NCBI GenBank assembly: GCA_964501035.1
Contig: CAZCRK010000003.1
Coordinates: 1 to 64,000 of the forward strand
Length of the DNA stretch: 64,000 bases
Direction: 5' to 3'
Every line of letters begins with the position of its first letter. Within the stretch, counting starts at the first letter, position 1. Positions 1-64,000 of this stretch are shown in pieces. The notes beneath the pieces were generated by a model, which saw only the letters and a list, made by a program, of their open reading frames with translations, was not told the DNA's origin and searched no databases. The position numbers were made by a program, and so were the translations under genes.

Positions 1-1278
1 ATCATCTAGCTTTAAAGCCATTGTAGTATTAACATGGTAAGTTATCAATTTTTGAATATCATGCGTACGTGTTTGATGATGTCTAATTGTTTGTGATTTT
101 GACAACTCTATATCATAATCTATTTTTATGTATTTACTTAAAGTTGAAACTGTCTTTTGTGATATATTTCTAAAAGTAGTTAACTTGCCGCCAATGACAA
201 AAACTATGGGTTTTTTTCCTGTTAATATTTTTTCTTCTCTTGTATTTTTTCTAGAATTTACGTCCTGGTAAATAAGTGGTCTTAATCCTGCCCAAGTAGT
301 AATGATATCTGTTTTTTTAAGTGCTAAACTAGTTGGGAGAAACGGATTGATTTGTTCGAGAAGGTAGCTAATATCTTCCTTTCTAACATTTACTGAATCA
401 TAACTATCTGTATAATCAGTATCTGTAGTGCCAATGTAAACATATTTACCAGCTTTGTTCATAAAAATGATTCTATTATCTGTTGTTGGTATAACAATCG
501 AACAATTTATTGGTAGATTCTTATGTTTTACAACAATGTGTATTCCCTTAGTAGGTCGTACATATTTATTTTGTTGTATTTCATTAATCCAAACTCCAAC
601 GCAAGAAACAATCGATTTTGATTGGAACTCTAGTATTTCACCATTTAATTCATTTTGAACCGTAATCTTCCATATTTTGCCATTAAATTTATAATTCAAT
701 ACTTTTGCATAATTAACTGCATTTAAATTATTATCATTAACTGAAGTAAATATTGTTGAAAGAGTGAGCTGTGAATCATTTACTAAAGCATCAGTGTACA
801 GATGTGCCCCAATTAGATTTTGCGAATTAATACATGTTTCCCTATTCAAGAACTGTTTTTTTGACATTGATTTGTGTTTTGATAATTTTTTTGTACCAGC
901 TAAAAAATCATACAAAACTAATCCTAGTTTGACAAAATAATAAAAAATTCTGCTTTTTATAATAGGAAACACAAACTGTTGGGTTTTTGCGATTTCAGGA
1001 CAAAGTTCTAACAATAAGTTTCGCTCTTGGAGTGCTTCTTTTACTAATTTAAATTTACCATATTGTAAATATCTCAATCCACCATGTAGCATGCATGAAG
1101 AAGTAGACGATGTTCCAGATGCAAAGTCGTTTTTTTCACACAATATTGTTTTGCAACCAGCTAATGAAGCTTCACGAGCAACTCCAGCTCCATTTATACC
1201 ACCACCAATAACAAAAACATCATAAATTTGATTTTTTGAATTAGAAAGAATATGTTTTCGTAAATCAATCGAGTTCAT
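1..1278 (-). CDS. glpD: FAD-dependent glycerol-3-phosphate dehydrogenase (3' end runs off window; absent from ORF track)
   Basis: Manual translation from ATG at 1278: MNSIDLRKHIL...YDVFVIGGGINGAGVAREASLAG...EKNDFASGTSSTSSCMLHGGLRYL, later GTTDTDY, TWAGLRPL, IGGKLTTFR; all typical GlpD motifs. Confidence 0.9.
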   Translation of the reverse strand, partial: MNSIDLRKHILSNSKNQIYDVFVIGGGINGAGVAREASLAGCKTILCEKNDFASGTSSTSSCMLHGGLRYLQYGKFKLVKEALQERNLLLELCPEIAKTQQFVFPIIKSRIFYYFVKLGLVLYDFLAGTKKLSKHKSMSKKQFLNRETCINSQNLIGAHLYTDALVNDSQLTLSTIFTSVNDNNLNAVNYAKVLNYKFNGKIWKITVQNELNGEILEFQSKSIVSCVGVWINEIQQNKYVRPTKGIHIVVKHKNLPINCSIVIPTTDNRIIFMNKAGKYVYIGTTDTDYTDSYDSVNVRKEDISYLLEQINPFLPTSLALKKTDIITTWAGLRPLIYQDVNSRKNTREEKILTGKKPIVFVIGGKLTTFRNISQKTVSTLSKYIKIDYDIELSKSQTIRHHQTRTHDIQKLITYHVNTTMALKLDD

Positions 1279-2170
1279 TGATTTCAGTTTTTAAAACTTT
1301 TAACTGTGTTAATACCTTTTGAAGAAACAATTTATCATTTTCAACATCGTTCAAAGTAGGCAATTGCTTTGCAAATTTAATAGAATCTGCTCTTTCCAAC
1401 AAGGCGACAAGTTCAAGTAATAATTCTGTATTTACATTTTTTACACTTTTGAGAAAATCCACTAATTCAATTGTAGTCATTTCTGTGGAATTGATAAAAA
1501 ATTGAATTTTTAAGAATTTTTTAAAAATTGTAGTTATTGCAAGATAATATTTTTCTGCATTTATATTATTAACGGGTTGATTTATTTTCAGATTGTTTAT
1601 TTCTGTGTAAAGTGATTCAAATGTATTTGAATAAGATGATGAGGTTTGTCCTCTTTTGAATGGATTTGAGTTAGTTTTATTATATTGTAAATAAATTAAT
1701 ATTAATATCGCTAACACACTCAACGAATAAAAGAAATACCTCTTCCATACATCTATTTCAATAGTTTTATTTTGTTTAATAGATTTCAATTCATTAGTGG
1801 ATTTATCAAGTGATGACTTAATTAAAACTTTTATACTGTCTAACACTATAGCTGTTTCAGTGTTTTGTAAATCACTTACTATTACAGTTAATGATGGCAA
1901 CCAAATTTCGCCAGTTTCCCAACATTGAATATTATAAATTGCTGAATTGCTAGTTGTAGTATTTAGGGACATATCGTATTGCTCCGTGGAGAGCTTTTCG
2001 TTCGGGAATTGTAAAAAATACCCTGTTGTATCAGATACTAAATTAATGGAGTATTTGATTATAGAGCCGATGTAATAATTTTCTGGCTTTATATCCTGTT
2101 GTAAATGGAGTTTTGCAAAGAGAAGCTGAGTATTTAAAACAATAAAAAATACTATAGGAATCAATTTCAT
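1265..2170 (-). CDS. Exported single-TM protein of the type found after DUF58 in MoxR/Bat operons (BatD-like N-terminus)
   Basis: Signal peptide, beta-rich domain, one TM, C-terminal STEMTT..E and ADSIKFAK motifs; position after DUF58. Confidence 0.65.
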   Translation of the reverse strand: MKLIPIVFFIVLNTQLLFAKLHLQQDIKPENYYIGSIIKYSINLVSDTTGYFLQFPNEKLSTEQYDMSLNTTTSNSAIYNIQCWETGEIWLPSLTVIVSDLQNTETAIVLDSIKVLIKSSLDKSTNELKSIKQNKTIEIDVWKRYFFYSLSVLAILILIYLQYNKTNSNPFKRGQTSSSYSNTFESLYTEINNLKINQPVNNINAEKYYLAITTIFKKFLKIQFFINSTEMTTIELVDFLKSVKNVNTELLLELVALLERADSIKFAKQLPTLNDVENDKLFLQKVLTQLKVLKTEINELD

Positions 2171-3039
2171 TTTTGAATTCTATTGTTGAAAAAAATTACA
2201 AGAGGTTCCATATACCCATCTTGAATATCTACATTTATTAAATCAACATTATGTTTTAAACAATATGAATTGAAGTTTTTTACAACTTGTCTAGTATCCT
2301 TTTTCATTTCTGTCAGCAATTTAAAACTATTCGAGTCAACTTGAACAGTTTGTTTTGTTTCACTATCATGAAATGAAATCGTTCCTATCTTAGGCATCTC
2401 ATATTCCATTGAATCTAGAACTCTAACGTTTACTAGGTCATGTTTTTTACTTGTAAGTCTCATTTGCTTCTCAAAATCATTATCCCAAAAATCTGAGAAG
2501 CAAAAGATAACCGACTTTCTTTTAAGCATTTTTTTAACATAGTCAAATGCAAATCCTATATCAGTTTTAGTTTTATATGCTGAATGATATATAATCTCTC
2601 TAATTACTCTTAAAACATGAGACTTACCTTTTAAAGGTGGAATAAATTTTTCTATTTCATCTGAAAACAGCACCAATCCAACTTTATCATTATTTTTAAT
2701 TGCACTGAAACTTAAAATAGATGCAATCTCTGTAATGATATCACTTCTCAAAGAACTTCCAGAACCGAAATGGCTAGAGGAACTAACATCAATCATTATC
2801 AGAACTGTCAATTCACGTTCTTCATCAAATTTTTTAATAAAAGGTTTACCAGTACGAGCAGTTACATTCCAATCTATTGAACGAATATCATCTCCAGGTG
2901 TATATTCTCTTACTTCTGCAAATTCCATACCCATCCCTTTAAAAGCAGAGTGATATTCTCCTCCAAATAAGTCATTTACTAAATGTTTTGTTTTTATTTC
3001 AATTTGTCTAACTTTTTGTAGTATTTCTGAAGGGATCAT
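2167..3039 (-). CDS. DUF58 domain protein (MoxR-associated)
   Basis: GEYHSAFKGMGMEFAEVREYTPGDDIRSIDWNVTAR; DVSSS. Confidence 0.92.
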   Translation of the reverse strand: MIPSEILQKVRQIEIKTKHLVNDLFGGEYHSAFKGMGMEFAEVREYTPGDDIRSIDWNVTARTGKPFIKKFDEERELTVLIMIDVSSSSHFGSGSSLRSDIITEIASILSFSAIKNNDKVGLVLFSDEIEKFIPPLKGKSHVLRVIREIIYHSAYKTKTDIGFAFDYVKKMLKRKSVIFCFSDFWDNDFEKQMRLTSKKHDLVNVRVLDSMEYEMPKIGTISFHDSETKQTVQVDSNSFKLLTEMKKDTRQVVKNFNSYCLKHNVDLINVDIQDGYMEPLVIFFNNRIQK

Positions 3040-4034
3040 TAAGGAGTTGGAATGGAATCAAAAATTTGGGTAATTATTTCTTCTGTTGTTATCTCTTCAG
3101 CTTCAGCTTCGTAAGATAGGATAATTCTGTGCCTTAATATTGCTCTGCCAACTGACCGCACATCTTCGGGGATCACATAAGCTCTATTATTCATAAACGC
3201 TTGTGATTTTGATGCAATTGCCATAAATATTGTAGCACGAGGTGAGGCTCCAAACGTAATCAATTGCTTCAAATTATTAAGATTATAATCTTTAGGAAAA
3301 CGTGTTGCAAGAATAATTGAAACAATATAATCTTGAATATTATCAGCCAAATGTATTTGATCCACTACCTTTCTAGCACTCATAATTTGAGAAACATCAA
3401 TAATTGGTTTCAAACTTGTAGTTTGGTTAATATGTCCCATTCTCTTTAAAATTAATGATTCTTCACTTTTTGTTGGATAATCGATTAATACTTTAAACAT
3501 AAATCGATCAACTTGTGCTTCAGGAAGTGGATAAGTCCCCTCTTGTTCAATAGGATTTTGAGTGGCCATTACTAGAAATGGTTCATTAAGTTTAAATGTT
3601 TCATCACCAATTGTTACTTGACGTTCTTGCATCGCTTCTAATAATGCACTTTGCACTTTTGCTGGAGAACGATTGATTTCATCTGCTAGTATAATATTAG
3701 AAAATACAGGACCTTTTTTTACTTCGAATGTACTTTCTTTAGGATTAAATATTAATGTACCCAAAATATCTGCAGGCAACAAGTCTGGTGTAAATTGTAT
3801 TCGTTGAAATTGTGTAGAAATTAGGGATGCCAATGATTTAACTGTTAAGGTTTTGGCTAATCCTGGCACTCCTTCTAGAAAAATATGACCATTTGCTAAT
3901 ATAGATATTATTATTTTATCTATTAGGTCATCTTGGCCGATAATGACCGTATGTAGCTTTTCTTTTAAGTCATTAATAAACTTAGATTTAATTTTAATTT
4001 GTTCATTTAATTCCTCTAAGTTAAACTCACCCAT
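3039..4034 (-). CDS. moxR: MoxR family AAA+ ATPase
   Basis: EGVPGLAKT, RIQFTPDLLPAD, LADEINRSPAKVQSALLEAM, ATQNPIEQEGTYPLPEAQ. Confidence 0.95.
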   Translation of the reverse strand: MGEFNLEELNEQIKIKSKFINDLKEKLHTVIIGQDDLIDKIIISILANGHIFLEGVPGLAKTLTVKSLASLISTQFQRIQFTPDLLPADILGTLIFNPKESTFEVKKGPVFSNIILADEINRSPAKVQSALLEAMQERQVTIGDETFKLNEPFLVMATQNPIEQEGTYPLPEAQVDRFMFKVLIDYPTKSEESLILKRMGHINQTTSLKPIIDVSQIMSARKVVDQIHLADNIQDYIVSIILATRFPKDYNLNNLKQLITFGASPRATIFMAIASKSQAFMNNRAYVIPEDVRSVGRAILRHRIILSYEAEAEEITTEEIITQIFDSIPTP

Positions 4035-4537
4035 TAATTTTCCCCTTGTATTTTTTTTGCAATAGAATTAAGTGAATCAATTTTTGACTGGTATTTGCTT
4101 AAAATTTCTAATTCATAATCAACTGATGCAATTAACTCATCATTTGGATACTTAGCTTTAAAGTCATTATAATAATCCATTGCAAAGCTATACGCATCGA
4201 GATTATTGCTATATATATATCCCATCATAAATATTGCTTTTTTAGCCATCTCAGATTTTTCATAATTATCAATAACTTTTTGAAATTCAATTAATGCAAT
4301 ATCATAATCCTTGACATCATTCAAATAAATATCTGCAATTTGAAACTGAGCTTCAGCAGCTCTATTTGATGAATTAAAATTATCAATAATTTTTTTTAAA
4401 GACGTTATAGATTGTCCTAAATTATTTTCTTGTCTATCTATTTTGGCTTTTTCCCATAAGTTTTCTATTTCAATTGATTGATTACTGCAACCAACTAAGA
4501 TTAATACAATTACTGAAAATGTTAAAATATTTTTCAT
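4034..4537 (-). CDS. TPR-repeat lipoprotein (BamD/CpoB-like)
   Basis: Lipobox LVGC; TPR-like repeats (AAEAQFQIADIY, AKKAIFMMGYIY, KYPN). Confidence 0.7.
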   Translation of the reverse strand: MKNILTFSVIVLILVGCSNQSIEIENLWEKAKIDRQENNLGQSITSLKKIIDNFNSSNRAAEAQFQIADIYLNDVKDYDIALIEFQKVIDNYEKSEMAKKAIFMMGYIYSNNLDAYSFAMDYYNDFKAKYPNDELIASVDYELEILSKYQSKIDSLNSIAKKIQGEN

Positions 4538-4571
4538 TTTTTCTCCAATTTTGATTTAAATATTAGTTTAG

Positions 4572-4599
4572 AATTTATTACCGTTAACTAAGTTGTAAA
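4572..4599 (-). promoter_or_regulatory. Putative sigma70-type promoter for the TPR-moxR operon
   Basis: TTTACA-N16-TAAATT on the minus strand, upstream of a GGAG SD. Confidence 0.4.
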
Positions 4600-4614
4600 T
4601 AGTAATTTTTATAA

Positions 4615-6408
4615 CTAGAACATATAAGCCATCGATAATGTGAAGTTCCCTTGATTTTTATCAGCAAATGGGTATGCAATATCAAATCGTGCAGGACCTA
4701 GGGGTGTTCTGAATGTTAGACCATACCCTATATTCCAATACCATTTTATCTCATCTTTTAGGGTATTTGTTAAAAAACCACCATCATAGAATATTTCACC
4801 ACCTATTTTCCAAAACATTGGAAATCGCAGCTCAAAGTTACTTAAACATCTTATTTTTGAACCTATATTATCTAGCGTTGAATCTTGGGTATAAAATTCT
4901 TCAATAGAACTCCATCCTCGCAAAGTTGATTCACCTCCAAGATGAAACAATTCATAGTGACTTAAACTCAAATCAGTAGCTTCATTTTCAACATCAAATG
5001 TATAAATTGTATTATAATTTGTTCTAAATGCTAAAATGACTGGTTTTAATACTTCAAAATACCTTCTATACTCGAAATCAAATTGAATGTAATTTCTATT
5101 CCCACCTAAAAAACTTCCATGAAACGTTGGTGTAATTGATAATGAATGCCCTTGTTCTGGGAACATTGGATTTTGTATTTTTTGATTTAAATATGTTACA
5201 CTAATATTTCTATCTTCTATTATATCATTAGTTGCGGATATAAAATTTAAATTAAAATTAAATAAAAGATGTGAATACTTACTTTTACGATAAGTGATAG
5301 ATGAAATTAATCCATAAGAAATTACATGAGTTACGTCATTTAAATCTTCAAAATATAGTTTATTAGTAACTGGTGCTCTATACTTCCATATCCAAGGTGA
5401 ACTTAGCTTAATATGGGTATATTTTCTAAACAAATTGAATTGTTCAATATCGTTTGCTTTTAGACCTAACTCAAAACCAAAACCGAGTTTAGTTGTAGTT
5501 TTAAATATATTTCCAATTTGCCAGTCTAAGGATGAATTAAAAATTGAAACTGGTAAATTTCCATCAATCGTCGATGGAACTTGATCAAATCCAACCTCAG
5601 CAAAAATACCACGAGATTTCAACTCTCTTAGATCAATAACAATATCAATATATCTATTGTTATTCTTATTTTTTATACTATGTATTTCTACAAAGCTAAA
5701 CAGTCCTATTTCAAAAATATTATTTTTTGTTTCATCAATTTTTTGAATATTATAAGGCTCATTTACATTAAATAAAATTTCCCTTTCAATAAACTTTTCT
5801 TTAACAGATGAAATACCATTTATCTTAATTGAGTTAATAAAAAATGAAGGTCCTTCTGCTATTGTAATACGTAAATTGACTTTATTATCAGTAATCTCTG
5901 TTTCATCAATAATACTTATATTTTTCTTGCCCAATGTCATATAGTAATACTTTAATGTTTTTAAATCTTGACTAATTTTAACAGGATTATAAACTGATTC
6001 TCTCTGAGAATCTAAATATTTATTTATATCATGTTGAGTTAATGTTTTATTTCCGACAATTTCAATACTTTCCAAATAAAATCGTTTTCCTTCATTTACA
6101 ATAAATTCAATTGTAACATTGTTTTCACTAGTCTTTGAAACATTTGGATTTACTTTTACATTTATAAAACCACTTGCTCTATAAAATGCTTCTAGGGTAA
6201 TCTTGTCTAAATTTAGGATTTTAGAAGTAAAAATTGATTTAGTTAACAATCCAGGATTTTTAAGGCGTATTACATCATGTAATTCTAATGATGAAAATGA
6301 TTCGTTGCCAACAAACTCAATATTAGAAATATAGTATTTGCTATCCAACGCAAACACATTAGACATAAAAATAATAAAAATAATTGATAAATATTTAACT
6401 CGTTGCAA
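4615..6408 (-). CDS. Omp85-family (TamA/BamA-like) outer membrane protein
   Basis: Signal peptide, three POTRA-like units, LGGESTLRGW, TPLGPARFDIAYP, terminal Phe; adjacent to TamB. Confidence 0.88.
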   Translation of the reverse strand: MQRVKYLSIIFIIFMSNVFALDSKYYISNIEFVGNESFSSLELHDVIRLKNPGLLTKSIFTSKILNLDKITLEAFYRASGFINVKVNPNVSKTSENNVTIEFIVNEGKRFYLESIEIVGNKTLTQHDINKYLDSQRESVYNPVKISQDLKTLKYYYMTLGKKNISIIDETEITDNKVNLRITIAEGPSFFINSIKINGISSVKEKFIEREILFNVNEPYNIQKIDETKNNIFEIGLFSFVEIHSIKNKNNNRYIDIVIDLRELKSRGIFAEVGFDQVPSTIDGNLPVSIFNSSLDWQIGNIFKTTTKLGFGFELGLKANDIEQFNLFRKYTHIKLSSPWIWKYRAPVTNKLYFEDLNDVTHVISYGLISSITYRKSKYSHLLFNFNLNFISATNDIIEDRNISVTYLNQKIQNPMFPEQGHSLSITPTFHGSFLGGNRNYIQFDFEYRRYFEVLKPVILAFRTNYNTIYTFDVENEATDLSLSHYELFHLGGESTLRGWSSIEEFYTQDSTLDNIGSKIRCLSNFELRFPMFWKIGGEIFYDGGFLTNTLKDEIKWYWNIGYGLTFRTPLGPARFDIAYPFADKNQGNFTLSMAYMF

Positions 6409-6410
6409 AT

Positions 6411-9400
6411 CTAATAATGATATTTAAAACGATAGTTAAAGTGCCAGTTATTTTCTTCATCAACTCTTGCAACTATTGACATATTTCTATTAACTCTATA
6501 TGCTATTTCATATTCATTCAATAGTGTTTCTGAAAAGTTAATACTTGTGTTTAAATAAAGATTTTTTGAAATTTGCTTTCCAAAATAAACATTTACATCT
6601 GAGTTATTTTGATTCGAATTTAAAGTTCCATTTTTGTTTTGAACTTTAAATTCATCTAAAATACCATATTGTTGAATATTCTTTTCAATTTCATTTTCAA
6701 CATAATTAGAAACCAAATCCCCCACTCTTATGGTAACATTATCTTCATCAGAAATGGTACTGAAAGCAATCATTTTCAATATATCGCTCTGTGAATAAGT
6801 AGCACTTGTTGATTCTAATATTATATTTGGATTAGATATTGGTCCCACAAATGCAATGTTAATATCCTCATCTATTAATAAAAGGCTAGCTTTTACATCT
6901 ACAAATGGAGATTCATTACCTGGGTTCAAGTAAAATGTCCCTTCGGTATTTTCAAAAACATTTCCATTAAAATCAAATTTTCCATCAATTATGTTTATAG
7001 TACCTGAATAATCAAATTCATCACCACCAGTTGAAGATAAGTTTAACTCTCCATCTACTAGAATATTTAAGTTATCAGTAGTTACCTTTACTTCATTATA
7101 AAGGGGTATAGTAATATCATACTCTGTAAAATTTGCATTGGAAATGTTACTTTCAAAGTAATCTTCTTCTGATGTAAAGCCATACAAAGTAAACTCATGC
7201 GCATTAGGAACAAACTCTCCTGAAATTTTAATTGTATCTTTACCAGTCATCCAAAAATCTGCATTTCCTGTACCATAAAATTGTCCGTAGGAGCTGTTTA
7301 CATAAACTTCATTTCCAGTAAGATGAAGTAAGTAATCTGGTTTAAAAAAAGAATTTAAATCCATTGCACCAGTAATAGATATATTAGCTAGTTCTTCTTT
7401 TTCTTTTTGTGTATCCGAAAATAAAAGTTTTAAATCATTTAAGGCATTGATTATGAAATTTGACTTTAAATTTGGTTTATTCATTTTACCTTCAAATTTA
7501 TCAATAACTAACTTATTATTTGCAATCTTTGCAATAGCATTTATAGAAGTAATTGGATTATCAAGTTGTATTAAATGGATTTCACCATTTCTAACAATTA
7601 CCTGACCTTCTCTTATCGGGTTCTTGAGTGTTCCTGTAAGGTTTAACTGCATTGAAAAATCACCAGAAAGTGAATCTATATTTTGAATATATGGAGGTAA
7701 AAACTCAAGATTAGTAGAAATACCAGTAAACATAAAGTCAATTGGATTATTATAAAGATTGTTCACATTGTCTTTTATTATATCTAAATTAACTGGAAGA
7801 GATCCTACACCGCTATATTCACCATCATTAGTTTTAAAATTTAAATTTTTAAAATACAGTCTTTTATTAGAATAAACTAAAGAACCAGTTAATTGATTAC
7901 CTGTAATTTTATCAAACACTGGATTATTAACTATCAGATTCATCTGAATTTGTGGTTGATCAACTTTATTATAGATTTTAAAATCACCGGATAACAAACC
8001 TTTGCTTTCCTGTTGCCATGGAAAATATCTATTCAATGAAAGTAACTCGAATTTGTCAAAGTTTCCTGAGAAATATAATGAATCATCTTGCGCAAAACCT
8101 TTTTGCAGGTTATAGTTAGCCCAACCTTGAAATTTTACTTCGCCCAATTCAGTAACAAAATTTAAATTACTAAGTGATAGCCTATTGTTTTGAAATGTGA
8201 GTTGACTTGAAAGTTTTGAAAAACTAATATCATCAAAATACCCATCAAAACATGAAGCATTCAGCAATACGATTGGAGAAGACTCCCATTTTGATAGATA
8301 AATATCACTATCGCAAATTGCTCCCAATCTATGTGTTTTACCAAAGATGCTTGAAACATCTTTTAAATTTAGGTTATGTGTTTCCCCATGAAACTTATAT
8401 TTATCATCATTAAAATATTCACCGGATAATTTTATATGACCATTTCCAATATTAATATGAGTATCTTCTAAATCAATCTTACTCTTTTCTAAATTTAAAA
8501 CCATTTTATTGCCATCAAGTCGAATGTTATTTATATAGGCATAATAATCATTTACAAATATTTTATCTTCTACATATTCTCCTGTTATTAAAATAGAATC
8601 CTGTTTAGCGCTGTTTGCTACTATTTTAGTAAATATATTGTTATATTGTTCTGTCCATACATCTAAATTAATTTGTTCAAATATAAGTTTATTAAATATA
8701 AATTCCTGCATTTTAGCATCTATTGTAACATGATTCTTTTCATTTAAATATTGCCAATATACCTTGGCTTTTAAACTATCATAAACAGATGAAAATAGTT
8801 TACCATTATAATAATCTAATTCAGCATTCAAACTAAACTCACCATTTCTCATAGTTGTTTCAAAATTCGTTAGACCATTTACGACTAATTCAATGGGAAT
8901 CAAATTTTTGTTTAACACCTTTAAGTTTTCAGAATTTATTTTACCTTTTATATTAAAGTTATTCAAATCTAAGGCTGTAAAATTTGATATATTTGTTAAA
9001 GTATTTTTATACAATAATTTCAGGTCGTTAGCAGTTAATTGTTTGTTTTTATTAATTTTTAATTTTCCAAGTACCTCTACCTCTTGATTATCAATTCTAA
9101 ATAACTGAGGTTTAAGAATCAACTCTTCATTAACATTTTTACTGATTTCAAATTTTGCATATAAAGAATCAATAAATGAAACACTATTTGATTGCATATT
9201 AAATTCACCGTTTTGAATGTTGAACTTAAGATTTTCAAATATATTTTGATTTAATCTATCAATTTTTATCTTATCAATTTCACCATTACATTGTATATAA
9301 TTATACATTTTGTTCATCTCAATAACAGAAGTTAAATCAAGATTATTTTCGTTATAATTAAATTTAAGTTCATTAATACTAATATTGTTGCGGGCATCTT

Positions 9401-10127
9401 CATAGTTTTCAAGGTTAAAATGCAGCCTGTTAATATTATTACTGCTTAAATCTGCTACAAAATGGTTTAGTTTTACTTCAAAAGTTGGCATCTTTAACTT
9501 AGTATTTTCTATGTTTAGTAAATTATCAGAATAAAGTAATTTTGATTCTACAAATTTAAAACTATAATCATTAAACAAATTAAAATCACCTTGCTGCACG
9601 CTTATAGAAATCTCTTCTGATATTTCGAGTGAAAAGTCTGCTGATATGCATATTGATTCATTGTTTTTCAAATTTAGTTTTAGAGAATCTATATTGAAAT
9701 TTTCAACTAATAAACGTGGTTTAATTTTTTTTGTAAGACTATTCTTAACATCATTTGTCATTTTTGAATATGATTCTACAAATAGATTACTGTTTTTGAT
9801 ATTAATATTTCTAAAATTGAATTCACCATTTATCAAAGGTAAAATAGTTGGATCTAAATATATAGATTTAGCATTGAATATTAAATCTGAACTTTGAAAT
9901 ATTGACACATTATCGATTTCAAATCCTGAAACAATATTTCCTTTAATATTTTGATACTTTATATCAACATTAAATGCCTGACTAATAAACGATTTCAATA
10001 TAGGTTGAAATTCTCTGACAAAAATATCGGTTTTAAAAATAAACAAAGATGTAGTAAATGTTGTAAGAGTTGCAATTGCAACTAAAAACCAAATTAATAT
10101 TCGTCTTATTCTCTTATTTTTACTCAT
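6411..10127 (-). CDS. tamB: Translocation/assembly module TamB-like protein
   Basis: 1238 aa, N-terminal anchor, beta-strand-rich, DUF490-like C-terminus (GKQISKNLY, EIAYRVNRN); next to an Omp85 gene. Confidence 0.8.
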   Translation of the reverse strand: MSKNKRIRRILIWFLVAIATLTTFTTSLFIFKTDIFVREFQPILKSFISQAFNVDIKYQNIKGNIVSGFEIDNVSIFQSSDLIFNAKSIYLDPTILPLINGEFNFRNINIKNSNLFVESYSKMTNDVKNSLTKKIKPRLLVENFNIDSLKLNLKNNESICISADFSLEISEEISISVQQGDFNLFNDYSFKFVESKLLYSDNLLNIENTKLKMPTFEVKLNHFVADLSSNNINRLHFNLENYEDARNNISINELKFNYNENNLDLTSVIEMNKMYNYIQCNGEIDKIKIDRLNQNIFENLKFNIQNGEFNMQSNSVSFIDSLYAKFEISKNVNEELILKPQLFRIDNQEVEVLGKLKINKNKQLTANDLKLLYKNTLTNISNFTALDLNNFNIKGKINSENLKVLNKNLIPIELVVNGLTNFETTMRNGEFSLNAELDYYNGKLFSSVYDSLKAKVYWQYLNEKNHVTIDAKMQEFIFNKLIFEQINLDVWTEQYNNIFTKIVANSAKQDSILITGEYVEDKIFVNDYYAYINNIRLDGNKMVLNLEKSKIDLEDTHINIGNGHIKLSGEYFNDDKYKFHGETHNLNLKDVSSIFGKTHRLGAICDSDIYLSKWESSPIVLLNASCFDGYFDDISFSKLSSQLTFQNNRLSLSNLNFVTELGEVKFQGWANYNLQKGFAQDDSLYFSGNFDKFELLSLNRYFPWQQESKGLLSGDFKIYNKVDQPQIQMNLIVNNPVFDKITGNQLTGSLVYSNKRLYFKNLNFKTNDGEYSGVGSLPVNLDIIKDNVNNLYNNPIDFMFTGISTNLEFLPPYIQNIDSLSGDFSMQLNLTGTLKNPIREGQVIVRNGEIHLIQLDNPITSINAIAKIANNKLVIDKFEGKMNKPNLKSNFIINALNDLKLLFSDTQKEKEELANISITGAMDLNSFFKPDYLLHLTGNEVYVNSSYGQFYGTGNADFWMTGKDTIKISGEFVPNAHEFTLYGFTSEEDYFESNISNANFTEYDITIPLYNEVKVTTDNLNILVDGELNLSSTGGDEFDYSGTINIIDGKFDFNGNVFENTEGTFYLNPGNESPFVDVKASLLLIDEDINIAFVGPISNPNIILESTSATYSQSDILKMIAFSTISDEDNVTIRVGDLVSNYVENEIEKNIQQYGILDEFKVQNKNGTLNSNQNNSDVNVYFGKQISKNLYLNTSINFSETLLNEYEIAYRVNRNMSIVARVDEENNWHFNYRFKYHY

Positions 10128-10165
10128 TCTGTATTATATAAAATTAACTTAAAATTGTTTCATAT

Positions 10166-10205
10166 AAAAAAACAAAATGGGCAGAAACTGCCCATTTTGT
10201 TTTTT
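10166..10205 (-). terminator. Rho-independent terminator after dnaK (A/T tracts on both sides)
   Basis: AAAAAACAAAATGGGCAG-AAA-CTGCCCATTTTGTTTTTT perfect inverted repeat. Confidence 0.9.
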
Positions 10206-10228
10206 ATAACTCTAGTTTAATATAATAA

Positions 10229-12127
10229 CTATTTTTTGTCGTCGTCAACAACCTCAAAATCTGCATCTTCAATATTTTCTGATGAATTTGCTTCATCGGT
10301 CGGTTTTGCTTCTGAAGTTGTTTCTGCTTGTGTCTGTTGATATATTTTTTCTGAAATACTCGACCATGCTGAATTCAATTCCTCCATAGCTGATTTTATT
10401 TCTTCAACATTAGTGCCACTATTCGCATTTTTCAACTTTTCAACACTTTCAGTAATTGGCGCTTTATCTTCGTCTGTTAACTTATCACCTAACTCTGAAA
10501 TTTGTTTTTCAGTTTGATACACCAATTGTTCTGCAGAATTATGAATCTCTACAGATTCTTTCTTCTCTGCATCTTCTTTTTCATGCTCCTCAGCATCCTG
10601 TTTCATTTTATTGATTTCTGCATCACTTAATCCACTTGATGCTTCAATGCGGATTGATTGTTCTTTTCCTGTTGCTTTATCTGAAGCTGAAACATTCAAT
10701 ATTCCATTAGCATCAATATCAAATGTAACTTCAATTTGTGGTATTCCACGTTGCGCAGGTGGAATCCCATCTAAATGAAATTTACCCAAAGATTTATTAT
10801 CAACAGCCATTTGTCTTTCACCTTGTAGAACATGAATTTCTACAGAAGGTTGATTGTCGGCAGCAGTCGAAAATATTTGACTTTTCTTTGCTGGAATCGT
10901 TGTATTTGATTCAATTAATCTAGTAAAAACACCACCTAATGTTTCTAATCCAAGTGATAATGGTGTAACATCTAGTAATAGTATATCATCAACTTCTCCA
11001 CCTAACACACCACCCTGAATAGCTGCTCCTATTGCAACTACTTCATCCGGATTTACACCTTTATTTGGCTCTTTGTTAAAGATACTTTTTACAATTTCTT
11101 GCACTTTTGGTATTCTTGTAGAACCACCAACTAAAATCACTTCATTAATATCGGAAGATTTCAATCCAGCATCTTTTAATGCTTTTTCGCAAGGTGTTTT
11201 TGTTCTTTGTACTAATTTTTCAGTTAACTGATCAAATTTTGCACGTGTTAAAGTAACGTTAAAATGTCTTGGTCCTGAAGAATCAGCAGTAATAAAAGGT
11301 AAATTTATTTCTGTTTGTTTTGAAGATGATAGCTCACACTTAGATTTTTCTGCCGCCTCTCTAAGTCTTTGTAAAGCCATTGCATCTTTACTTAAGTCTA
11401 TGCTGTCAGTTTTTTTGAACTCTTCAACTAACCAATTCACAATATATTGATCAAAGTCATCACCACCCAAGTGAGTATCTCCATTGGTTGACAAAACTTC
11501 AAAAACACCATCACCAATTTCTAAAATAGAAACATCAAATGTTCCACCACCTAAATCAAAAACTGCAATTTTTTCTTCTGTTTTTTTATCTAATCCATAC
11601 GCTAATGCTGCAGCAGTTGGTTCATTAATAATTCTACGTACATTAAATCCTGCAATTTTACCTGCATCCTTAGTAGCTTGTCTTTGAGAATCATTAAAAT
11701 ATGCAGGGACTGTAATCACTGCATCTGTAACTTTTTCTCCTAAATATTCTTCAGCAGTCTGCTTAATTTTTTGCAATACCATTGCACTTATTTGTGGTGG
11801 TGCATATTCATTATCTTTGGTTTTAAACTTTACTTCACCGTTTGAACCTTTTTTTATTTCATAGGGCATTTCAGAAATTTCTTCACCCACTTCGTCATAC
11901 ATTCTTCCAACAAATCTTTTTGATGAGGAAATTGTAAACTGAGGATTTGTTACTGCTTGCCTTTTCGCAGGTTGACCAATAATCGTCTCGCCATCTTTTG
12001 TAAATGCAACTACAGATGGAGTAGTTCTTCCACCTTCGCTATTTGTGATTACTGTGGGACTACCACCTTCCATAACGGCAACACATGAATTTGTAGTACC
12101 TAAATCAATACCTATAATTTTACCCAT
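10229..12127 (-). CDS. dnaK: Chaperone DnaK (Hsp70)
   Basis: [34 protein letters not shown]. Confidence 0.99.
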
Positions 12128-12176
12128 TTCTTAAACTCTCCAATTAATAATTAAATTTAAATAATACACCATAAGT

Positions 12177-12217
12177 CGCAAGAATTATGCCGTAAGACAT
12201 GAGTTGCCAATATGTCA
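12177..12217 (-). promoter_or_regulatory. Putative sigma54 (-24/-12) promoter plus an adjacent TGnCA-N3-TGnCA near-palindrome upstream of dnaK
   Basis: Minus strand cGGCATAATTCTTGCg (GG-N10-GC) at 12177-12192; TGACATATTGGCA at 12205-12217. Confidence 0.55.
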
Positions 12218-12251
12218 GATAATAGAAATGGTTATTTTTAGACTGTTTAGT

Positions 12252-14696
12252 TTACTTTACTTTAAGTGGCTTCTTTTTGGATTTCGATTTTTGAGTAAAA
12301 ATTAATTTGTTTGATTTTGCCTTTACAGTAATAGTAGCATCGTTATGAAATTTCCCTTGTAAAAATAAGGATGCAATTTCATTTTCAATCTCATTTTGAA
12401 TTAACCTCCTTAAAGGTCTTGCTCCCCACTCTCTATGGCTACCATCTGCCAATAAAGCTTTTTTAGCAGTATTAGTGACTATTAATGAATTATTTTTTTT
12501 CTTTAAGTTTTCTGTCAAATCACTTAATTGCAATTTAATAATCTCAAACAAATCATCTTGTGATAGTGAGTTAAACACGATAATATCATCAATTCTATTT
12601 AAAAATTCAGGTTTAAAATATTTTTTCATATTTTTAACTATATCGTGTTTAAAATCGTTATCACTTTCTTCTTGCTTATTAAAGCCAAACTTAGAAGAAC
12701 TTATTTGACTTGTACCAATATTGGAAGTCATAATAATTATTGTGTTTCTAAAGTCTATCATCCTTCCTAAGCTATCAGTTATACGTCCTTCATCAAGTAT
12801 TTGTAGCAAAATATTAAAAACATCACTATGAGCTTTCTCAATCTCATCAAATAAAACAATGGAGTAAGGATTTCTACGAACCTTTTCTGTTAACTGGCCG
12901 CCTTCTTCATACCCAACATAACCGGGGGGAGCACCAATTAAACGAGAAACATTATATCTTTCCATATATTCAGACATATCAATTTTTATCAATGAATCTT
13001 CGCGATCAAACAAATAATGAGCTAGAACTTTAGCTAATTCAGTTTTGCCAACTCCTGTTGGACCTAAAAACATGAATGATCCAATTGGATGTTTTGGATT
13101 TTTCAATCCTGATCTTGATCTTTTAATTGATAAGGATAATTTATCAATCGCTTCATGTTGACCAATAATGTTTTTGTTAAGTTCGTTATCAATGTTAAGT
13201 AATTTTTGACTTTCTGTTTTAGCGATTTTATTCAATGGTATATTGGTGATCATGGAAACAATATCTGCAACATCTTCAGCACTTATTATAGGACGTGATT
13301 TGTATTCGGAATTTGACCAATCTAATTGCAATTCTTTCAATTTAAAAATCAATTTTCGTTCTTTGTCTCTTAGCAAAGCTGCATTTTCAAATTTTTGTTG
13401 AGAGATTACATTTTCTTTTGTTTTTCTAATTTTATGAATTTGCTTTTCGAGTTTTAAAATAGAATTAGGCACATTGATATTGTTTATGTGTATTCTAGAA
13501 CCCACTTCGTCCATAATATCAATCGCCTTGTCAGGTAAAAACTTATCCGTAATATACCTTTCACTTAATTCAACACATGCTGTAATAGCTGCATCTGAAT
13601 AACTAACTTGGTGATGATTTTCGTATCTCTCTCTAATTCCTTTTAAAATTTGAATAGTATCACTAATGGATGGTTGGTCAACTAAGATTTTTTGAAATCT
13701 TCTTTCTAATGCACCATCTTTTTCAATATATTTTCTGTACTCATTTAAAGTTGTTGCTCCAATGATTTGAATTTCACCTCGTGCGAGTGCAGGTTTAAAC
13801 AAATTTGCAGCATCTAAGGAACCTGTCGCTCCACCAGCTCCTACAATAGTATGTAATTCATCGATAAATACAATTATGTCTGAAGCAGACTCTAATTCTA
13901 ACATTAACGTTCGCATTCGTTCTTCAAATTGCCCTCGATATTTTGTTCCAGCGATTAAACCAGCTAAATCTAAAACAAGAACTCTTTGACCCCAAAGTAA
14001 TCTTGGTACTTGTTTGCTATGTATTCGTAAAGCTAAGCCTTCAACAATGGCAGTTTTACCAACACCAGGTTCACCAATAAGCACTGGATTATTCTTTTTT
14101 CTGCGACTTAACACTTGTGCCACTCTATCAATTTCAACAGTTCTGCCTATAACTGGATCAATTTTATTTTCTTCAACCATGAGTGAAATATCTCGGCTAA
14201 ACATATCTAAAGTAGGAGTTGGAGACTTCTTTTCTTTTCTTTTTGGAACATTTTTTTTGGTCTTAGTTGTTGAAGATTGAAGGTACGACTTTAGCAAGTC
14301 ATAATCAAGAGAATATGCCTGAAATATCTCACTAGCAAGTCCATCAGTTTCACTAGACAGGGCTAACAACATATGTACTTGAGTTGCTACTTCTAAGTCC
14401 ATTTTTTGTGCTTCAGAATACGTAGTTCTTAAAATTCTTTCTGCACGACGGGTTAAAGGTAAATGCCCCAAGGTCATTGTGCCACCACTTGGTTTAGTCA
14501 TTTCTTCAATCATTACTTTCATTTCTTGAAGATCACAACCAATCGAAACAAGTATTTTAGAAGCCTTACCTTTATCATCATGAATTATACCAAGCAACAA
14601 ATGCTCAGAGCCTACATAACTATGTCCAAGTCTGACAGCTTCTTCTTTAGCATATTTAAGTATGTTTTGTACACCTTTAGAAAAATTTTCTTTCAT
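12252..14696 (-). CDS. clpC: ATP-dependent Clp protease ATP-binding subunit ClpC
   Basis: Clp N domain, [11 protein letters not shown]-like segment (FENAALLRD), GPTGVGKTE. Confidence 0.95.
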
Positions 14697-14705
14697 AATA
14701 TTCTC

Positions 14706-15371
14706 TTATTTAGTTAAAGTGCCCTTGTCTAAAATTAATGATCTATTTGATATTTTACCAATATTATCATCGTGTGTCGCAATAATAAATGTTTGATTAA
14801 ATTTTTTATTCATTTCTTCAAATAATTCTAGTAATAGCTTGCTATTTTCAGTGTCTAAATTCCCAGTCGGCTCATCTGCTAAAACAATTGAAGGTTTATT
14901 TATAATGGCTCTTAACACTGCAACTCTTTGTTTTTCTCCTCCAGAAATCTGATCAGGATAATGATTCTTTCTTTTTAACATTCCTACAGTTTTTAACAAA
15001 TTTGAAGCATTTAAATTAGCTTCTTCATTATCAATCTTTAACAACATTTGAGGAATTAATAGATTTTCCAAAACAGTAAACTCAGGAAGCAAGTGATGAA
15101 ACTGAAAAACAAATCCAAGATTAACTCTTCGTACCAATGCATTATCCAAGTTTGATTTCACATCGATATTGTTTATAGTTAAACTTCCTGAATCAAATGT
15201 ATCAAGCGTACCGAGTACATTTAAAAGAGTTGATTTCCCTGCACCAGATGGCCCATAAATTGAGACAATTTCACCCTGACTTACATTTAATGAAACTGAG
15301 GAAAGTACATGTACATCTTCGACATCTGTTTTATATGTTTTTCTAATTTTGTCTGCAACTAATACACTCAT
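14706..15371 (-). CDS. lolD: Lipoprotein-releasing ABC transporter ATPase
   Basis: GPSGAGKST, GFVFQFHHLLPEFT, LADEPTGNLD; next to two LolC/E permeases. Confidence 0.9.
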   Translation of the reverse strand: MSVLVADKIRKTYKTDVEDVHVLSSVSLNVSQGEIVSIYGPSGAGKSTLLNVLGTLDTFDSGSLTINNIDVKSNLDNALVRRVNLGFVFQFHHLLPEFTVLENLLIPQMLLKIDNEEANLNASNLLKTVGMLKRKNHYPDQISGGEKQRVAVLRAIINKPSIVLADEPTGNLDTENSKLLLELFEEMNKKFNQTFIIATHDDNIGKISNRSLILDKGTLTK

Positions 15372-16537
15372 TATGAATTTTCAACTGCCTTTACAATTTG
15401 TAGTTTTTTAATCATGCTAGCAGGATATATCGAGCTAACAATCATGATTAAACATGTAAATACTGTAATTAAAATACAACTTTTATAAGTTAATATTAAT
15501 GGAAATTCATCAAATGGAAAACCTGCAATCAAATAAACTAATATATCGTATTTGAGATTGACAAAAATAAATAAATTGGCAATAAACAAGCCAATTAATG
15601 AACCTAATAATGCAGTAGTTATACTTTGATAATAAAATATTTTTGATATATTGCTTGATGTAAATCCAAACGTACGTAAAATACCAATTTCTTTTCTTTT
15701 GTGAATAGTTGCCATGCTCATCATCGTAAGAAGGGAAAAGGAAGATATCACCACTATAAGGAATCCAAATATACTATATGCTACTTTTTCTAATTTCATT
15801 GCATTTATAAATTCAGAATTATCAGCTTCCCATTCTTTGTAAATAAAATTATTTACTTCTGAATTTACTATTCTTTTCTGTTTCTCAGTTAACTTGTTAT
15901 GAAGTTTGAGATTGAAAGAATGTGCATTTGGAAACAAATTTATTGCATTGGAATATGGAATAAAGGCTGAATTATTTTCATATTCTTTCACATCATGTTC
16001 AAAAATGCCTACAATTTCAAATTTCTCCTTTGTAGGGGTAGATGTTGCTATGTTTAGATCAAGAGGTGATATCAGATAAATATCATCACCCAAAAATGCT
16101 CCTAATTTGTATGAAAGATTAGCACCAATAATTATTGTGTTTGCTGTAAACATTTCAGGTTTAAAATCTCGGTCTAAAAAATCTTTTAGAAAGAACGATG
16201 GTGAATCAACACCTAAAATAGTTACCATTCTATATCCATCACCTGAATGCAAAATTGTATTTCGCGTAACTGTTTTTATATTTTCAATTTCAATTTCATC
16301 TAGAACTAATTCAACTTCATTAATTTCATTCTTATCAACTTCCAAATATGCTGGAGAAGAAAATGTGTAAATACTTCTAAATATTTTTGATTCTAAACCT
16401 TCCATAATTGAAATTGTCAATGCTACAATTAAAGTACCAATAATTACACCGAATAAAGGGAATAACACACCCCACTTAAAGCTATTCCTTCCACCCTTAC
16501 GAGTTATAAAACGCCAAATTAATTTTTTATCATTCAT
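15371..16537 (-). CDS. LolC/E-family ABC permease
   Basis: FtsX/MacB 4-TM layout, AMKLEK, KRKEIGILRTFG. Confidence 0.85.
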   Translation of the reverse strand: MNDKKLIWRFITRKGGRNSFKWGVLFPLFGVIIGTLIVALTISIMEGLESKIFRSIYTFSSPAYLEVDKNEINEVELVLDEIEIENIKTVTRNTILHSGDGYRMVTILGVDSPSFFLKDFLDRDFKPEMFTANTIIIGANLSYKLGAFLGDDIYLISPLDLNIATSTPTKEKFEIVGIFEHDVKEYENNSAFIPYSNAINLFPNAHSFNLKLHNKLTEKQKRIVNSEVNNFIYKEWEADNSEFINAMKLEKVAYSIFGFLIVVISSFSLLTMMSMATIHKRKEIGILRTFGFTSSNISKIFYYQSITTALLGSLIGLFIANLFIFVNLKYDILVYLIAGFPFDEFPLILTYKSCILITVFTCLIMIVSSIYPASMIKKLQIVKAVENS

Positions 16538-17741
16538 AAGTAACCGCTACGGAAGGATTAATATTTGAAGCTCTCTTGGATGGTATCAAGGCAAACAGCA
16601 TTACTGTAGAGATAGTTATTATTGAAACAATAAGAAAATCAAAAGCATCAACTTTAACAGGTAAATATGACATAAAATAAATTGTAGAAGGTATTTCAAT
16701 TATGTGAAATTGTTTTTGTAGAAATAAAATACAAGCACCAAAGAAACATCCTCCTGCTGAACCGATAACACCAATTATCAAGCTTTTCATTTGAAAAATA
16801 TTCAGAATATCTTTGTCGGTAAACCCAATACTTTTTAGAATTCCAATTTCTCTTGTTTTGCTAGATATATTCATCCACAGGGTTGCTGCAATATTAAAAA
16901 TAGCAATAACTGTTATAAATAACATTAACAATTTTATTGGTACATCGTAGATTTTTAACCATGAAATTAACTGGTAGTGCCTATCTTTCCACGTAGTAAT
17001 TTGCACATTTGAAGGGAGAGTGGTTGATAACAAATTTGAAATCTGATCAAGATTTTCATTTTCGTGTAAAGTTGAAATCAAACCAGTATACCCAGAATAA
17101 TCAAATAGATTTTGAGCTTTTTTATTTGTAATAAAAACAGGTAACTTATCATATTCTGGAAATCCTGTTGAGAAAATTCCACTTATAACAAATTTATCTG
17201 CTTTTATTGAATTATGTGAGATTACATTATTTAGGTTTATTAGAATTATTTCATCTCCAATGACCGTTTCTAGAGATTTAGCTAACTCTTCACCAAGTAT
17301 AATCGAATTAATATTTTTGAGTTTACTTTCACCTTTTATTATGAATTGATCAAAATGAAACACATTAGTAACTTGGTTATTTTCAACTCCATAGATTAGT
17401 ACACCATCGGTTTTTGATTTGATTCGAATCATACCATGGGATTCAATATAGGGGGAAAATTTTGATTGAATATCTAAATCAGCAATTTTAGTTCGCAACT
17501 CAGAAACAGTTTTGGTGGAAATTTCATTTTGAAAGATATTTGTTATTCGAATATGTCCATCTATATTTGAAAGCTTTTTTTCAATACTAGCATTAAATCC
17601 ACGTGTAACCGAAGAAATAATAATAATAGATGAAACACCCAATATTAATCCAAATATACTTAAATACGTCGAAAATGTAAAAAAACTAAATTTACTTCTG
17701 CTTTTAAGTAATCTAATTGCAATTAGAAAATTTGTTTTCAC
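16530..17741 (-). CDS. LolC/E-family ABC permease
   Basis: SVTRGF, SGIFSTGFPEYD, KTREIGILKSIG, YFMSYLPV. Confidence 0.87.
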   Translation of the reverse strand: MKTNFLIAIRLLKSRSKFSFFTFSTYLSIFGLILGVSSIIIISSVTRGFNASIEKKLSNIDGHIRITNIFQNEISTKTVSELRTKIADLDIQSKFSPYIESHGMIRIKSKTDGVLIYGVENNQVTNVFHFDQFIIKGESKLKNINSIILGEELAKSLETVIGDEIILINLNNVISHNSIKADKFVISGIFSTGFPEYDKLPVFITNKKAQNLFDYSGYTGLISTLHENENLDQISNLLSTTLPSNVQITTWKDRHYQLISWLKIYDVPIKLLMLFITVIAIFNIAATLWMNISSKTREIGILKSIGFTDKDILNIFQMKSLIIGVIGSAGGCFFGACILFLQKQFHIIEIPSTIYFMSYLPVKVDAFDFLIVSIITISTVMLFALIPSKRASNINPSVAVTYE

Positions 17742-19231
17742 ATGTTTTCTGGCCGCATTGCTGGAAATAATAAAACATCTTTAATAGAACTTTGTCCTGT
17801 AAACAACATTATCAATCTATCAATTCCAATGCCAACTCCACCTGTTGGAGGCATACCAGTTTCAATAGCCTGTAAAAAACTTTCATCAACAACTTGAGCT
17901 TCTTCATCACCTAAATCTCTGAGCTTTGCTTGACTTTCTAATCTTTTTCTTTGCTCGATAGGATCATTTAATTCTGAAAATGCATTCGCAAATTCCATTC
18001 CACAAATAAATAGTTCAAATCGTTCTACTAAATTCCCATCTGAATTACGTTTTTCTTTTGCTAGAGGTGAAATCTCCTTAGGGTAATCGGTAACGAATGT
18101 AGGTTGGATTAAAAAAGGTTCAACAACTTCACTAAATATTGCATCAAGTAGTTGACCATAATTCATATTTGATTCAACTTTAATATTTTTTGATTTAGCT
18201 AATTTGAACAAATCATGCTTCTCATAATCATCAATTTTCTCTCCCAATTTCTCTTCTAAAAGTGAGAAAATACTTCGTTGTGCAAATTTGGAGTTAAAAT
18301 TTATTTTATGTTCTAAATAATGTAATGTTTTAATTTTTAAAGTACTTGCAATATTCTTAATTAATTCCTCAGTTAAATCCATCATATCATTAACATCTTT
18401 GTATGCTTCATAAAATTCAAGAGATGTATATTCAGGATTATGACTTCTATCCATACCTTCATTTCGGAAATTTTTTGCTAATTCATACACTTTTTCAAAT
18501 CCACCAACTATTAATTTCTTTAGATATAATTCATCTGCAATACGCAAATAAAGATCTTGATTTAGTGTATTATGATGCGTTTTAAATGGTCTTGCTGAAG
18601 CCCCACCATAAATCGGCTGTAAAACTGGAGTTTCAACTTCAATAAAACCTTTATCATCGAGATACAATCTGATTGATGAAATAATTTTAGCTCTATCAAT
18701 AAAAATTTGTTTTGTTTCAGGATTTGCAATAAAGTCTAAATATCGATGACGATATCGTAATTCTTTATCATCAAAAGAATTAAAAGCTTCACCATCTTTT
18801 TCTTTCAAGTTTGGCAAGGGTCTAATATTTTTCGATAAGATAGTAAGTGCCGAAGTCTTTACTGAAAGTTCACCCATTTTTGTAACAAACATTTTTCCAA
18901 CAATTCCAACAATATCACCTAAATCTAATTTTTTAAACAAATTATCATACAAACTTTCTTCAAGACTATCTTTTCTAACATAACATTGAATTTTACCCGA
19001 TGAATCTTGAATATGAATAAAACTAGCTTTACCCATTTTACGTATCGACACTATTCTTCCAGCAATTGAAACTTCTGTATCTATACTATCTTCACTGTTA
19101 TTGATAAGTTCTTTAATAGCAAATGTTTTGTTAAATCCATACGGATATGGGTCATAACCATTTGCTCTTATACTTTCAAGTTTTTCTAGTCTAAAATCAA
19201 TAATTTGTTGCAAACTTTTATGCTTATCCAT
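17738..19231 (-). CDS. lysS: Lysine--tRNA ligase (class II)
   Basis: RYRHRYLD, EVETPVL, FRNEGMDRSHNPE, GMPPTGGVGIGIDRL. Confidence 0.98.
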   Translation of the reverse strand: MDKHKSLQQIIDFRLEKLESIRANGYDPYPYGFNKTFAIKELINNSEDSIDTEVSIAGRIVSIRKMGKASFIHIQDSSGKIQCYVRKDSLEESLYDNLFKKLDLGDIVGIVGKMFVTKMGELSVKTSALTILSKNIRPLPNLKEKDGEAFNSFDDKELRYRHRYLDFIANPETKQIFIDRAKIISSIRLYLDDKGFIEVETPVLQPIYGGASARPFKTHHNTLNQDLYLRIADELYLKKLIVGGFEKVYELAKNFRNEGMDRSHNPEYTSLEFYEAYKDVNDMMDLTEELIKNIASTLKIKTLHYLEHKINFNSKFAQRSIFSLLEEKLGEKIDDYEKHDLFKLAKSKNIKVESNMNYGQLLDAIFSEVVEPFLIQPTFVTDYPKEISPLAKEKRNSDGNLVERFELFICGMEFANAFSELNDPIEQRKRLESQAKLRDLGDEEAQVVDESFLQAIETGMPPTGGVGIGIDRLIMLFTGQSSIKDVLLFPAMRPENM

Positions 19232-20337
19232 TTAGTTCATTCATCTCCAAGTTTTTTAATAAGTAGGCTCTAATAAAATTATCAATACTACCATCCATTA
19301 CAGCTTGTACGTTTGATGTTTCTTCTTTTGTTCTATGATCTTTTACAAGGTTGTAGGGATGGAAAATGTAAGACCTTATCTGACTACCCCAACCAATTTC
19401 TTTTTTTTGTCCTTCGAGTTTTTGTTGCTCAACAGCTAATTCTTCTTGCCTTTTTTGATACAATTTGGCCTTTAACATTTTCATTGCTACATTTTTATTT
19501 TTAAGTTGACTTCTTTCGTTTTGACATTGAACTACAATATTTGTTGGTGTGTGTGTAATTCGAACTGCAGAATCAGTTTTATTTATATGTTGCCCACCGG
19601 CACCACTAGCACGGTAAGTATCAATTCGAATATCTTTTTCATCTACCAAAATTTCAACATCATCATCAATCAAAGGATAAATAAATACAGAAGCAAATGA
19701 AGTATGTCTTCTTGAATTGCTATCAAAAGGTGAAATGCGAACTAACCTATGAACACCTCTTTCAGCTTTTAAATTGCCATATACAAAATCACCAGATATT
19801 TCTATACTTACATCTTTAATTCCAGCTTCATCACCTGCTTGATAGTCTAAAGTTTTCGTTTTAAAGTTGTTTTTTTCACACCACCGTAAATACAGCCTGA
19901 ACAACATACTTGCCCAATCTTGAGATTCAGTACCACCAGCCCCTGGATGTATCGTTAAAATAGCGCCTCTATGATCATCAGCTCCATTTAACATTTTCCT
20001 AACTTCAACAGTATCTGTATAACGATTAAAACTGTTGATTGCATTCATTGCTTCGTTTAAGAGAGAATTATCTTCATTTATTAGCTCAGAATACACTTCT
20101 GTATCAGAGAATTTTGAATCGAGCGAATTCCACATTTTTAACTCATTCTCAATGATACTAATATCTTGCAAAGTATTTTTAGCACATTTTGAATCGTCCC
20201 AAAAACCTGGCTCAATTGTTTTATTTTGTAAATTTTTTAAATTTTGTTTTAGGGAGGTTTTGTCAAAGGTACCCCCGAATTTCAGAGTATCTTTTTTTAG
20301 CTAATTCAAATTTATCTTTAAACTCTTGAATATCCAT
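19224..20337 (-). CDS. prfB: Peptide chain release factor 2 with programmed +1 frameshift (24 codons + 346 codons, about 370 aa)
   Basis: ATG at 20337 gives MDIQEFKDKFELAKKRYSEIRGYL then CTT-TGA-C; the +1 frame continues DKTSLKQ...PGFWDD into the ORF with SPF and GGQ motifs. Confidence 0.97.
20262..20277 (-). promoter_or_regulatory. prfB frameshift signal (internal SD plus CTT TGA C)
   Basis: Minus strand CGGGGGTAC CTT TGA C matches the canonical RF2 shift site. Confidence 0.95.
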
Positions 20338-20756
20338 TACTTATTTGCTGTTAATTGTAATCCAATTGTTGTTATATATAAAAAAGTATGAATTAATGAA
20401 TTATTACTTTTTAAATTGTAAATGAATTTTGGTTCAATTATTATGGTATAATTACTACTAATCTGTGGAAGTTGTGTATAATCTCCAGACTCCATAATTT
20501 CCTTTAGATTAATTATTTCTACTTTGTTATCTTCTGAAATTATTTTCACTTTGTTCAATTTTGCATCTGGAAGCGGACCACCCGCTTTACTTAGCAAATA
20601 AATTAAATCAAATTTTTCATTTTTAATGTCTAAGGAAACTAATCCTGGTTTTTGAACATGTCCCCATATATTTACTGACCAAATATTATTTTTTTGAGGG
20701 GAGTGAGATTCTGCAAAAACTGTACTGAATATAAGTAATAAAATTATCTTTTTCAT
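20337..20756 (-). CDS. Secreted SLBB-domain protein
   Basis: Signal peptide; VNIWGHVQKPG...LLSKAGG...AKLNKVKI. Confidence 0.75.
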   Translation of the reverse strand: MKKIILLLIFSTVFAESHSPQKNNIWSVNIWGHVQKPGLVSLDIKNEKFDLIYLLSKAGGPLPDAKLNKVKIISEDNKVEIINLKEIMESGDYTQLPQISSNYTIIIEPKFIYNLKSNNSLIHTFLYITTIGLQLTANK

Positions 20757-21578
20757 TTAGACCTCTTCCATTTTCAAATGTTGATTCTTAACTCTATCTA
20801 AGATTGTAATTGCTTTTACTGTTTCGTCAACATCATGTGTTCGTATAATGTCTGCGCCTTTTGAAGCACCTAATGAAGCTACTGCAATACTCGCAGATAA
20901 TCTATCTTTTGGAGCATCGCCATTTACCTGCAAGAAGGATTTACGTGATACACCAATCAAAATAGGATATCCTTTAGATTTTAAAATATTCAAGTTGGAA
21001 ATAATTAAATCATTGTCAATTATTCTCTTTCCAAAACCAATTCCTGGGTCAAGTATGATATTTTCTTCGGATACTCCAAGCTTTAAAGCTATCTCTATTT
21101 TAATATCAAAAAATTCCATTAATGTATCAATAACATTAATATATTTTGGATTATTTTGCATTGTAGATGGAGTATCTAGCATATGCATAATGACTATTGG
21201 CACATTATATTCCGATGCCAATTCTAACATAGAATTACTATTTCCACCACCCTTGATGTCATTTATAATATTAAATCCATTGTCTAAAGCATATCTAGCA
21301 ACTTCTGGTTTATAGCTATCAATTGAAAACAACTTAGAATTATATTTAATAACATAATCAAAAATCACTGACAATCTGTCTTTTTCAATTTCTTTATCAA
21401 CTTCTAATGCACCTGGTCGTGAAGATTCTGCACCAACATCAATAATATCAGCAGAAAGTAATGATTTGAATTTTGAACCCAAATCGTTTGGGTTTAAAAA
21501 CTGACCACCATCATAAAATGAATCAGGGGTTAAATTCAATATTCCCATTATTTTTGTATTACTACTTTGATTCAACAT
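20757..21578 (-). CDS. folP: Dihydropteroate synthase (start trimmed to ATG 21578)
   Basis: [46 protein letters not shown]. Confidence 0.96.
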
Positions 21579-23541
21579 CAGCGGAAGTTTTAGTAGTTGA
21601 TTTTCTTCTAACTCGCTTAACTGGTTTAGATTCTTTAGTATCATTTTTGTTATCAGAATTCTCCAATAGTTTCTTAAACCTTGAACCAGTAATTGTTTCT
21701 TCATTTAACAGAGTTTTAGCTATTAAGTGAAGATTGTCTAAATTATCTCTTAATATTTTATCAGCATTTTTTTCTGCATTTTTCACAAAATAAATGATTT
21801 CTTTATCAATCAAAGTAGATATATCATCGCTATAATCTTTTGAGTGAGAAATTTCTCGTCCCAAGAACACTTCTTCAGATTTTTTCCCAAATGTAAGCGG
21901 ACCGATTTTTTCACTCATACCCCATTCACAAACCATTTTCCGTGCTGTATCGGTCGCAACAGATAAATCATTCGAAGCACCTGTAGATGTATCTTTAAAG
22001 ATAATCTTTTCAGCAATTCTTCCACCCATTAAAATATCTAATCTATTACGTAAGTATTTTGAGGAATAATTATGTTTTTCATCTTCAGGTAATTGAGCCG
22101 TAACACCTAAGGCTCTACCTCGGGGAATAATTGATATCTTATGGACTGGATCTGCATTTTTACTAAAATATGCTACCAAAGCATGTCCAGCTTCATGATA
22201 TGCTGTGATTTTGCGTTCTGCTGGGGTTAAAATCATACTTTTCCTTTCAATCCCCATCATAACCTTATCTTTAGCTTCATCAAAATCAATCATAGCAACT
22301 TTTGATTTATTTTTTCTAGCTGCAAGTAAAGCAGATTCGTTCACAAGATTTTCTAAGTCAGCTCCAACAAGCCCTGGTGTACCTTTTGCAATTTGTTTCA
22401 ATTTAACATTTTTTGCTAAAGGAATCTTTTTAGTGTGAATTTTAAGGATAGCTTCACGACCCTCAACTCCTGGTATATCTACGACAATCTGTCTGTCAAA
22501 TCTTCCTGGCCTTAACAGTGCTTTATCTAAAACATCAGGTCTATTTGTTGCAGCTAACAATATCACATTATCATCTGTATCAAAGCCATCCATTTCTACT
22601 AAGATTTGATTTAACGTTTGTTCACGTTCATCATGGCCGCCACCTAATCCAGCACCTCTATGGCGCCCAACTGCATCAATCTCATCAATAAAGATTATAC
22701 TTGGTGCATTTTTTTTAGCTTGATTAAATAGATCACGGACTCTGCTTGCACCAACACCTACGAACATTTCAACAAACTCTGCACCACTTATACTAAAAAA
22801 TGGTACTTTCGCTTCGCCGGAAACAGCCTTCCCTAATAGGGTTTTACCAGTACCTGGAGGGCCAAGTAATAATGCACCTCTTGGTATTTTAGCTCCTAAT
22901 TTTTTAAATTTATTAGGATGTTTCAGAAATTCAACTATCTCTTGTAATTCTACTTTTGCTTCATCACAACCAGCTACATCAGTAAATAATACTTTTGGGC
23001 TATCTGGTGAAATAATTTTTGCTCTGCTTTTTGCAAAATTAAATATACCACCTTGACCACCACCACCTTGCATTTTACGCATTAAAAAGAACCAAAAGAA
23101 AATAATTAACAACCACGGTGAAAATTGAATTAAATAATCAACAAAGCCAATCGAGATATCTTCAAATTTATATTCAATTTCTTTTTCTGTCCATTCATCA
23201 GACATTTCTACAGTAACTTCAGGTAGTGTTGTTATAAATCCAGTATATTCTTTTTCAATTTTTTGATTATTTAACAATATTACTGGTTCTTTAAAGGTGC
23301 CTTGAAACTGCCTACCTTCAATAACAGCTGATTCAATATTTTCATTATCGAGAAATTCTCTATATTTTGAAAATGTTACTTCTTTGATTAAATTATCTGA
23401 AGTAAAATATTGCATGGCTGAGACTGCCATTATAATAATAAGTACCCAAATTAATAAATTGTTACCAATTGTTTTCCAAAGTTTATCGTTATTTTTTTTG
23501 GGTGACTGTTTATTACTTTTTCTAAATTTATTATTTTTCAT
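21562..23541 (-). CDS. ftsH: ATP-dependent zinc metalloprotease FtsH
   Basis: Two TMs, [20 protein letters not shown]. Confidence 0.98.
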
Positions 23542-23543
23542 AA

Positions 23544-24068
23544 TTATTCTTCATCCATTATAAATATTGAGGGTAAACCTCTCATTTTTTGGTTATAGTC
23601 TAAACCATATCCTACAACAAATTTATCTTCAATTTCAAAACCAATATAATCAACATCAAAACTAATTTGTGCAATATCTTTTTTGTACAACAAAGTTGCA
23701 AACTGTAATGATTTAGGCTTCATTTCTTCTAATCTGTGTTTTAAAAATTCTAAGGACAAGCCAGTGTCGACAATATCCTCAACAATAATCACATCTCTAT
23801 TGGAAATATCAGCACTCATGTCTTTAACTAGCTTAACTTTGCCTGAACTGATTTTACTATTACCATAAGATGATATTTTAATAAAATCTACTTCAAAATC
23901 AACATCTAAGTTTCTTACCAAATCTGCCATAAACAAAAAAGAACCGTTTAAAACACCGATAATAATTGGGACACTATCCTTATTCCTTTCAGAAATCATT
24001 TTTCCCAACTCAACTAATCGTGCATTAATTTTATCTTTTGAAATCAATTCTCTCATTAATTTTTCCAT
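23544..24068 (-). CDS. hpt: Hypoxanthine phosphoribosyltransferase (start may be 24056)
   Basis: [22 protein letters not shown]; tilS-hpt-ftsH synteny. Confidence 0.96.
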
Positions 24069-25432
24069 TCATTATTAAACAATGTACATCTTATTTCAAT
24101 ATTATTGTTGTCAGTGCTTTTATAAATAGCATGATCTATGCCAGGTATCCACATTATATTATCATCATTATCTGTTACAATTGGATATTTATTTTTATGA
24201 AAAGTTGAAATTTTTTCATTTGTAAATAATTTACTTACTTTCACTATTTTTCTATTTCTGTAAGAATAAATTTTATCAGAATCCTTCCATACTCTGACTT
24301 TCAACCCATTTCTAATTACTTTATCCGATACATGCAACACATATGTTGATTTTTTATTTTTCTGTCTATTAGAAATATGAAAAATAGAATCATTCCATGT
24401 ATAGTTGGCAACTTTATCAATTTTAAGAATTTTTGATTTGACAACTGGTGTTTTAAAGAATATCAAATCTACTCTATCTTTTAAAACTGATACATTTTTA
24501 TTGATTACAAATATTGAGCCAATTGATGATTGCTGTGTAAACTTATTAAATTCATGCCAACATTGACTTGTTTTTTGTACATTTGGCATACTAAAGTATT
24601 TGTTTAGCAATATCTGACATAAAAATTTTTTTTCTATTCGAGTAAAATGAGCAATGCTTTTTAAGGTAATCGAAAACCAGTCTAATTGCTGACCAATCTG
24701 AGAAACTAGTTTATAATAATTACTATCAAGTCTTTCATGTAGTTGGTTTAACTTATTCAAAGAAGATTTAACTTGATTTAGTAATTCAGTTTTATAATTT
24801 GGATACTCTTTAAGTTTTTCTGGTAGCAATGAATTTCTTATCTTATTTCTTAAGAAACACTCATCTCGGTTCGAAACATCTTCAATCCAAGTTAAATTAT
24901 TTTCTTTTGCATACTTTAGGATTGTTTTTTTATTAACATGCAATAATGGGCGAATAATATTGCCCAAATTCTCTCTAATTCCAATTTTTGAAATCCAATC
25001 AGCATTCTGCATATTTTTCATAAAAATGGTTTCAACTTGATCATCTTCATGATGCGCTGTTAGAATATAGTTATATTTAGAATTTGATGCAATTGATTGT
25101 AAAAAACTATATCTTATTTCTCGCGCAGTTGCTTCAACATTTGTTAGAATTTTAAAACTAACATCTTTCACATAAATGCTACAATCAAATTGGTTAGCAA
25201 GTGTTTTACACTTTTCCATTGCTATCATAGAATTGGACTGCATATTATAGTTCACATGTGCTAAACCGATAGTAAAATTATATTTCTTTGACAAGTCATG
25301 CAACAAATGACTTAAGACAACACTATCTACACCTGCAGAAATTGCTATTAATATTTTACCATCTGACAAAGATGAACTAGTCGTATTTACATAGGAGTTA
25401 ATTTTTTGATATACAATTTTATGTAAATTCAT
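24056..25432 (-). CDS. tilS: tRNA(Ile)-lysidine synthetase
   Basis: AISAGVDS, EATAREIRY, TAHHEDDQVET, IRPLL, RNKIR. Confidence 0.93.
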   Translation of the reverse strand: MNLHKIVYQKINSYVNTTSSSLSDGKILIAISAGVDSVVLSHLLHDLSKKYNFTIGLAHVNYNMQSNSMIAMEKCKTLANQFDCSIYVKDVSFKILTNVEATAREIRYSFLQSIASNSKYNYILTAHHEDDQVETIFMKNMQNADWISKIGIRENLGNIIRPLLHVNKKTILKYAKENNLTWIEDVSNRDECFLRNKIRNSLLPEKLKEYPNYKTELLNQVKSSLNKLNQLHERLDSNYYKLVSQIGQQLDWFSITLKSIAHFTRIEKKFLCQILLNKYFSMPNVQKTSQCWHEFNKFTQQSSIGSIFVINKNVSVLKDRVDLIFFKTPVVKSKILKIDKVANYTWNDSIFHISNRQKNKKSTYVLHVSDKVIRNGLKVRVWKDSDKIYSYRNRKIVKVSKLFTNEKISTFHKNKYPIVTDNDDNIMWIPGIDHAIYKSTDNNNIEIRCTLFNNEWKN

Positions 25433-26053
25433 TTAATTTAAAAAAGGATTATTTTCTCTTTCGAATCCAATAGAAGTATTTTCACCATGTCCTGGATACA
25501 CAATTGTTTCATTGGGCAATCCAAATAACTGATTTTTAATACTGCTGATTAAAGAAGTAAAGTCACCTGTTGGTAAATCTGTTCGTCCAATAGATTTAAA
25601 GAATAAAGTATCTCCAGTAAATAAATGATTTTCAATTAAGAAACAAACACCACCCTTAGTATGTCCTGGTGTGTAGATGATTTCAATTTTTAACTCTTTA
25701 AATTCATAGGACTTTTCTTCAAAATAATAATCAACCTGTGGTATTTTAACTTCAGGTAGTCCAAACAATTGTGAATATTGTGGAATGCTATTTAATATCT
25801 CAAGCTCTAACTCATGTAAGTAAAATGGCGAGTTATATTTCTGTGAAATAAAAGAAACAGCTCCAACATGATCAATATGTGCATGTGTATTTAAAATTGC
25901 AAGAAGTGAAACTTGTAAATCATCAATAATCGATGAAATTTTATTGGGTTCACTTCCAGGATCAATCAGAACAGCAGACTTTGAAGCCGAGCTCCATATT
26001 AAATATGAATTTTCTTCAAATGGACCATTACATATTTTTTCGACTTTAAATAT
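25433..26053 (-). CDS. MBL-fold metallo-hydrolase (glyoxalase II-like), 206 aa if started at ATA 26053
   Basis: Frame is open well upstream of the ORF-track start: FKVEKICNGPFEENSYLIW...LIDPG...NTHAHIDHVGA...TPGHT...FTGDTLF...PGHG; GAGGTG SD 8 nt before ATA. Confidence 0.88.
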   Translation of the reverse strand: MFKVEKICNGPFEENSYLIWSSASKSAVLIDPGSEPNKISSIIDDLQVSLLAILNTHAHIDHVGAVSFISQKYNSPFYLHELELEILNSIPQYSQLFGLPEVKIPQVDYYFEEKSYEFKELKIEIIYTPGHTKGGVCFLIENHLFTGDTLFFKSIGRTDLPTGDFTSLISSIKNQLFGLPNETIVYPGHGENTSIGFERENNPFLN

Positions 26054-26058
26054 ATTAG

Positions 26059-27126
26059 CTACACCTCATCAAAAAATAATGGTTTTAAACATTGAATTTT
26101 ATCTTCATAAGAATGTGGGTACAAAAACCACTCACAAACTGAAATGGAGCTAAGGAGAGAATTACCATCTTGTGGTGTAAAACAAAATCCTGTAATTTCT
26201 TTACCATTTCTCACATTCAATGAAGGAATCGATATTACAGTTTGATTTAATATTCTTCCAAAATGTCCGTGGTCTCTTCCAAATGAAAATACTTCATTAG
26301 CATTAATTTTATCTGTTGTTGCAATTTTATCATTGGCATCTAATTTGCTAATTAATTTTTGAATTGTTGTTTCTTTTTTAACCTTTAAAGAAAAATGCAA
26401 AATGTGCATATACTGTGAATTCACTTTCATGGCTGATGAAAATAAATTTAAATCAAGTCCAATTGTGTTAAACAATAATGCTGCATCTCGTGCATGATGA
26501 GTTCCATACTTTTCATCTTTATGTTTTCCAACTTCTGGTGCTGGAACAAAACTATTTGATTGACTAACATCATTTGATCGGCGAATTAACAAGAACCTAC
26601 CATCTTCTAGATTATCATCACTCTCATCAAGAGCAAGGGTTTTAACAATTGATGATAAGTTATGCGTATTGCAAGAAACAACTTGAATAAACCGATCTTC
26701 ATCTTGAATTAATGCAGAATCATTTACTCCTCGAGCATACATTTTACCAAAATCAAATTCACTACCTTGTGCTATAAAACCCTTAGTATTATGTAAAAAT
26801 TTCTCATAGTATTCTACTTTATTTTTATGTCCGAAGCCAGAAGGAGTACAATCAATCACAACTGAAGCCCTATCAATTGCTTGTTCGGTTGAAAATTCAG
26901 CTTTTAAACCAATACTATTAAATCCATCAATTTTATTCTGATGCGTTGTGAGTCGAGCACCACGTTTAATTAAATTTCTCACTTTAGATCTATCAGTGGT
27001 TAATGGAGTATTTTTATGAAAAGTTACTTCATCAATTCCTAAATCATTTTTAAAATCACATAATAAACCTATTAGAGGTTCTCCAATGGTCCCTGTTCCT
27101 ACAACATGCACTATTTTACGTGGCAT
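26059..27126 (-). CDS. Archaeal-type (class II) glyceraldehyde-3-phosphate dehydrogenase-like oxidoreductase
   Basis: GTGTIG, VIDCTPSG, AQGSE, VVSCNTH, IRRSND, THHARD, KVNSQYMH follow the class II GAPDH motif order. Confidence 0.75.
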   Translation of the reverse strand: MPRKIVHVVGTGTIGEPLIGLLCDFKNDLGIDEVTFHKNTPLTTDRSKVRNLIKRGARLTTHQNKIDGFNSIGLKAEFSTEQAIDRASVVIDCTPSGFGHKNKVEYYEKFLHNTKGFIAQGSEFDFGKMYARGVNDSALIQDEDRFIQVVSCNTHNLSSIVKTLALDESDDNLEDGRFLLIRRSNDVSQSNSFVPAPEVGKHKDEKYGTHHARDAALLFNTIGLDLNLFSSAMKVNSQYMHILHFSLKVKKETTIQKLISKLDANDKIATTDKINANEVFSFGRDHGHFGRILNQTVISIPSLNVRNGKEITGFCFTPQDGNSLLSSISVCEWFLYPHSYEDKIQCLKPLFFDEV

Positions 27127-27218
27127 TTCTATCTCCTATAACTTAGTTTTGTATAAATTTTTTAAATAACATCGTGTATTTTACACATTATTTCATGTAC
27201 ATCTTAAAACGTTTCTCA

Positions 27219-28346
27219 TTAAAGTGCATATTCAACATTGGATATTAAATATTGCTTCAATGATTTAAAGTTTCCATTTTTAAAGACTTCTAGTTGATGG
27301 TCTGCTTCTGTTCCGTTTTCTAATATATCATGTGCAATTCTTAGAACATCTTCATTTCCAAAATAATGAAGAGAATCATTAGCATAATTCAACATTTGCT
27401 TTATTGTATCAGACATTGTAATACATTTATTTTGAACCGGATCCATAATAAATGCATTAAAGCTAAAGCGGGATGCTTTCCAAAGTGCATCATGTAGATA
27501 TTCCATTGAGAAGTCTTCTTCTAGATTACCATTAATGTATTCATTGCATGCAGTGTGTATTAGAGATTGAGCTAGAGCAATAACTAATTTAGTTCTAGAA
27601 AGTGACCGTTGAACTTCAGGCATTCTAAATTCAACAGTTCCAAAGTCCATATGTGGTCTTATCTTCCACCAAATTTGACGTGGTTTTTCAATTGATTTCA
27701 TTTTAATAAAATTATTTACAATTTCAGAATATTCGTCAAATGAGCTAAAGGTTTGTGGAATATTGGTTCTAGGGAATACACCAAACTGCATAGTTCGTGA
27801 AGATTTCATCGTGGTTAACTGTCCTTCAAAAAATGGAGAATTAGTCGTTAGAGCTACAATTGGTGCTATCCATCTTCTCATTGCATTTGTCACATGTATC
27901 GCTGTTTCTGCATTAGGTACAGCAACATGAACATGTGTGGCAAAAGTCATATTTCGTTGAGCATAATAACCTAGTTGTTCTGAAACCCAGTTGTATGAAT
28001 CATTTTTCACAAACTGTTGTTCTTCGGGTTTTGCTGTGGGATGCGTACCACTTATACCAATTACAAACCCAACTTTTTGTCCAATTTCTCTTAAAAGTTG
28101 TCTATAATACACAACTTTTTCCAATGCTTCATTAACTGAATTACAAATGGGAGTATTCATCTCGATTTCAGATAAAATTAACTCATAACTAAATCTATCT
28201 AACTCAGATTCAGGTAGTAAATCAAAAATTTTGTCAGCAATATTTACTAAATTTCCAGTAGTTGAATTACAGAGCATATACTCTTCTTCAACACCAACTG
28301 TAAATGGATGTTTTTTATTAAATATTTCTGCGCAATTTTCTAACAT
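27219..28346 (-). CDS. ybdK: YbdK/GCS2-family carboxylate-amine ligase
   Basis: FTVGVEEEY, HVHVAV, NSPFFEG, WWKIRPH..FGTVEFR. Confidence 0.88.
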   Translation of the reverse strand: MLENCAEIFNKKHPFTVGVEEEYMLCNSTTGNLVNIADKIFDLLPESELDRFSYELILSEIEMNTPICNSVNEALEKVVYYRQLLREIGQKVGFVIGISGTHPTAKPEEQQFVKNDSYNWVSEQLGYYAQRNMTFATHVHVAVPNAETAIHVTNAMRRWIAPIVALTTNSPFFEGQLTTMKSSRTMQFGVFPRTNIPQTFSSFDEYSEIVNNFIKMKSIEKPRQIWWKIRPHMDFGTVEFRMPEVQRSLSRTKLVIALAQSLIHTACNEYINGNLEEDFSMEYLHDALWKASRFSFNAFIMDPVQNKCITMSDTIKQMLNYANDSLHYFGNEDVLRIAHDILENGTEADHQLEVFKNGNFKSLKQYLISNVEYAL

Positions 28347-29158
28347 TCAAATTTTTCTAATAAAAGTGTATAATCACTTTTATCAACCCCATATGTTCCA
28401 ATATTATTTTTAGTTTTTCGTGTATGAAAATCTGACCCACCTGTGATTAGAAGTGAATTATGTTTTGCATAATTTAACAAATATTTAACCACCTTTACTG
28501 AGTGATCAGGGTGATAAATTTCTAATCCATTTAATCCTAAATCTACTAATTCATCCAAGTTAACACAATCTTGATAAACTCCATAATGTGCCAAAGAAGA
28601 CACAAAATTGTTTTTCTGTGCTATGTCTAGAATTTTTTTTGCTGAAGGTTTATTTTTTTGAACATAAGCTGGTTTCCCATAACCCAATAAAGTATCAAAA
28701 ACAGTACGAAAATTAGAAACTAAATTTTGATTAACAAGTTCTTTTGCTAAGTGTGGCCTACCAGGATTTGAATATTTTGATAGCAAGTTTTTGTAATCTA
28801 TTTTATATCCTAAATCATTCAATTTTTCACCCATTTGAAGAAAGGCATTACATCTTTCTGAATGCATGCTTTTAAAGAGTTCTCTAAGTTCAGAGCAATC
28901 TATTTTCTGTCCATATAAAAGTATATGAATATTGTAATCAGAATGGATGCATGATACTTCCACTCCAGGAATAAACTGTGTGCTAACTTTAGAATTTGCA
29001 AGATATTCTTGTATTAACGAAATATGTGTAATAGTATCATGATCGGTAACACTGAATGCTTTTATATTATTCTGCAAAATATATTTTACGATTTTATCTG
29101 TAGATAATTCGCCATCAGATTGAGTTGAGTGCATATGTAGGTCTGCATACACTAACAT
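28340..29158 (-). CDS. PHP-domain phosphoesterase (TrpH/YciV-like)
   Basis: DLHMHSTQSDG, TDHD, PGVEVS, GRPHLA, LAH, TGGSDFH. Confidence 0.9.
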   Translation of the reverse strand: MLVYADLHMHSTQSDGELSTDKIVKYILQNNIKAFSVTDHDTITHISLIQEYLANSKVSTQFIPGVEVSCIHSDYNIHILLYGQKIDCSELRELFKSMHSERCNAFLQMGEKLNDLGYKIDYKNLLSKYSNPGRPHLAKELVNQNLVSNFRTVFDTLLGYGKPAYVQKNKPSAKKILDIAQKNNFVSSLAHYGVYQDCVNLDELVDLGLNGLEIYHPDHSVKVVKYLLNYAKHNSLLITGGSDFHTRKTKNNIGTYGVDKSDYTLLLEKFEC

Positions 29159-30798
29159 TAAATAACTGCTGTCTCTTCCCAATCACCAAATACTAATTTC
29201 ATTGCCTCAACTATTTCACCCATACTTGCATAGGCGTTTGCAGCATCTATAATCAGAGGTAATAAATTTTGTTTTGTAGAACATGCTTCTGTAATATTTT
29301 TTAAAGCAGTTTCAACCTTTGAATTGTCTCGATTTAGTTTAAGTTTTTTTAGACTTTCAATTTGCTTTTTTTCTACTTCATCTGAAATTTCTAAGATAGG
29401 TATATTTATTTCTTCATTTTCTTTTATGAAGTCATTAACACCAACGACTATTCTTCTTTTTTTATCTACGCGCATTTGATAGTCTGAGGCTGCCTCAGCA
29501 ATTTCTCGTTGGAAAAAACCCATTTCAATAGCTGGGATAACACCACCAAGTTCATCAATTTTATTAAAATATTTTTCAACTTCTGATTCCATCTTATCAG
29601 TAAGTTCTTCAACATACCAACTACCACCAAGAGGATCAGCAACATTTGCAATACCTGTCTCATAAGCTGCAATTTGCTGAGTTCTAAGTGCAATTTCAAC
29701 AGCTTTTTCTGAAGGTAAAGCAAGTGTTTCATCCATTGAATTAGTGTGTAAGGACTGAGTTCCACCTAAAACAGCAGCCAATGCTTGATATGCAGTTCGA
29801 GTAATATTATTTTCTGGTTGTTGAGCAGTTAATGAATAACCAGCAGTTTGTGTATGAAAACGGAGTTTAAATGATCGTTCGCTTTTAGCGTTGTATTTAT
29901 TTTTTAATCTTTTAGCCCAAATGCGTCTAGCTGCTCTAAATTTTGCAATTTCTTCGAAGAAATCTAAATGAGAATTAAAGAAAAATGATAAGCGTGGAGC
30001 AAATTCATCAACATCTAACCCAACGTCTAATGCATGCTCAACATAAGAAAATCCATCCGCCAGTGTAAATGCAAGTTCTTGAATTGCTGTAGAACCAGCT
30101 TCTCGTATATGATACCCACTCACAGATATAGTATTATATTTCGGCATATTTTGGGTACAATATTGAATCATATCTGTAATAATTCTCATTGATTCTCGTG
30201 GAGGATAAATCCATTCTTTTTGAGCAATATATTCTTTCAAAATATCATTTTGGAGTGTTCCATTAAGTTTTGATATATCTGCACCTTGTTTCATAGCTAC
30301 TGCAACATAAAATGCAAATACAATTACTGCTGGTCCATTAATAGTCATTGATACGCTAACATCTGATAAATTAATTCCATCAAACAACTTTTCCATATCT
30401 TGGAGTGAACTAATTGCTACTCCACAGTGACCAACTTCACCATTTGAAATTGGATGGTCTGCATCATATCCCATTAAAGTAGGCATATCAAACGCAACAG
30501 AAAGACCAGTAATGCCTTCTTTCAATAAAAACTTAAATCTTTCGTTGGTCTCTTCGGGAGTTCCAAATCCAGCAAACTGACGCATTGTCCAAAGCTTTCC
30601 ACGATACATGTTTGCATGAATACCACGAGTATAGGGAAATTGTCCTGGAAAGTTTAAACTTGAAATATAGTCTTCATCAATTTCTTCAGGATAATAAAGT
30701 GAGTTAATTTCTTCACCTGATGCAGATTTGAAACTATAATCTCTATTTCGTGAGTTTTCTATTTCCTTTTCCCAAATCTCTCTATTCGTCAATGTCAT
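29158..30798 (-). CDS. B12-dependent acyl-CoA mutase large subunit, isobutyryl-CoA mutase (IcmA)-like; no B12-binding domain
   Basis: PGQFPYTRG, TMRQFAGFG, QNDILKEYIAQKEW, SGYHIREAG; no DxHxxG C-terminal domain. Confidence 0.9.
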   Translation of the reverse strand: MTLTNREIWEKEIENSRNRDYSFKSASGEEINSLYYPEEIDEDYISSLNFPGQFPYTRGIHANMYRGKLWTMRQFAGFGTPEETNERFKFLLKEGITGLSVAFDMPTLMGYDADHPISNGEVGHCGVAISSLQDMEKLFDGINLSDVSVSMTINGPAVIVFAFYVAVAMKQGADISKLNGTLQNDILKEYIAQKEWIYPPRESMRIITDMIQYCTQNMPKYNTISVSGYHIREAGSTAIQELAFTLADGFSYVEHALDVGLDVDEFAPRLSFFFNSHLDFFEEIAKFRAARRIWAKRLKNKYNAKSERSFKLRFHTQTAGYSLTAQQPENNITRTAYQALAAVLGGTQSLHTNSMDETLALPSEKAVEIALRTQQIAAYETGIANVADPLGGSWYVEELTDKMESEVEKYFNKIDELGGVIPAIEMGFFQREIAEAASDYQMRVDKKRRIVVGVNDFIKENEEINIPILEISDEVEKKQIESLKKLKLNRDNSKVETALKNITEACSTKQNLLPLIIDAANAYASMGEIVEAMKLVFGDWEETAVI

Positions 30799-32659
30799 TA
30801 TAAATACTCTTTTTAATATTTTCAATCAAGTGATTTGTATTCAATTTAACCTCATCCAACAACTCTTGTCGAGTTGCATGTTCTATATATTCATCTGGAA
30901 TCCCCATTCGAATAACTTTACATTTATATGTATGATTATGGATGTATTCCAGCACAGATGATCCAAACCCTCCTATTAGAGCACCTTCTTCCATTGTTAT
31001 CACTGTATCATGATTTGTTAACACTTCATCAAGAATTTTTCTATCCATAGGTTTTATAAATCGAGCATTTACAACTGTTGGATTAACTGAAACTTGCCTG
31101 TTTATCTCTTCAAGGCTTGAAAGGGCTAAATCAACCATACTTCCGGTAGCTAAAACAGCAACTTTGGAACCTTTTTGCAGGTACTCCCAAGAACCAATCT
31201 CTAGTAATTCTGCAGACTCGCTTTCATTATAATTCACGCAATTCGATTTTGGGTATCTAATTAAAAAAATTGATTTGGACTCTGTTGCAGTATATAAAAG
31301 ATTTTTTAATTCCTGACCATCTTTTGGAGCAGAAATTATTACATCTGGTAAATGTTTAAATAGTGCAATATCAAACACACCATGATGTGTGGGACCATCA
31401 GGACCAACTAAGCCAGCCCTATCCATACACACTACTAATGGGAGTTTCTGTAAAATTGCATCATGAAAAACATGATCATAAGCACGTTGCATAAATGTAG
31501 AATAAATAGCCACAACAGGCACGAATCCTTCTGCAGATAAACCAGATGCATACGTTATAGCATGTTCTTCAGCAATTCCTACATCTATATATCTTTCAGG
31601 ATATTTTTCAGTATAAACTGACATTCCGGTTCCAACTTCCATTGCAGCTGTAATACATACAATTTTATCATTTTTGTCTGCTAACTGAGTTATTGCGTGA
31701 CCAAACACTTTTGAATAATCTGGTAATTTATTTGCCTTCTGAGTTTTCATTCCAGGCATACTATAGTACTTAGTTGAATCCGATTCAGCTAATTTACTAC
31801 CTTTACCTTTATTCGTGTACACATGAACAAGGACAGGTGTATTCATTTCTTTTACTGCCTTAAATGTTCGTACAAGTTCTTCCATATTATGTCCATCTAT
31901 TGGACCAATGTACCGCAAACCAAATTCTTCAAAAAGAGCACCTGGTGTAAAGTACCCTTTAATTCCCTCTTCAGTTTTTCTCAATATTTTACGAACATGT
32001 TTAGAAATAATTGGTATTTTACCAGAAATATCCCAAATATCATTTCGAATTTTATTATATGTTGGATTCGTAACAACCCTGGTCAAATAGTGAGATAAGG
32101 CTCCAACACTTTTGGATATTGACATTGTATTGTCATTTAAAACCACTGTTAACTGTGTTTTATGATACCCTAAGTTATTTATTCCTTCATAAGCGAGTCC
32201 ACCAGTCATTGCTCCATCACCTATGACAGCTACAACTTGATTTTTCTCCTTCTTTTTATCTCGTGCATGTGCCATTCCAAGTGCTGCTGAAATAGAAGTA
32301 CTAGCATGTCCAGCACCAAAAATATCATGTTCACTTTCGCTTCTTTTTAGAAAACCACTTATTCCATTTTTTGTACGAATTGTATTAAATCTATCTTTTC
32401 TACCGCAAATTATTTTATGAGCATATGCTTGATGTCCAACATCCCAAATTATCTTATCAAATGGAGAATTGTAAGCATAGTGCATAGCGACTGTTAAATC
32501 TACTACTCCTAATGGTGATGAATAATGACCACCAACTTCTTCGATTGTCGTTCCCATAAAATGCGATATTTCATCTGACAAATCACTGAGTGCATTCATA
32601 TTTAATTGTTTTAAATCTGAAGGATCGTCTATTTTTTCTAATAATTTATATTTGGTCAT
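30782..32659 (-). CDS. dxs: 1-deoxy-D-xylulose-5-phosphate synthase (start trimmed to 32659)
   Basis: WDVGHQAYAHK, GAGHASTSIS, GDGAMTGG, DVGIAEEHA, DRAGLVGPDGPTHHG. Confidence 0.97.
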   Translation of the reverse strand: MTKYKLLEKIDDPSDLKQLNMNALSDLSDEISHFMGTTIEEVGGHYSSPLGVVDLTVAMHYAYNSPFDKIIWDVGHQAYAHKIICGRKDRFNTIRTKNGISGFLKRSESEHDIFGAGHASTSISAALGMAHARDKKKEKNQVVAVIGDGAMTGGLAYEGINNLGYHKTQLTVVLNDNTMSISKSVGALSHYLTRVVTNPTYNKIRNDIWDISGKIPIISKHVRKILRKTEEGIKGYFTPGALFEEFGLRYIGPIDGHNMEELVRTFKAVKEMNTPVLVHVYTNKGKGSKLAESDSTKYYSMPGMKTQKANKLPDYSKVFGHAITQLADKNDKIVCITAAMEVGTGMSVYTEKYPERYIDVGIAEEHAITYASGLSAEGFVPVVAIYSTFMQRAYDHVFHDAILQKLPLVVCMDRAGLVGPDGPTHHGVFDIALFKHLPDVIISAPKDGQELKNLLYTATESKSIFLIRYPKSNCVNYNESESAELLEIGSWEYLQKGSKVAVLATGSMVDLALSSLEEINRQVSVNPTVVNARFIKPMDRKILDEVLTNHDTVITMEEGALIGGFGSSVLEYIHNHTYKCKVIRMGIPDEYIEHATRQELLDEVKLNTNHLIENIKKSIYNDIDE

Positions 32660-33210
32660 TTTACATTTTCTAATAAAATTGAATGGATATCCGTACTTGT
32701 TCCAATTTCTGGATGAAATGAGCAAGCTATATGTTTGCCATCTGTAACACAAACTGGTTCATTATTGTAAGATGCAAGCACTTTTAAATCTTTGTGTATA
32801 CTCGTTATTTTTGGAGCTCTAATAAATGTCGCCTTAATTTTTTTTCCTTTAAGTTTAATAGTATCGACAAAGGAATTTACTTGTCTACCCCACCCATTTC
32901 TTTCAACTGAATAATTCATTATTCCAAGAGTTGTAACATTTTTTGTTGAGCTATTTGACGAGAGCATTATCATTCCTGCACAGGTTCCCAAAACTGGTTT
33001 TTGTTTTGCAAAAATTTTGATTGGTTCTCGTAACTTATTTGCAGTAAATAAATTTGACATTGTTGTTGATTCTCCACCTGGTAAAATAAGTGCATCACAA
33101 TTTGCCAACTCTTCAGAATATCTAATTTGAATGGATTCAACATTAAGTTCAGCTAACTTTGTTTGATGTTGCTGGTAATTTCCCTGCATGGCTAAAACAC
33201 CAACTTTCAC
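32656..33210 (-). CDS. pdxT: PLP synthase glutaminase subunit
   Basis: GVLAMQG, LPGGESTT, GTCAGMI, RNGWGRQ, FIRAP, SFHPE. Confidence 0.96.
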   Translation of the reverse strand: MKVGVLAMQGNYQQHQTKLAELNVESIQIRYSEELANCDALILPGGESTTMSNLFTANKLREPIKIFAKQKPVLGTCAGMIMLSSNSSTKNVTTLGIMNYSVERNGWGRQVNSFVDTIKLKGKKIKATFIRAPKITSIHKDLKVLASYNNEPVCVTDGKHIACSFHPEIGTSTDIHSILLENVK

Positions 33211-34091
33211 TACCAACCACGCTCTTGCAACATTTGATCATCAGGAATCTCTGAGATATCTAAACCTTTCATTGCAGATTGTAAACCTGATGAAATGTCG
33301 GCAAGTTTTGCAGGGTCATTAAAATATGTAGTTGCATTTACTACTGCTTTAGCACGTGCTTCAGGGTCATCGGATTTAAATATTCCAGAACCAACAAATA
33401 CAGATTCAGCACCTAATTGCATCATTAGAGCAGCATCAGCTGGTGTAGCAATTCCGCCAGCACTAAAATTTGGCACGGGTAATTTTCCTAATTTTGCAAC
33501 TTGTTCAACCAAAGCATAGGGAGCTTGCAAATCACGAGCTTTTGCCATTAATTGTGTAGAATCTAAAGTGGTCAGTTCATTAATATCATTTATTATAGTT
33601 CGCATATGTCTAACAGCTTCAACAATATTTCCAGATCCTGCTTCACCTTTTGTGCGTATCATTGCAGCACCCTCACCAATTCTACGAAGTGCTTCTCCCA
33701 AATTTCGTGCACCACATACAAATGGAACTTTAAAGTCATGTTTATATACATGATTGTTTTCATCGGCTGGTGTTAAAACTTCACTTTCATCAATAAAATC
33801 TACTTCAATCGCTTCTAGTATTTGTGCTTCAACAAAATGGCCAATTCTACATTTTGCCATAACTGGAATCGTTACAGCTTTTTGAATTTCCTGAATCATA
33901 CTTGGATTCGACATTCTAGAAATACCACCATCTCTTCGTATATCTGCCGGGATGCGTTCTAAGGCCATAACAGCTGCTGCACCCGAATCCTCTGCAATCT
34001 TGGCTTGGTCTACATTAGTAACATCCATAATTACACCACCTTTTAACATTTCTGCCAAACCTACTTTAATCTCAAAAGTACCTTTTTTCAT
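33210..34091 (-). CDS. pdxS: PLP synthase lyase subunit
   Basis: [43 protein letters not shown]. Confidence 0.98.
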
Positions 34092-34936
34092 TTTTCTATC
34101 CCCTTTGATATATTTAATATTTCATCTTTAACCTCACCAATTAAATATTCTGGTGTTGAAGCTCCTGCAGATATTCCGACTGTTTCAACATCTGTGAACC
34201 ATTCATGTTTTAAATCTTTTGACTTTTCTACTTGATAAGAATTTTTATTTCTTTCAAGAGACAACTCAGTTAGTCTTTTTGAGTTTGCACTAGTAAATGA
34301 TCCTATAATTATCATTATGTCATTTTGGGTAGCTAACTCTTTAATTTGCTCTTGATTCCGTTTTGTGGGATAACAAATTGTATTTACAAAATGTAAATCT
34401 GATGTTTTGGTTAATAAGACGTTTATAATTTTTTGTACATTTTCAATCATTTGTGTAGATTGCGATACTATGCCAATGGATTTCATTTTTTTTAATGCCA
34501 TTGCCTCTTCTTCTGTTGCTATTACAATTGCATTTTTGACCTGATCTGCAATTGCAATTACTTCGTCGTGTCCATGATCGCCTATTATAATAATTTTTCT
34601 TCCATCTTTTTCAAGTTTTATTACTTCATGATGAATTTCATGAACTAAAGGACAGGTTGCATCTATGATATTTAAATTATTTTGTTTTGCTTTGCTCCAG
34701 GTATCATTTACGGTTCCATGCGCTCTAAATAATACTGGGCTATTTTTTGGAATATCACTTAGTGATTTAACAACTTTTGTTCCTGCATTTGCTAAATCTT
34801 CAACAACACGTTCATTGTGAACAATATCCCCTAGCATATACACATCACCAAACTCGTCAGTACTGTCATAAGCAGTATTCACAGCATCCCTTACCCCAGA
34901 GCAATACCCAGCATCTTTGGCAATAGTAATTCTCAC
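34088..34936 (-). CDS. ispH: 4-hydroxy-3-methylbut-2-enyl diphosphate reductase
   Basis: [42 protein letters not shown]. Confidence 0.95.
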
Positions 34937-35499
34937 TTATCGGCTTTCATTCTTGGTAATGTTATTCCGGATTGCCCTTGATATTTTCCTGCTTTATCTT
35001 TGTAAGAAATCCTACAATCCTCATCTGATTCAAAAAACAAGACTTGACATAACCCTTCATTTGAATAAATTTTGGCTGGTAGCGGAGTTGTATTTGAAAT
35101 TTCTAACGTAACATAGCCCTCCCATTCTGGTTCAAATGGAGTAACATTCACTATAATTCCACATCGAGCATAAGTTGATTTTCCTACGCAAATAGTAAGT
35201 ACATTTCGTGGGATTTTAAAATACTCAACACTTCTTGCAAGGGCAAAACTATTTGGTGGAACAATGCAAACATCACCTTTAAAATCAACAAAGGACTCCT
35301 TTACAAATTTTTTAGGATCAATTACACTATTGTTTACATTCGTAAAAATTTTATATTCATCAGCTACCCTAATATCATACCCATAGGAAGATACTCCATA
35401 TGAAATCATGCCATTTCTCACCTGTTTTGAAACATAAGGAGATATCATTTCATTTTCTAAGGACATATTTTCTATCCAATTATCACTTTTAATTGCCAA
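34933..35499 (-). CDS. dcd: dCTP deaminase
   Basis: [35 protein letters not shown]. Confidence 0.97.
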
Positions 35500-36507
35500 T
35501 TATTTTAATCCTTTCAACTCTAGTAATTCTTTAATCTTTATAATAACTATTTCAGATGAAACATCAACTACTTTTGCACCTGCAGCAAACTTATGTCCTC
35601 CACCATCAAAATATTGAGCAATATCATTCACAATAATTTTTCCTCTAGAGCGAAAGCTAATTTTAACGCTATTATCTGGTAATTCAATTAGAACAAAAGA
35701 AACTTCAATCCCTTTGATTGTTCGGAGAAAATCAGCAGTACCATCTGTATCAGCAGGTGATGCACTAGATAGATTGAACATTTCTTGAGTTATTACAACC
35801 CATGCTACCTTATTATCATTCGAATATTGTACAGATTGTATAACCAAGGCCATTAAAGCAACTTGATGCTTTTCACGTTGTTCATAAATTGAGCTATATA
35901 TTTCATACGGATCAACTCCACATGAAATCAAATTGGATGCCATCGCATGACAAAATGGGCTTGTAGAACTATATCTAAATGATCCTGTATCAGTAAGCAA
36001 AGCTGTATAAAGTGCTTTTGCTATATTGAGAGGGTAACCATCTGAATACATACCTGTATAATTTAAATAATCCCAAACTAAGATACCAGTTGATGAAGCA
36101 TCACTATCTACAACTGCTACTTCAAATCCTTTGTGATCCGATGGATGATGATCAATGGTTACTGATTTTATCTTATTTTTTACTAGTATTGGATAAATAT
36201 CTCTTAACCTTTGAGTACTCCCAATATCAAAAACGATTGCTAAATCAATATTTTTTATCCACGTGTCATGTGATGTTGAATATTGCTCAACAATTGAATC
36301 TGGATTAATTATATCATACATATGGGGAAACTTTGAATCATTTATAATCCTGCATTCCTTATCTAACTCATTTAAATAATGATAAAATGCAATTTGTGAC
36401 CCTAGACCATCTCCATCTGGATTTACATGTGTGGATAGCAATATTTTATCAGCACTTTGTATAAGCGTTTGAATATTTTGCCAATCTTTTTCGTGAATTC
36501 TCTTCAT
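35500..36507 (-). CDS. nrnA: DHH-family oligoribonuclease/PAP phosphatase
   Basis: HVNPDGDGLGS, IDHH, TDTGSFRY, SFRS, GGGHKFAAG. Confidence 0.92.
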   Translation of the reverse strand: MKRIHEKDWQNIQTLIQSADKILLSTHVNPDGDGLGSQIAFYHYLNELDKECRIINDSKFPHMYDIINPDSIVEQYSTSHDTWIKNIDLAIVFDIGSTQRLRDIYPILVKNKIKSVTIDHHPSDHKGFEVAVVDSDASSTGILVWDYLNYTGMYSDGYPLNIAKALYTALLTDTGSFRYSSTSPFCHAMASNLISCGVDPYEIYSSIYEQREKHQVALMALVIQSVQYSNDNKVAWVVITQEMFNLSSASPADTDGTADFLRTIKGIEVSFVLIELPDNSVKISFRSRGKIIVNDIAQYFDGGGHKFAAGAKVVDVSSEIVIIKIKELLELKGLK

Positions 36508-36519
36508 AAATAAACGACT

Positions 36520-36548
36520 AATTTAGGATAAATCTAAATTTATTTCAA
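36520..36548 (-). promoter_or_regulatory. Putative sigma70-type promoter of the nrnA-dcd-ispH-pdxST-dxs operon
   Basis: TTGAAA-N17-TAAATT, ending 12 nt before the ATG. Confidence 0.55.
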
Positions 36549-36592
36549 AAGGAAGTATATTGTTATTTAGAAGAATATTTAAGATGAATAAA

Positions 36593-37036
36593 TTATTCAG
36601 GAACAACTAAAACTGGGATATTTGAATTTTCAATAACATTATTCGTAGTTGTACCTAATAAATAATCTGCTAAACCATCGCGACCATTAGTCCCTATGAC
36701 AATTAAATCTGATTGTAATTCTTCAGCTACATTTATGATTTCTTTTGATGGTTTGCCTTCTCTTAGAAGTACATGTACTTTAATATCTTCTGCATGTAAT
36801 TCGGTAATTAACTTTTTCATTTTATTTTTTGAATCCAAAGCTATACTTCTGTATTTTTCTTGCAGATTATCAACACTGACTCTGCTCATAATCAACTCAT
36901 CTTTAGATTGAAATTCTTCATGAACATTTAACAAAGTAATTTCAGAACCAAACTGGTGAGCTAAAACTACTGCCTTTGTAAATGCTAACTCAGCTTTATG
37001 ACTTAAATCTGTTGGTACAAGTATATGCTTAAACAA
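36593..37036 (-). CDS. Universal stress protein (TTG start at 37036)
   Basis: AAGGAG SD; FKHILVPTDLS, DLIVIGTNGR, LLGTTTNNVI...PVLVV. Confidence 0.92.
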   Translation of the reverse strand: MFKHILVPTDLSHKAELAFTKAVVLAHQFGSEITLLNVHEEFQSKDELIMSRVSVDNLQEKYRSIALDSKNKMKKLITELHAEDIKVHVLLREGKPSKEIINVAEELQSDLIVIGTNGRDGLADYLLGTTTNNVIENSNIPVLVVPE

Positions 37037-37047
37037 TTTGATTCTCC

Positions 37048-38568
37048 TTAAAATAATATAAAAGTAACGAATATATATATAGGGATAAGTATTAGTGTCG
37101 ACCATCCCATAAATCCAAAGAAACTTGGCATTTTAATTTTATTTTCCTCTGCAATTGATTTGACCATAAAATTAGGTGCATTTCCAATATAAGTATTCGC
37201 ACCCATAAAGACTGCCCCGGCAGAGATCGCTAATAAAGTTTGAGACAATTCGCCCATTAATTGCACAGCATTACCACCAGCAGTATTAAAAAATACAACG
37301 TAAGTTGGTGCATTATCAAGGAAACTAGATAATATACCAGTACACCAAAAATACATGATATTTACAGGATTTCCATTGGAAGAAACTAGATTTATAACAG
37401 GTGCTAGTGCCCCGTGAGAACCAGCTTTCAATATTGCAATAGCTGGAACCATCGTTAAGAAGATAGTGGCAAACAATTTTGCTACTTCTAAAATAGGCTC
37501 CCATGTAAAACCATTACCTGTTCGTGCAGAAGATCTTATGGGAGTAATTAATAATGATGTATATGTGACTAAAAGTAATATTATAATCTGTGTTAGAGTT
37601 CCAATTGTCATCATTGGTGTATGAAACAGTGAAATGGCAGTATCAGCTGAATTAGTTATATCAGAATGCCACACACCTGATAGAATAACTGCACCAATTA
37701 CAACTGGTAATAAAAAGAGATTATTTTTGCCTTCTAAACCAAGTTTGATTGTAGAATCGTCGTTAGGAATTGATTTTTCCTTTTTTATCATTATTGAATC
37801 TAAAACAAAATAAATGACTAATAAAATTGATGCTGTCATAATCATGGGAAACAGCATATGTTTGGTTGTCCAAAAGAAAGAAACTCCCTTTAAAAATCCT
37901 AGAAACAATGGAGGGTCACCTAATGGAGTCAACGAACCACCAATATTTGCAACTAAAAAGATAAAGAATACTATTGTGTGTACTTGATATTTTCTCCAGG
38001 AATTTGCTTTAATAAGTGGACGTATCAAAAGCATTGCAGCACCTGTTGTACCCATCCATGATGCAAGCAGAGTACCAATCAACAATATAGATGTGTTTAC
38101 TATAGGAGACCCTCTTAAGGAACCAGTTAATCTGATACCGCCAGACACAGTATAAAGTGCTAAAAGTAGAACAATAAAAGGAATAAACTCACCTAGATAC
38201 ACTTCTGACAAATAGAAGAATGCCATTGAGGTACCATTTGCAATCCAAAAAGAAATGAAAAACAAAAGTCCCCACATCAATGAAATTTTCCCATAATTGT
38301 GATGCCACAAAGTTGGGGCAATCAATGGAAGAATAGCAATAGATAGAAGAATACCAATAAATGGGATAATCCAAAATAAAGAAACATGTGCACCATCTAA
38401 ATGGACAGAATGATGTGAGTTATGTTTACTATCTTGCGAATGAGAATCTATCTGTTCTTTTTTAGTTATATGTGTGTGAGAAACATTATCTTCTGTTGCA
38501 AACAAACTTGTGCAAAATATACTTGTAAGAATTGAAAAAAGTAAAACTGTAATAAATCTGTTATTCAT
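37048..38568 (-). CDS. Putative Na+/H+ antiporter or ion transporter (IT superfamily, DUF1646-like) with His-rich N-terminus
   Basis: Many TMs; ANIGGSLTPLGDPPLFLG, SSFLDNAPTY, GANTYIGNAPNFMV. Confidence 0.8.
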   Translation of the reverse strand: MNNRFITVLLFSILTSIFCTSLFATEDNVSHTHITKKEQIDSHSQDSKHNSHHSVHLDGAHVSLFWIIPFIGILLSIAILPLIAPTLWHHNYGKISLMWGLLFFISFWIANGTSMAFFYLSEVYLGEFIPFIVLLLALYTVSGGIRLTGSLRGSPIVNTSILLIGTLLASWMGTTGAAMLLIRPLIKANSWRKYQVHTIVFFIFLVANIGGSLTPLGDPPLFLGFLKGVSFFWTTKHMLFPMIMTASILLVIYFVLDSIMIKKEKSIPNDDSTIKLGLEGKNNLFLLPVVIGAVILSGVWHSDITNSADTAISLFHTPMMTIGTLTQIIILLLVTYTSLLITPIRSSARTGNGFTWEPILEVAKLFATIFLTMVPAIAILKAGSHGALAPVINLVSSNGNPVNIMYFWCTGILSSFLDNAPTYVVFFNTAGGNAVQLMGELSQTLLAISAGAVFMGANTYIGNAPNFMVKSIAEENKIKMPSFFGFMGWSTLILIPIYIFVTFILF

Positions 38569-38614
38569 AAATAATCCTAAATACTAACCCTTATTTCGTG
38601 TGTAAATTACAACC

Positions 38615-38779
38615 ATGACTACGTTAATAATTACGGTTATAATTTTATTAATTTCTGTTTTATTGATGGCAATTGGTACCATTTTTTCTGGACGTAATCT
38701 AAAAGGTTCTTGTGGTGGAACTGGGAAAGATTGTAGTTGCTCCAATACAGACCAAAATTCGTGCTCAAATTCACATTAA
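38615..38779 (+). CDS. nqrM: Na+-NQR maturation factor NqrM (54 aa, absent from ORF track)
   Basis: MTTLIITVIILLISVLLMAIGTIFSGRNLKGSCGGTGKDCSCSNTDQNSCSNSH: one TM, GSCGG motif, four Cys; abuts apbE. Confidence 0.8.
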   Translation: MTTLIITVIILLISVLLMAIGTIFSGRNLKGSCGGTGKDCSCSNTDQNSCSNSH

Positions 38780-39792
38780 ATTTCATATTTGGAAAACCCA
38801 CTGGATTTAAATTCTACTAAAGTACTATCACTTTGAGCTTCTATTAAGTAACATTCAATATTGTCTAGTGATTCAACAAGTTCCAAACCTTCTTTAACAC
38901 CTAACACCATAACTGAAGTAGCTAAAGCATCAGCGTCAATGCAGTTTGGGGCTATAATTGTTGCACTAACTAGAGCATGGTCAACTGGATATCCAGTTAC
39001 TGGGTTTATTGTATGTGAATACACACGGCCATTATGCTTAAAAAAATTATTATAACTCCCAGAAGTTGCAATTGAAGCATTTTCTAAATATAATTTATTT
39101 TGCAATCCTTTAATTGGATTTTGTATTCCAATTGCCCAATGTGTGTTATGATCCTTCAACCCATGGCAACGGACTTCTCCTCCTATTTCAATCATAAAAT
39201 TATAAACTGAGTGGTTCAAAAGATATTCAGAGATTTTATCCACCCCATAACCTTTTGCAATTGCACTCATATCTAATTCAACGTCAGATTTTTTTATTAT
39301 GTCATTATTTTGCAATTTTACTTTTTGCAATCCAACTTGATTTAAAGTTTCTTGAACAAGTGTACTATCGGGCGGTGATTGTATAGATTCTTTATTTCCA
39401 AACCCCCACAGTTGTACTAAAGGATGTACTGTAATGTCAAAAGCACTTTTAGATAATTTGTAGTAAGATTTAGATTTGTTAAAAACATATTTAAACTCAT
39501 CAGAAACAGTAAAATTAATATTATTGTTTACATTTGATATTTCACTATCAGATATATAAGTTGAAAATATTTGATTTATTGATATTAAAGTAGAATCAAT
39601 ACCATCAACTAAGTTTCTTTTTTGATATTCATTTAGTTTATCTACTATTTTAACTGAATAAGTAGTTCCCATTGTAAAACCCGAAATCAAATAGGGATTA
39701 TTGACCTGCGAACTACAAGATAAAATAAATAAAAAAAGAAAGCTCGAAAACAATCGAACTTTCTTTTTTACTGAGAATTTTGCGCTAATCAT
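38776..39792 (-). CDS. apbE: FAD:protein FMN transferase ApbE
   Basis: Lipobox ILSC, MGTTY, DMSAIAKGYGVD, ATSGSY, ADALAT. Confidence 0.96.
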   Translation of the reverse strand: MISAKFSVKKKVRLFSSFLFLFILSCSSQVNNPYLISGFTMGTTYSVKIVDKLNEYQKRNLVDGIDSTLISINQIFSTYISDSEISNVNNNINFTVSDEFKYVFNKSKSYYKLSKSAFDITVHPLVQLWGFGNKESIQSPPDSTLVQETLNQVGLQKVKLQNNDIIKKSDVELDMSAIAKGYGVDKISEYLLNHSVYNFMIEIGGEVRCHGLKDHNTHWAIGIQNPIKGLQNKLYLENASIATSGSYNNFFKHNGRVYSHTINPVTGYPVDHALVSATIIAPNCIDADALATSVMVLGVKEGLELVESLDNIECYLIEAQSDSTLVEFKSSGFSKYEI

Positions 39793-41015
39793 TAAAACTT
39801 ATCGTAAGCAATCATTTCTGCTTCAACACCAATATTGTAAAGCATATTATCAACAGCATCAATCATCATTGGTGGACCACACATATAATATTCTATTTCT
39901 GTTGGGTCTTCATGATCTTTTAAATAACCATCGTGTAAAACCTGATGAATAAAACCTGTAGGACCATCCCAGTTATCTTCTGGTGCAGCATCAGATAAGG
40001 CAACAATATACCTGAAGTTAGGAAATTCAGCTGCAATTTTTTTGAAATCTTCATCATAGAACATTTCTCGTTTAGATCTTGCACCATAATAAAAGGATAC
40101 TTTACGACCCGTTTTTAAGGTATGAAACAAATGGAATAAATGAGAACGCATTGGTGCCATACCTGCACCACCACCAATGTACACCATTTCTCTCTCTGTT
40201 TCTTTTATAAAAAATTCACCATAAGGTCCAGATACAGTTACTTTATCACCAGGTTTTAAATTAAAAATATAGGAAGAAGATATGCCAGGAGGAACATCAT
40301 TCCATAGATTTGGTGGAGGGGTTGCAATTCGCACATTTAACATGACAATATTGCCCTCAGCTGGGTGATTCGCCATTGAATAAGCTCTAAAAATAGGTTC
40401 TTCATTTTTATGCTTTAAATCCCAAATGTTATACTTATCCCAGTCTTCATGATATTCATCTTCGATATCCATTGTATTAAATTTAATATCATATTCGGGG
40501 ATATCAATTTGAATATAGCCACCAGCTTCAAACTTCAACTCTTCACCTGCAGGTAATTCCAATATTAGCTCTTTAATAAAAGTAGCAACATTATAATTTG
40601 AACGAACAGTACATTCCCATTTTTGAATATTAAAAATTTCATCAGGAATTTGCACGTCCATATCTTCTCTAACTTTAACTTGACACGCAAGACGTATATT
40701 TTCTCTGGCTTCTTGTCGGGAAACATGATTCAGTTCTGTTGGCAGTATTTGTCCTCCACCTGAATGTACTTTGCATGTACACATGCCACATGTACCACCC
40801 CCACCACACGCTGATGGTAAAAATATTTTTTGATTGGATAAAGTTGTTAACAATGTTGATCCAGGACTAACAGAAGGAGATTTTTCATTATCTCCATTTA
40901 TCAATATTTTCACGGCACCTTGAGGTAATAATTTTTTTTCTGCTATATTGAGAATTGTAACTAACAAAATAATGATAATAACAAAAACAATAACTGATGA
41001 TAAAGTAATAATCAT
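39792..41015 (-). CDS. nqrF: Na+-NQR subunit F
   Basis: [42 protein letters not shown]. Confidence 0.98.
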
Positions 41016-41026
41016 TTAATTTCTTT

Positions 41027-41653
41027 CTATAAATTTATTCCAGAAAATGACATATAAGCCATGGATACTAAGCCTGTAAGAATCATAGCAATACCTAACC
41101 CTTTTAATCCGTTTGGAACATTAGAATATTTAAGTTTATATCTAATCGTAGCCATTGTTAAAATAGCTAGGAAAAATCCAAAACCTGCACTAATACCATA
41201 TACTACAGATTCACCGAACTGATAGCTTCGCTCAACCATAAACAACGAAGACCCCAATATTGCACAGTTTACTGCAATCAAAGGTAAAAATATTCCAAGA
41301 GCTTGATATAACTTTGGACTAAACTTATCTAAAATCATTTCAACTAATTGAACCATAGCAGCTATAGTTGCAATAAATGTAATAAATGTTAAGAAACTTA
41401 AATCAACAGTTTGCAACGCAGGAATTCCTGTCCAACCTAATGCACCATCTGAAAGTAAATACTTCTGAATTAACCAATTTGTAGGAACCGTAATTCCATT
41501 CACAAATACTACAGCAAGACCTAAACCAAAAGATGTGCCAACTTTCTTGGAAATAGCAAGAAATGAACACATTCCCAAAAATGAAGATAATAAAATATTT
41601 TGAATAAATATTGATTCAGTTGCTAAACTTAAATAATGTACAAATAACTCCAT
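41027..41653 (-). CDS. nqrE: Na+-NQR subunit E
   Basis: [21 protein letters not shown]. Confidence 0.96.
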
Positions 41654-42271
41654 TTAATTCTCCGTATAACCTGTAATTGTTCTTTGAACCCAAATGATTA
41701 AGCCAAGTACAATAAATGCACCAGGAGCTAAAAGCATTAATCCCATATTTTCATATCCAGCAGCATAAAAAGAATCTGGAATGACATTAATCCCCAATAA
41801 TGCTCCACTACCAAACAATTCTCTAATTGCAGAAACTAGAATAAGGATAATTCCGTAACCTAAACTATTTCCTATTCCATCTAACGCAGAATCTTTTACA
41901 GTATTTTGAAGAGCAAATGCTTCAGCACGTCCCATTACAATACAGTTTGTAATTATTAATCCAACAAAAACTGACAGTTGTTTGCTTATATCAAAAAGAA
42001 ATGCTTTTAATACTTGGTCGGCTAATATAACTAAAGTAGCAATTACAGTAAGCATAACAATAATTCTCACCTTTGATGGAATTAAGTTTCGCATGGATGA
42101 AATTATCATATTAGAAAGTGTTAGTACAGATGTTAAAGCAAGAACCATTACAATTGCAGTATCCATTTTTACTGTAACTGCTAAGGCAGAACAAATACCT
42201 AATACTTGCTTGGTAATTGGATTATTATAAATCAGAGGGTCTGCAAAAACTTTCATTTTCTTATTGGTCAT
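41654..42271 (-). CDS. nqrD: Na+-NQR subunit D
   Basis: NNPI..QVLGICSALAVT, GLIITNCIVMGRAEAFA; GGAG SD before ATG 42271. Confidence 0.96.
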   Translation of the reverse strand: MTNKKMKVFADPLIYNNPITKQVLGICSALAVTVKMDTAIVMVLALTSVLTLSNMIISSMRNLIPSKVRIIVMLTVIATLVILADQVLKAFLFDISKQLSVFVGLIITNCIVMGRAEAFALQNTVKDSALDGIGNSLGYGIILILVSAIRELFGSGALLGINVIPDSFYAAGYENMGLMLLAPGAFIVLGLIIWVQRTITGYTEN

Positions 42272-42908
42272 CAGAATCTCCAGCAATATTTTGAGTTAAA
42301 AATTCTTCATAATTTTTCAAGTTAAATAGTAAAAAATCACTTACTCCTTTGGTTGTCAGTGTTGCTCCACTAATTCCATCTACTTCGTGGTCTGTAACTT
42401 CTGATACTTTTCCTTTATTGATTGCAACTGAGACCAAATTCTGATTTACATCAAAGATTTTTTTGCCTACAAATTGTGAGGTAAACCAATCTTTTTCAAT
42501 TTCTCCACCTAAACCTGGGGTTTCCCCATGTTCAAAAAAAGTTATTCCTTTTACAGTATTCATATCTGGATTTAAAGCTAAAAAACCATTTATTGTTGAC
42601 CATAACCCTTTTCCAGAAACAGGAATAATATAACCTTCTAAATTATTATTTGTTTTACACTCATAATAATTAAGCGAATTTTCGTTTACAAATTTTGATT
42701 CTATGCTTTTACTAAAAATTGACACTACTTCATCTTGAGTCATTGTATCATTATACAAATTCACTACCTTTAAGATATTTTTCTTAGTGTCTAACTCTCT
42801 ATTAAAATCCTGTCGAGATTTTAAACTAGTGGATGCAAATGATAATAAAAGTGCAGCAAGTCCAGTTAAAATGATAATAAATCTGTATGTGTATGCATTA
42901 CTGTGCAT
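42261..42908 (-). CDS. nqrC: Na+-NQR subunit C
   Basis: GKGLWS, HGETPGLGGEI, FMN site DGISGATLT; AGGAG SD before ATG 42908. Confidence 0.95.
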   Translation of the reverse strand: MHSNAYTYRFIIILTGLAALLLSFASTSLKSRQDFNRELDTKKNILKVVNLYNDTMTQDEVVSIFSKSIESKFVNENSLNYYECKTNNNLEGYIIPVSGKGLWSTINGFLALNPDMNTVKGITFFEHGETPGLGGEIEKDWFTSQFVGKKIFDVNQNLVSVAINKGKVSEVTDHEVDGISGATLTTKGVSDFLLFNLKNYEEFLTQNIAGDSDDQ

Positions 42909-44055
42909 ATCGTTTTTGTCTCCTTTTAATATGTGCTCGAAGAACATAATAATCAATCATGGGGGAGAATGCGTTCCCTAGCAAAATTGCAAGCATCATT
43001 CCTTCTGGAAATGCTGGATTTACTGTTCGTATTATAACAGCTAGAATCCCAATTAGTACTCCGTAAATCCATCTTCCTGTATTTGTTTGAGATGCAGTTA
43101 CAGGGTCAGTTGCCATGAAGACCATACCAAAAGCAAACCCACCCATAATTAAATGATATTCCCAAGTTAATTGTAATAATGCATTTGAGCTTGCAGAAGC
43201 CATAAAGTTAAAGATATAAGACATCCCTATCATTCCAAGTAGAGTTCCAAACATAATTCGCCAATTTGCAATTTTTGTAATGAGAAGAATTGCTGCTCCG
43301 ACAAGAATTAATAGTGTAGAAGTTTCACCTATAGATCCCGGTATTAAACCATAAAACATATTATGGCAGGTAAAACCAGCATCGTCTAGAATAGGAACTA
43401 TTGAACTTTGAGTGCTTGCTGCAACTGCTAATGGAGTCGCCTTTGACACACCATCAACTGCAACCCAAACTTTGTCACCTGAAATTGCTCCAGGATAAGC
43501 AAAAAATAAAAATGCCCTTGCAATTAATGCGGGATTAAAAATGTTAAATCCTGTTCCACCAAAAATTTCTTTACCAATAACTACTCCAAAAGATGTTGCA
43601 ACTGCAACCATCCATAGTGGGATTGTTGGAGGAACAATGAGCGGAATTAATAATCCTGTAACTAAAAATCCTTCATTTATTTCATGTTTTCTGACAACAG
43701 CAAAAACTACTTCCCAAAACCCTCCAACAGAATAACTTACAATAATGATGGGAAGTACAAGTTGCAATCCTGAAAGAAAATTTTCCATAATACTACGTGA
43801 ACTGTCTTGTTGATCTTGTTGATAACCAACATTGAAAATACCGAATAACAGGACAGGTAACAATGCAATAACTACAATAAACATAGCGCGTTTTAAGTCT
43901 ACAGCATCACGAACATGAGGTCCGTTTTCTGTTTTGTCTTTTGGTGTATATAAAAATGTATCAGCCATTTCGTACACAGGATACAATTTAGCAAACTTTC
44001 CACCTTTAACAAAGTTTGGTTCAATTTTATCAAGAAAATTTCGTATTAATTTCAT
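42898..44055 (-). CDS. nqrB: Na+-NQR subunit B
   Basis: HVRDAVDLKR, GKEIFGGTG, DGVSKATPL, GSIGETS, FMATDPV. Confidence 0.96.
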   Translation of the reverse strand: MKLIRNFLDKIEPNFVKGGKFAKLYPVYEMADTFLYTPKDKTENGPHVRDAVDLKRAMFIVVIALLPVLLFGIFNVGYQQDQQDSSRSIMENFLSGLQLVLPIIIVSYSVGGFWEVVFAVVRKHEINEGFLVTGLLIPLIVPPTIPLWMVAVATSFGVVIGKEIFGGTGFNIFNPALIARAFLFFAYPGAISGDKVWVAVDGVSKATPLAVAASTQSSIVPILDDAGFTCHNMFYGLIPGSIGETSTLLILVGAAILLITKIANWRIMFGTLLGMIGMSYIFNFMASASSNALLQLTWEYHLIMGGFAFGMVFMATDPVTASQTNTGRWIYGVLIGILAVIIRTVNPAFPEGMMLAILLGNAFSPMIDYYVLRAHIKRRQKRYAQ

Positions 44056-44056
44056 A

Positions 44057-45388
44057 TTAACCTTCTGCCTCAATAAATTCTAATCCTTCACGAATGATTT
44101 CAGAAACTTCCATTTTAGAAGTGTCAGCAAACGAACAAAGAGCAAAATCTTCTGAATCGCACTCATAAATACCTAAATTTTCCATTTCTTCAATATCTCT
44201 CGATAAAATTGCTTTCATTAGAAAAGTAGGTAAAACATCCATAGGAACCATTTGTTCAATATTACCAAATGGAATAATTGCTCTCTCACTACCATTTTTT
44301 AAAGTATTTAATGTGTATTCTTTCTTCTTAAATATTTTACTCAAGAATGTGTTCGTAATTGAATACTTACTTAATCCAGGACTCAACCAGCCTAGTAAAT
44401 ATCTATCATCTGGATCAGGTATTACTGATATAATTTCGTCAAAATATCCCATTGAATTTGCTGGATTTGAAATGACACCGCTTAAAATATCTCCTGAAAT
44501 TATTCGAGTATTTGTGTTTAACATTTGACTGATGATATTCGATATAGGAGTACCTCTCGTAATCTCAAAATACTGAGGATTTTGGACACCGTTTCCACCA
44601 ACAGAAATAACTTTTCTATTGTTTAACTTACCAGTAGAAAACAACTTACCAATATCAGCAACATCTTGAGGTGCAACGTACCAAACAATATCATCTTTAT
44701 TTTTAATCGGATCAATATGATGAATATGTACACCAACATTTCCTGACGGATGAGGTCCTATAAAATTGGACTTTATTACACCATTTAAATCTGCAAACTC
44801 ATTTGGATTACATATAAAATGAATTTCACCATCAGTCAATGTATTTAACACATCAATTCCAGTCTGTAAATTCTGCAAACGATCTTGCAATGCAAGAGAT
44901 TGATCAAGTGCAAATGGAGCTGTAGGTGATGCTGAAATAAAAATTGACTTAGGTTTTGTACTTGGTTTTGCAATTTTTGAAAAGGGTCTTTGTCGAATAT
45001 ATGTCCATGCTCCAGATTCTAACAATAAAGATTTTGAATATTCAGAATCTAAAACAGTATTTTCTTTAAATGATTTAAATTCAACATATGCTTCGTCATT
45101 TACTTCAATCTCTAATGAAACAATTGATCTTCGTTCACCAAAAGTAATTTTAGACAATGTTCCAGATACAGGAGATGTAAAAATAATCTCAGAATTATTT
45201 TTATCTAAGAATAGTGGTGTTCCAATAGATATTGAGTCACCTTCTTTTATTAATAATTTAGGTTTGATTCCATTTATAGCATTTGGTTGAATAAAAATGG
45301 ATGCAGGTATTTCTACGGTTGATATTGATTTGGCTGGTTTCCCAGCAATTTTAATATCATGTCCTTTTTTTAATTTATATGTAGCCAT
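44057..45388 (-). CDS. nqrA: Na+-NQR subunit A
   Basis: KKGHDIKIAGKP, SPVSG, GPHPSGNVG, EDFALCSF. Confidence 0.95.
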   Translation of the reverse strand: MATYKLKKGHDIKIAGKPAKSISTVEIPASIFIQPNAINGIKPKLLIKEGDSISIGTPLFLDKNNSEIIFTSPVSGTLSKITFGERRSIVSLEIEVNDEAYVEFKSFKENTVLDSEYSKSLLLESGAWTYIRQRPFSKIAKPSTKPKSIFISASPTAPFALDQSLALQDRLQNLQTGIDVLNTLTDGEIHFICNPNEFADLNGVIKSNFIGPHPSGNVGVHIHHIDPIKNKDDIVWYVAPQDVADIGKLFSTGKLNNRKVISVGGNGVQNPQYFEITRGTPISNIISQMLNTNTRIISGDILSGVISNPANSMGYFDEIISVIPDPDDRYLLGWLSPGLSKYSITNTFLSKIFKKKEYTLNTLKNGSERAIIPFGNIEQMVPMDVLPTFLMKAILSRDIEEMENLGIYECDSEDFALCSFADTSKMEVSEIIREGLEFIEAEG

Positions 45389-45392
45389 AGGC

Positions 45393-45860
45393 TTATTTTT
45401 TTAACCTCTTTTTACGATGCTTACTGCGCAACTCACCTTCTTTAAATCTTCTTTTTTCATCTTCACTTTCAGGAACAATTGAAGGAATTATCTTTGGTTT
45501 TTTATCATCCCCCAAGGATACAAATGTTAAATAGGCTGAGGCAGTATGATTAATCTCGCCACTGATGGGACATTCAGATTCAATTCTAACACCTATCTCT
45601 AATGATGTGCGACCTGTGTAATTTACAGAAGATTTTAAAATCATAATATCTCCTTTTTTTGCAGGTGCCAAAAAATCTAACCTATCAACTGAAGCTGTTA
45701 CCACAGGTGTACGCGTGTGTTTGTAAGCTGACATTGCAGCACAAACATCCATTAAATGCATTACTCGACCACCTAAAACATTTCCTAGTATATTGGTATC
45801 ATTTGGCAGCACTAATTCATGCATTATAACTTGACTATTTTTTACGGTTTTACTTCCCAC
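45393..45860 (-). CDS. Hotdog-fold acyl-CoA thioesterase (YciA-like)
   Basis: LPNDTNILGNVLGG, VTASVD, GRTSLEIG, AYLTFV. Confidence 0.92.
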   Translation of the reverse strand: MGSKTVKNSQVIMHELVLPNDTNILGNVLGGRVMHLMDVCAAMSAYKHTRTPVVTASVDRLDFLAPAKKGDIMILKSSVNYTGRTSLEIGVRIESECPISGEINHTASAYLTFVSLGDDKKPKIIPSIVPESEDEKRRFKEGELRSKHRKKRLKK

Positions 45861-45861
45861 C

Positions 45862-47319
45862 TTATTTCCAGAGTATTAAAGTATTTTGTATAAACTCATA
45901 CAATGGCGACCAATAGAAGTAAAATGCAATACTTTGGATAGCAAAAATAATAATTAACCATTTTAGAACTGGATTAGCCTTGAGTTTAGAAGTTGAATTA
46001 CTATTTTCAAAGTACATACTTTTCACAACTCTAAAATAATAGTATAGCGCAACTACACTATTTAAAATTCCAACAACTGCAAGCCAATAATATTTGCTTT
46101 CTGAAAATAAAGCAGAGAATAAATACACTTTTCCAATAAATCCGGATGTTGGTGGTAATCCTGCTAAAGAAACAAGGACCAATACCATAAAAGCACCAAG
46201 AACTGGGTTTCTCTTTCCTAAACCATTCCATGAATCTACTTCTACAGAATCTAATTTATTGGAGGCAAATATTGTAAAGAAAAACGCACCTAAATTCATA
46301 AAGGCATACATAACTAAATAAAATACAATTCCTACCATAGCATCTTTTGAAAGTACTGAGAATGCCATTAACATAAAACCAACATGTGAAATACTTGAAT
46401 ATGCTAACATGCGCTTAACATTACTTTGTTGTAGAGCCAGTAAATTACCTATTGTCATTGTTAAAGCAGAAAGTACTGCAATTAATAATGGCCAATCAAA
46501 CCCAACAATTGGAACAGAACCTAGAACACCATCTACTGTAAACAATGTTATAAAAACACGAATAAATAAAGCAAATCCAGCAACCTTAGGAGCTACTGAT
46601 AAAAATGCAGTAATTGTGGTTGGTGACCCTTCATACACATCTGGTGTCCAATAATGAAACGGAACCATGGATATTTTGTATCCAAAACCTACTATAATCA
46701 TGATAAATGAAATATATAGTGTTGTAGGGTTCGAACAGCTTAAAAGAGCAGAATGAACAACTGATATATCTGTAGAACCTGATAATCCATATAGCCAACT
46801 AATTCCAAACAACATAACGCCAGAAGCGAATGACCCAAAAATGACATATTTTAATGCAGATTCATTTGACTTTGCATCATTTTTCAGAATACCTGCTAAA
46901 ATATATGATGGAATACTTACAAGTTCAATAGCAAGATAAATCATGAGCAAGTTTGTCGAAGAAGTCATTAAGAATAATCCTAGGGTAACAGCAATAAGAA
47001 GCACTAAGTATTCAGATTGATTCGAATCTTCAAGTTCATTACTATAATTTGAAATTAAAATAATAGCAAATGATGTGAGTAAAACTATCCATTTGAACAT
47101 ATGAGAAAATGGATCCACAACAATCATATCAAAGAATATGGAAGTAATACTGCCCATTGAAACAAAGAGAGTATACCCAACCACTAGTAAGCCTATCAAT
47201 GATATGGATCGTATCCATTTTTTGCAATTTGGAATTATATCCAACAAAATAACTACTAACATTGTAGTTAATAAAATCAACTCAGGAATAAAGAACGGAA
47301 GACTTAGTAGATTATTCAC
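45862..47319 (-). CDS. nuoN: Complex I subunit N
   Basis: ESALKY, KISMVPFHYWTPDVYEG, KRMLAYSSISH. Confidence 0.96.
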   Translation of the reverse strand: MNNLLSLPFFIPELILLTTMLVVILLDIIPNCKKWIRSISLIGLLVVGYTLFVSMGSITSIFFDMIVVDPFSHMFKWIVLLTSFAIILISNYSNELEDSNQSEYLVLLIAVTLGLFLMTSSTNLLMIYLAIELVSIPSYILAGILKNDAKSNESALKYVIFGSFASGVMLFGISWLYGLSGSTDISVVHSALLSCSNPTTLYISFIMIIVGFGYKISMVPFHYWTPDVYEGSPTTITAFLSVAPKVAGFALFIRVFITLFTVDGVLGSVPIVGFDWPLLIAVLSALTMTIGNLLALQQSNVKRMLAYSSISHVGFMLMAFSVLSKDAMVGIVFYLVMYAFMNLGAFFFTIFASNKLDSVEVDSWNGLGKRNPVLGAFMVLVLVSLAGLPPTSGFIGKVYLFSALFSESKYYWLAVVGILNSVVALYYYFRVVKSMYFENSNSTSKLKANPVLKWLIIIFAIQSIAFYFYWSPLYEFIQNTLILWK

Positions 47320-47328
47320 AATAAAACC

Positions 47329-48906
47329 TTAAAATACACCATGTATCGTTTGAATTATTGCATCCATTGCAGGGCTAATTAAATCAATCAAAGGGGCTGG
47401 ATAAACTCCTAAGAATAAAACAATTATTACTAGAGGAACAATTGCAAACAATTCTCGCCTGTTTATATCGGAATATTCTGAATACTTAGGATTGAGTTTT
47501 CCCAAAAACACTCGTTGATATGCCCGTAGGAAGTAAATTGCATTTAGCAAAATACCTAACGTTCCAATAATTGTAATAGTTCTAAATGCACTAAATCCAC
47601 CAATAAAACATAACGCTTCACTTACAAAACCTGATAAAGCTGGTAATCCCAGTCCAGCAAAAAATGCTAAAGCAACTAATGCAGTAAACCGTGGCATTTG
47701 TGCACCTAACCCACCAAATCCAGGCTGTCCCCTCAATTCTTCAACTTCATAATCATCTGGATACACGATCCATCTATGATGTGCCTTGTCGTAAATAACT
47801 CCAACCAACATAAACAACATGGCTGTGATTGTTCCGTGATTAAACATTTGCATTACTGCACCATTCATTCCCGCTTGTGCACCTGCTTCATTTACACTAA
47901 CTACAGCTGCCATCCCGAGTAATACATAACCCATATGGCTCACAGAAGAATATGCGACCATTTTCTTTAAATCAATCTGAGCAATTGCGTTAACAGCTCC
48001 CCAAATAATATTTATTACACCCAATACTGCCAATATTAATGAAAAGTTTATTACTTCACCCGGTAACAAGGGATAACTAATTCGCAATAGACCGTATGTA
48101 CCCATTTTTAACAATACACCAGCTAAAATGACTGATACTGCTGTAGGAGCTTCTACGTGTGCAAGAGGTAACCAAGTATGAAATGGGAAAATTGGAACTT
48201 TAATTGCAAACCCTATAAATAATGCAATCCAAATAACATATTTCATGCTAAAACCCCATAAAACAGCATCAATGTTACGTGCTTCAGAAATTAGCGTAAT
48301 TAAATTGAAAGTATGTGGTTCAGTATAAAAATATAGAGCCAACATCCCAAGTAACATGAAAACTGATCCAAAGAGAGTATAAAGGAAAAATTTGATAGCA
48401 GCATAATGTCGTTTAGGTCCACCCCACATACCAATTAAAAAGTACATTGGTAGCAGCATGACTTCCCAAAAAATATAAAACAAAAAGAAATCCAATGAGA
48501 TAAATACACCCATCATTCCTGCATCAAGAAGTAAAAATAAAGCAAAATAACCCAATTGATGTTTTTCAATCTTCCAACTTATGATTATTGATAAGAATGA
48601 TAAGAAAGCAGTTAAAAGAACCATAGGCATACTCAAACCATCAACACCAATAAAATATTGAATATTAAAATGCTTAATCCAGTCAATTTGAACTGTAAAT
48701 GGAGAATCCATTACCGCCAAGGCTGGATTAAAATGTAAATACAACCAAATAGCTAGAATAAATTGCAAGGTTGTAGTAACTAGGGCTACCCATTTATATA
48801 TTGGAGCACCATTTTTACCTTTTAACCATGCAATAGGTAGCATAATAATTGCTCCTAGTACTGGTAAAAATATTAACAAAGTGAGTATAAGTGAGTTCAT
48901 ATCCAT
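47329..48906 (-). CDS. nuoM: Complex I subunit M
   Basis: FWEVMLLPMYFLI, PFHTWLPLAHVEAP, LLKMGTYG, YSSVSHMG. Confidence 0.96.
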   Translation of the reverse strand: MDMNSLILTLLIFLPVLGAIIMLPIAWLKGKNGAPIYKWVALVTTTLQFILAIWLYLHFNPALAVMDSPFTVQIDWIKHFNIQYFIGVDGLSMPMVLLTAFLSFLSIIISWKIEKHQLGYFALFLLLDAGMMGVFISLDFFLFYIFWEVMLLPMYFLIGMWGGPKRHYAAIKFFLYTLFGSVFMLLGMLALYFYTEPHTFNLITLISEARNIDAVLWGFSMKYVIWIALFIGFAIKVPIFPFHTWLPLAHVEAPTAVSVILAGVLLKMGTYGLLRISYPLLPGEVINFSLILAVLGVINIIWGAVNAIAQIDLKKMVAYSSVSHMGYVLLGMAAVVSVNEAGAQAGMNGAVMQMFNHGTITAMLFMLVGVIYDKAHHRWIVYPDDYEVEELRGQPGFGGLGAQMPRFTALVALAFFAGLGLPALSGFVSEALCFIGGFSAFRTITIIGTLGILLNAIYFLRAYQRVFLGKLNPKYSEYSDINRRELFAIVPLVIIVLFLGVYPAPLIDLISPAMDAIIQTIHGVF

Positions 48907-48909
48907 CCC

Positions 48910-50961
48910 TTATATTTGATGAATTATTAATAAAATAAATAAAATTCCAATAACACCACCAATAAGGTAGTTTTGAATCACACCAGATTGTGTGCTTTTT
49001 AACTTTGTACTAAAAAAGGTTGCAATTCGCCCAAAGCCATCCACGACATATTGGTCAAGCCAGTTATAGTCAGCTTTTCCAGATTGATGCGAAAACTTTA
49101 ACGTAATCCAACCCCAAGCATCAATAAATTTTTGGTCATATAAATCCCAATCAATATGTGAAACCAACTTAGATAATTTTAGAAATGGAACATATAACAC
49201 AGCATTATATATTTCATCGATGTAAAACTTGTTAAAAGAGAGATTATAAAGTTTAAAAGTATTTAATTTATTTGCCACATTTTCAGGATTGATTTTTCTA
49301 AAATAATAAAATAAAGCTGACAATAGTATTCCAAGAAATGCTACGATTAATGATATAATCATTGCTGAGCTGTGGGCATGGTGAATTCCTTCTTCAACCT
49401 GATGTAAATCTAAGCCAGCAACATGATCAGCAGCAGATACAGAATCCGTAAACCAACCATGACTATTTAGAGGATTTATATGTGGTATTGTAAAAATAAA
49501 AGCAAAACTCAAAGCAGCTAAAATAACTAGTGGTGCTGTCATGGCAACTGGAGATTCTTTTATATGGGTAAATATTTTAGGAAACTTAGGATTTCCATAG
49601 AATGTCATAAAAATTAACCTAAACATATAGAAAGCTGTAATGATAGCTGCACCGAATCCAAAAATAGGTAGAATAATTGTCCAACCATGATGTGCATGGT
49701 AGTATGCAATTGTCCCAGCCAGAACGGCATCTTTAGATAGAAAACCTGAAAATAGTGGAATACCTGAAATTGCTAAAGTAGCAATTAACATAGTAACAAA
49801 TGTAATTGGCATTTTAGATTTCAAACCACCCATATTATTCATATCTTGTGGGTCAGTATGATGGTCCTTTTCTTTATGCAGGGCATGGTGCATAGCGTGT
49901 ATAACAGAGCCACTGGCTAAAAATAAACACGCTTTAAACATGGCATGCGTTGTTAGATGAAAAAATCCTGCCTGAAATGCTCCAACACCCAATGCCATTA
50001 TCATATAACCAAGCTGACTCACAGTAGAATAGGCCAGAACTCGTTTTATATCATTTTGTGTAATTGCTATAATCGAAGCCATTATTGCTGTTATTCCACC
50101 AATGACAGCTACAAATTCTAAGGCTGATGGAGTTAAAAATGGAAAAATTCTAACCGTCATATACACTCCAGCTGCTACCATTGTCGCTGCATGAATTAAA
50201 GCACTAACTGGTGTTGGACCTTCCATAGCATCTGGTAACCAAATATGTAATGGAAATTGTGCTGATTTGCCAATGGCACCCATAAACACCAAAATTCCTG
50301 CAACTGTTAGTAATGTCATATCTAAATTCGAAGCATGAATAATAGATTCGGTGATACCATTAATATTAAAAGTACCTAACATGAAAAATAAAATCATGAT
50401 ACCAATAAACATTCCAATATCACCAACACGATTAGTTAAAAAAGCTTTTTTACTCGCATCAGCAGCACTATTTTTTTCAAACCAAAATCCAATTAATAAA
50501 TATGAACTAAGACCAACCAATTCCCAAAAAATATACATCATTATTAAACTATCAGCAAGAACGATTCCATTCATTGAAAATGTAAAAATTCCCAAGTAAG
50601 CAAAATATCGGCTGTATCTAGGGTCACCTTTCATATATTCTGTAGAATATAAATGAACTAAGAATGAAATCAATGCAACAACTAGCAACATGACTGCAGA
50701 AATGTTATCAATCAAGATACCTAATTCAACTGTCAAACTTCCAGTAGAGAACCAAACCTTACTAGTTTCTAGAATAGGACCACCTAATGAGAAAAAGATA
50801 TTTGCAAAAAAGCTTATTGCAATACCTAGCATTGAACTTATTAAAATTAATGAAACATAATGAGATTTTCTACCTAGTTTTTTGCCAAAGAAAATTAAAA
50901 CACAAAATGAAGTGAGAGGTAAAATTAATAATAACAATGCTAATACCAATGATGAATCCAT
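48910..50961 (-). CDS. nuoL: Complex I subunit L
   Basis: WELVGLSSYLLIGFW, KSAQFPLHIWLPDAMEGPTPVSALIHAATMV. Confidence 0.97.
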   Translation of the reverse strand: MDSSLVLALLLLILPLTSFCVLIFFGKKLGRKSHYVSLILISSMLGIAISFFANIFFSLGGPILETSKVWFSTGSLTVELGILIDNISAVMLLVVALISFLVHLYSTEYMKGDPRYSRYFAYLGIFTFSMNGIVLADSLIMMYIFWELVGLSSYLLIGFWFEKNSAADASKKAFLTNRVGDIGMFIGIMILFFMLGTFNINGITESIIHASNLDMTLLTVAGILVFMGAIGKSAQFPLHIWLPDAMEGPTPVSALIHAATMVAAGVYMTVRIFPFLTPSALEFVAVIGGITAIMASIIAITQNDIKRVLAYSTVSQLGYMIMALGVGAFQAGFFHLTTHAMFKACLFLASGSVIHAMHHALHKEKDHHTDPQDMNNMGGLKSKMPITFVTMLIATLAISGIPLFSGFLSKDAVLAGTIAYYHAHHGWTIILPIFGFGAAIITAFYMFRLIFMTFYGNPKFPKIFTHIKESPVAMTAPLVILAALSFAFIFTIPHINPLNSHGWFTDSVSAADHVAGLDLHQVEEGIHHAHSSAMIISLIVAFLGILLSALFYYFRKINPENVANKLNTFKLYNLSFNKFYIDEIYNAVLYVPFLKLSKLVSHIDWDLYDQKFIDAWGWITLKFSHQSGKADYNWLDQYVVDGFGRIATFFSTKLKSTQSGVIQNYLIGGVIGILFILLIIHQI

Positions 50962-50963
50962 AA

Positions 50964-51275
50964 CTAACCTTTCATCCTATTGGCTTTATCCACTTCAACA
51001 CTACCAACATGTTTAAACAAGTTTATTACTATAGCAAGTGCGACAGCAGCTTCAGCTGCAGCCAGGACAATTACAAATATGGTAAACACATGTCCATCTA
51101 ATGAAACAATACCATTAAACCTATTAAATGCAATGAAATTTAAATTTGCAGAGTTTAAGATAAGCTCTATCCCCATTAAAATTGCGATTGCATTTTTTCT
51201 TGTCATAATTCCATAAAGTCCTATGGAAAACAAAATACTAGAAATAATTAAATATGATTGTAAAGAATCAATCAT
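50964..51275 (-). CDS. nuoK: Complex I subunit K
   Basis: MGIELILNSANLN, AAAEAAVALA. Confidence 0.96.
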   Translation of the reverse strand: MIDSLQSYLIISSILFSIGLYGIMTRKNAIAILMGIELILNSANLNFIAFNRFNGIVSLDGHVFTIFVIVLAAAEAAVALAIVINLFKHVGSVEVDKANRMKG

Positions 51276-51757
51276 TTTTTCCTCGATAATAATGCAGCAC
51301 CTATCAGTGCAGATAAGAGTAATACTGATACAATTTCAAAAGGTAATAAATACTTATTTAATAACATAATCCCAATCGTTCTGACCGTTTCATTCGGTTC
51401 TATCTTGTTTCCTTCAAGCCAATTAGTATTTAGTATTACAAACAATTGTACTACAAAAAACAAACCTACAACGATGAATGACAAAATTTTATTATTACTT
51501 TGTGAAGAAATTTCTGGTCCTTCAATGCGATTTGTTAACATCACTCCAAAAATAATTAAAACCAATATACCACCCACATAGATCATAACTTGAGTACCCG
51601 CAATAAAGTCTGCAAACAAGAACACATATAAACCTGCAATTCCAAACAAGGTAAACAACAATGCTACAGCAGAATGTACAAGATTAGATGAAGTAACCAC
51701 CCAAATTGCAGACATAACCACCAAAGACATTATTGTTAGTAAAATAATATCTGTCAT
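51272..51757 (-). CDS. nuoJ: Complex I subunit J (start 51757 or 51763)
   Basis: QVMIYVGGILVLIIFGVML, YLLPFE. Confidence 0.94.
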   Translation of the reverse strand: MTDIILLTIMSLVVMSAIWVVTSSNLVHSAVALLFTLFGIAGLYVFLFADFIAGTQVMIYVGGILVLIIFGVMLTNRIEGPEISSQSNNKILSFIVVGLFFVVQLFVILNTNWLEGNKIEPNETVRTIGIMLLNKYLLPFEIVSVLLLSALIGAALLSRKK

Positions 51758-53106
51758 TTGCATTCACTTTCTATAGATTTGAGCAATTCCTCAGTATTGC
51801 TGTCCAGATTACTTGATTTTTCCAAAGTTGTTCGAATATTTGTTAATATTTCTTTTGAAGTGAGTCCTGATTTTTTTCCAGAAATATAGGTTTTCTTAGC
51901 AGTTCCTCGAACCATTTTATCTTCAATTTCATTCAATTTTTTTATATCAAATAATGGTTCGACTACATTAGAATTTTCTTTAGTTATTGAAGATGCAATA
52001 CTAGCATTTAATTTTTCAAGTAAACTAGACACTTCTTCAGTTAACATATCTGATTCTAACAGGGTATTTTGAACATGTTCTAAAATTTTTGGGATTTCAG
52101 AATGAAGTTTTTTACCAGCTAAAAATGCTTTTTTAGATAACCCACGAACCATTTTGTCACTTAAGTCATTAAAAGACTTAACAGTCACTTCATCTACATT
52201 GACTTTAGGAGTTTTATCTACAGATGCGATTGGTTCAATATTCATTTCTTTTATTTGATTAATAATATTTTCTAAATCATCTGTGTATTTTTCGGCATCA
52301 ACTAATGCTACCCTTACTGCATCTGCAGTTTCTTTTGCATTTAATTTTGACTTAAACGAGGCAATAAATGCTTTTTTAGCTATAGACCGCACAACTCTAT
52401 CTTCGATTAGATTAATCACAGAAAAGTCCGGTTTCGATATATTTTGAAGGGGATCAATTTTAGCTTTTTTAACAATCTTTTTCTCAGGTTCTGGATAATT
52501 ATCGATAGGCAGTCCTGCTTTGCGTTGCTCATCTATCCAGTTTCGTTTTGCTAAATATGCTTCACCACCTGCTTTTTTAATTTCTTCATCTGAAATAGTT
52601 GTGAAATCAGTAATTAACTCATTTCTATTATATTTTGTATATTCATAATCAATATCTTTTTTATGCTGATTAGGTCCACCAACCATATAAATACAATCTT
52701 CAGGACAAGGAAATGTGCATAGGTTACAGTACATACATTCAGACATGTCAATAGAATGACGAACAACTAACATTTTCTTTTTTGTGTCATTAGAGGTGAT
52801 TCCGCAATCATAATCACTACCTTTAGGTGGCTTTACCGTTTCAATTTTGATACAATCAACTGGACATGCTCTCTCGCATTTCAAACAACCAATACAATCA
52901 TCAATATCTACATGTAATTTTGTGCGAATTGAATTGTAATCAGAGAATTCAAACCCTATTTTACGTTCTGGAAGTGGCCATTTCTCATTTGGATATTGCA
53001 ATGTAGCGACTAAATCTTTTTTATTATTAAAATGTTGCATAGTGAGCTTTAATCCAGTAGCAAAGGATTTTAAACTTGAAATAATATTGTTAAAATATTC
53101 AGTCAT
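51754..53106 (-). CDS. nuoI: Complex I subunit I (2x[4Fe-4S]) with a long C-terminal extension of three ~60-aa repeats
   Basis: TLQYP, CIGCLKCERACP, CMYCNLCTFPCP; 450 aa, far longer than a typical NuoI; ATGA overlap with nuoH. Confidence 0.92.
   Translation of the reverse strand: MTEYFNNIISSLKSFATGLKLTMQHFNNKKDLVATLQYPNEKWPLPERKIGFEFSDYNSIRTKLHVDIDDCIGCLKCERACPVDCIKIETVKPPKGSDYDCGITSNDTKKKMLVVRHSIDMSECMYCNLCTFPCPEDCIYMVGGPNQHKKDIDYEYTKYNRNELITDFTTISDEEIKKAGGEAYLAKRNWIDEQRKAGLPIDNYPEPEKKIVKKAKIDPLQNISKPDFSVINLIEDRVVRSIAKKAFIASFKSKLNAKETADAVRVALVDAEKYTDDLENIINQIKEMNIEPIASVDKTPKVNVDEVTVKSFNDLSDKMVRGLSKKAFLAGKKLHSEIPKILEHVQNTLLESDMLTEEVSSLLEKLNASIASSITKENSNVVEPLFDIKKLNEIEDKMVRGTAKKTYISGKKSGLTSKEILTNIRTTLEKSSNLDSNTEELLKSIESECK
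51769..52428 (-). repeat. Three diverged protein-level repeats in the NuoI tail (about 52249-52428, 52006-52185, 51769-51948)
   Basis: NLIEDRVVRSIAKKAF / NDLSDKMVRGLSKKAF / NEIEDKMVRGTAKKTY, spaced 81 and 79 codons. Confidence 0.88.
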
Positions 53107-54206
53107 TGAATCACAAGCTCCCAAATACTAACAAAAAAGAGATTCGCTAATGCAAATGGGATGAGCACTTTCCAACATAAATACATTAACTGATCAACAC
53201 GTAAACGTGGAAATGTCCAACGAAACCACATCATGATAAAAATTAATATAATAACTTTAAACAACAACCAGAATACACCCCAAGCAACGCCATCAAATAG
53301 CAACCAAGATTCAGGAATACCAGATATTAATGTAAACGGTGATAACCACCCACCAAGAAACACAACAGCAGTTATAATGCTGACTATGAGCATGTTTGCA
53401 TATTCACTTAAGAAAAATAAGGCCCAGCGAAATCCTGAGTATTCAGTCATCCACCCTGCAACTAATTCTGATTCAGATTCTGGAATATCAAATGGAGTTC
53501 TATTGGTCTCAGCTACAACAGAAATGAAATAAATAAAAAATGCAACAAATGCAAATGGACTATGCAAAATAAACCATCTATGACTTGCTTGCCAAGCAAC
53601 GATATCATCGATTTGCAAACTACCAACTACTAACACAGCTAATAATAACGTGATTCCGATTGGTATTTCATAACTAACAATTTGAGCAGCTGCACGCATT
53701 GCACCATATAATGACCATTTATTATTAGAACCCCAACCTGCTAAGATGATGCCAATGACACCAACAGAGCTCATAGCAAGGACATAAAATATTCCAATAT
53801 TAAATTTTGATACTATCAAATTTTCTGAAAACGGAACGCCAATAAAGGTTAAAAATGCACCAATAAAAATGATAAATGGAGCTAACACCATGATTTTTTT
53901 ATCAGCATCTTTTGGGATAATATCTTCTTTTGCAAGTAGCTTAACAGCATCGGCAATCGTTTGGCCTATACCACCCCAAAACTTTTTACCACCCTTAAAA
54001 CCAAAAATTCCAACTTCCATCGGGCCGAGCCTATCCTGCATAAATGCAGAGACTTTTCTCTCAAAGTAAACAGCAATTAATGCATTTACTGCCATAATAA
54101 GAAATACTAGAACTCCTGGAATTAAAAATACTGCAATAAACAACAATGAAAAATTCATATCTAATGAAGAGAGACTTTCAAGTAATGAATCAACAACTGG
54201 CATCAT
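53103..54206 (-). CDS. nuoH: Complex I subunit H
   Basis: ERKVSAFMQDRLGP, ADAVKLLAKE, AETNRTPFDIPESESELVAG, PRLRVDQL. Confidence 0.97.
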   Translation of the reverse strand: MMPVVDSLLESLSSLDMNFSLLFIAVFLIPGVLVFLIMAVNALIAVYFERKVSAFMQDRLGPMEVGIFGFKGGKKFWGGIGQTIADAVKLLAKEDIIPKDADKKIMVLAPFIIFIGAFLTFIGVPFSENLIVSKFNIGIFYVLAMSSVGVIGIILAGWGSNNKWSLYGAMRAAAQIVSYEIPIGITLLLAVLVVGSLQIDDIVAWQASHRWFILHSPFAFVAFFIYFISVVAETNRTPFDIPESESELVAGWMTEYSGFRWALFFLSEYANMLIVSIITAVVFLGGWLSPFTLISGIPESWLLFDGVAWGVFWLLFKVIILIFIMMWFRWTFPRLRVDQLMYLCWKVLIPFALANLFFVSIWELVIQ

Positions 54207-55665
54207 CTGTCAATTTCTCCTAGCACAATGTCTAAGCTACCTAAAATTGTTATTAAATCTGACATCATCCACCCTTCAGCTATTTCACTGATTACAGATA
54301 AATTCGAAAATGCTGGAGATCGCATTTTTAAGCGTTGAGGAATATTTTTTCCATCACTGATTATGTAAAAACCCAAATCACCACGAGCTGTTTCATACCG
54401 AGAATAGACAGATCCAGCTTTTGGTCTTATTTTCTTTGGCTTGGCTTCGTGTATATCTCCTTCTGGTATTTGATCGAGTGCTTGAGAAATAATTTTAATA
54501 CTTTCTTTCATCTCGAGAACACGAACATAATACCTGTCCCAAGAATCGCCCAATGTACCCATTTGGCCATCACCAAGAATCACATTAAAATCAAATTTAT
54601 CATATATAGAATATGCTTCATTTTTACGCAAGTCCCAGTCAACTCCACTTGCACGTAAGTTCGGCCCAGTTACCCCATAATTGATAGCAACCTCAGCAGG
54701 CATCACTCCCACATCTGCAGTACGTTCAATAAATATTTTATTTGTGGTAAGTAAATCATTACATTCGTCAATTTGTGGTTCAAAATAAGTTAAAAATTCT
54801 CGTGTCTGTGTAATAAACTTTTCGGGGAGGTCATGTGAAACACATCCAGGCCAAATATAATTATATAATAATCGAGCACCGCAGAGTGTTTCAAATAAGT
54901 CTAAAATTCTTTCTCTGTCACGAACTGTCCATGTAAATGGAGTTATTGCACCTACGTCAAGACCAAATGTACCGATTGCAACAAGGTGACTCGCAATTCG
55001 TTGTAACTCAGCAACAATAACCCGTATATCACTCCCACATCTGCAGTACGTTCAATAAATATTTTATTTGTGGTAAGTAAATCATTACATTCGTCAATTT
55101 GTGGTTCAAAATAAGTTAAAAATTCTCGTGTCTGTGTAATAAACTTTTCGGGGAGGTCATGTGAAACACATCCAGGCCAAATATAATTATATAATAATCG
55201 AGCACCGCAGAGTGTTTCAAATAAGTCTAAAATTCTTTCTCTGTCACGAACTGTCCATGTAAATGGAGTTATTGCACCTACGTCAAGACCAAATGTCCCG
55301 ATTGCAACAAGGTGGCTCGCAATTCGTTGTAACTCAGCAACAATAACCCGAATATATTCTACACGTTCAGGAATTTCTATTCCCATCAATTTTTCAACAG
55401 CCATAGAATATGCATGGTTCATATGCATTGAAGCTAAATAATCACACCTATCTGTAAAAGGAACGATTTGTTCATAGGGTAGATTTTCACAATGTTTTTC
55501 AAAACTTCGATGCAAGTAACCAATGATGGGTTCAATTTTATTAACAATTTCACCATCTGTATGAATTTTAAGACGTAATACACCGTGTGTGCTAGGATGC
55601 TGAGGCCCCATGTTTAAAACCATTTCTTCAGCGTGAATTATACTTTTGTCCTGATTCTTATCCAT
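54203..55665 (-). CDS. nuoD: Complex I subunit D, frameshifted as written by a 326-bp internal tandem duplication (intact 378 aa if one copy is removed)
   Basis: [20 protein letters not shown], ...GPNLRASG...[13 protein letters not shown] split over ORFs 54952..55674 and 54203..54712. Confidence 0.9.
54702..55353. repeat. Direct tandem duplication, 2 x 326 bp (54702-55027 and 55028-55353)
   Basis: Copies identical except 54971/55297, 54989/55315 and 55025/55351. Confidence 0.97.
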
Positions 55666-56150
55666 TACTTCCAATACGTCTTATCTTTTACAATGGTGAT
55701 TCCATTGTACTTTTCTGCAACTTGATAGTTTTTGCGCAGGGGATGACCTTCCCAGTCATCAGGTAATAAAATTCGTTTTAAATCTGGGTGATTAGAAAAC
55801 TTAACACCCATTAAATCGTACGCTTCACGTTCATGCCAATCTGCAGTTCTCCAAATATTTGCTACAGATGGTATTTCGACATTATCACTGACCTCAATCC
55901 GAACCTCACAATAATGTAATTTAGAATATGAATGAAAGTTGTAAGCAACGCCATAGGTCTGATTATCCAAAGTATCATAAGAACTTATGCATAATAAGTT
56001 ATCAAATGTTAGATCTGGATCGTTTTTTAATACTTCTGCAGTGTGCAACCAATGCTCAGCATTCACTTTTACAATTTGCGTATTTTCAAGAACTTCAATT
56101 TCAGTTTTGGTTCGAAGTTTGATTACTTCAATAATTTGAGAAAATTCCAT
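55665..56150 (-). CDS. nuoC: Complex I subunit C
   Basis: [43 protein letters not shown]. Confidence 0.96.
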
Positions 56151-56648
56151 CTAAGCGTTTTTCTTTCGTAATGGAGTTTCTTTTTTTATTTTTTCTTGCA
56201 ATTCTAAAAGCCCATGCAATAAAGATTCTGGACGCGGCGGGCACCCAGGCACATACACATCTACTGGTATGATTTCATCAACCCCTTTTACTACATGATA
56301 GCCATGTTGCCAATAAGGTCCTCCACTATTTGCACAACTACCCATGGATATCACATACTTAGGGTCCGACATTTGCTCGTAAAGACGTACAACACGTTCA
56401 GCCATTTTTAAGGAAACCGTACCTGCCACAATCATAACATCTGCTTGTCTGGGAGTTGCTCGAGGCATTGCACCAAATCGTTCTAAATCGTGTCTTGGAG
56501 CTGCTGCAGACATCATTTCAATCGCACAGCATGCTAAACCAAATTGGAAATACCAAGGCGAACTTGAACGAGCCCAATTGATAAGTGTATCAAATTTCTC
56601 AACAATTACATTATCTTGTTTAAACTGATTGGTAAGAGATAACTCCAT
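56151..56648 (-). CDS. nuoB: Complex I subunit B
   Basis: [32 protein letters not shown]. Confidence 0.97.
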
Positions 56649-57067
56649 TAACCCTCTTCTTTCTTGGATAAATCAGCATATCGGCCGTGTGCATATTTAA
56701 CATTCATTTTCACCCAATCTAAATCACCCTTTACCCACACATATGCAAACCCCAGCACAAGTATAAGGACGAAAATTGCCATTTCAACAAATGCAAGCCA
56801 TCCAATTTCTTGAAAAACAACTGCCCATGGAAATAAAAATACCACTTCTACATCAAAGATAATAAAGATCAAAGCAATTATGTAGAATCGGATATTGAAT
56901 TTAACCCATGCAGATCCCTCGGGAACTTCCCCACATTCATATGAAGACAGTTTTTCACCACCTTTGTTGTTTTTTGGAGATATGAGATATTGTAAGAATA
57001 ATGGTACTATGACCATTACAAGGGCTAGAGCCGTAAAAATGATTATTGGAGCAAAGTCTCTATACAC
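56648..57067 (-). CDS. nuoA: Complex I subunit A
   Basis: [25 protein letters not shown]. Confidence 0.96.
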
Positions 57068-57094
57068 TAAATATACTAATCATAATCAGCCCTA

Positions 57095-57124
57095 AATTTA
57101 CCTACTTCATTTTTTTCAGAGCAA
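57095..57124 (-). promoter_or_regulatory. Putative promoter of the nuo-nqr operon
   Basis: TTGCTC-N18-TAAATT on the minus strand. Confidence 0.4.
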
Positions 57125-57210
57125 ATGGTATTATTAAAATTTTAAATTATTTTTGCATTAGTTAACAATCATCCTTTGTTCCAAGTTTTTAATCAGTTTT
57201 AAATTTGAGC

Positions 57211-58113
57211 ATGAATACGTTTTTTAATTTTCTAATTTTAAAATTCATTACACTCATTCCAATTTCCATAGTTCGAAAATTTTCAGGAAGATATGTAGCT
57301 GGTGATAATGCTCAGACTGCAATTAACGTCGTGAAAACAATCAACCAAAAAGGGTTTTCTGCTACTATTGATATTTTAGGTGAACATGTATCTACGTCTA
57401 AAAAAGCAACCCAAATCACAAATAATTATTTACAACTTTACTCTGATTTATCAGATAATAATTTGGATTGCAATATATCCGTAAAACCAAGTCATATTGG
57501 GTTAGATATAAGTGAAAATGTATTTATTAAAAATGCGAACAGATTACTTGCTCAAGCCAAACTATATAATAATTTTTTACGTATTGATATGGAAAGCAGT
57601 GAAGTAACTGATCAAACCTTACAATACATTACATCCAATTCTGATGATGCAAAAAATTTAGGTACTGTATTTCAAGCATATCTTCATCGTACAATGAATG
57701 ATATTCAAAACTTAACCTCCACCAATGTGAATTATAGGTTGTGCAAAGGAATTTATAAAGAATCAGAACACATTGCAATTCAAGACAGAAAAGCCATTAA
57801 TGATAATTTTATTGCCATATTAAAACAGGGGTTTACGTTAGGACATTACATAGGAATTGCTACACACGATTTAGATTTGTTAAAAGATGTGTATGCGTTA
57901 ATTGATTCTGAGAATATCCCGAACAATCAATTTGAATTTCAAGTCCTATATGGTGTACCTATGAGCGGTTGGCTCGAAAAACATTTAGAAAACAACTATA
58001 AGGTTCGAGTTTATGTACCTTTTGGTCCAGAATGGTATGATTATTCCATTCGCCGATTGCAAGAGAATCCCAATATTGCCCAATATGTGTTAAGCAATTT
58101 GTTTAGAAAATAA
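57211..58113 (+). CDS. Monofunctional proline dehydrogenase
   Basis: RYVAG, DILGE, SVKPSHIG, RIDME, QAYLHRT, RLCKGIYKE, IATHD, FEFQVLYG, YVPFG..WY.YSIRRLQE. Confidence 0.95.
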   Translation: MNTFFNFLILKFITLIPISIVRKFSGRYVAGDNAQTAINVVKTINQKGFSATIDILGEHVSTSKKATQITNNYLQLYSDLSDNNLDCNISVKPSHIGLDISENVFIKNANRLLAQAKLYNNFLRIDMESSEVTDQTLQYITSNSDDAKNLGTVFQAYLHRTMNDIQNLTSTNVNYRLCKGIYKESEHIAIQDRKAINDNFIAILKQGFTLGHYIGIATHDLDLLKDVYALIDSENIPNNQFEFQVLYGVPMSGWLEKHLENNYKVRVYVPFGPEWYDYSIRRLQENPNIAQYVLSNLFRK

Positions 58114-58129
58114 TAAATGAATTCAACGT

Positions 58130-58450
58130 ATGACAAATAATTGGAATATTCCTAGTTGGCTTGAAAAAGAAATAAGAGATAGAGATAAAAGATGCGTTTA
58201 TTGTAGAGCATATTTCACATCTACCAAAGTTAAAAAAACTGCTACCAGTTGGGAGCATATAATTAATGATGCAAGCATTATTTCTAGAAAAAATATTGCA
58301 CTTTGTTGTTGTAGTTGTAACGCAAACAAAGGTCAAAAATTACTCCATGTGTTGTTCGTGAAGAATTTCATGGAAAGGGTGTTGGAAAAAAGATTTTGGA
58401 GTTTTGTCAATCATTTAGCATTAAAAAACAAAATAAAAGTATTCGCTTAG
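58130..58450 (+). CDS. HNH endonuclease, probably C-terminally truncated with an out-of-frame tail
   Basis: RDKRCVYC...WEHI...NIALCCCSCNANKG; the tail overlaps a GNAT-like reading in another frame. Confidence 0.7.
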   Translation: MTNNWNIPSWLEKEIRDRDKRCVYCRAYFTSTKVKKTATSWEHIINDASIISRKNIALCCCSCNANKGQKLLHVLFVKNFMERVLEKRFWSFVNHLALKNKIKVFA

Positions 58451-58581
58451 ATTGTTATTCTAAAAATAAATTGCTTTGCAAATTCTATGAAAAACAGAAC
58501 TTTGTCCTCAAAGGAAAAGTGAAACAACATACTAATTATTGGGGGTGCTTGTACGAGCTGAATATTTCTAGCCTGTTTTGA
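58348..58581 (+). pseudogene. 5'-truncated GNAT N-acetyltransferase remnant
   Basis: VVREEFHGKGVGKKILEF...IRLDCYSKNKLLCKFYEKQNF (motifs A and B); in-frame stop at 58318, no N-terminal half. Confidence 0.7.
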
Positions 58582-58611
58582 ATACCAAAACAACACGGTT
58601 TGAAATCTAAA

Positions 58612-59190
58612 TTATTCTTTATAATCTTTCATGACATGTTGTACATTTTTTCGAAAACCTTCTGCATCATCATAGTCTAAAAACTTATAATAACGGGAGT
58701 GTTGGTCTTTTACACCTGCATTATGTTTTATTGGACACCAATACTGTTCGGTACGTGCTATAATTTCTTTAACATACGAAGCAACTGCATTTCCATAACC
58801 ACAATATATACAGTTAAACTTTTCTAAAGTATTTAAATAGGACAAATGATGCCTGTCAATTATGAAATAATCTTTTCGTTTTACAATAGGTATTTGATAT
58901 ACTCTAAAACAAATATGTTGGTATGCAAATATGGTAGCATCAATAAGGACAATCGGCACAATCATTGCATAAATAATTGGAGCAATGATTACATGTTTTA
59001 CATTCGCATGTAAAATATATTTGAAGAGATTTACCTTATATTCTTTTTGGAGAGTAAAAAGTTTACTAATACTCTCTCGTTGTTCTAAAAAATATTGTTT
59101 TGTGAGGGCACGTTTTTCACGAAATTCTTTTTCGAGTTCAATTTCTAATTTTCGGATTCGTTCTAACGTTTGTTCAAATTTGTTTTTCAT
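58612..59190 (-). CDS. Hypothetical membrane-anchored protein with Cys/His motifs
   Basis: Coiled-coil N-terminus, one hydrophobic segment, YQHICF, KFNCIYCGY, EQYWCPIKH; GAGG SD. Confidence 0.75.
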   Translation of the reverse strand: MKNKFEQTLERIRKLEIELEKEFREKRALTKQYFLEQRESISKLFTLQKEYKVNLFKYILHANVKHVIIAPIIYAMIVPIVLIDATIFAYQHICFRVYQIPIVKRKDYFIIDRHHLSYLNTLEKFNCIYCGYGNAVASYVKEIIARTEQYWCPIKHNAGVKDQHSRYYKFLDYDDAEGFRKNVQHVMKDYKE

Positions 59191-59206
59191 ATAACCTCAT
59201 TTAAGC

Positions 59207-59243
59207 AAAAAATAGAGAAAGGCAGAATAAATCTACCTTTCTC
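59207..59243 (-). terminator. Rho-independent terminator after the fad operon
   Basis: Minus strand GAGAAAGGTAGA-TTTAT-TCTGCCTTTCTC (one G-U pair) followed by TATTTTTT; a weaker hairpin lies at 59254-59274. Confidence 0.8.
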
Positions 59244-59291
59244 ACGGAGAAAAACAATGATGTAAAATCATTGTCTTCTTGGGCAATATTA

Positions 59292-61643
59292 TTAATTTCT
59301 GAGTGGTTTACCTTTCTTTAACATATATGCAATGCGTGCTTGAGATTTTGGTTCTCCACATAGACTAACGAACACCTCTCGTTCTATATCAAGCAAGTAT
59401 TGCTCGTCTACTGGAGAAAATGGTCCACCTTTATCACCGCCAGTTAGCACGTATGCTAATTTCTTCCCGATAAACGCATCATGTTCAGATATTTTCTTGG
59501 CTTTTTCGAACCCTTTGATACTTCCCTCAAGCACTAAACGACCACTCACACCAGGTAACTTAAAAGTTTCTAATTCGGGTGTTTCATACGTTTCAGCCAT
59601 TTCAAGCACTGCATTTTTGGCTTCAAACAATAAATGATCTCGATTTACAACAATCACATCTTCTTTTGTTAGATATGAATAAGCTTGGGCTTGTTTTGCA
59701 GATGTTGCTACCTTGGCAAACCCAATTGTTTCGAATGCCTTTTGAACCACAGGAAATGCACCTGGCATAGCAGTTTTGATTTTCTTGGATAAGTTGGATA
59801 ACATTCGCAGATTTCCACCTGCACCAGGAATTAGACCGACCCCGACTTCAACCAAACCAATATAAGATTCTGCTGCAGCCACAATTTTATCACATGCACC
59901 TGCTATTTCAAAGCCACCACCTAATACAAGTCCAAAAGGAGCTGCCACTACTGGAAAGGGAGCAAATCGTACTTCTTGCATTAAATCTTGGAATCCTCCT
60001 GATATTTTTTCGATAGCATCAAAATCTTTACGTTCTGCAGCACCAAGTACTAAGTTCAAATTTGCACCTGCACAGAAATTGGCACCATCTCCAGAAATAA
60101 CCAAGCCTTTGAAATTGTTTTCCTTCACATAATCTAACCCATACTTAATAGTTTCCATAATGGAACCATCAATTGGGTTTAGCTCTGCCTTAAGTACAGA
60201 ATGTAAATCGATACCTGCAACATTGTCTCCCAAATCAACAACAGAAGCTGACCATAATTTTTTTATGGTGCTATGCGAATGTTTGGCAATATTCATATTG
60301 TAGGTTTTTGCATTTTGACTAACTTTGACGTACCCTTTTGACGCAATATCATAGAAATGAAGCGCACCATCTTTGTATGTGTAAAACGAATCAACACCTG
60401 CAGTCAACATTTCAGTAATCCAATTTGGTATTTTCCTACTGGATGCTTTCATTCTATCAACAGTTTCAGAAACACCAAGAGAATCCCAAACTTCAAATGG
60501 TCCCATTTCCCAAGCAAATCCCCACCGCATAGCTCGATCAATGTTTACAATGTCATCTGCTATTTCACCTACTCGTTCTGCAGAATACAATAAAGATTGT
60601 GAAATTACTTCCCACGTGAACTCACCAGCTACATCATTTGTGTTTAATAGTGCTTTAAGTCTATCTTTTGGATACGTATTTTCACGAGCAAAACGGATAC
60701 CCTTATACCGCTTTTTATTCATCGGGGTATATTCAAGTGTTTGTAAGTCTAACGAATGAATCACACCTTTATCAATCTTTTTATAAAACCCTTGTTTGGT
60801 TTTTTGTCCTAGCCACTTATTATCGAGCATTGTTTGCAAATAATCAGGAATTTTAAAAATATCACGATTGGAATCTTCTAAACATTTCTCGTAAGCAGTC
60901 CCTGCAACAAATGAAAGTGTATCTAGTCCAACTACATCAGCAGTTCTAAACGTTGCACTTTTGGGTCGACCAATGAGAGTACCTGTTAATGCATCTACAT
61001 CCTCAACGGATAATTTTCGTTTATATGCCTCTTGAAGCGTAACCATCATTCCAAACACACCAATTCTATTCGCAATAAAATTTGGAGTATCCTTTGCATA
61101 TACCACACCTTTCCCCAAAACTTCCTCTAAAAAGTTTGCAACTGGTGGAATGAGTTCTGTATTTGTTTTCTCAGAAGAAATAATTTCTACCAACTTCATA
61201 TATCGAGGTGGATTGAAAAAATGCGTGATAAAGAAACGGTTTGCAAAATCATCTGGAAGCCCTTGAGATAATTCTGAAAGTGCAATACCAGAGGTATTCG
61301 AGGTTATTATTGCATTATCTTTTAAATGTGGAGCAATTTTTTGGTATAAATCTTGCTTCCAATCTAATCGTTCTGCAATAACTTCAATTACCCAATCACA
61401 TTCATTAATTTTTTCTAGATGGTCATCATAATTACAGGGTGTAATCAATTCCACTGACTTGGGATTGTAATATGCACTTGGTTTTATCTTAGTACTTGAA
61501 CTTACACCTTTTTCAGCAATTTCTTGTGAAATATCAAATGCATATACAGGAATTTTCACGTTTGAAAAATGGGCAGCAATTTGTGCCCCCATGACTCCTG
61601 TACCTAATACGGCAACTCTATTTATTTGAAGTGAATTTCCCAT
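59292..61643 (-). CDS. fadN: 3-hydroxyacyl-CoA dehydrogenase / enoyl-CoA hydratase (FadN-type)
   Basis: VLGTGVMG, SNTSG, HFFNPPRYM, FIANRIG; C-terminal crotonase FCAGANL, GLVEVGVGLIPGAGG; ends GKPLRN. Confidence 0.92.
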   Translation of the reverse strand: MGNSLQINRVAVLGTGVMGAQIAAHFSNVKIPVYAFDISQEIAEKGVSSSTKIKPSAYYNPKSVELITPCNYDDHLEKINECDWVIEVIAERLDWKQDLYQKIAPHLKDNAIITSNTSGIALSELSQGLPDDFANRFFITHFFNPPRYMKLVEIISSEKTNTELIPPVANFLEEVLGKGVVYAKDTPNFIANRIGVFGMMVTLQEAYKRKLSVEDVDALTGTLIGRPKSATFRTADVVGLDTLSFVAGTAYEKCLEDSNRDIFKIPDYLQTMLDNKWLGQKTKQGFYKKIDKGVIHSLDLQTLEYTPMNKKRYKGIRFARENTYPKDRLKALLNTNDVAGEFTWEVISQSLLYSAERVGEIADDIVNIDRAMRWGFAWEMGPFEVWDSLGVSETVDRMKASSRKIPNWITEMLTAGVDSFYTYKDGALHFYDIASKGYVKVSQNAKTYNMNIAKHSHSTIKKLWSASVVDLGDNVAGIDLHSVLKAELNPIDGSIMETIKYGLDYVKENNFKGLVISGDGANFCAGANLNLVLGAAERKDFDAIEKISGGFQDLMQEVRFAPFPVVAAPFGLVLGGGFEIAGACDKIVAAAESYIGLVEVGVGLIPGAGGNLRMLSNLSKKIKTAMPGAFPVVQKAFETIGFAKVATSAKQAQAYSYLTKEDVIVVNRDHLLFEAKNAVLEMAETYETPELETFKLPGVSGRLVLEGSIKGFEKAKKISEHDAFIGKKLAYVLTGGDKGGPFSPVDEQYLLDIEREVFVSLCGEPKSQARIAYMLKKGKPLRN

Positions 61644-61655
61644 GATTTCCTCGAT

Positions 61656-62789
61656 TTATATTCGTTCAATGATAGTGGCAATACCCTGGCCTGTTCCAAT
61701 ACACATAGTGGCTAATCCAAATTTGGCATCAGTTTGTCGCATTACATTCATAAGTGTTATAATAATACGAACACCGGAACAACCTAGAGGATGACCAAGT
61801 GCAATTGCACCACCATTTAGATTTATTTTATTCAAATCCCAACCACCTTTTCTAATAACATATAGTGATTGTGCGGCAAATGCCTCATTTAGTTCAATCA
61901 CATCAATATCGTCCATGGTAAGTCCAGCATTTGCTAACGCTTTTTCTGTGGCTGGCAACGGTCCAGACCCCATACGTGTCCAATCTACACCTGCAATAGC
62001 TCTGCTTTTAATTTTAAACTCAGGTGACAAACCAAATTCAGTTGCTGTATTATTTGATGTAATTAATGCTGCTGCTGCCCCTGTTGAAATTGGGCTAGAT
62101 GTCGCTGCCGTAATAGTTCCATCTGCTTCAAATGCTGGATCCAATGATTTAATTTTCTCTACATTGGGTTCTCGTGGTCCTTCATCAACGGAAACTGTAT
62201 TACCATTAAATTCAATGGGTACAATTTCTTTTTCGAATTTACCTTCTGAAATTGCAGCTAACGCTTTTTGGTGTGAATTAATAGCAAATTCTTCTTGGTC
62301 TGCACGTGAAATATCTAAATCTTTTGCCAATATTTCTGCAGTTTCTCCCATACCCATGTAGTAATCTTTAGCATATAACTCAGGGTGAAAACTTGGATTA
62401 AATCCACCCATTGGAACTCCAAACATATCTTCTACACCTGCAGCTATTCCTGCACGTATATCACCTAATTCAACTGCCTGACTCACTTGATGTACTGCAT
62501 CCATAGAAGAACCACAAAATCGATTAACAACCTTTGCACCTGCTTCAATTGGTAGTTCAGATAAAATGCCTATTCCCTTTGCCATGAGCATTCCCTGATT
62601 TCCTTCTGGAAAGGCACAACCAACAACTATATCATCTATTGTTTCTTTAGATATACCATTGTTTCTTTCAAGTAATACTTTAACTACATCTGCAGTTAAA
62701 TCATCAGGTCGCATTCCGATTAATGCGCCATTTTTTAACCCGATTGGGCTTCTTAAACCATCTAAAATTACTGAATAATTTTCTGCCAT
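61656..62789 (-). CDS. fadA: Acetyl-CoA C-acyltransferase (thiolase)
   Basis: NRFCGSS, ELNEAFAAQ, GGAIALGHPLG, MCIGTGQG. Confidence 0.93.
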   Translation of the reverse strand: MAENYSVILDGLRSPIGLKNGALIGMRPDDLTADVVKVLLERNNGISKETIDDIVVGCAFPEGNQGMLMAKGIGILSELPIEAGAKVVNRFCGSSMDAVHQVSQAVELGDIRAGIAAGVEDMFGVPMGGFNPSFHPELYAKDYYMGMGETAEILAKDLDISRADQEEFAINSHQKALAAISEGKFEKEIVPIEFNGNTVSVDEGPREPNVEKIKSLDPAFEADGTITAATSSPISTGAAAALITSNNTATEFGLSPEFKIKSRAIAGVDWTRMGSGPLPATEKALANAGLTMDDIDVIELNEAFAAQSLYVIRKGGWDLNKINLNGGAIALGHPLGCSGVRIIITLMNVMRQTDAKFGLATMCIGTGQGIATIIERI

Positions 62790-62802
62790 TTTAAGCTCCT
62801 AT

Positions 62803-63999
62803 TTAATCTAAATAATATTTTCCGATACGTAATACGTCTTCAGCTATTTTTCGCTTCAATCCAATTGTGTCAGGCGTGTAGTTTAGCTTATTTTTCCATC
62901 CACACATTAAACCTAGTTTTTCCTCTAATTCGTTTCCTGTGAAAATATGAGAAATAATCTGCATTGATGTGCGAACAATAATTTCAAACTGTTCAGAAAC
63001 TGAAAATGCTACAACGTCTTTTGTTTTGGATTTAATTTTCACATCATCAATTGCTAAATATCGTTTTAACCCCATATCAGCAATAGAGAGTGAAATTATG
63101 ATATTAGCCAATGGTTCTAGCACCCATTGTTCATTTTTCAAATCTTGTCCATATTTTAGAATTAATTCATTAAGTACAAACAAAAAACTAGACCGCATAT
63201 ATTCTAATGCTTGAGCTTCATCTGGTAAATCAGTTTCAATATTTAGTTTAGGTAACCAGTTTACCATACGTTCAGCAATTGCATTTCTAAGAGGAATTTC
63301 TTCCATAATAGCTTTTTTCAGCGTGAGACCACTAATCAATAAACGATTTATCTCATTTGTTCCTTCAAAAATACGATTTATGCGTTCATCTCGATACATA
63401 CCTGCAGCTTGATATTCTTCAATAAATCCAGAACCACCTAAAACTTGTACCGCTTCATCAACACAGTATGCTAAAGATTCAGAACCTACTATCTTGCAAA
63501 TTGATGCCTCAATACCATGATCTTCAATGGTCTGTTGAACTTTTTTATAATAATCTGCATCGGACTTGTCTAGTAATTCAATTTTGCTATCAATAGAACC
63601 TGAAGTAGCAAACATAACTGTATCAGATTCCCACCCTTTCACCATCATGCGCGCAAATTTATTTTGTACCATACCAAATTCAGAAATAGATCTACTAAAT
63701 TGTTTTCGTTCGTTGGCATAAGTCAGTGCATTGTTTAAAGAATATCTGCATCCAGCACCTGTAGTAACTCCGAGTTTATATCTACCTACATATAATACAT
63801 TAAATGCGATTGGTCCACCCATACCAACTTTCCCAAGCACATTTTCAATAGGAACTTTACAATCTTCGAAATAATATGTACATGTTGAAGATCCCTTGAT
63901 ACCCATTTTTTTCTCTTCGGCACCAACAACCCATCCATCACAATCTTTATCTATAATAAATGACGTATATTTACCATCAACACTTGCAAATGTAACACA
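62803..63999 (-). CDS. Acyl-CoA dehydrogenase, long FadE/VLCAD-like (5' end outside window)
   Basis: Frame open to the window edge (...GAEEKKMGIKGSST); RKQF, QVLGGSGFIEEY, RIFEGTNEINRL. Confidence 0.93.
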   Translation of the reverse strand, partial: CVTFASVDGKYTSFIIDKDCDGWVVGAEEKKMGIKGSSTCTYYFEDCKVPIENVLGKVGMGGPIAFNVLYVGRYKLGVTTGAGCRYSLNNALTYANERKQFSRSISEFGMVQNKFARMMVKGWESDTVMFATSGSIDSKIELLDKSDADYYKKVQQTIEDHGIEASICKIVGSESLAYCVDEAVQVLGGSGFIEEYQAAGMYRDERINRIFEGTNEINRLLISGLTLKKAIMEEIPLRNAIAERMVNWLPKLNIETDLPDEAQALEYMRSSFLFVLNELILKYGQDLKNEQWVLEPLANIIISLSIADMGLKRYLAIDDVKIKSKTKDVVAFSVSEQFEIIVRTSMQIISHIFTGNELEEKLGLMCGWKNKLNYTPDTIGLKRKIAEDVLRIGKYYLD

Positions 64000-64000
64000 G

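Follow-up and report, generated by a model that had tools for sequence, protein, structure and literature searches.

Three tandem repeats of ~60 residues at the NuoI C terminus of an 11-subunit complex I: a candidate electron-input module

In complex I, clusters N6a and N6b are bound by the CxxCxxCxxxCP motifs of NuoI/TYKY. Cyanobacterial NDH-1 is ferredoxin dependent and has NdhS-type docking subunits, and complex I of Campylobacter jejuni is reportedly flavodoxin dependent (Weerakoon and Olson, 2008, as cited in PMC6143742 and PMC3144371). Both systems lack NuoE and NuoF and have an acidic one-electron carrier near NuoI, features in common with the arrangement proposed here; however, their accessory subunits are separate proteins and their carrier is free, whereas in the case reported here the candidate docking element, or the fused flavodoxin of relatives, is part of NuoI itself.

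The C-terminal extension of Escherichia coli NuoI lies at the same position, the N-module interface, as the tail that we describe; in that structure, residues 139 to 180 contact NuoG, NuoF, NuoE, NuoB, and NuoD (Kolata and Efremov, 2021; PMC8357420). These contacts are in line with a preliminary description of the present locus, which had named the NuoI clusters as the place where NuoG or ferredoxin would dock, and by analogy we infer that the tail leaves NuoI on the electron-input side of the complex. As described in that paper, the E. coli extension is ~40 residues long, extended, and without domains, and it glues NuoEFG to the Q-module, whereas the NuoI studied here belongs to a complex with no N-module and has a 270-residue tail predicted to consist of folded beads joined by disordered stretches. 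In the 11-subunit complex I of the Bacillus cereus group and Geobacillus, NuoC has an N-terminal extension for which contact with a partner was suggested (Moparthi and Hagerhall, 2011; PMC3144371). That extension, as characterized there, and our repeat are both lineage-specific Q-module appendages of an N-module-less complex I; compared by description only, they differ in that the repeat is on the NuoI C terminus and is a folded unit of 60 aa in 1 to 5 copies. A short form of our motif likewise occurs on the NuoC N terminus, in Marinimicrobia-like sister families. The donor to nonphotosynthetic 11-subunit complexes is presented as an open question in two accounts (PMC3144371, PMC11238625), and flavodoxin was suggested as the donor for Marinimicrobia (PMC6143742).

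The window, the whole 64,000-nucleotide stretch of DNA that was analyzed, contains an 11-gene complex I operon (Table 1). nuoI is flanked by genes for NCBIfam-named NuoH and NuoJ, and the same synteny was found in the relatives' loci holding both neighbors. Read from a TTG, the nuoI open reading frame (51754..53124, minus strand) would encode 456 aa; homologues begin with MSEYF, which indicates that the ATG at 53106 is probably the start and the TTG at 53124 is not. The protein read from this ATG is 100% identical to database protein P0002, in agreement with the 450-aa length originally given. Two CxxCxxCxxxCP motifs were located at residues ~70 to 150 by a regular expression, and Fer4-family Pfam matches covered residues 68 to 148, so that both [4Fe-4S] motifs noticed at the outset are real features of this NuoI. 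The match to the TIGR01971 NuoI model (E = 1.8e-18, 66.3 bits) falls below the curated cutoff of 113.05; in NuoI of this subtype, an insertion separates the two cluster motifs. A conserved NuoI core was found in 257 of 401 host-phylum genomes. The connector between core and repeats has a net charge of +3, a pI of 9.4, and a dN/dS of 0.26, with pLDDT below 50 at residues 206 to 225.

Table 1. Complex I operon and NuoI features in the window. Bit scores refer to a repeat profile made from 47 units of relatives.
Feature	NuoI residues	Coordinates	Strand	Remarks
nuoA-B-C-D-H-I-J-K-L-M-N operon		45862..57067	(-)	Without nuoE/nuoF/nuoG between nuoD and nuoH
nuoI CDS		51754..53106	(-)	450 aa; stop codon 51754-51756
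NuoI core	1-178	52573..53106	(-)	Two CxxCxxCxxxCP [4Fe-4S] motifs
Lys/Pro-rich connector	179-225	52432..52572	(-)	Moderate-confidence helix 182-197, then predicted disordered
Repeat unit 1	226-287	52246..52431	(-)	Profile 72.9 bits; pLDDT 81-89
Linker 1	288-306	52189..52245	(-)	Predicted disordered, fast-evolving; 292-305 pLDDT <50
Repeat unit 2	307-368	52003..52188	(-)	Profile 73.0 bits; pLDDT 81-91
Linker 2	369-384	51955..52002	(-)	Predicted disordered; 374-382 pLDDT <50
Repeat unit 3, C-terminal	385-450	51757..51954	(-)	Profile 78.0 bits

The absence of an N-module from this complex I, as first described, is upheld by the operon and, for NuoE and NuoF, by the genome: PF01512 and PF01257, which represent NuoF/RnfC-type proteins and NuoE, had no matches in the source genome (95.7% complete), and the same searches gave matches in 9 and 8, respectively, of 14 named genomes used as controls. 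We propose, with a probability of roughly 0.45, that the tail serves, at the electron-input face, as a tethered module for capture of an electron donor. It would hang from the point of NuoI at which the NADH-oxidizing N-module sits in canonical complex I, take up a low-potential donor system, and keep this close to the exposed terminal [4Fe-4S] cluster.

Pairwise local alignment of the ~60-aa repeats yielded scores of 74, 93, and 108, compared to shuffle means of 26 to 28 (standard deviation, ~5.3); the corresponding z values were 8.5, 13.1, and 15.0, and the observed score was reached in none of 500 shuffles for any pair. With motif starts 81 and 79 codons apart, these scores establish the three tandem units. 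Identity between units is 0.44 to 0.48 at the nucleotide level and 0.21 to 0.34 at the amino acid level, while third-codon-position identity (0.30 to 0.43) is about the 0.36 expected by composition, in line with the earlier view that DNA divergence among the units has left the protein motif intact. Judged by sequence, the three units are ancient and not recent duplicates. In comparison with a same-genus relative, dN/dS was 0.11 for unit 1, 0.10 for unit 2, and 0.35 for unit 3; linker 1 showed 21% identity and a dN/dS of 0.79, and linker 2 showed 31% identity and a dN/dS of 1.8 over its 16 codons. The units are under purifying selection, and the linkers between them drift.

These patterns weigh against the idea that the tail is an expansion that is tolerated but largely without function, such as a spacer or entropic bristle, or else a tether to NQR. 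Some lineages do without the tail, as this idea would have it, and nuo and nqr are same-strand neighbors. Yet a functionless expansion is hard to reconcile with constrained units beside drifting linkers, with residues invariant across 47 units from five families, and with three units that are ancient rather than recently duplicated. As for the tether to the co-encoded NQR suggested in the preliminary description, no link between the domain and NQR subunits was seen, and that suggestion is not supported. We consider this explanation, in either form, very improbable.

Modeled as a single unit, unit 3 reached a pLDDT of 92.4, with helices at positions 3 to 8, 12 to 27, 32 to 45, and 51 to 61, i.e., a predicted four-helix unit. 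Across this model and the full-length AF2 model, the units had a pLDDT of 80 to 92. In the full-length model, the linkers were below 50 and the pTM was 0.25; the NuoI core was poorly modeled (pLDDT <50 at residues 21 to 167), and the model is therefore uninformative on the placement of the units relative to the clusters. According to these models, the tail is a series of small four-helix domains on flexible, disordered linkers. The E2 subunit of 2-oxoacid dehydrogenases has swinging-arm lipoyl domains and small basic peripheral-subunit-binding domains joined by Ala/Pro-rich linkers. The peripheral-subunit-binding domain is helical and recruits partner enzymes. Folded units on flexible linkers are common to both proteins, but with neither E3_binding nor any other family matched in Pfam and no clear fold match, the likeness is a design analogy only.

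Such flexibility bears on whether the units act as a cap over the surface and the Fe-S cluster that the missing N-module leaves exposed, stabilizing or shielding them. The ordered C-terminal extension of E. coli NuoI, to which such a cap would be analogous, is described as burying large peripheral-arm interfaces (PMC8357420), and the host lineage is reported from the oxic ocean (PMC6143742), which makes protection of the cluster from oxygen plausible. A cap would nevertheless fit poorly with long, disordered, fast-evolving linkers and the pTM of the full-length model, with a copy number that ranges from 0 to 5 and has been reduced repeatedly and independently on the tree, and with flavodoxin domains that can occupy the place of the units. 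We therefore give it little credence.

Searches for known relatives of the domain covered sequence and structure. The best Pfam match of the tail (E = 0.034) was below the curated cutoff, NCBIfam gave nothing meaningful, and when the 47 units were scanned singly against Pfam, each family that appeared did so for at most two of them. A PDB-sequence search with the repeat returned no match. With the repeat model, Foldseek against the PDB gave a best E value of 2.9, and VIA-align wide gave a best Z of 5.9 to de novo designs and generic helical segments, which is within background for small helical bundles; look-alikes of the tail in the ESM Atlas included no usable match. The repeat thus belongs to no named family, as had been supposed, and is, as far as these searches reach, an undescribed domain family. 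In the literature searched, which left aside subscription journals and supplements, no mention was found of the NuoI tail, of a NuoI-flavodoxin fusion, or of the repeat motif.

Two candidate relatives were examined and set aside. PCP_red, a small helical domain at the C terminus of protochlorophyllide reductase subunit B, had no Pfam match at E values up to 1 to 10, and nothing of the kind was among the Foldseek and VIA matches listed, although absence there is not proof. The C terminus of E. coli RsxC (RnfC) carries repeated basic helical segments rich in Lys, Ala, and Arg on an Fe-S subunit of a membrane-bound redox complex; it scored -17.6 bits with the short-motif profile (shuffle mean, -5.0) and -1.2 bits with the long-repeat profile (shuffle mean, -4.0), no better than 200 shuffles with either profile, and there is no detectable relationship.

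The net charges of the three units in the window are -1, 0, and +2. Among 74 extracted units, the mean charge is +3.8 over the first 30 residues and -3.0 over the last ~32; each unit therefore combines a basic helix with an acidic half. The whole-unit mean net charge is +0.8, near neutral; net charge and pI of whole units were taken from the 73 extracted units without X. Thus, of the "basic repeated helical domain" put forward initially, the helical part stands, while the units are dipolar rather than basic overall. Across 47 units from five families, D11, R15, K19, and K20 never vary, and G16, A18, and R27 are almost invariant. On helix 2, K12, R15, G16, K19, K20, K26, and R27 lie inside one 140-degree arc, a basic stripe that is presumably exposed. 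In the capture reading, this conserved Lys/Arg stripe around the Gly would be the contact surface.

A stripe of this kind could instead bind a nonprotein polyanion, such as acidic membrane lipids, nucleic acid, or polyphosphate. The stripe is continuous, and the short form of the motif, which is found on a membrane-anchored protein, resembles Lys/Ala-rich amphipathic segments. In the model, however, the hydrophobic face of helix 2 builds the four-helix unit and would not be free for membrane insertion; moreover, the second half of the units is acidic, and there is no genomic link to nucleic acid functions. Polyanion binding accordingly appears quite unlikely to us.

The long repeat is rare, with 160 matches among 1.84 billion representatives, and occurs almost exclusively in a single order of a Marinimicrobia-like phylum. 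Within this order, NuoI carries from 0 to 5 copies (39 NuoIs from 37 distinct genes). Short NuoIs of 187 to 216 aa occur in sister families and in some members of the same order, and the relative of the same genus as the source genome has three repeats; close relatives thus include short-NuoI forms at the level of the order, though not in the one same-genus relative. Genus g15 is a within-order lineage without the tail, and families f6, f11, f12, f17, and f19 share this NuoI type with neither the tail nor the NuoC form, which indicates that the module is dispensable. The one operon checked among the latter families (G175, f17) is nuoABCDHIJKLMN.

A correlation between the tail and loss of nuoEFG, envisaged in the preliminary description, was not borne out. 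nuoD adjoins nuoH in 13 of 13 relatives' loci holding both genes, and the gene order is nuoABCDHIJKLMN throughout, short-NuoI loci included; hence, the tail is not tied to the loss of nuoEFG. Co-occurrence of the tail with a complete nuoEFG set is likewise absent from the operons checked, all of which have 11 genes, but in family f5 the tail co-occurs, in 15 of 16 genomes, with NuoF/RnfC-type proteins that are encoded elsewhere.

In genus g9, from the family of the source genome, NuoI has one or two Flavodoxin_1 domains at the position of the tail (E = 1.3e-43). A further search retrieved 11 proteins, and 10 of them have Flavodoxin_1 at this position, in the arrangements core plus one flavodoxin (5), core plus two flavodoxins (2), core plus two flavodoxins and a repeat (2), and core plus one flavodoxin and a repeat (1). 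The terminal repeat, corresponding to unit 3, is kept in 3 of the 10 fusions. The fusions are nested among three-repeat NuoIs (supports of 100/96 and 96/89) and occupy two spots of the trees; an AU test leaves a single clade unrejected (P = 0.062), for a group of fusions that was named after the tree was seen. Flavodoxin domains replace repeats in relatives.

The source genome has three POR_N 2-oxoacid:ferredoxin oxidoreductase genes, a 112-aa ferredoxin with a net charge of -21, and a 59-aa 2x[4Fe-4S] ferredoxin. It is not of the Campylobacter type: no flavodoxin donor was found either with PF00258, which had no match, or by tblastn with the fused flavodoxin domains (best E = 0.14). Flavodoxin was also absent from 21 other genomes of g1, g2, g3, g5, and f3, whose sampled NuoIs have 3 to 5 repeats (f3 here includes g15, without repeats, and g22, in which no such NuoI was found). 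Flavodoxin is therefore not the general partner of the repeats. The 112-aa ferredoxin type occurs in 26 of 28 genomes of genera in which the sampled NuoI has 3 to 5 repeats, a descriptive count of related genomes; it occurs in neither of two g15 genomes, which lack repeats, and in none of six genomes of g7, which has one repeat and encodes flavodoxin in all six. These carrier correlations come from a few related lineages.

Altogether, the earlier suggestion that the domain recruits an acidic donor survives in its electron-input part, for which the fusion of flavodoxin at the same place is strong circumstantial support, and does not survive with flavodoxin as the general partner. We infer that the domain may bind a donor. 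In the source genome, the donor would be an acidic ferredoxin that receives its electrons from 2-oxoacid:ferredoxin oxidoreductases; complex I would thereby act as a ferredoxin:quinone oxidoreductase, and the neighboring NQR would handle NADH. Several observations count against capture: the short form is present on SRPBCC proteins, some lineages manage without the module, the net charge of whole units is close to zero, and the tail co-occurs with NuoF/RnfC-type proteins in f5 and, as three repeats, with both ferredoxin and flavodoxin in genus g6. Retention of a repeat beside a fused flavodoxin would also be odd if the repeat only captured a carrier.

The short form comprises a 28-residue core homologous to the repeat (hhalign probability, 97.6%; E = 2.7e-12). 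The sister families that have it on NuoC have a short NuoI, so that the module goes with the peripheral arm and not with NuoI as such. It is also found, in 3 to 4 copies, on membrane-anchored SRPBCC proteins with no evident redox role, and sister-family genomes typically have 3 to 6 matches to the short motif (NuoC plus the transmembrane SRPBCC protein). Sharing of the motif by two unrelated proteins in the same genome raises the possibility of a general protein-protein adaptor, homotypic or for a shared nonredox partner, that would draw further motif-bearing proteins or further copies of the complex to the peripheral arm, as in supercomplex or scaffold formation. Dipolar units would suit head-to-tail association, a repeat is retained next to fused flavodoxin, and in genus g3 a real, Cys-rich protein of 233 aa (G221:C82) contains one long repeat, all of which agree with an adaptor. 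In the source genome, by contrast, a scan of 14,246 six-frame open reading frames left only NuoI under the profile inclusion threshold, so there is no second motif-bearing partner, and a single unit is predicted to fold confidently alone. On balance, we view a general adaptor as unlikely.

Extending donor capture to both forms, the repeat and its short form may together be a modular electron-input antenna, in which one basic-helix module is placed on the NuoC N terminus or, as a multiplied four-helix bead, on the NuoI C terminus; we advance this broader reading only tentatively, at less than even odds. The antenna would capture acidic ferredoxin or flavodoxin, or their reductases, and would be replaced by a covalently tethered flavodoxin under some conditions, perhaps iron scarcity. 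If it is true, the fusions would reveal which class of physiological donor, long sought, serves 11-subunit complex I. The NuoI-flavodoxin fusions are a natural clue to the donor of the Rosetta-stone kind, and the question can be tested with defined constructs. The domain and its homologous short form on NuoC and SRPBCC proteins would point to a shared interaction surface in the energy metabolism of an uncultured marine lineage that is among the most abundant.

Apparent stand-alone repeat reading frames were also inspected. G376:C38 proved to be the C-terminal end of a NuoI at a contig end, just upstream of nuoJ, and G325:C18 sits at a contig start. In some relatives (L039 and L045), the linkers are of the form (PVAAA)n.

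The start of nuoI was placed at the ATG at 53106, where its homologues begin, and the resulting 450-aa protein is identical to database protein P0002. Its core contains two CxxCxxCxxxCP motifs and matches the NuoI model TIGR01971 with an E value of 1.8e-18 and 66.3 bits, against a curated cut-off of 113. The nuo operon is followed by a thioesterase gene and nqrABC on one strand; thus, two respiratory quinone reductases are contiguous. Neither PF01512 (NuoF/RnfC type) nor PF01257 (NuoE) was detected in the window's genome (95.7% complete), which, together with the gene content nuoABCDHIJKLMN, bears out the preliminary description of a complex I without the N-module (NuoEFG). Separately, nuoD carries a tandem direct duplication with a start-to-start distance of 326 nt; because 326 is no multiple of three, the gene is split into two open reading frames (ORFs). 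In relatives, nuoD is a single uninterrupted gene, and the duplication may reflect either a genuine disruption or an assembly error.

Features of the nuo region and their coordinates in the window
Feature	Position	Strand	Remarks
nuoI ORF	51754..53124	minus	456 aa if read from TTG
nuoA-B-C-D-H-I-J-K-L-M-N operon	45862-57067	minus	genes named by NCBIfam
YciA-like acyl-CoA thioesterase gene	45393-45860	same as nuo	directly downstream of nuo operon; NCBIfam
nqrA, nqrB, nqrC	within 42261-47319	same as nuo	after thioesterase gene; NCBIfam
nuoD duplication, two copies	54702-55001 and 55028-55327	minus	99% identity over 300 nt
nuoD ORFs	54952-55674 and 54203-54712	minus	second stays open upstream to about 55009

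Beyond the Fe-S core, copies of the repeat motif lie at residues 238, 319, and 398 (TTG numbering), and the three tandem units with a spacing of 81 and 79 codons noted at first inspection proved real: pairwise local scores were 74, 93, and 108 versus shuffle means of 26 to 28 (z = 8.5 to 15), and for every pair the observed score was reached by 0 of 500 shuffles. Nucleotide identity between units was 0.44 to 0.48, and third-position identity was 0.30 to 0.43 versus 0.36 expected from composition. Judged from these sequences, the copies are old, in agreement with the initial claim that they do not reflect a recent duplication. With a long-unit profile derived from 47 units in relatives, the three units scored 73, 73, and 78 bits; in the window's own genome (14,246 six-frame ORFs), nothing besides the NuoI units fell below the profile's inclusion threshold.

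The repeat had not been recognized as a named family, and this held. The tail matched no Pfam or NCBIfam family, and any family picked up when the 47 units were scanned singly was matched by two units at most. A profile search of PDB sequences matched only designed helical repeats, Foldseek on the unit gave a best E value of 2.9, and the ESM Atlas yielded no usable match to the tail. An exhaustive VIA-align search reached a best Z of 5.9, to de novo designs and generic helices, which is background level for small helical bundles. The repeat is therefore a new, undescribed domain family. In the open-access literature searched, no mention was found of repeats at the end of NuoI, of flavodoxin fused to NuoI, or of the repeat motif.

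A single unit modeled with the 47-unit alignment was predicted to form four helices, the first of them short (residues 3-8, 12-27, 32-45, and 51-61), with a pLDDT of 92.4. In the full-length model, in which the Fe-S core was poorly predicted, the three units had pLDDT values of 80 to 92, the stretches 206-225, 292-305, and 374-382 were below 50, and the pTM was 0.25, so that the tail is best pictured as predicted beads on a string. Rough dN/dS values against a same-genus relative (dS is close to saturation and the linkers are short) were 0.11, 0.10, and 0.35 for units 1 to 3 and 0.79 and 1.8 for linkers 1 and 2. That the tail is a neutral spacer, or a tether to NQR, is highly improbable. Ala/Pro swinging-arm linkers occur in 2-oxoacid dehydrogenase E2, and the NuoI linker ahead of the single repeat in two relatives (L039 of G332 and L045 of G300) is a run of PVAAA/PAAAAA units that resembles them.

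Four unit residues (D11, R15, K19, and K20) are invariant; conservation is also strong at N7, G16, A18, R27, L43, and K48. On helix 2, K12, R15, G16, K19, K20, K26, and R27 lie within one 140-degree arc, with M13, A18, A21, F22, A24, and A25 facing away. The mean charge is +3.8 for the first 30 residues, -3.0 for the last ~32, and +0.8 for the whole unit. By sequence the unit is thus dipolar; the domain had been described as basic, which holds for helix 2 but not for the unit as a whole. Binding of a lipid or another polyanion would also employ such a basic face, and we consider it improbable.

When the profile was run against 1.84 billion representative proteins, only 160 matches were obtained at E ≤ 1e-3, and source names of the homologues place the family in Marinimicrobia (= Neomarinimicrobiota, Fidelibacterota). 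Among 148 newly listed proteins, ten had both Fe-S motifs, two had one, and six started inside the NuoI core; the remainder were mostly short, repeat-only pieces, and five very long proteins matched the profile only partially. The tail was found in 50 of 401 sampled genomes of the window's phylum: the window's own, 46 of 68 in its order (families f1, 23/37; f2, 3/3; f3, 6/9; f4, 3/3; f5, 11/16), and only 3 outside the order. A NuoI core of the same subtype is far commoner (257/401), with open frames of about 400 to 590 aa in the window's order and about 190 to 250 aa in the class's other families. In two of these three, which are f10 genomes, order-type tailed NuoI lies on contigs (G257:C62, locus L021, and G309:C113) from bins with 2 to 4% contamination, and G309 has a second, short NuoI; mis-binning or bin contamination, or transfer, may account for this. 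A 463-aa, Ala-rich metagenomic protein (P0040) has five units, the first at residue 10, and no Fe-S motif; the protein may exist on its own, or its gene call may have been cut short at a contig edge. The sole clear case seen of a long repeat outside NuoI is P0135 (L043:2534-3235, genome G221), 233 aa with a Cys-rich N-terminal part without a Pfam family and one C-terminal repeat; judged by eye, the adjacent genes resemble queF and genes for a sugar kinase and a DUF805-type membrane protein.

The profile count of units covered 39 NuoI entries, which represent 37 distinct genes because two were included twice. Three units were present in 24 NuoIs, two in five (the second partial in one), one in three, four in one, and five in two (one 586-aa gene counted twice); the four without units were those of outgroup G175 (187 aa), G039 (216 aa), and two flavodoxin forms. 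A core tree (46 rows, 187 columns, careful search) left out the two duplicate loci, the truncated or ambiguous NuoIs of L004, L016, L021, and L023, and proteins P0180 and P0188. It placed one-unit beside three-unit forms at two separate places and zero-unit G039 within a clade of three to five units. Because one-unit and zero-unit forms are scattered on this tree, unit number has changed repeatedly.

The expected correlation of the tail with loss of nuoEFG did not appear. nuoD adjoins nuoH in 13/13 relatives' loci holding both, including short-NuoI genomes G175, G039, and G134; therefore, the 11-subunit enzyme was already established in the clade when the tail was added. In family f5, 15 of 16 genomes encode PF01512 proteins located away from nuo, as in G134 (1.43 Mb versus nuoI at 1.89 Mb).

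Weaker matches of the long-profile search led to a short motif of ~39 residues, the last 28 of which align to long-unit positions 2 to 29 (hhalign probability 97.6%, E 2.7e-12; the profiles match reciprocally). In sister families, one or two copies stand at the NuoC N terminus (L053-L063, e.g., G186:C1:1227800-1227910; P0193-P0200), and at one locus three matches lie upstream of the NuoC frame in an adjacent frame. Among the best 12 loci of a genome search, the motif-bearing ORF was NuoC in 11. Two short-type NuoIs (P0163 and P0188) have two C-terminal copies. SRPBCC proteins (P0116, P0190, and P0192) have three to four C-terminal copies and begin with a hydrophobic segment interpreted as a transmembrane anchor; the same sister-family genomes encode both motif-bearing NuoC and the SRPBCC protein. 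The short motif occurs in 155/401 genomes, with strong matches in f8 (44/44), f9 (12/13), f10 (57/66), f18 (10/10), and f14 (2/2), all short-NuoI families. The window's order gave weak cross-matches to NuoI repeats only, and the window's own genome gave none at a threshold of 1e-4. Families f6, f11, f12, f17, and f19 have the same NuoI type with neither tail nor short motif. Therefore, the module goes with the enzyme's peripheral arm, two different subunits can serve as its carrier, and it is dispensable. The chance that the tail is a protective or stabilizing cap is small.

In genus g9 of the window's family, flavodoxin rather than repeats follows the NuoI core. NuoI of G336 (L037:5989-7974; 662 aa) has two Flavodoxin_1 domains (E 1.3e-43), and that of G326 (L038:7876-9033) has at least one before the contig end. 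A search for long proteins with the first flavodoxin domain as query returned 11, of which 10 were NuoI-flavodoxin fusions of 421 to 736 aa (within P0177-P0186): five with one flavodoxin domain after the core, two with two, two with two plus one terminal repeat, and one with a single domain, a long linker, and one terminal repeat. Two metagenomic fragments likewise run from a flavodoxin end through a linker to a repeat. The fusions were nested at two places among three-repeat NuoIs in the core tree (supports 100/96 and 96/89); a single origin was not rejected (AU P = 0.062). The fused domains have net charges of -21 and -25.

Flavodoxin was not detected in the window's genome (PF00258, 0 matches; tblastn with the fused domains, best E 0.14). 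The genome encodes three POR_N 2-oxoacid:ferredoxin oxidoreductase genes, a PorD-like 93-aa protein, a 112-aa ferredoxin (net charge -21, pI 4.1), and a 2x[4Fe-4S] ferredoxin of 59 aa. As it encodes no Rnf-type or NuoF-type protein, the 11-subunit complex would be the obvious route of ferredoxin reoxidation.

In E. coli, residues 139-180 at the NuoI C terminus contact NuoG, NuoB, NuoF, NuoD, and NuoE (PMC8357420, Table 3). By analogy, the tail would emerge on what is presumably the electron-input face in an enzyme without NuoEFG. Given the folded unit with its conserved basic stripe and flexible linkers, the very acidic candidate carriers, and the tethered flavodoxin domains that replace units in relatives, we tentatively regard the tail as a putative tethered module that would capture an electron donor (probability about 0.45). 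The docking idea of the preliminary description is thus supported in part, by flavodoxin at the same position, though not by any correlation with N-module loss. A general adaptor or homotypic association module, with which the motif sharing by SRPBCC and Cys-rich proteins and the retention of repeats beside fused flavodoxin are consistent, is unlikely, if less so than the other alternatives. The enzyme itself is known; the system is a new variation on its accessory equipment. Most Marinimicrobia have a noncanonical NDH without the NADH module, with flavodoxin suggested as donor (Getz et al. 2018, PMC6143742). Willemin et al. 2024 (PMC11238625) still regard the donor of 11-subunit complexes as open. 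Moparthi and Hagerhall 2011 (PMC3144371) did not find a partner protein; they put forward the Q-module as a docking platform and pointed to the Bacillaceae NuoC N-terminal extension as a possible contact to partners. The NuoI-flavodoxin fusions make the donor question directly testable.

Of the 74 genomes of the window's order, 28 had flavodoxin and 52 had the 112-aa ferredoxin type; since the genomes are related to each other, the pattern of carriers versus unit number is descriptive only. The ferredoxin type occurred in 26/28 genomes of genera whose sampled NuoI has three to five units, and flavodoxin in 0/13 genomes of genera g1, g2, g3, and g5 and 0/9 of family f3. One-unit genus g7 had the ferredoxin type in 0/6 genomes and flavodoxin in 6/6, and genus g15, which has no units (both genomes 98% complete), had each in 0/2. 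In three-unit genus g6, both carriers were present.
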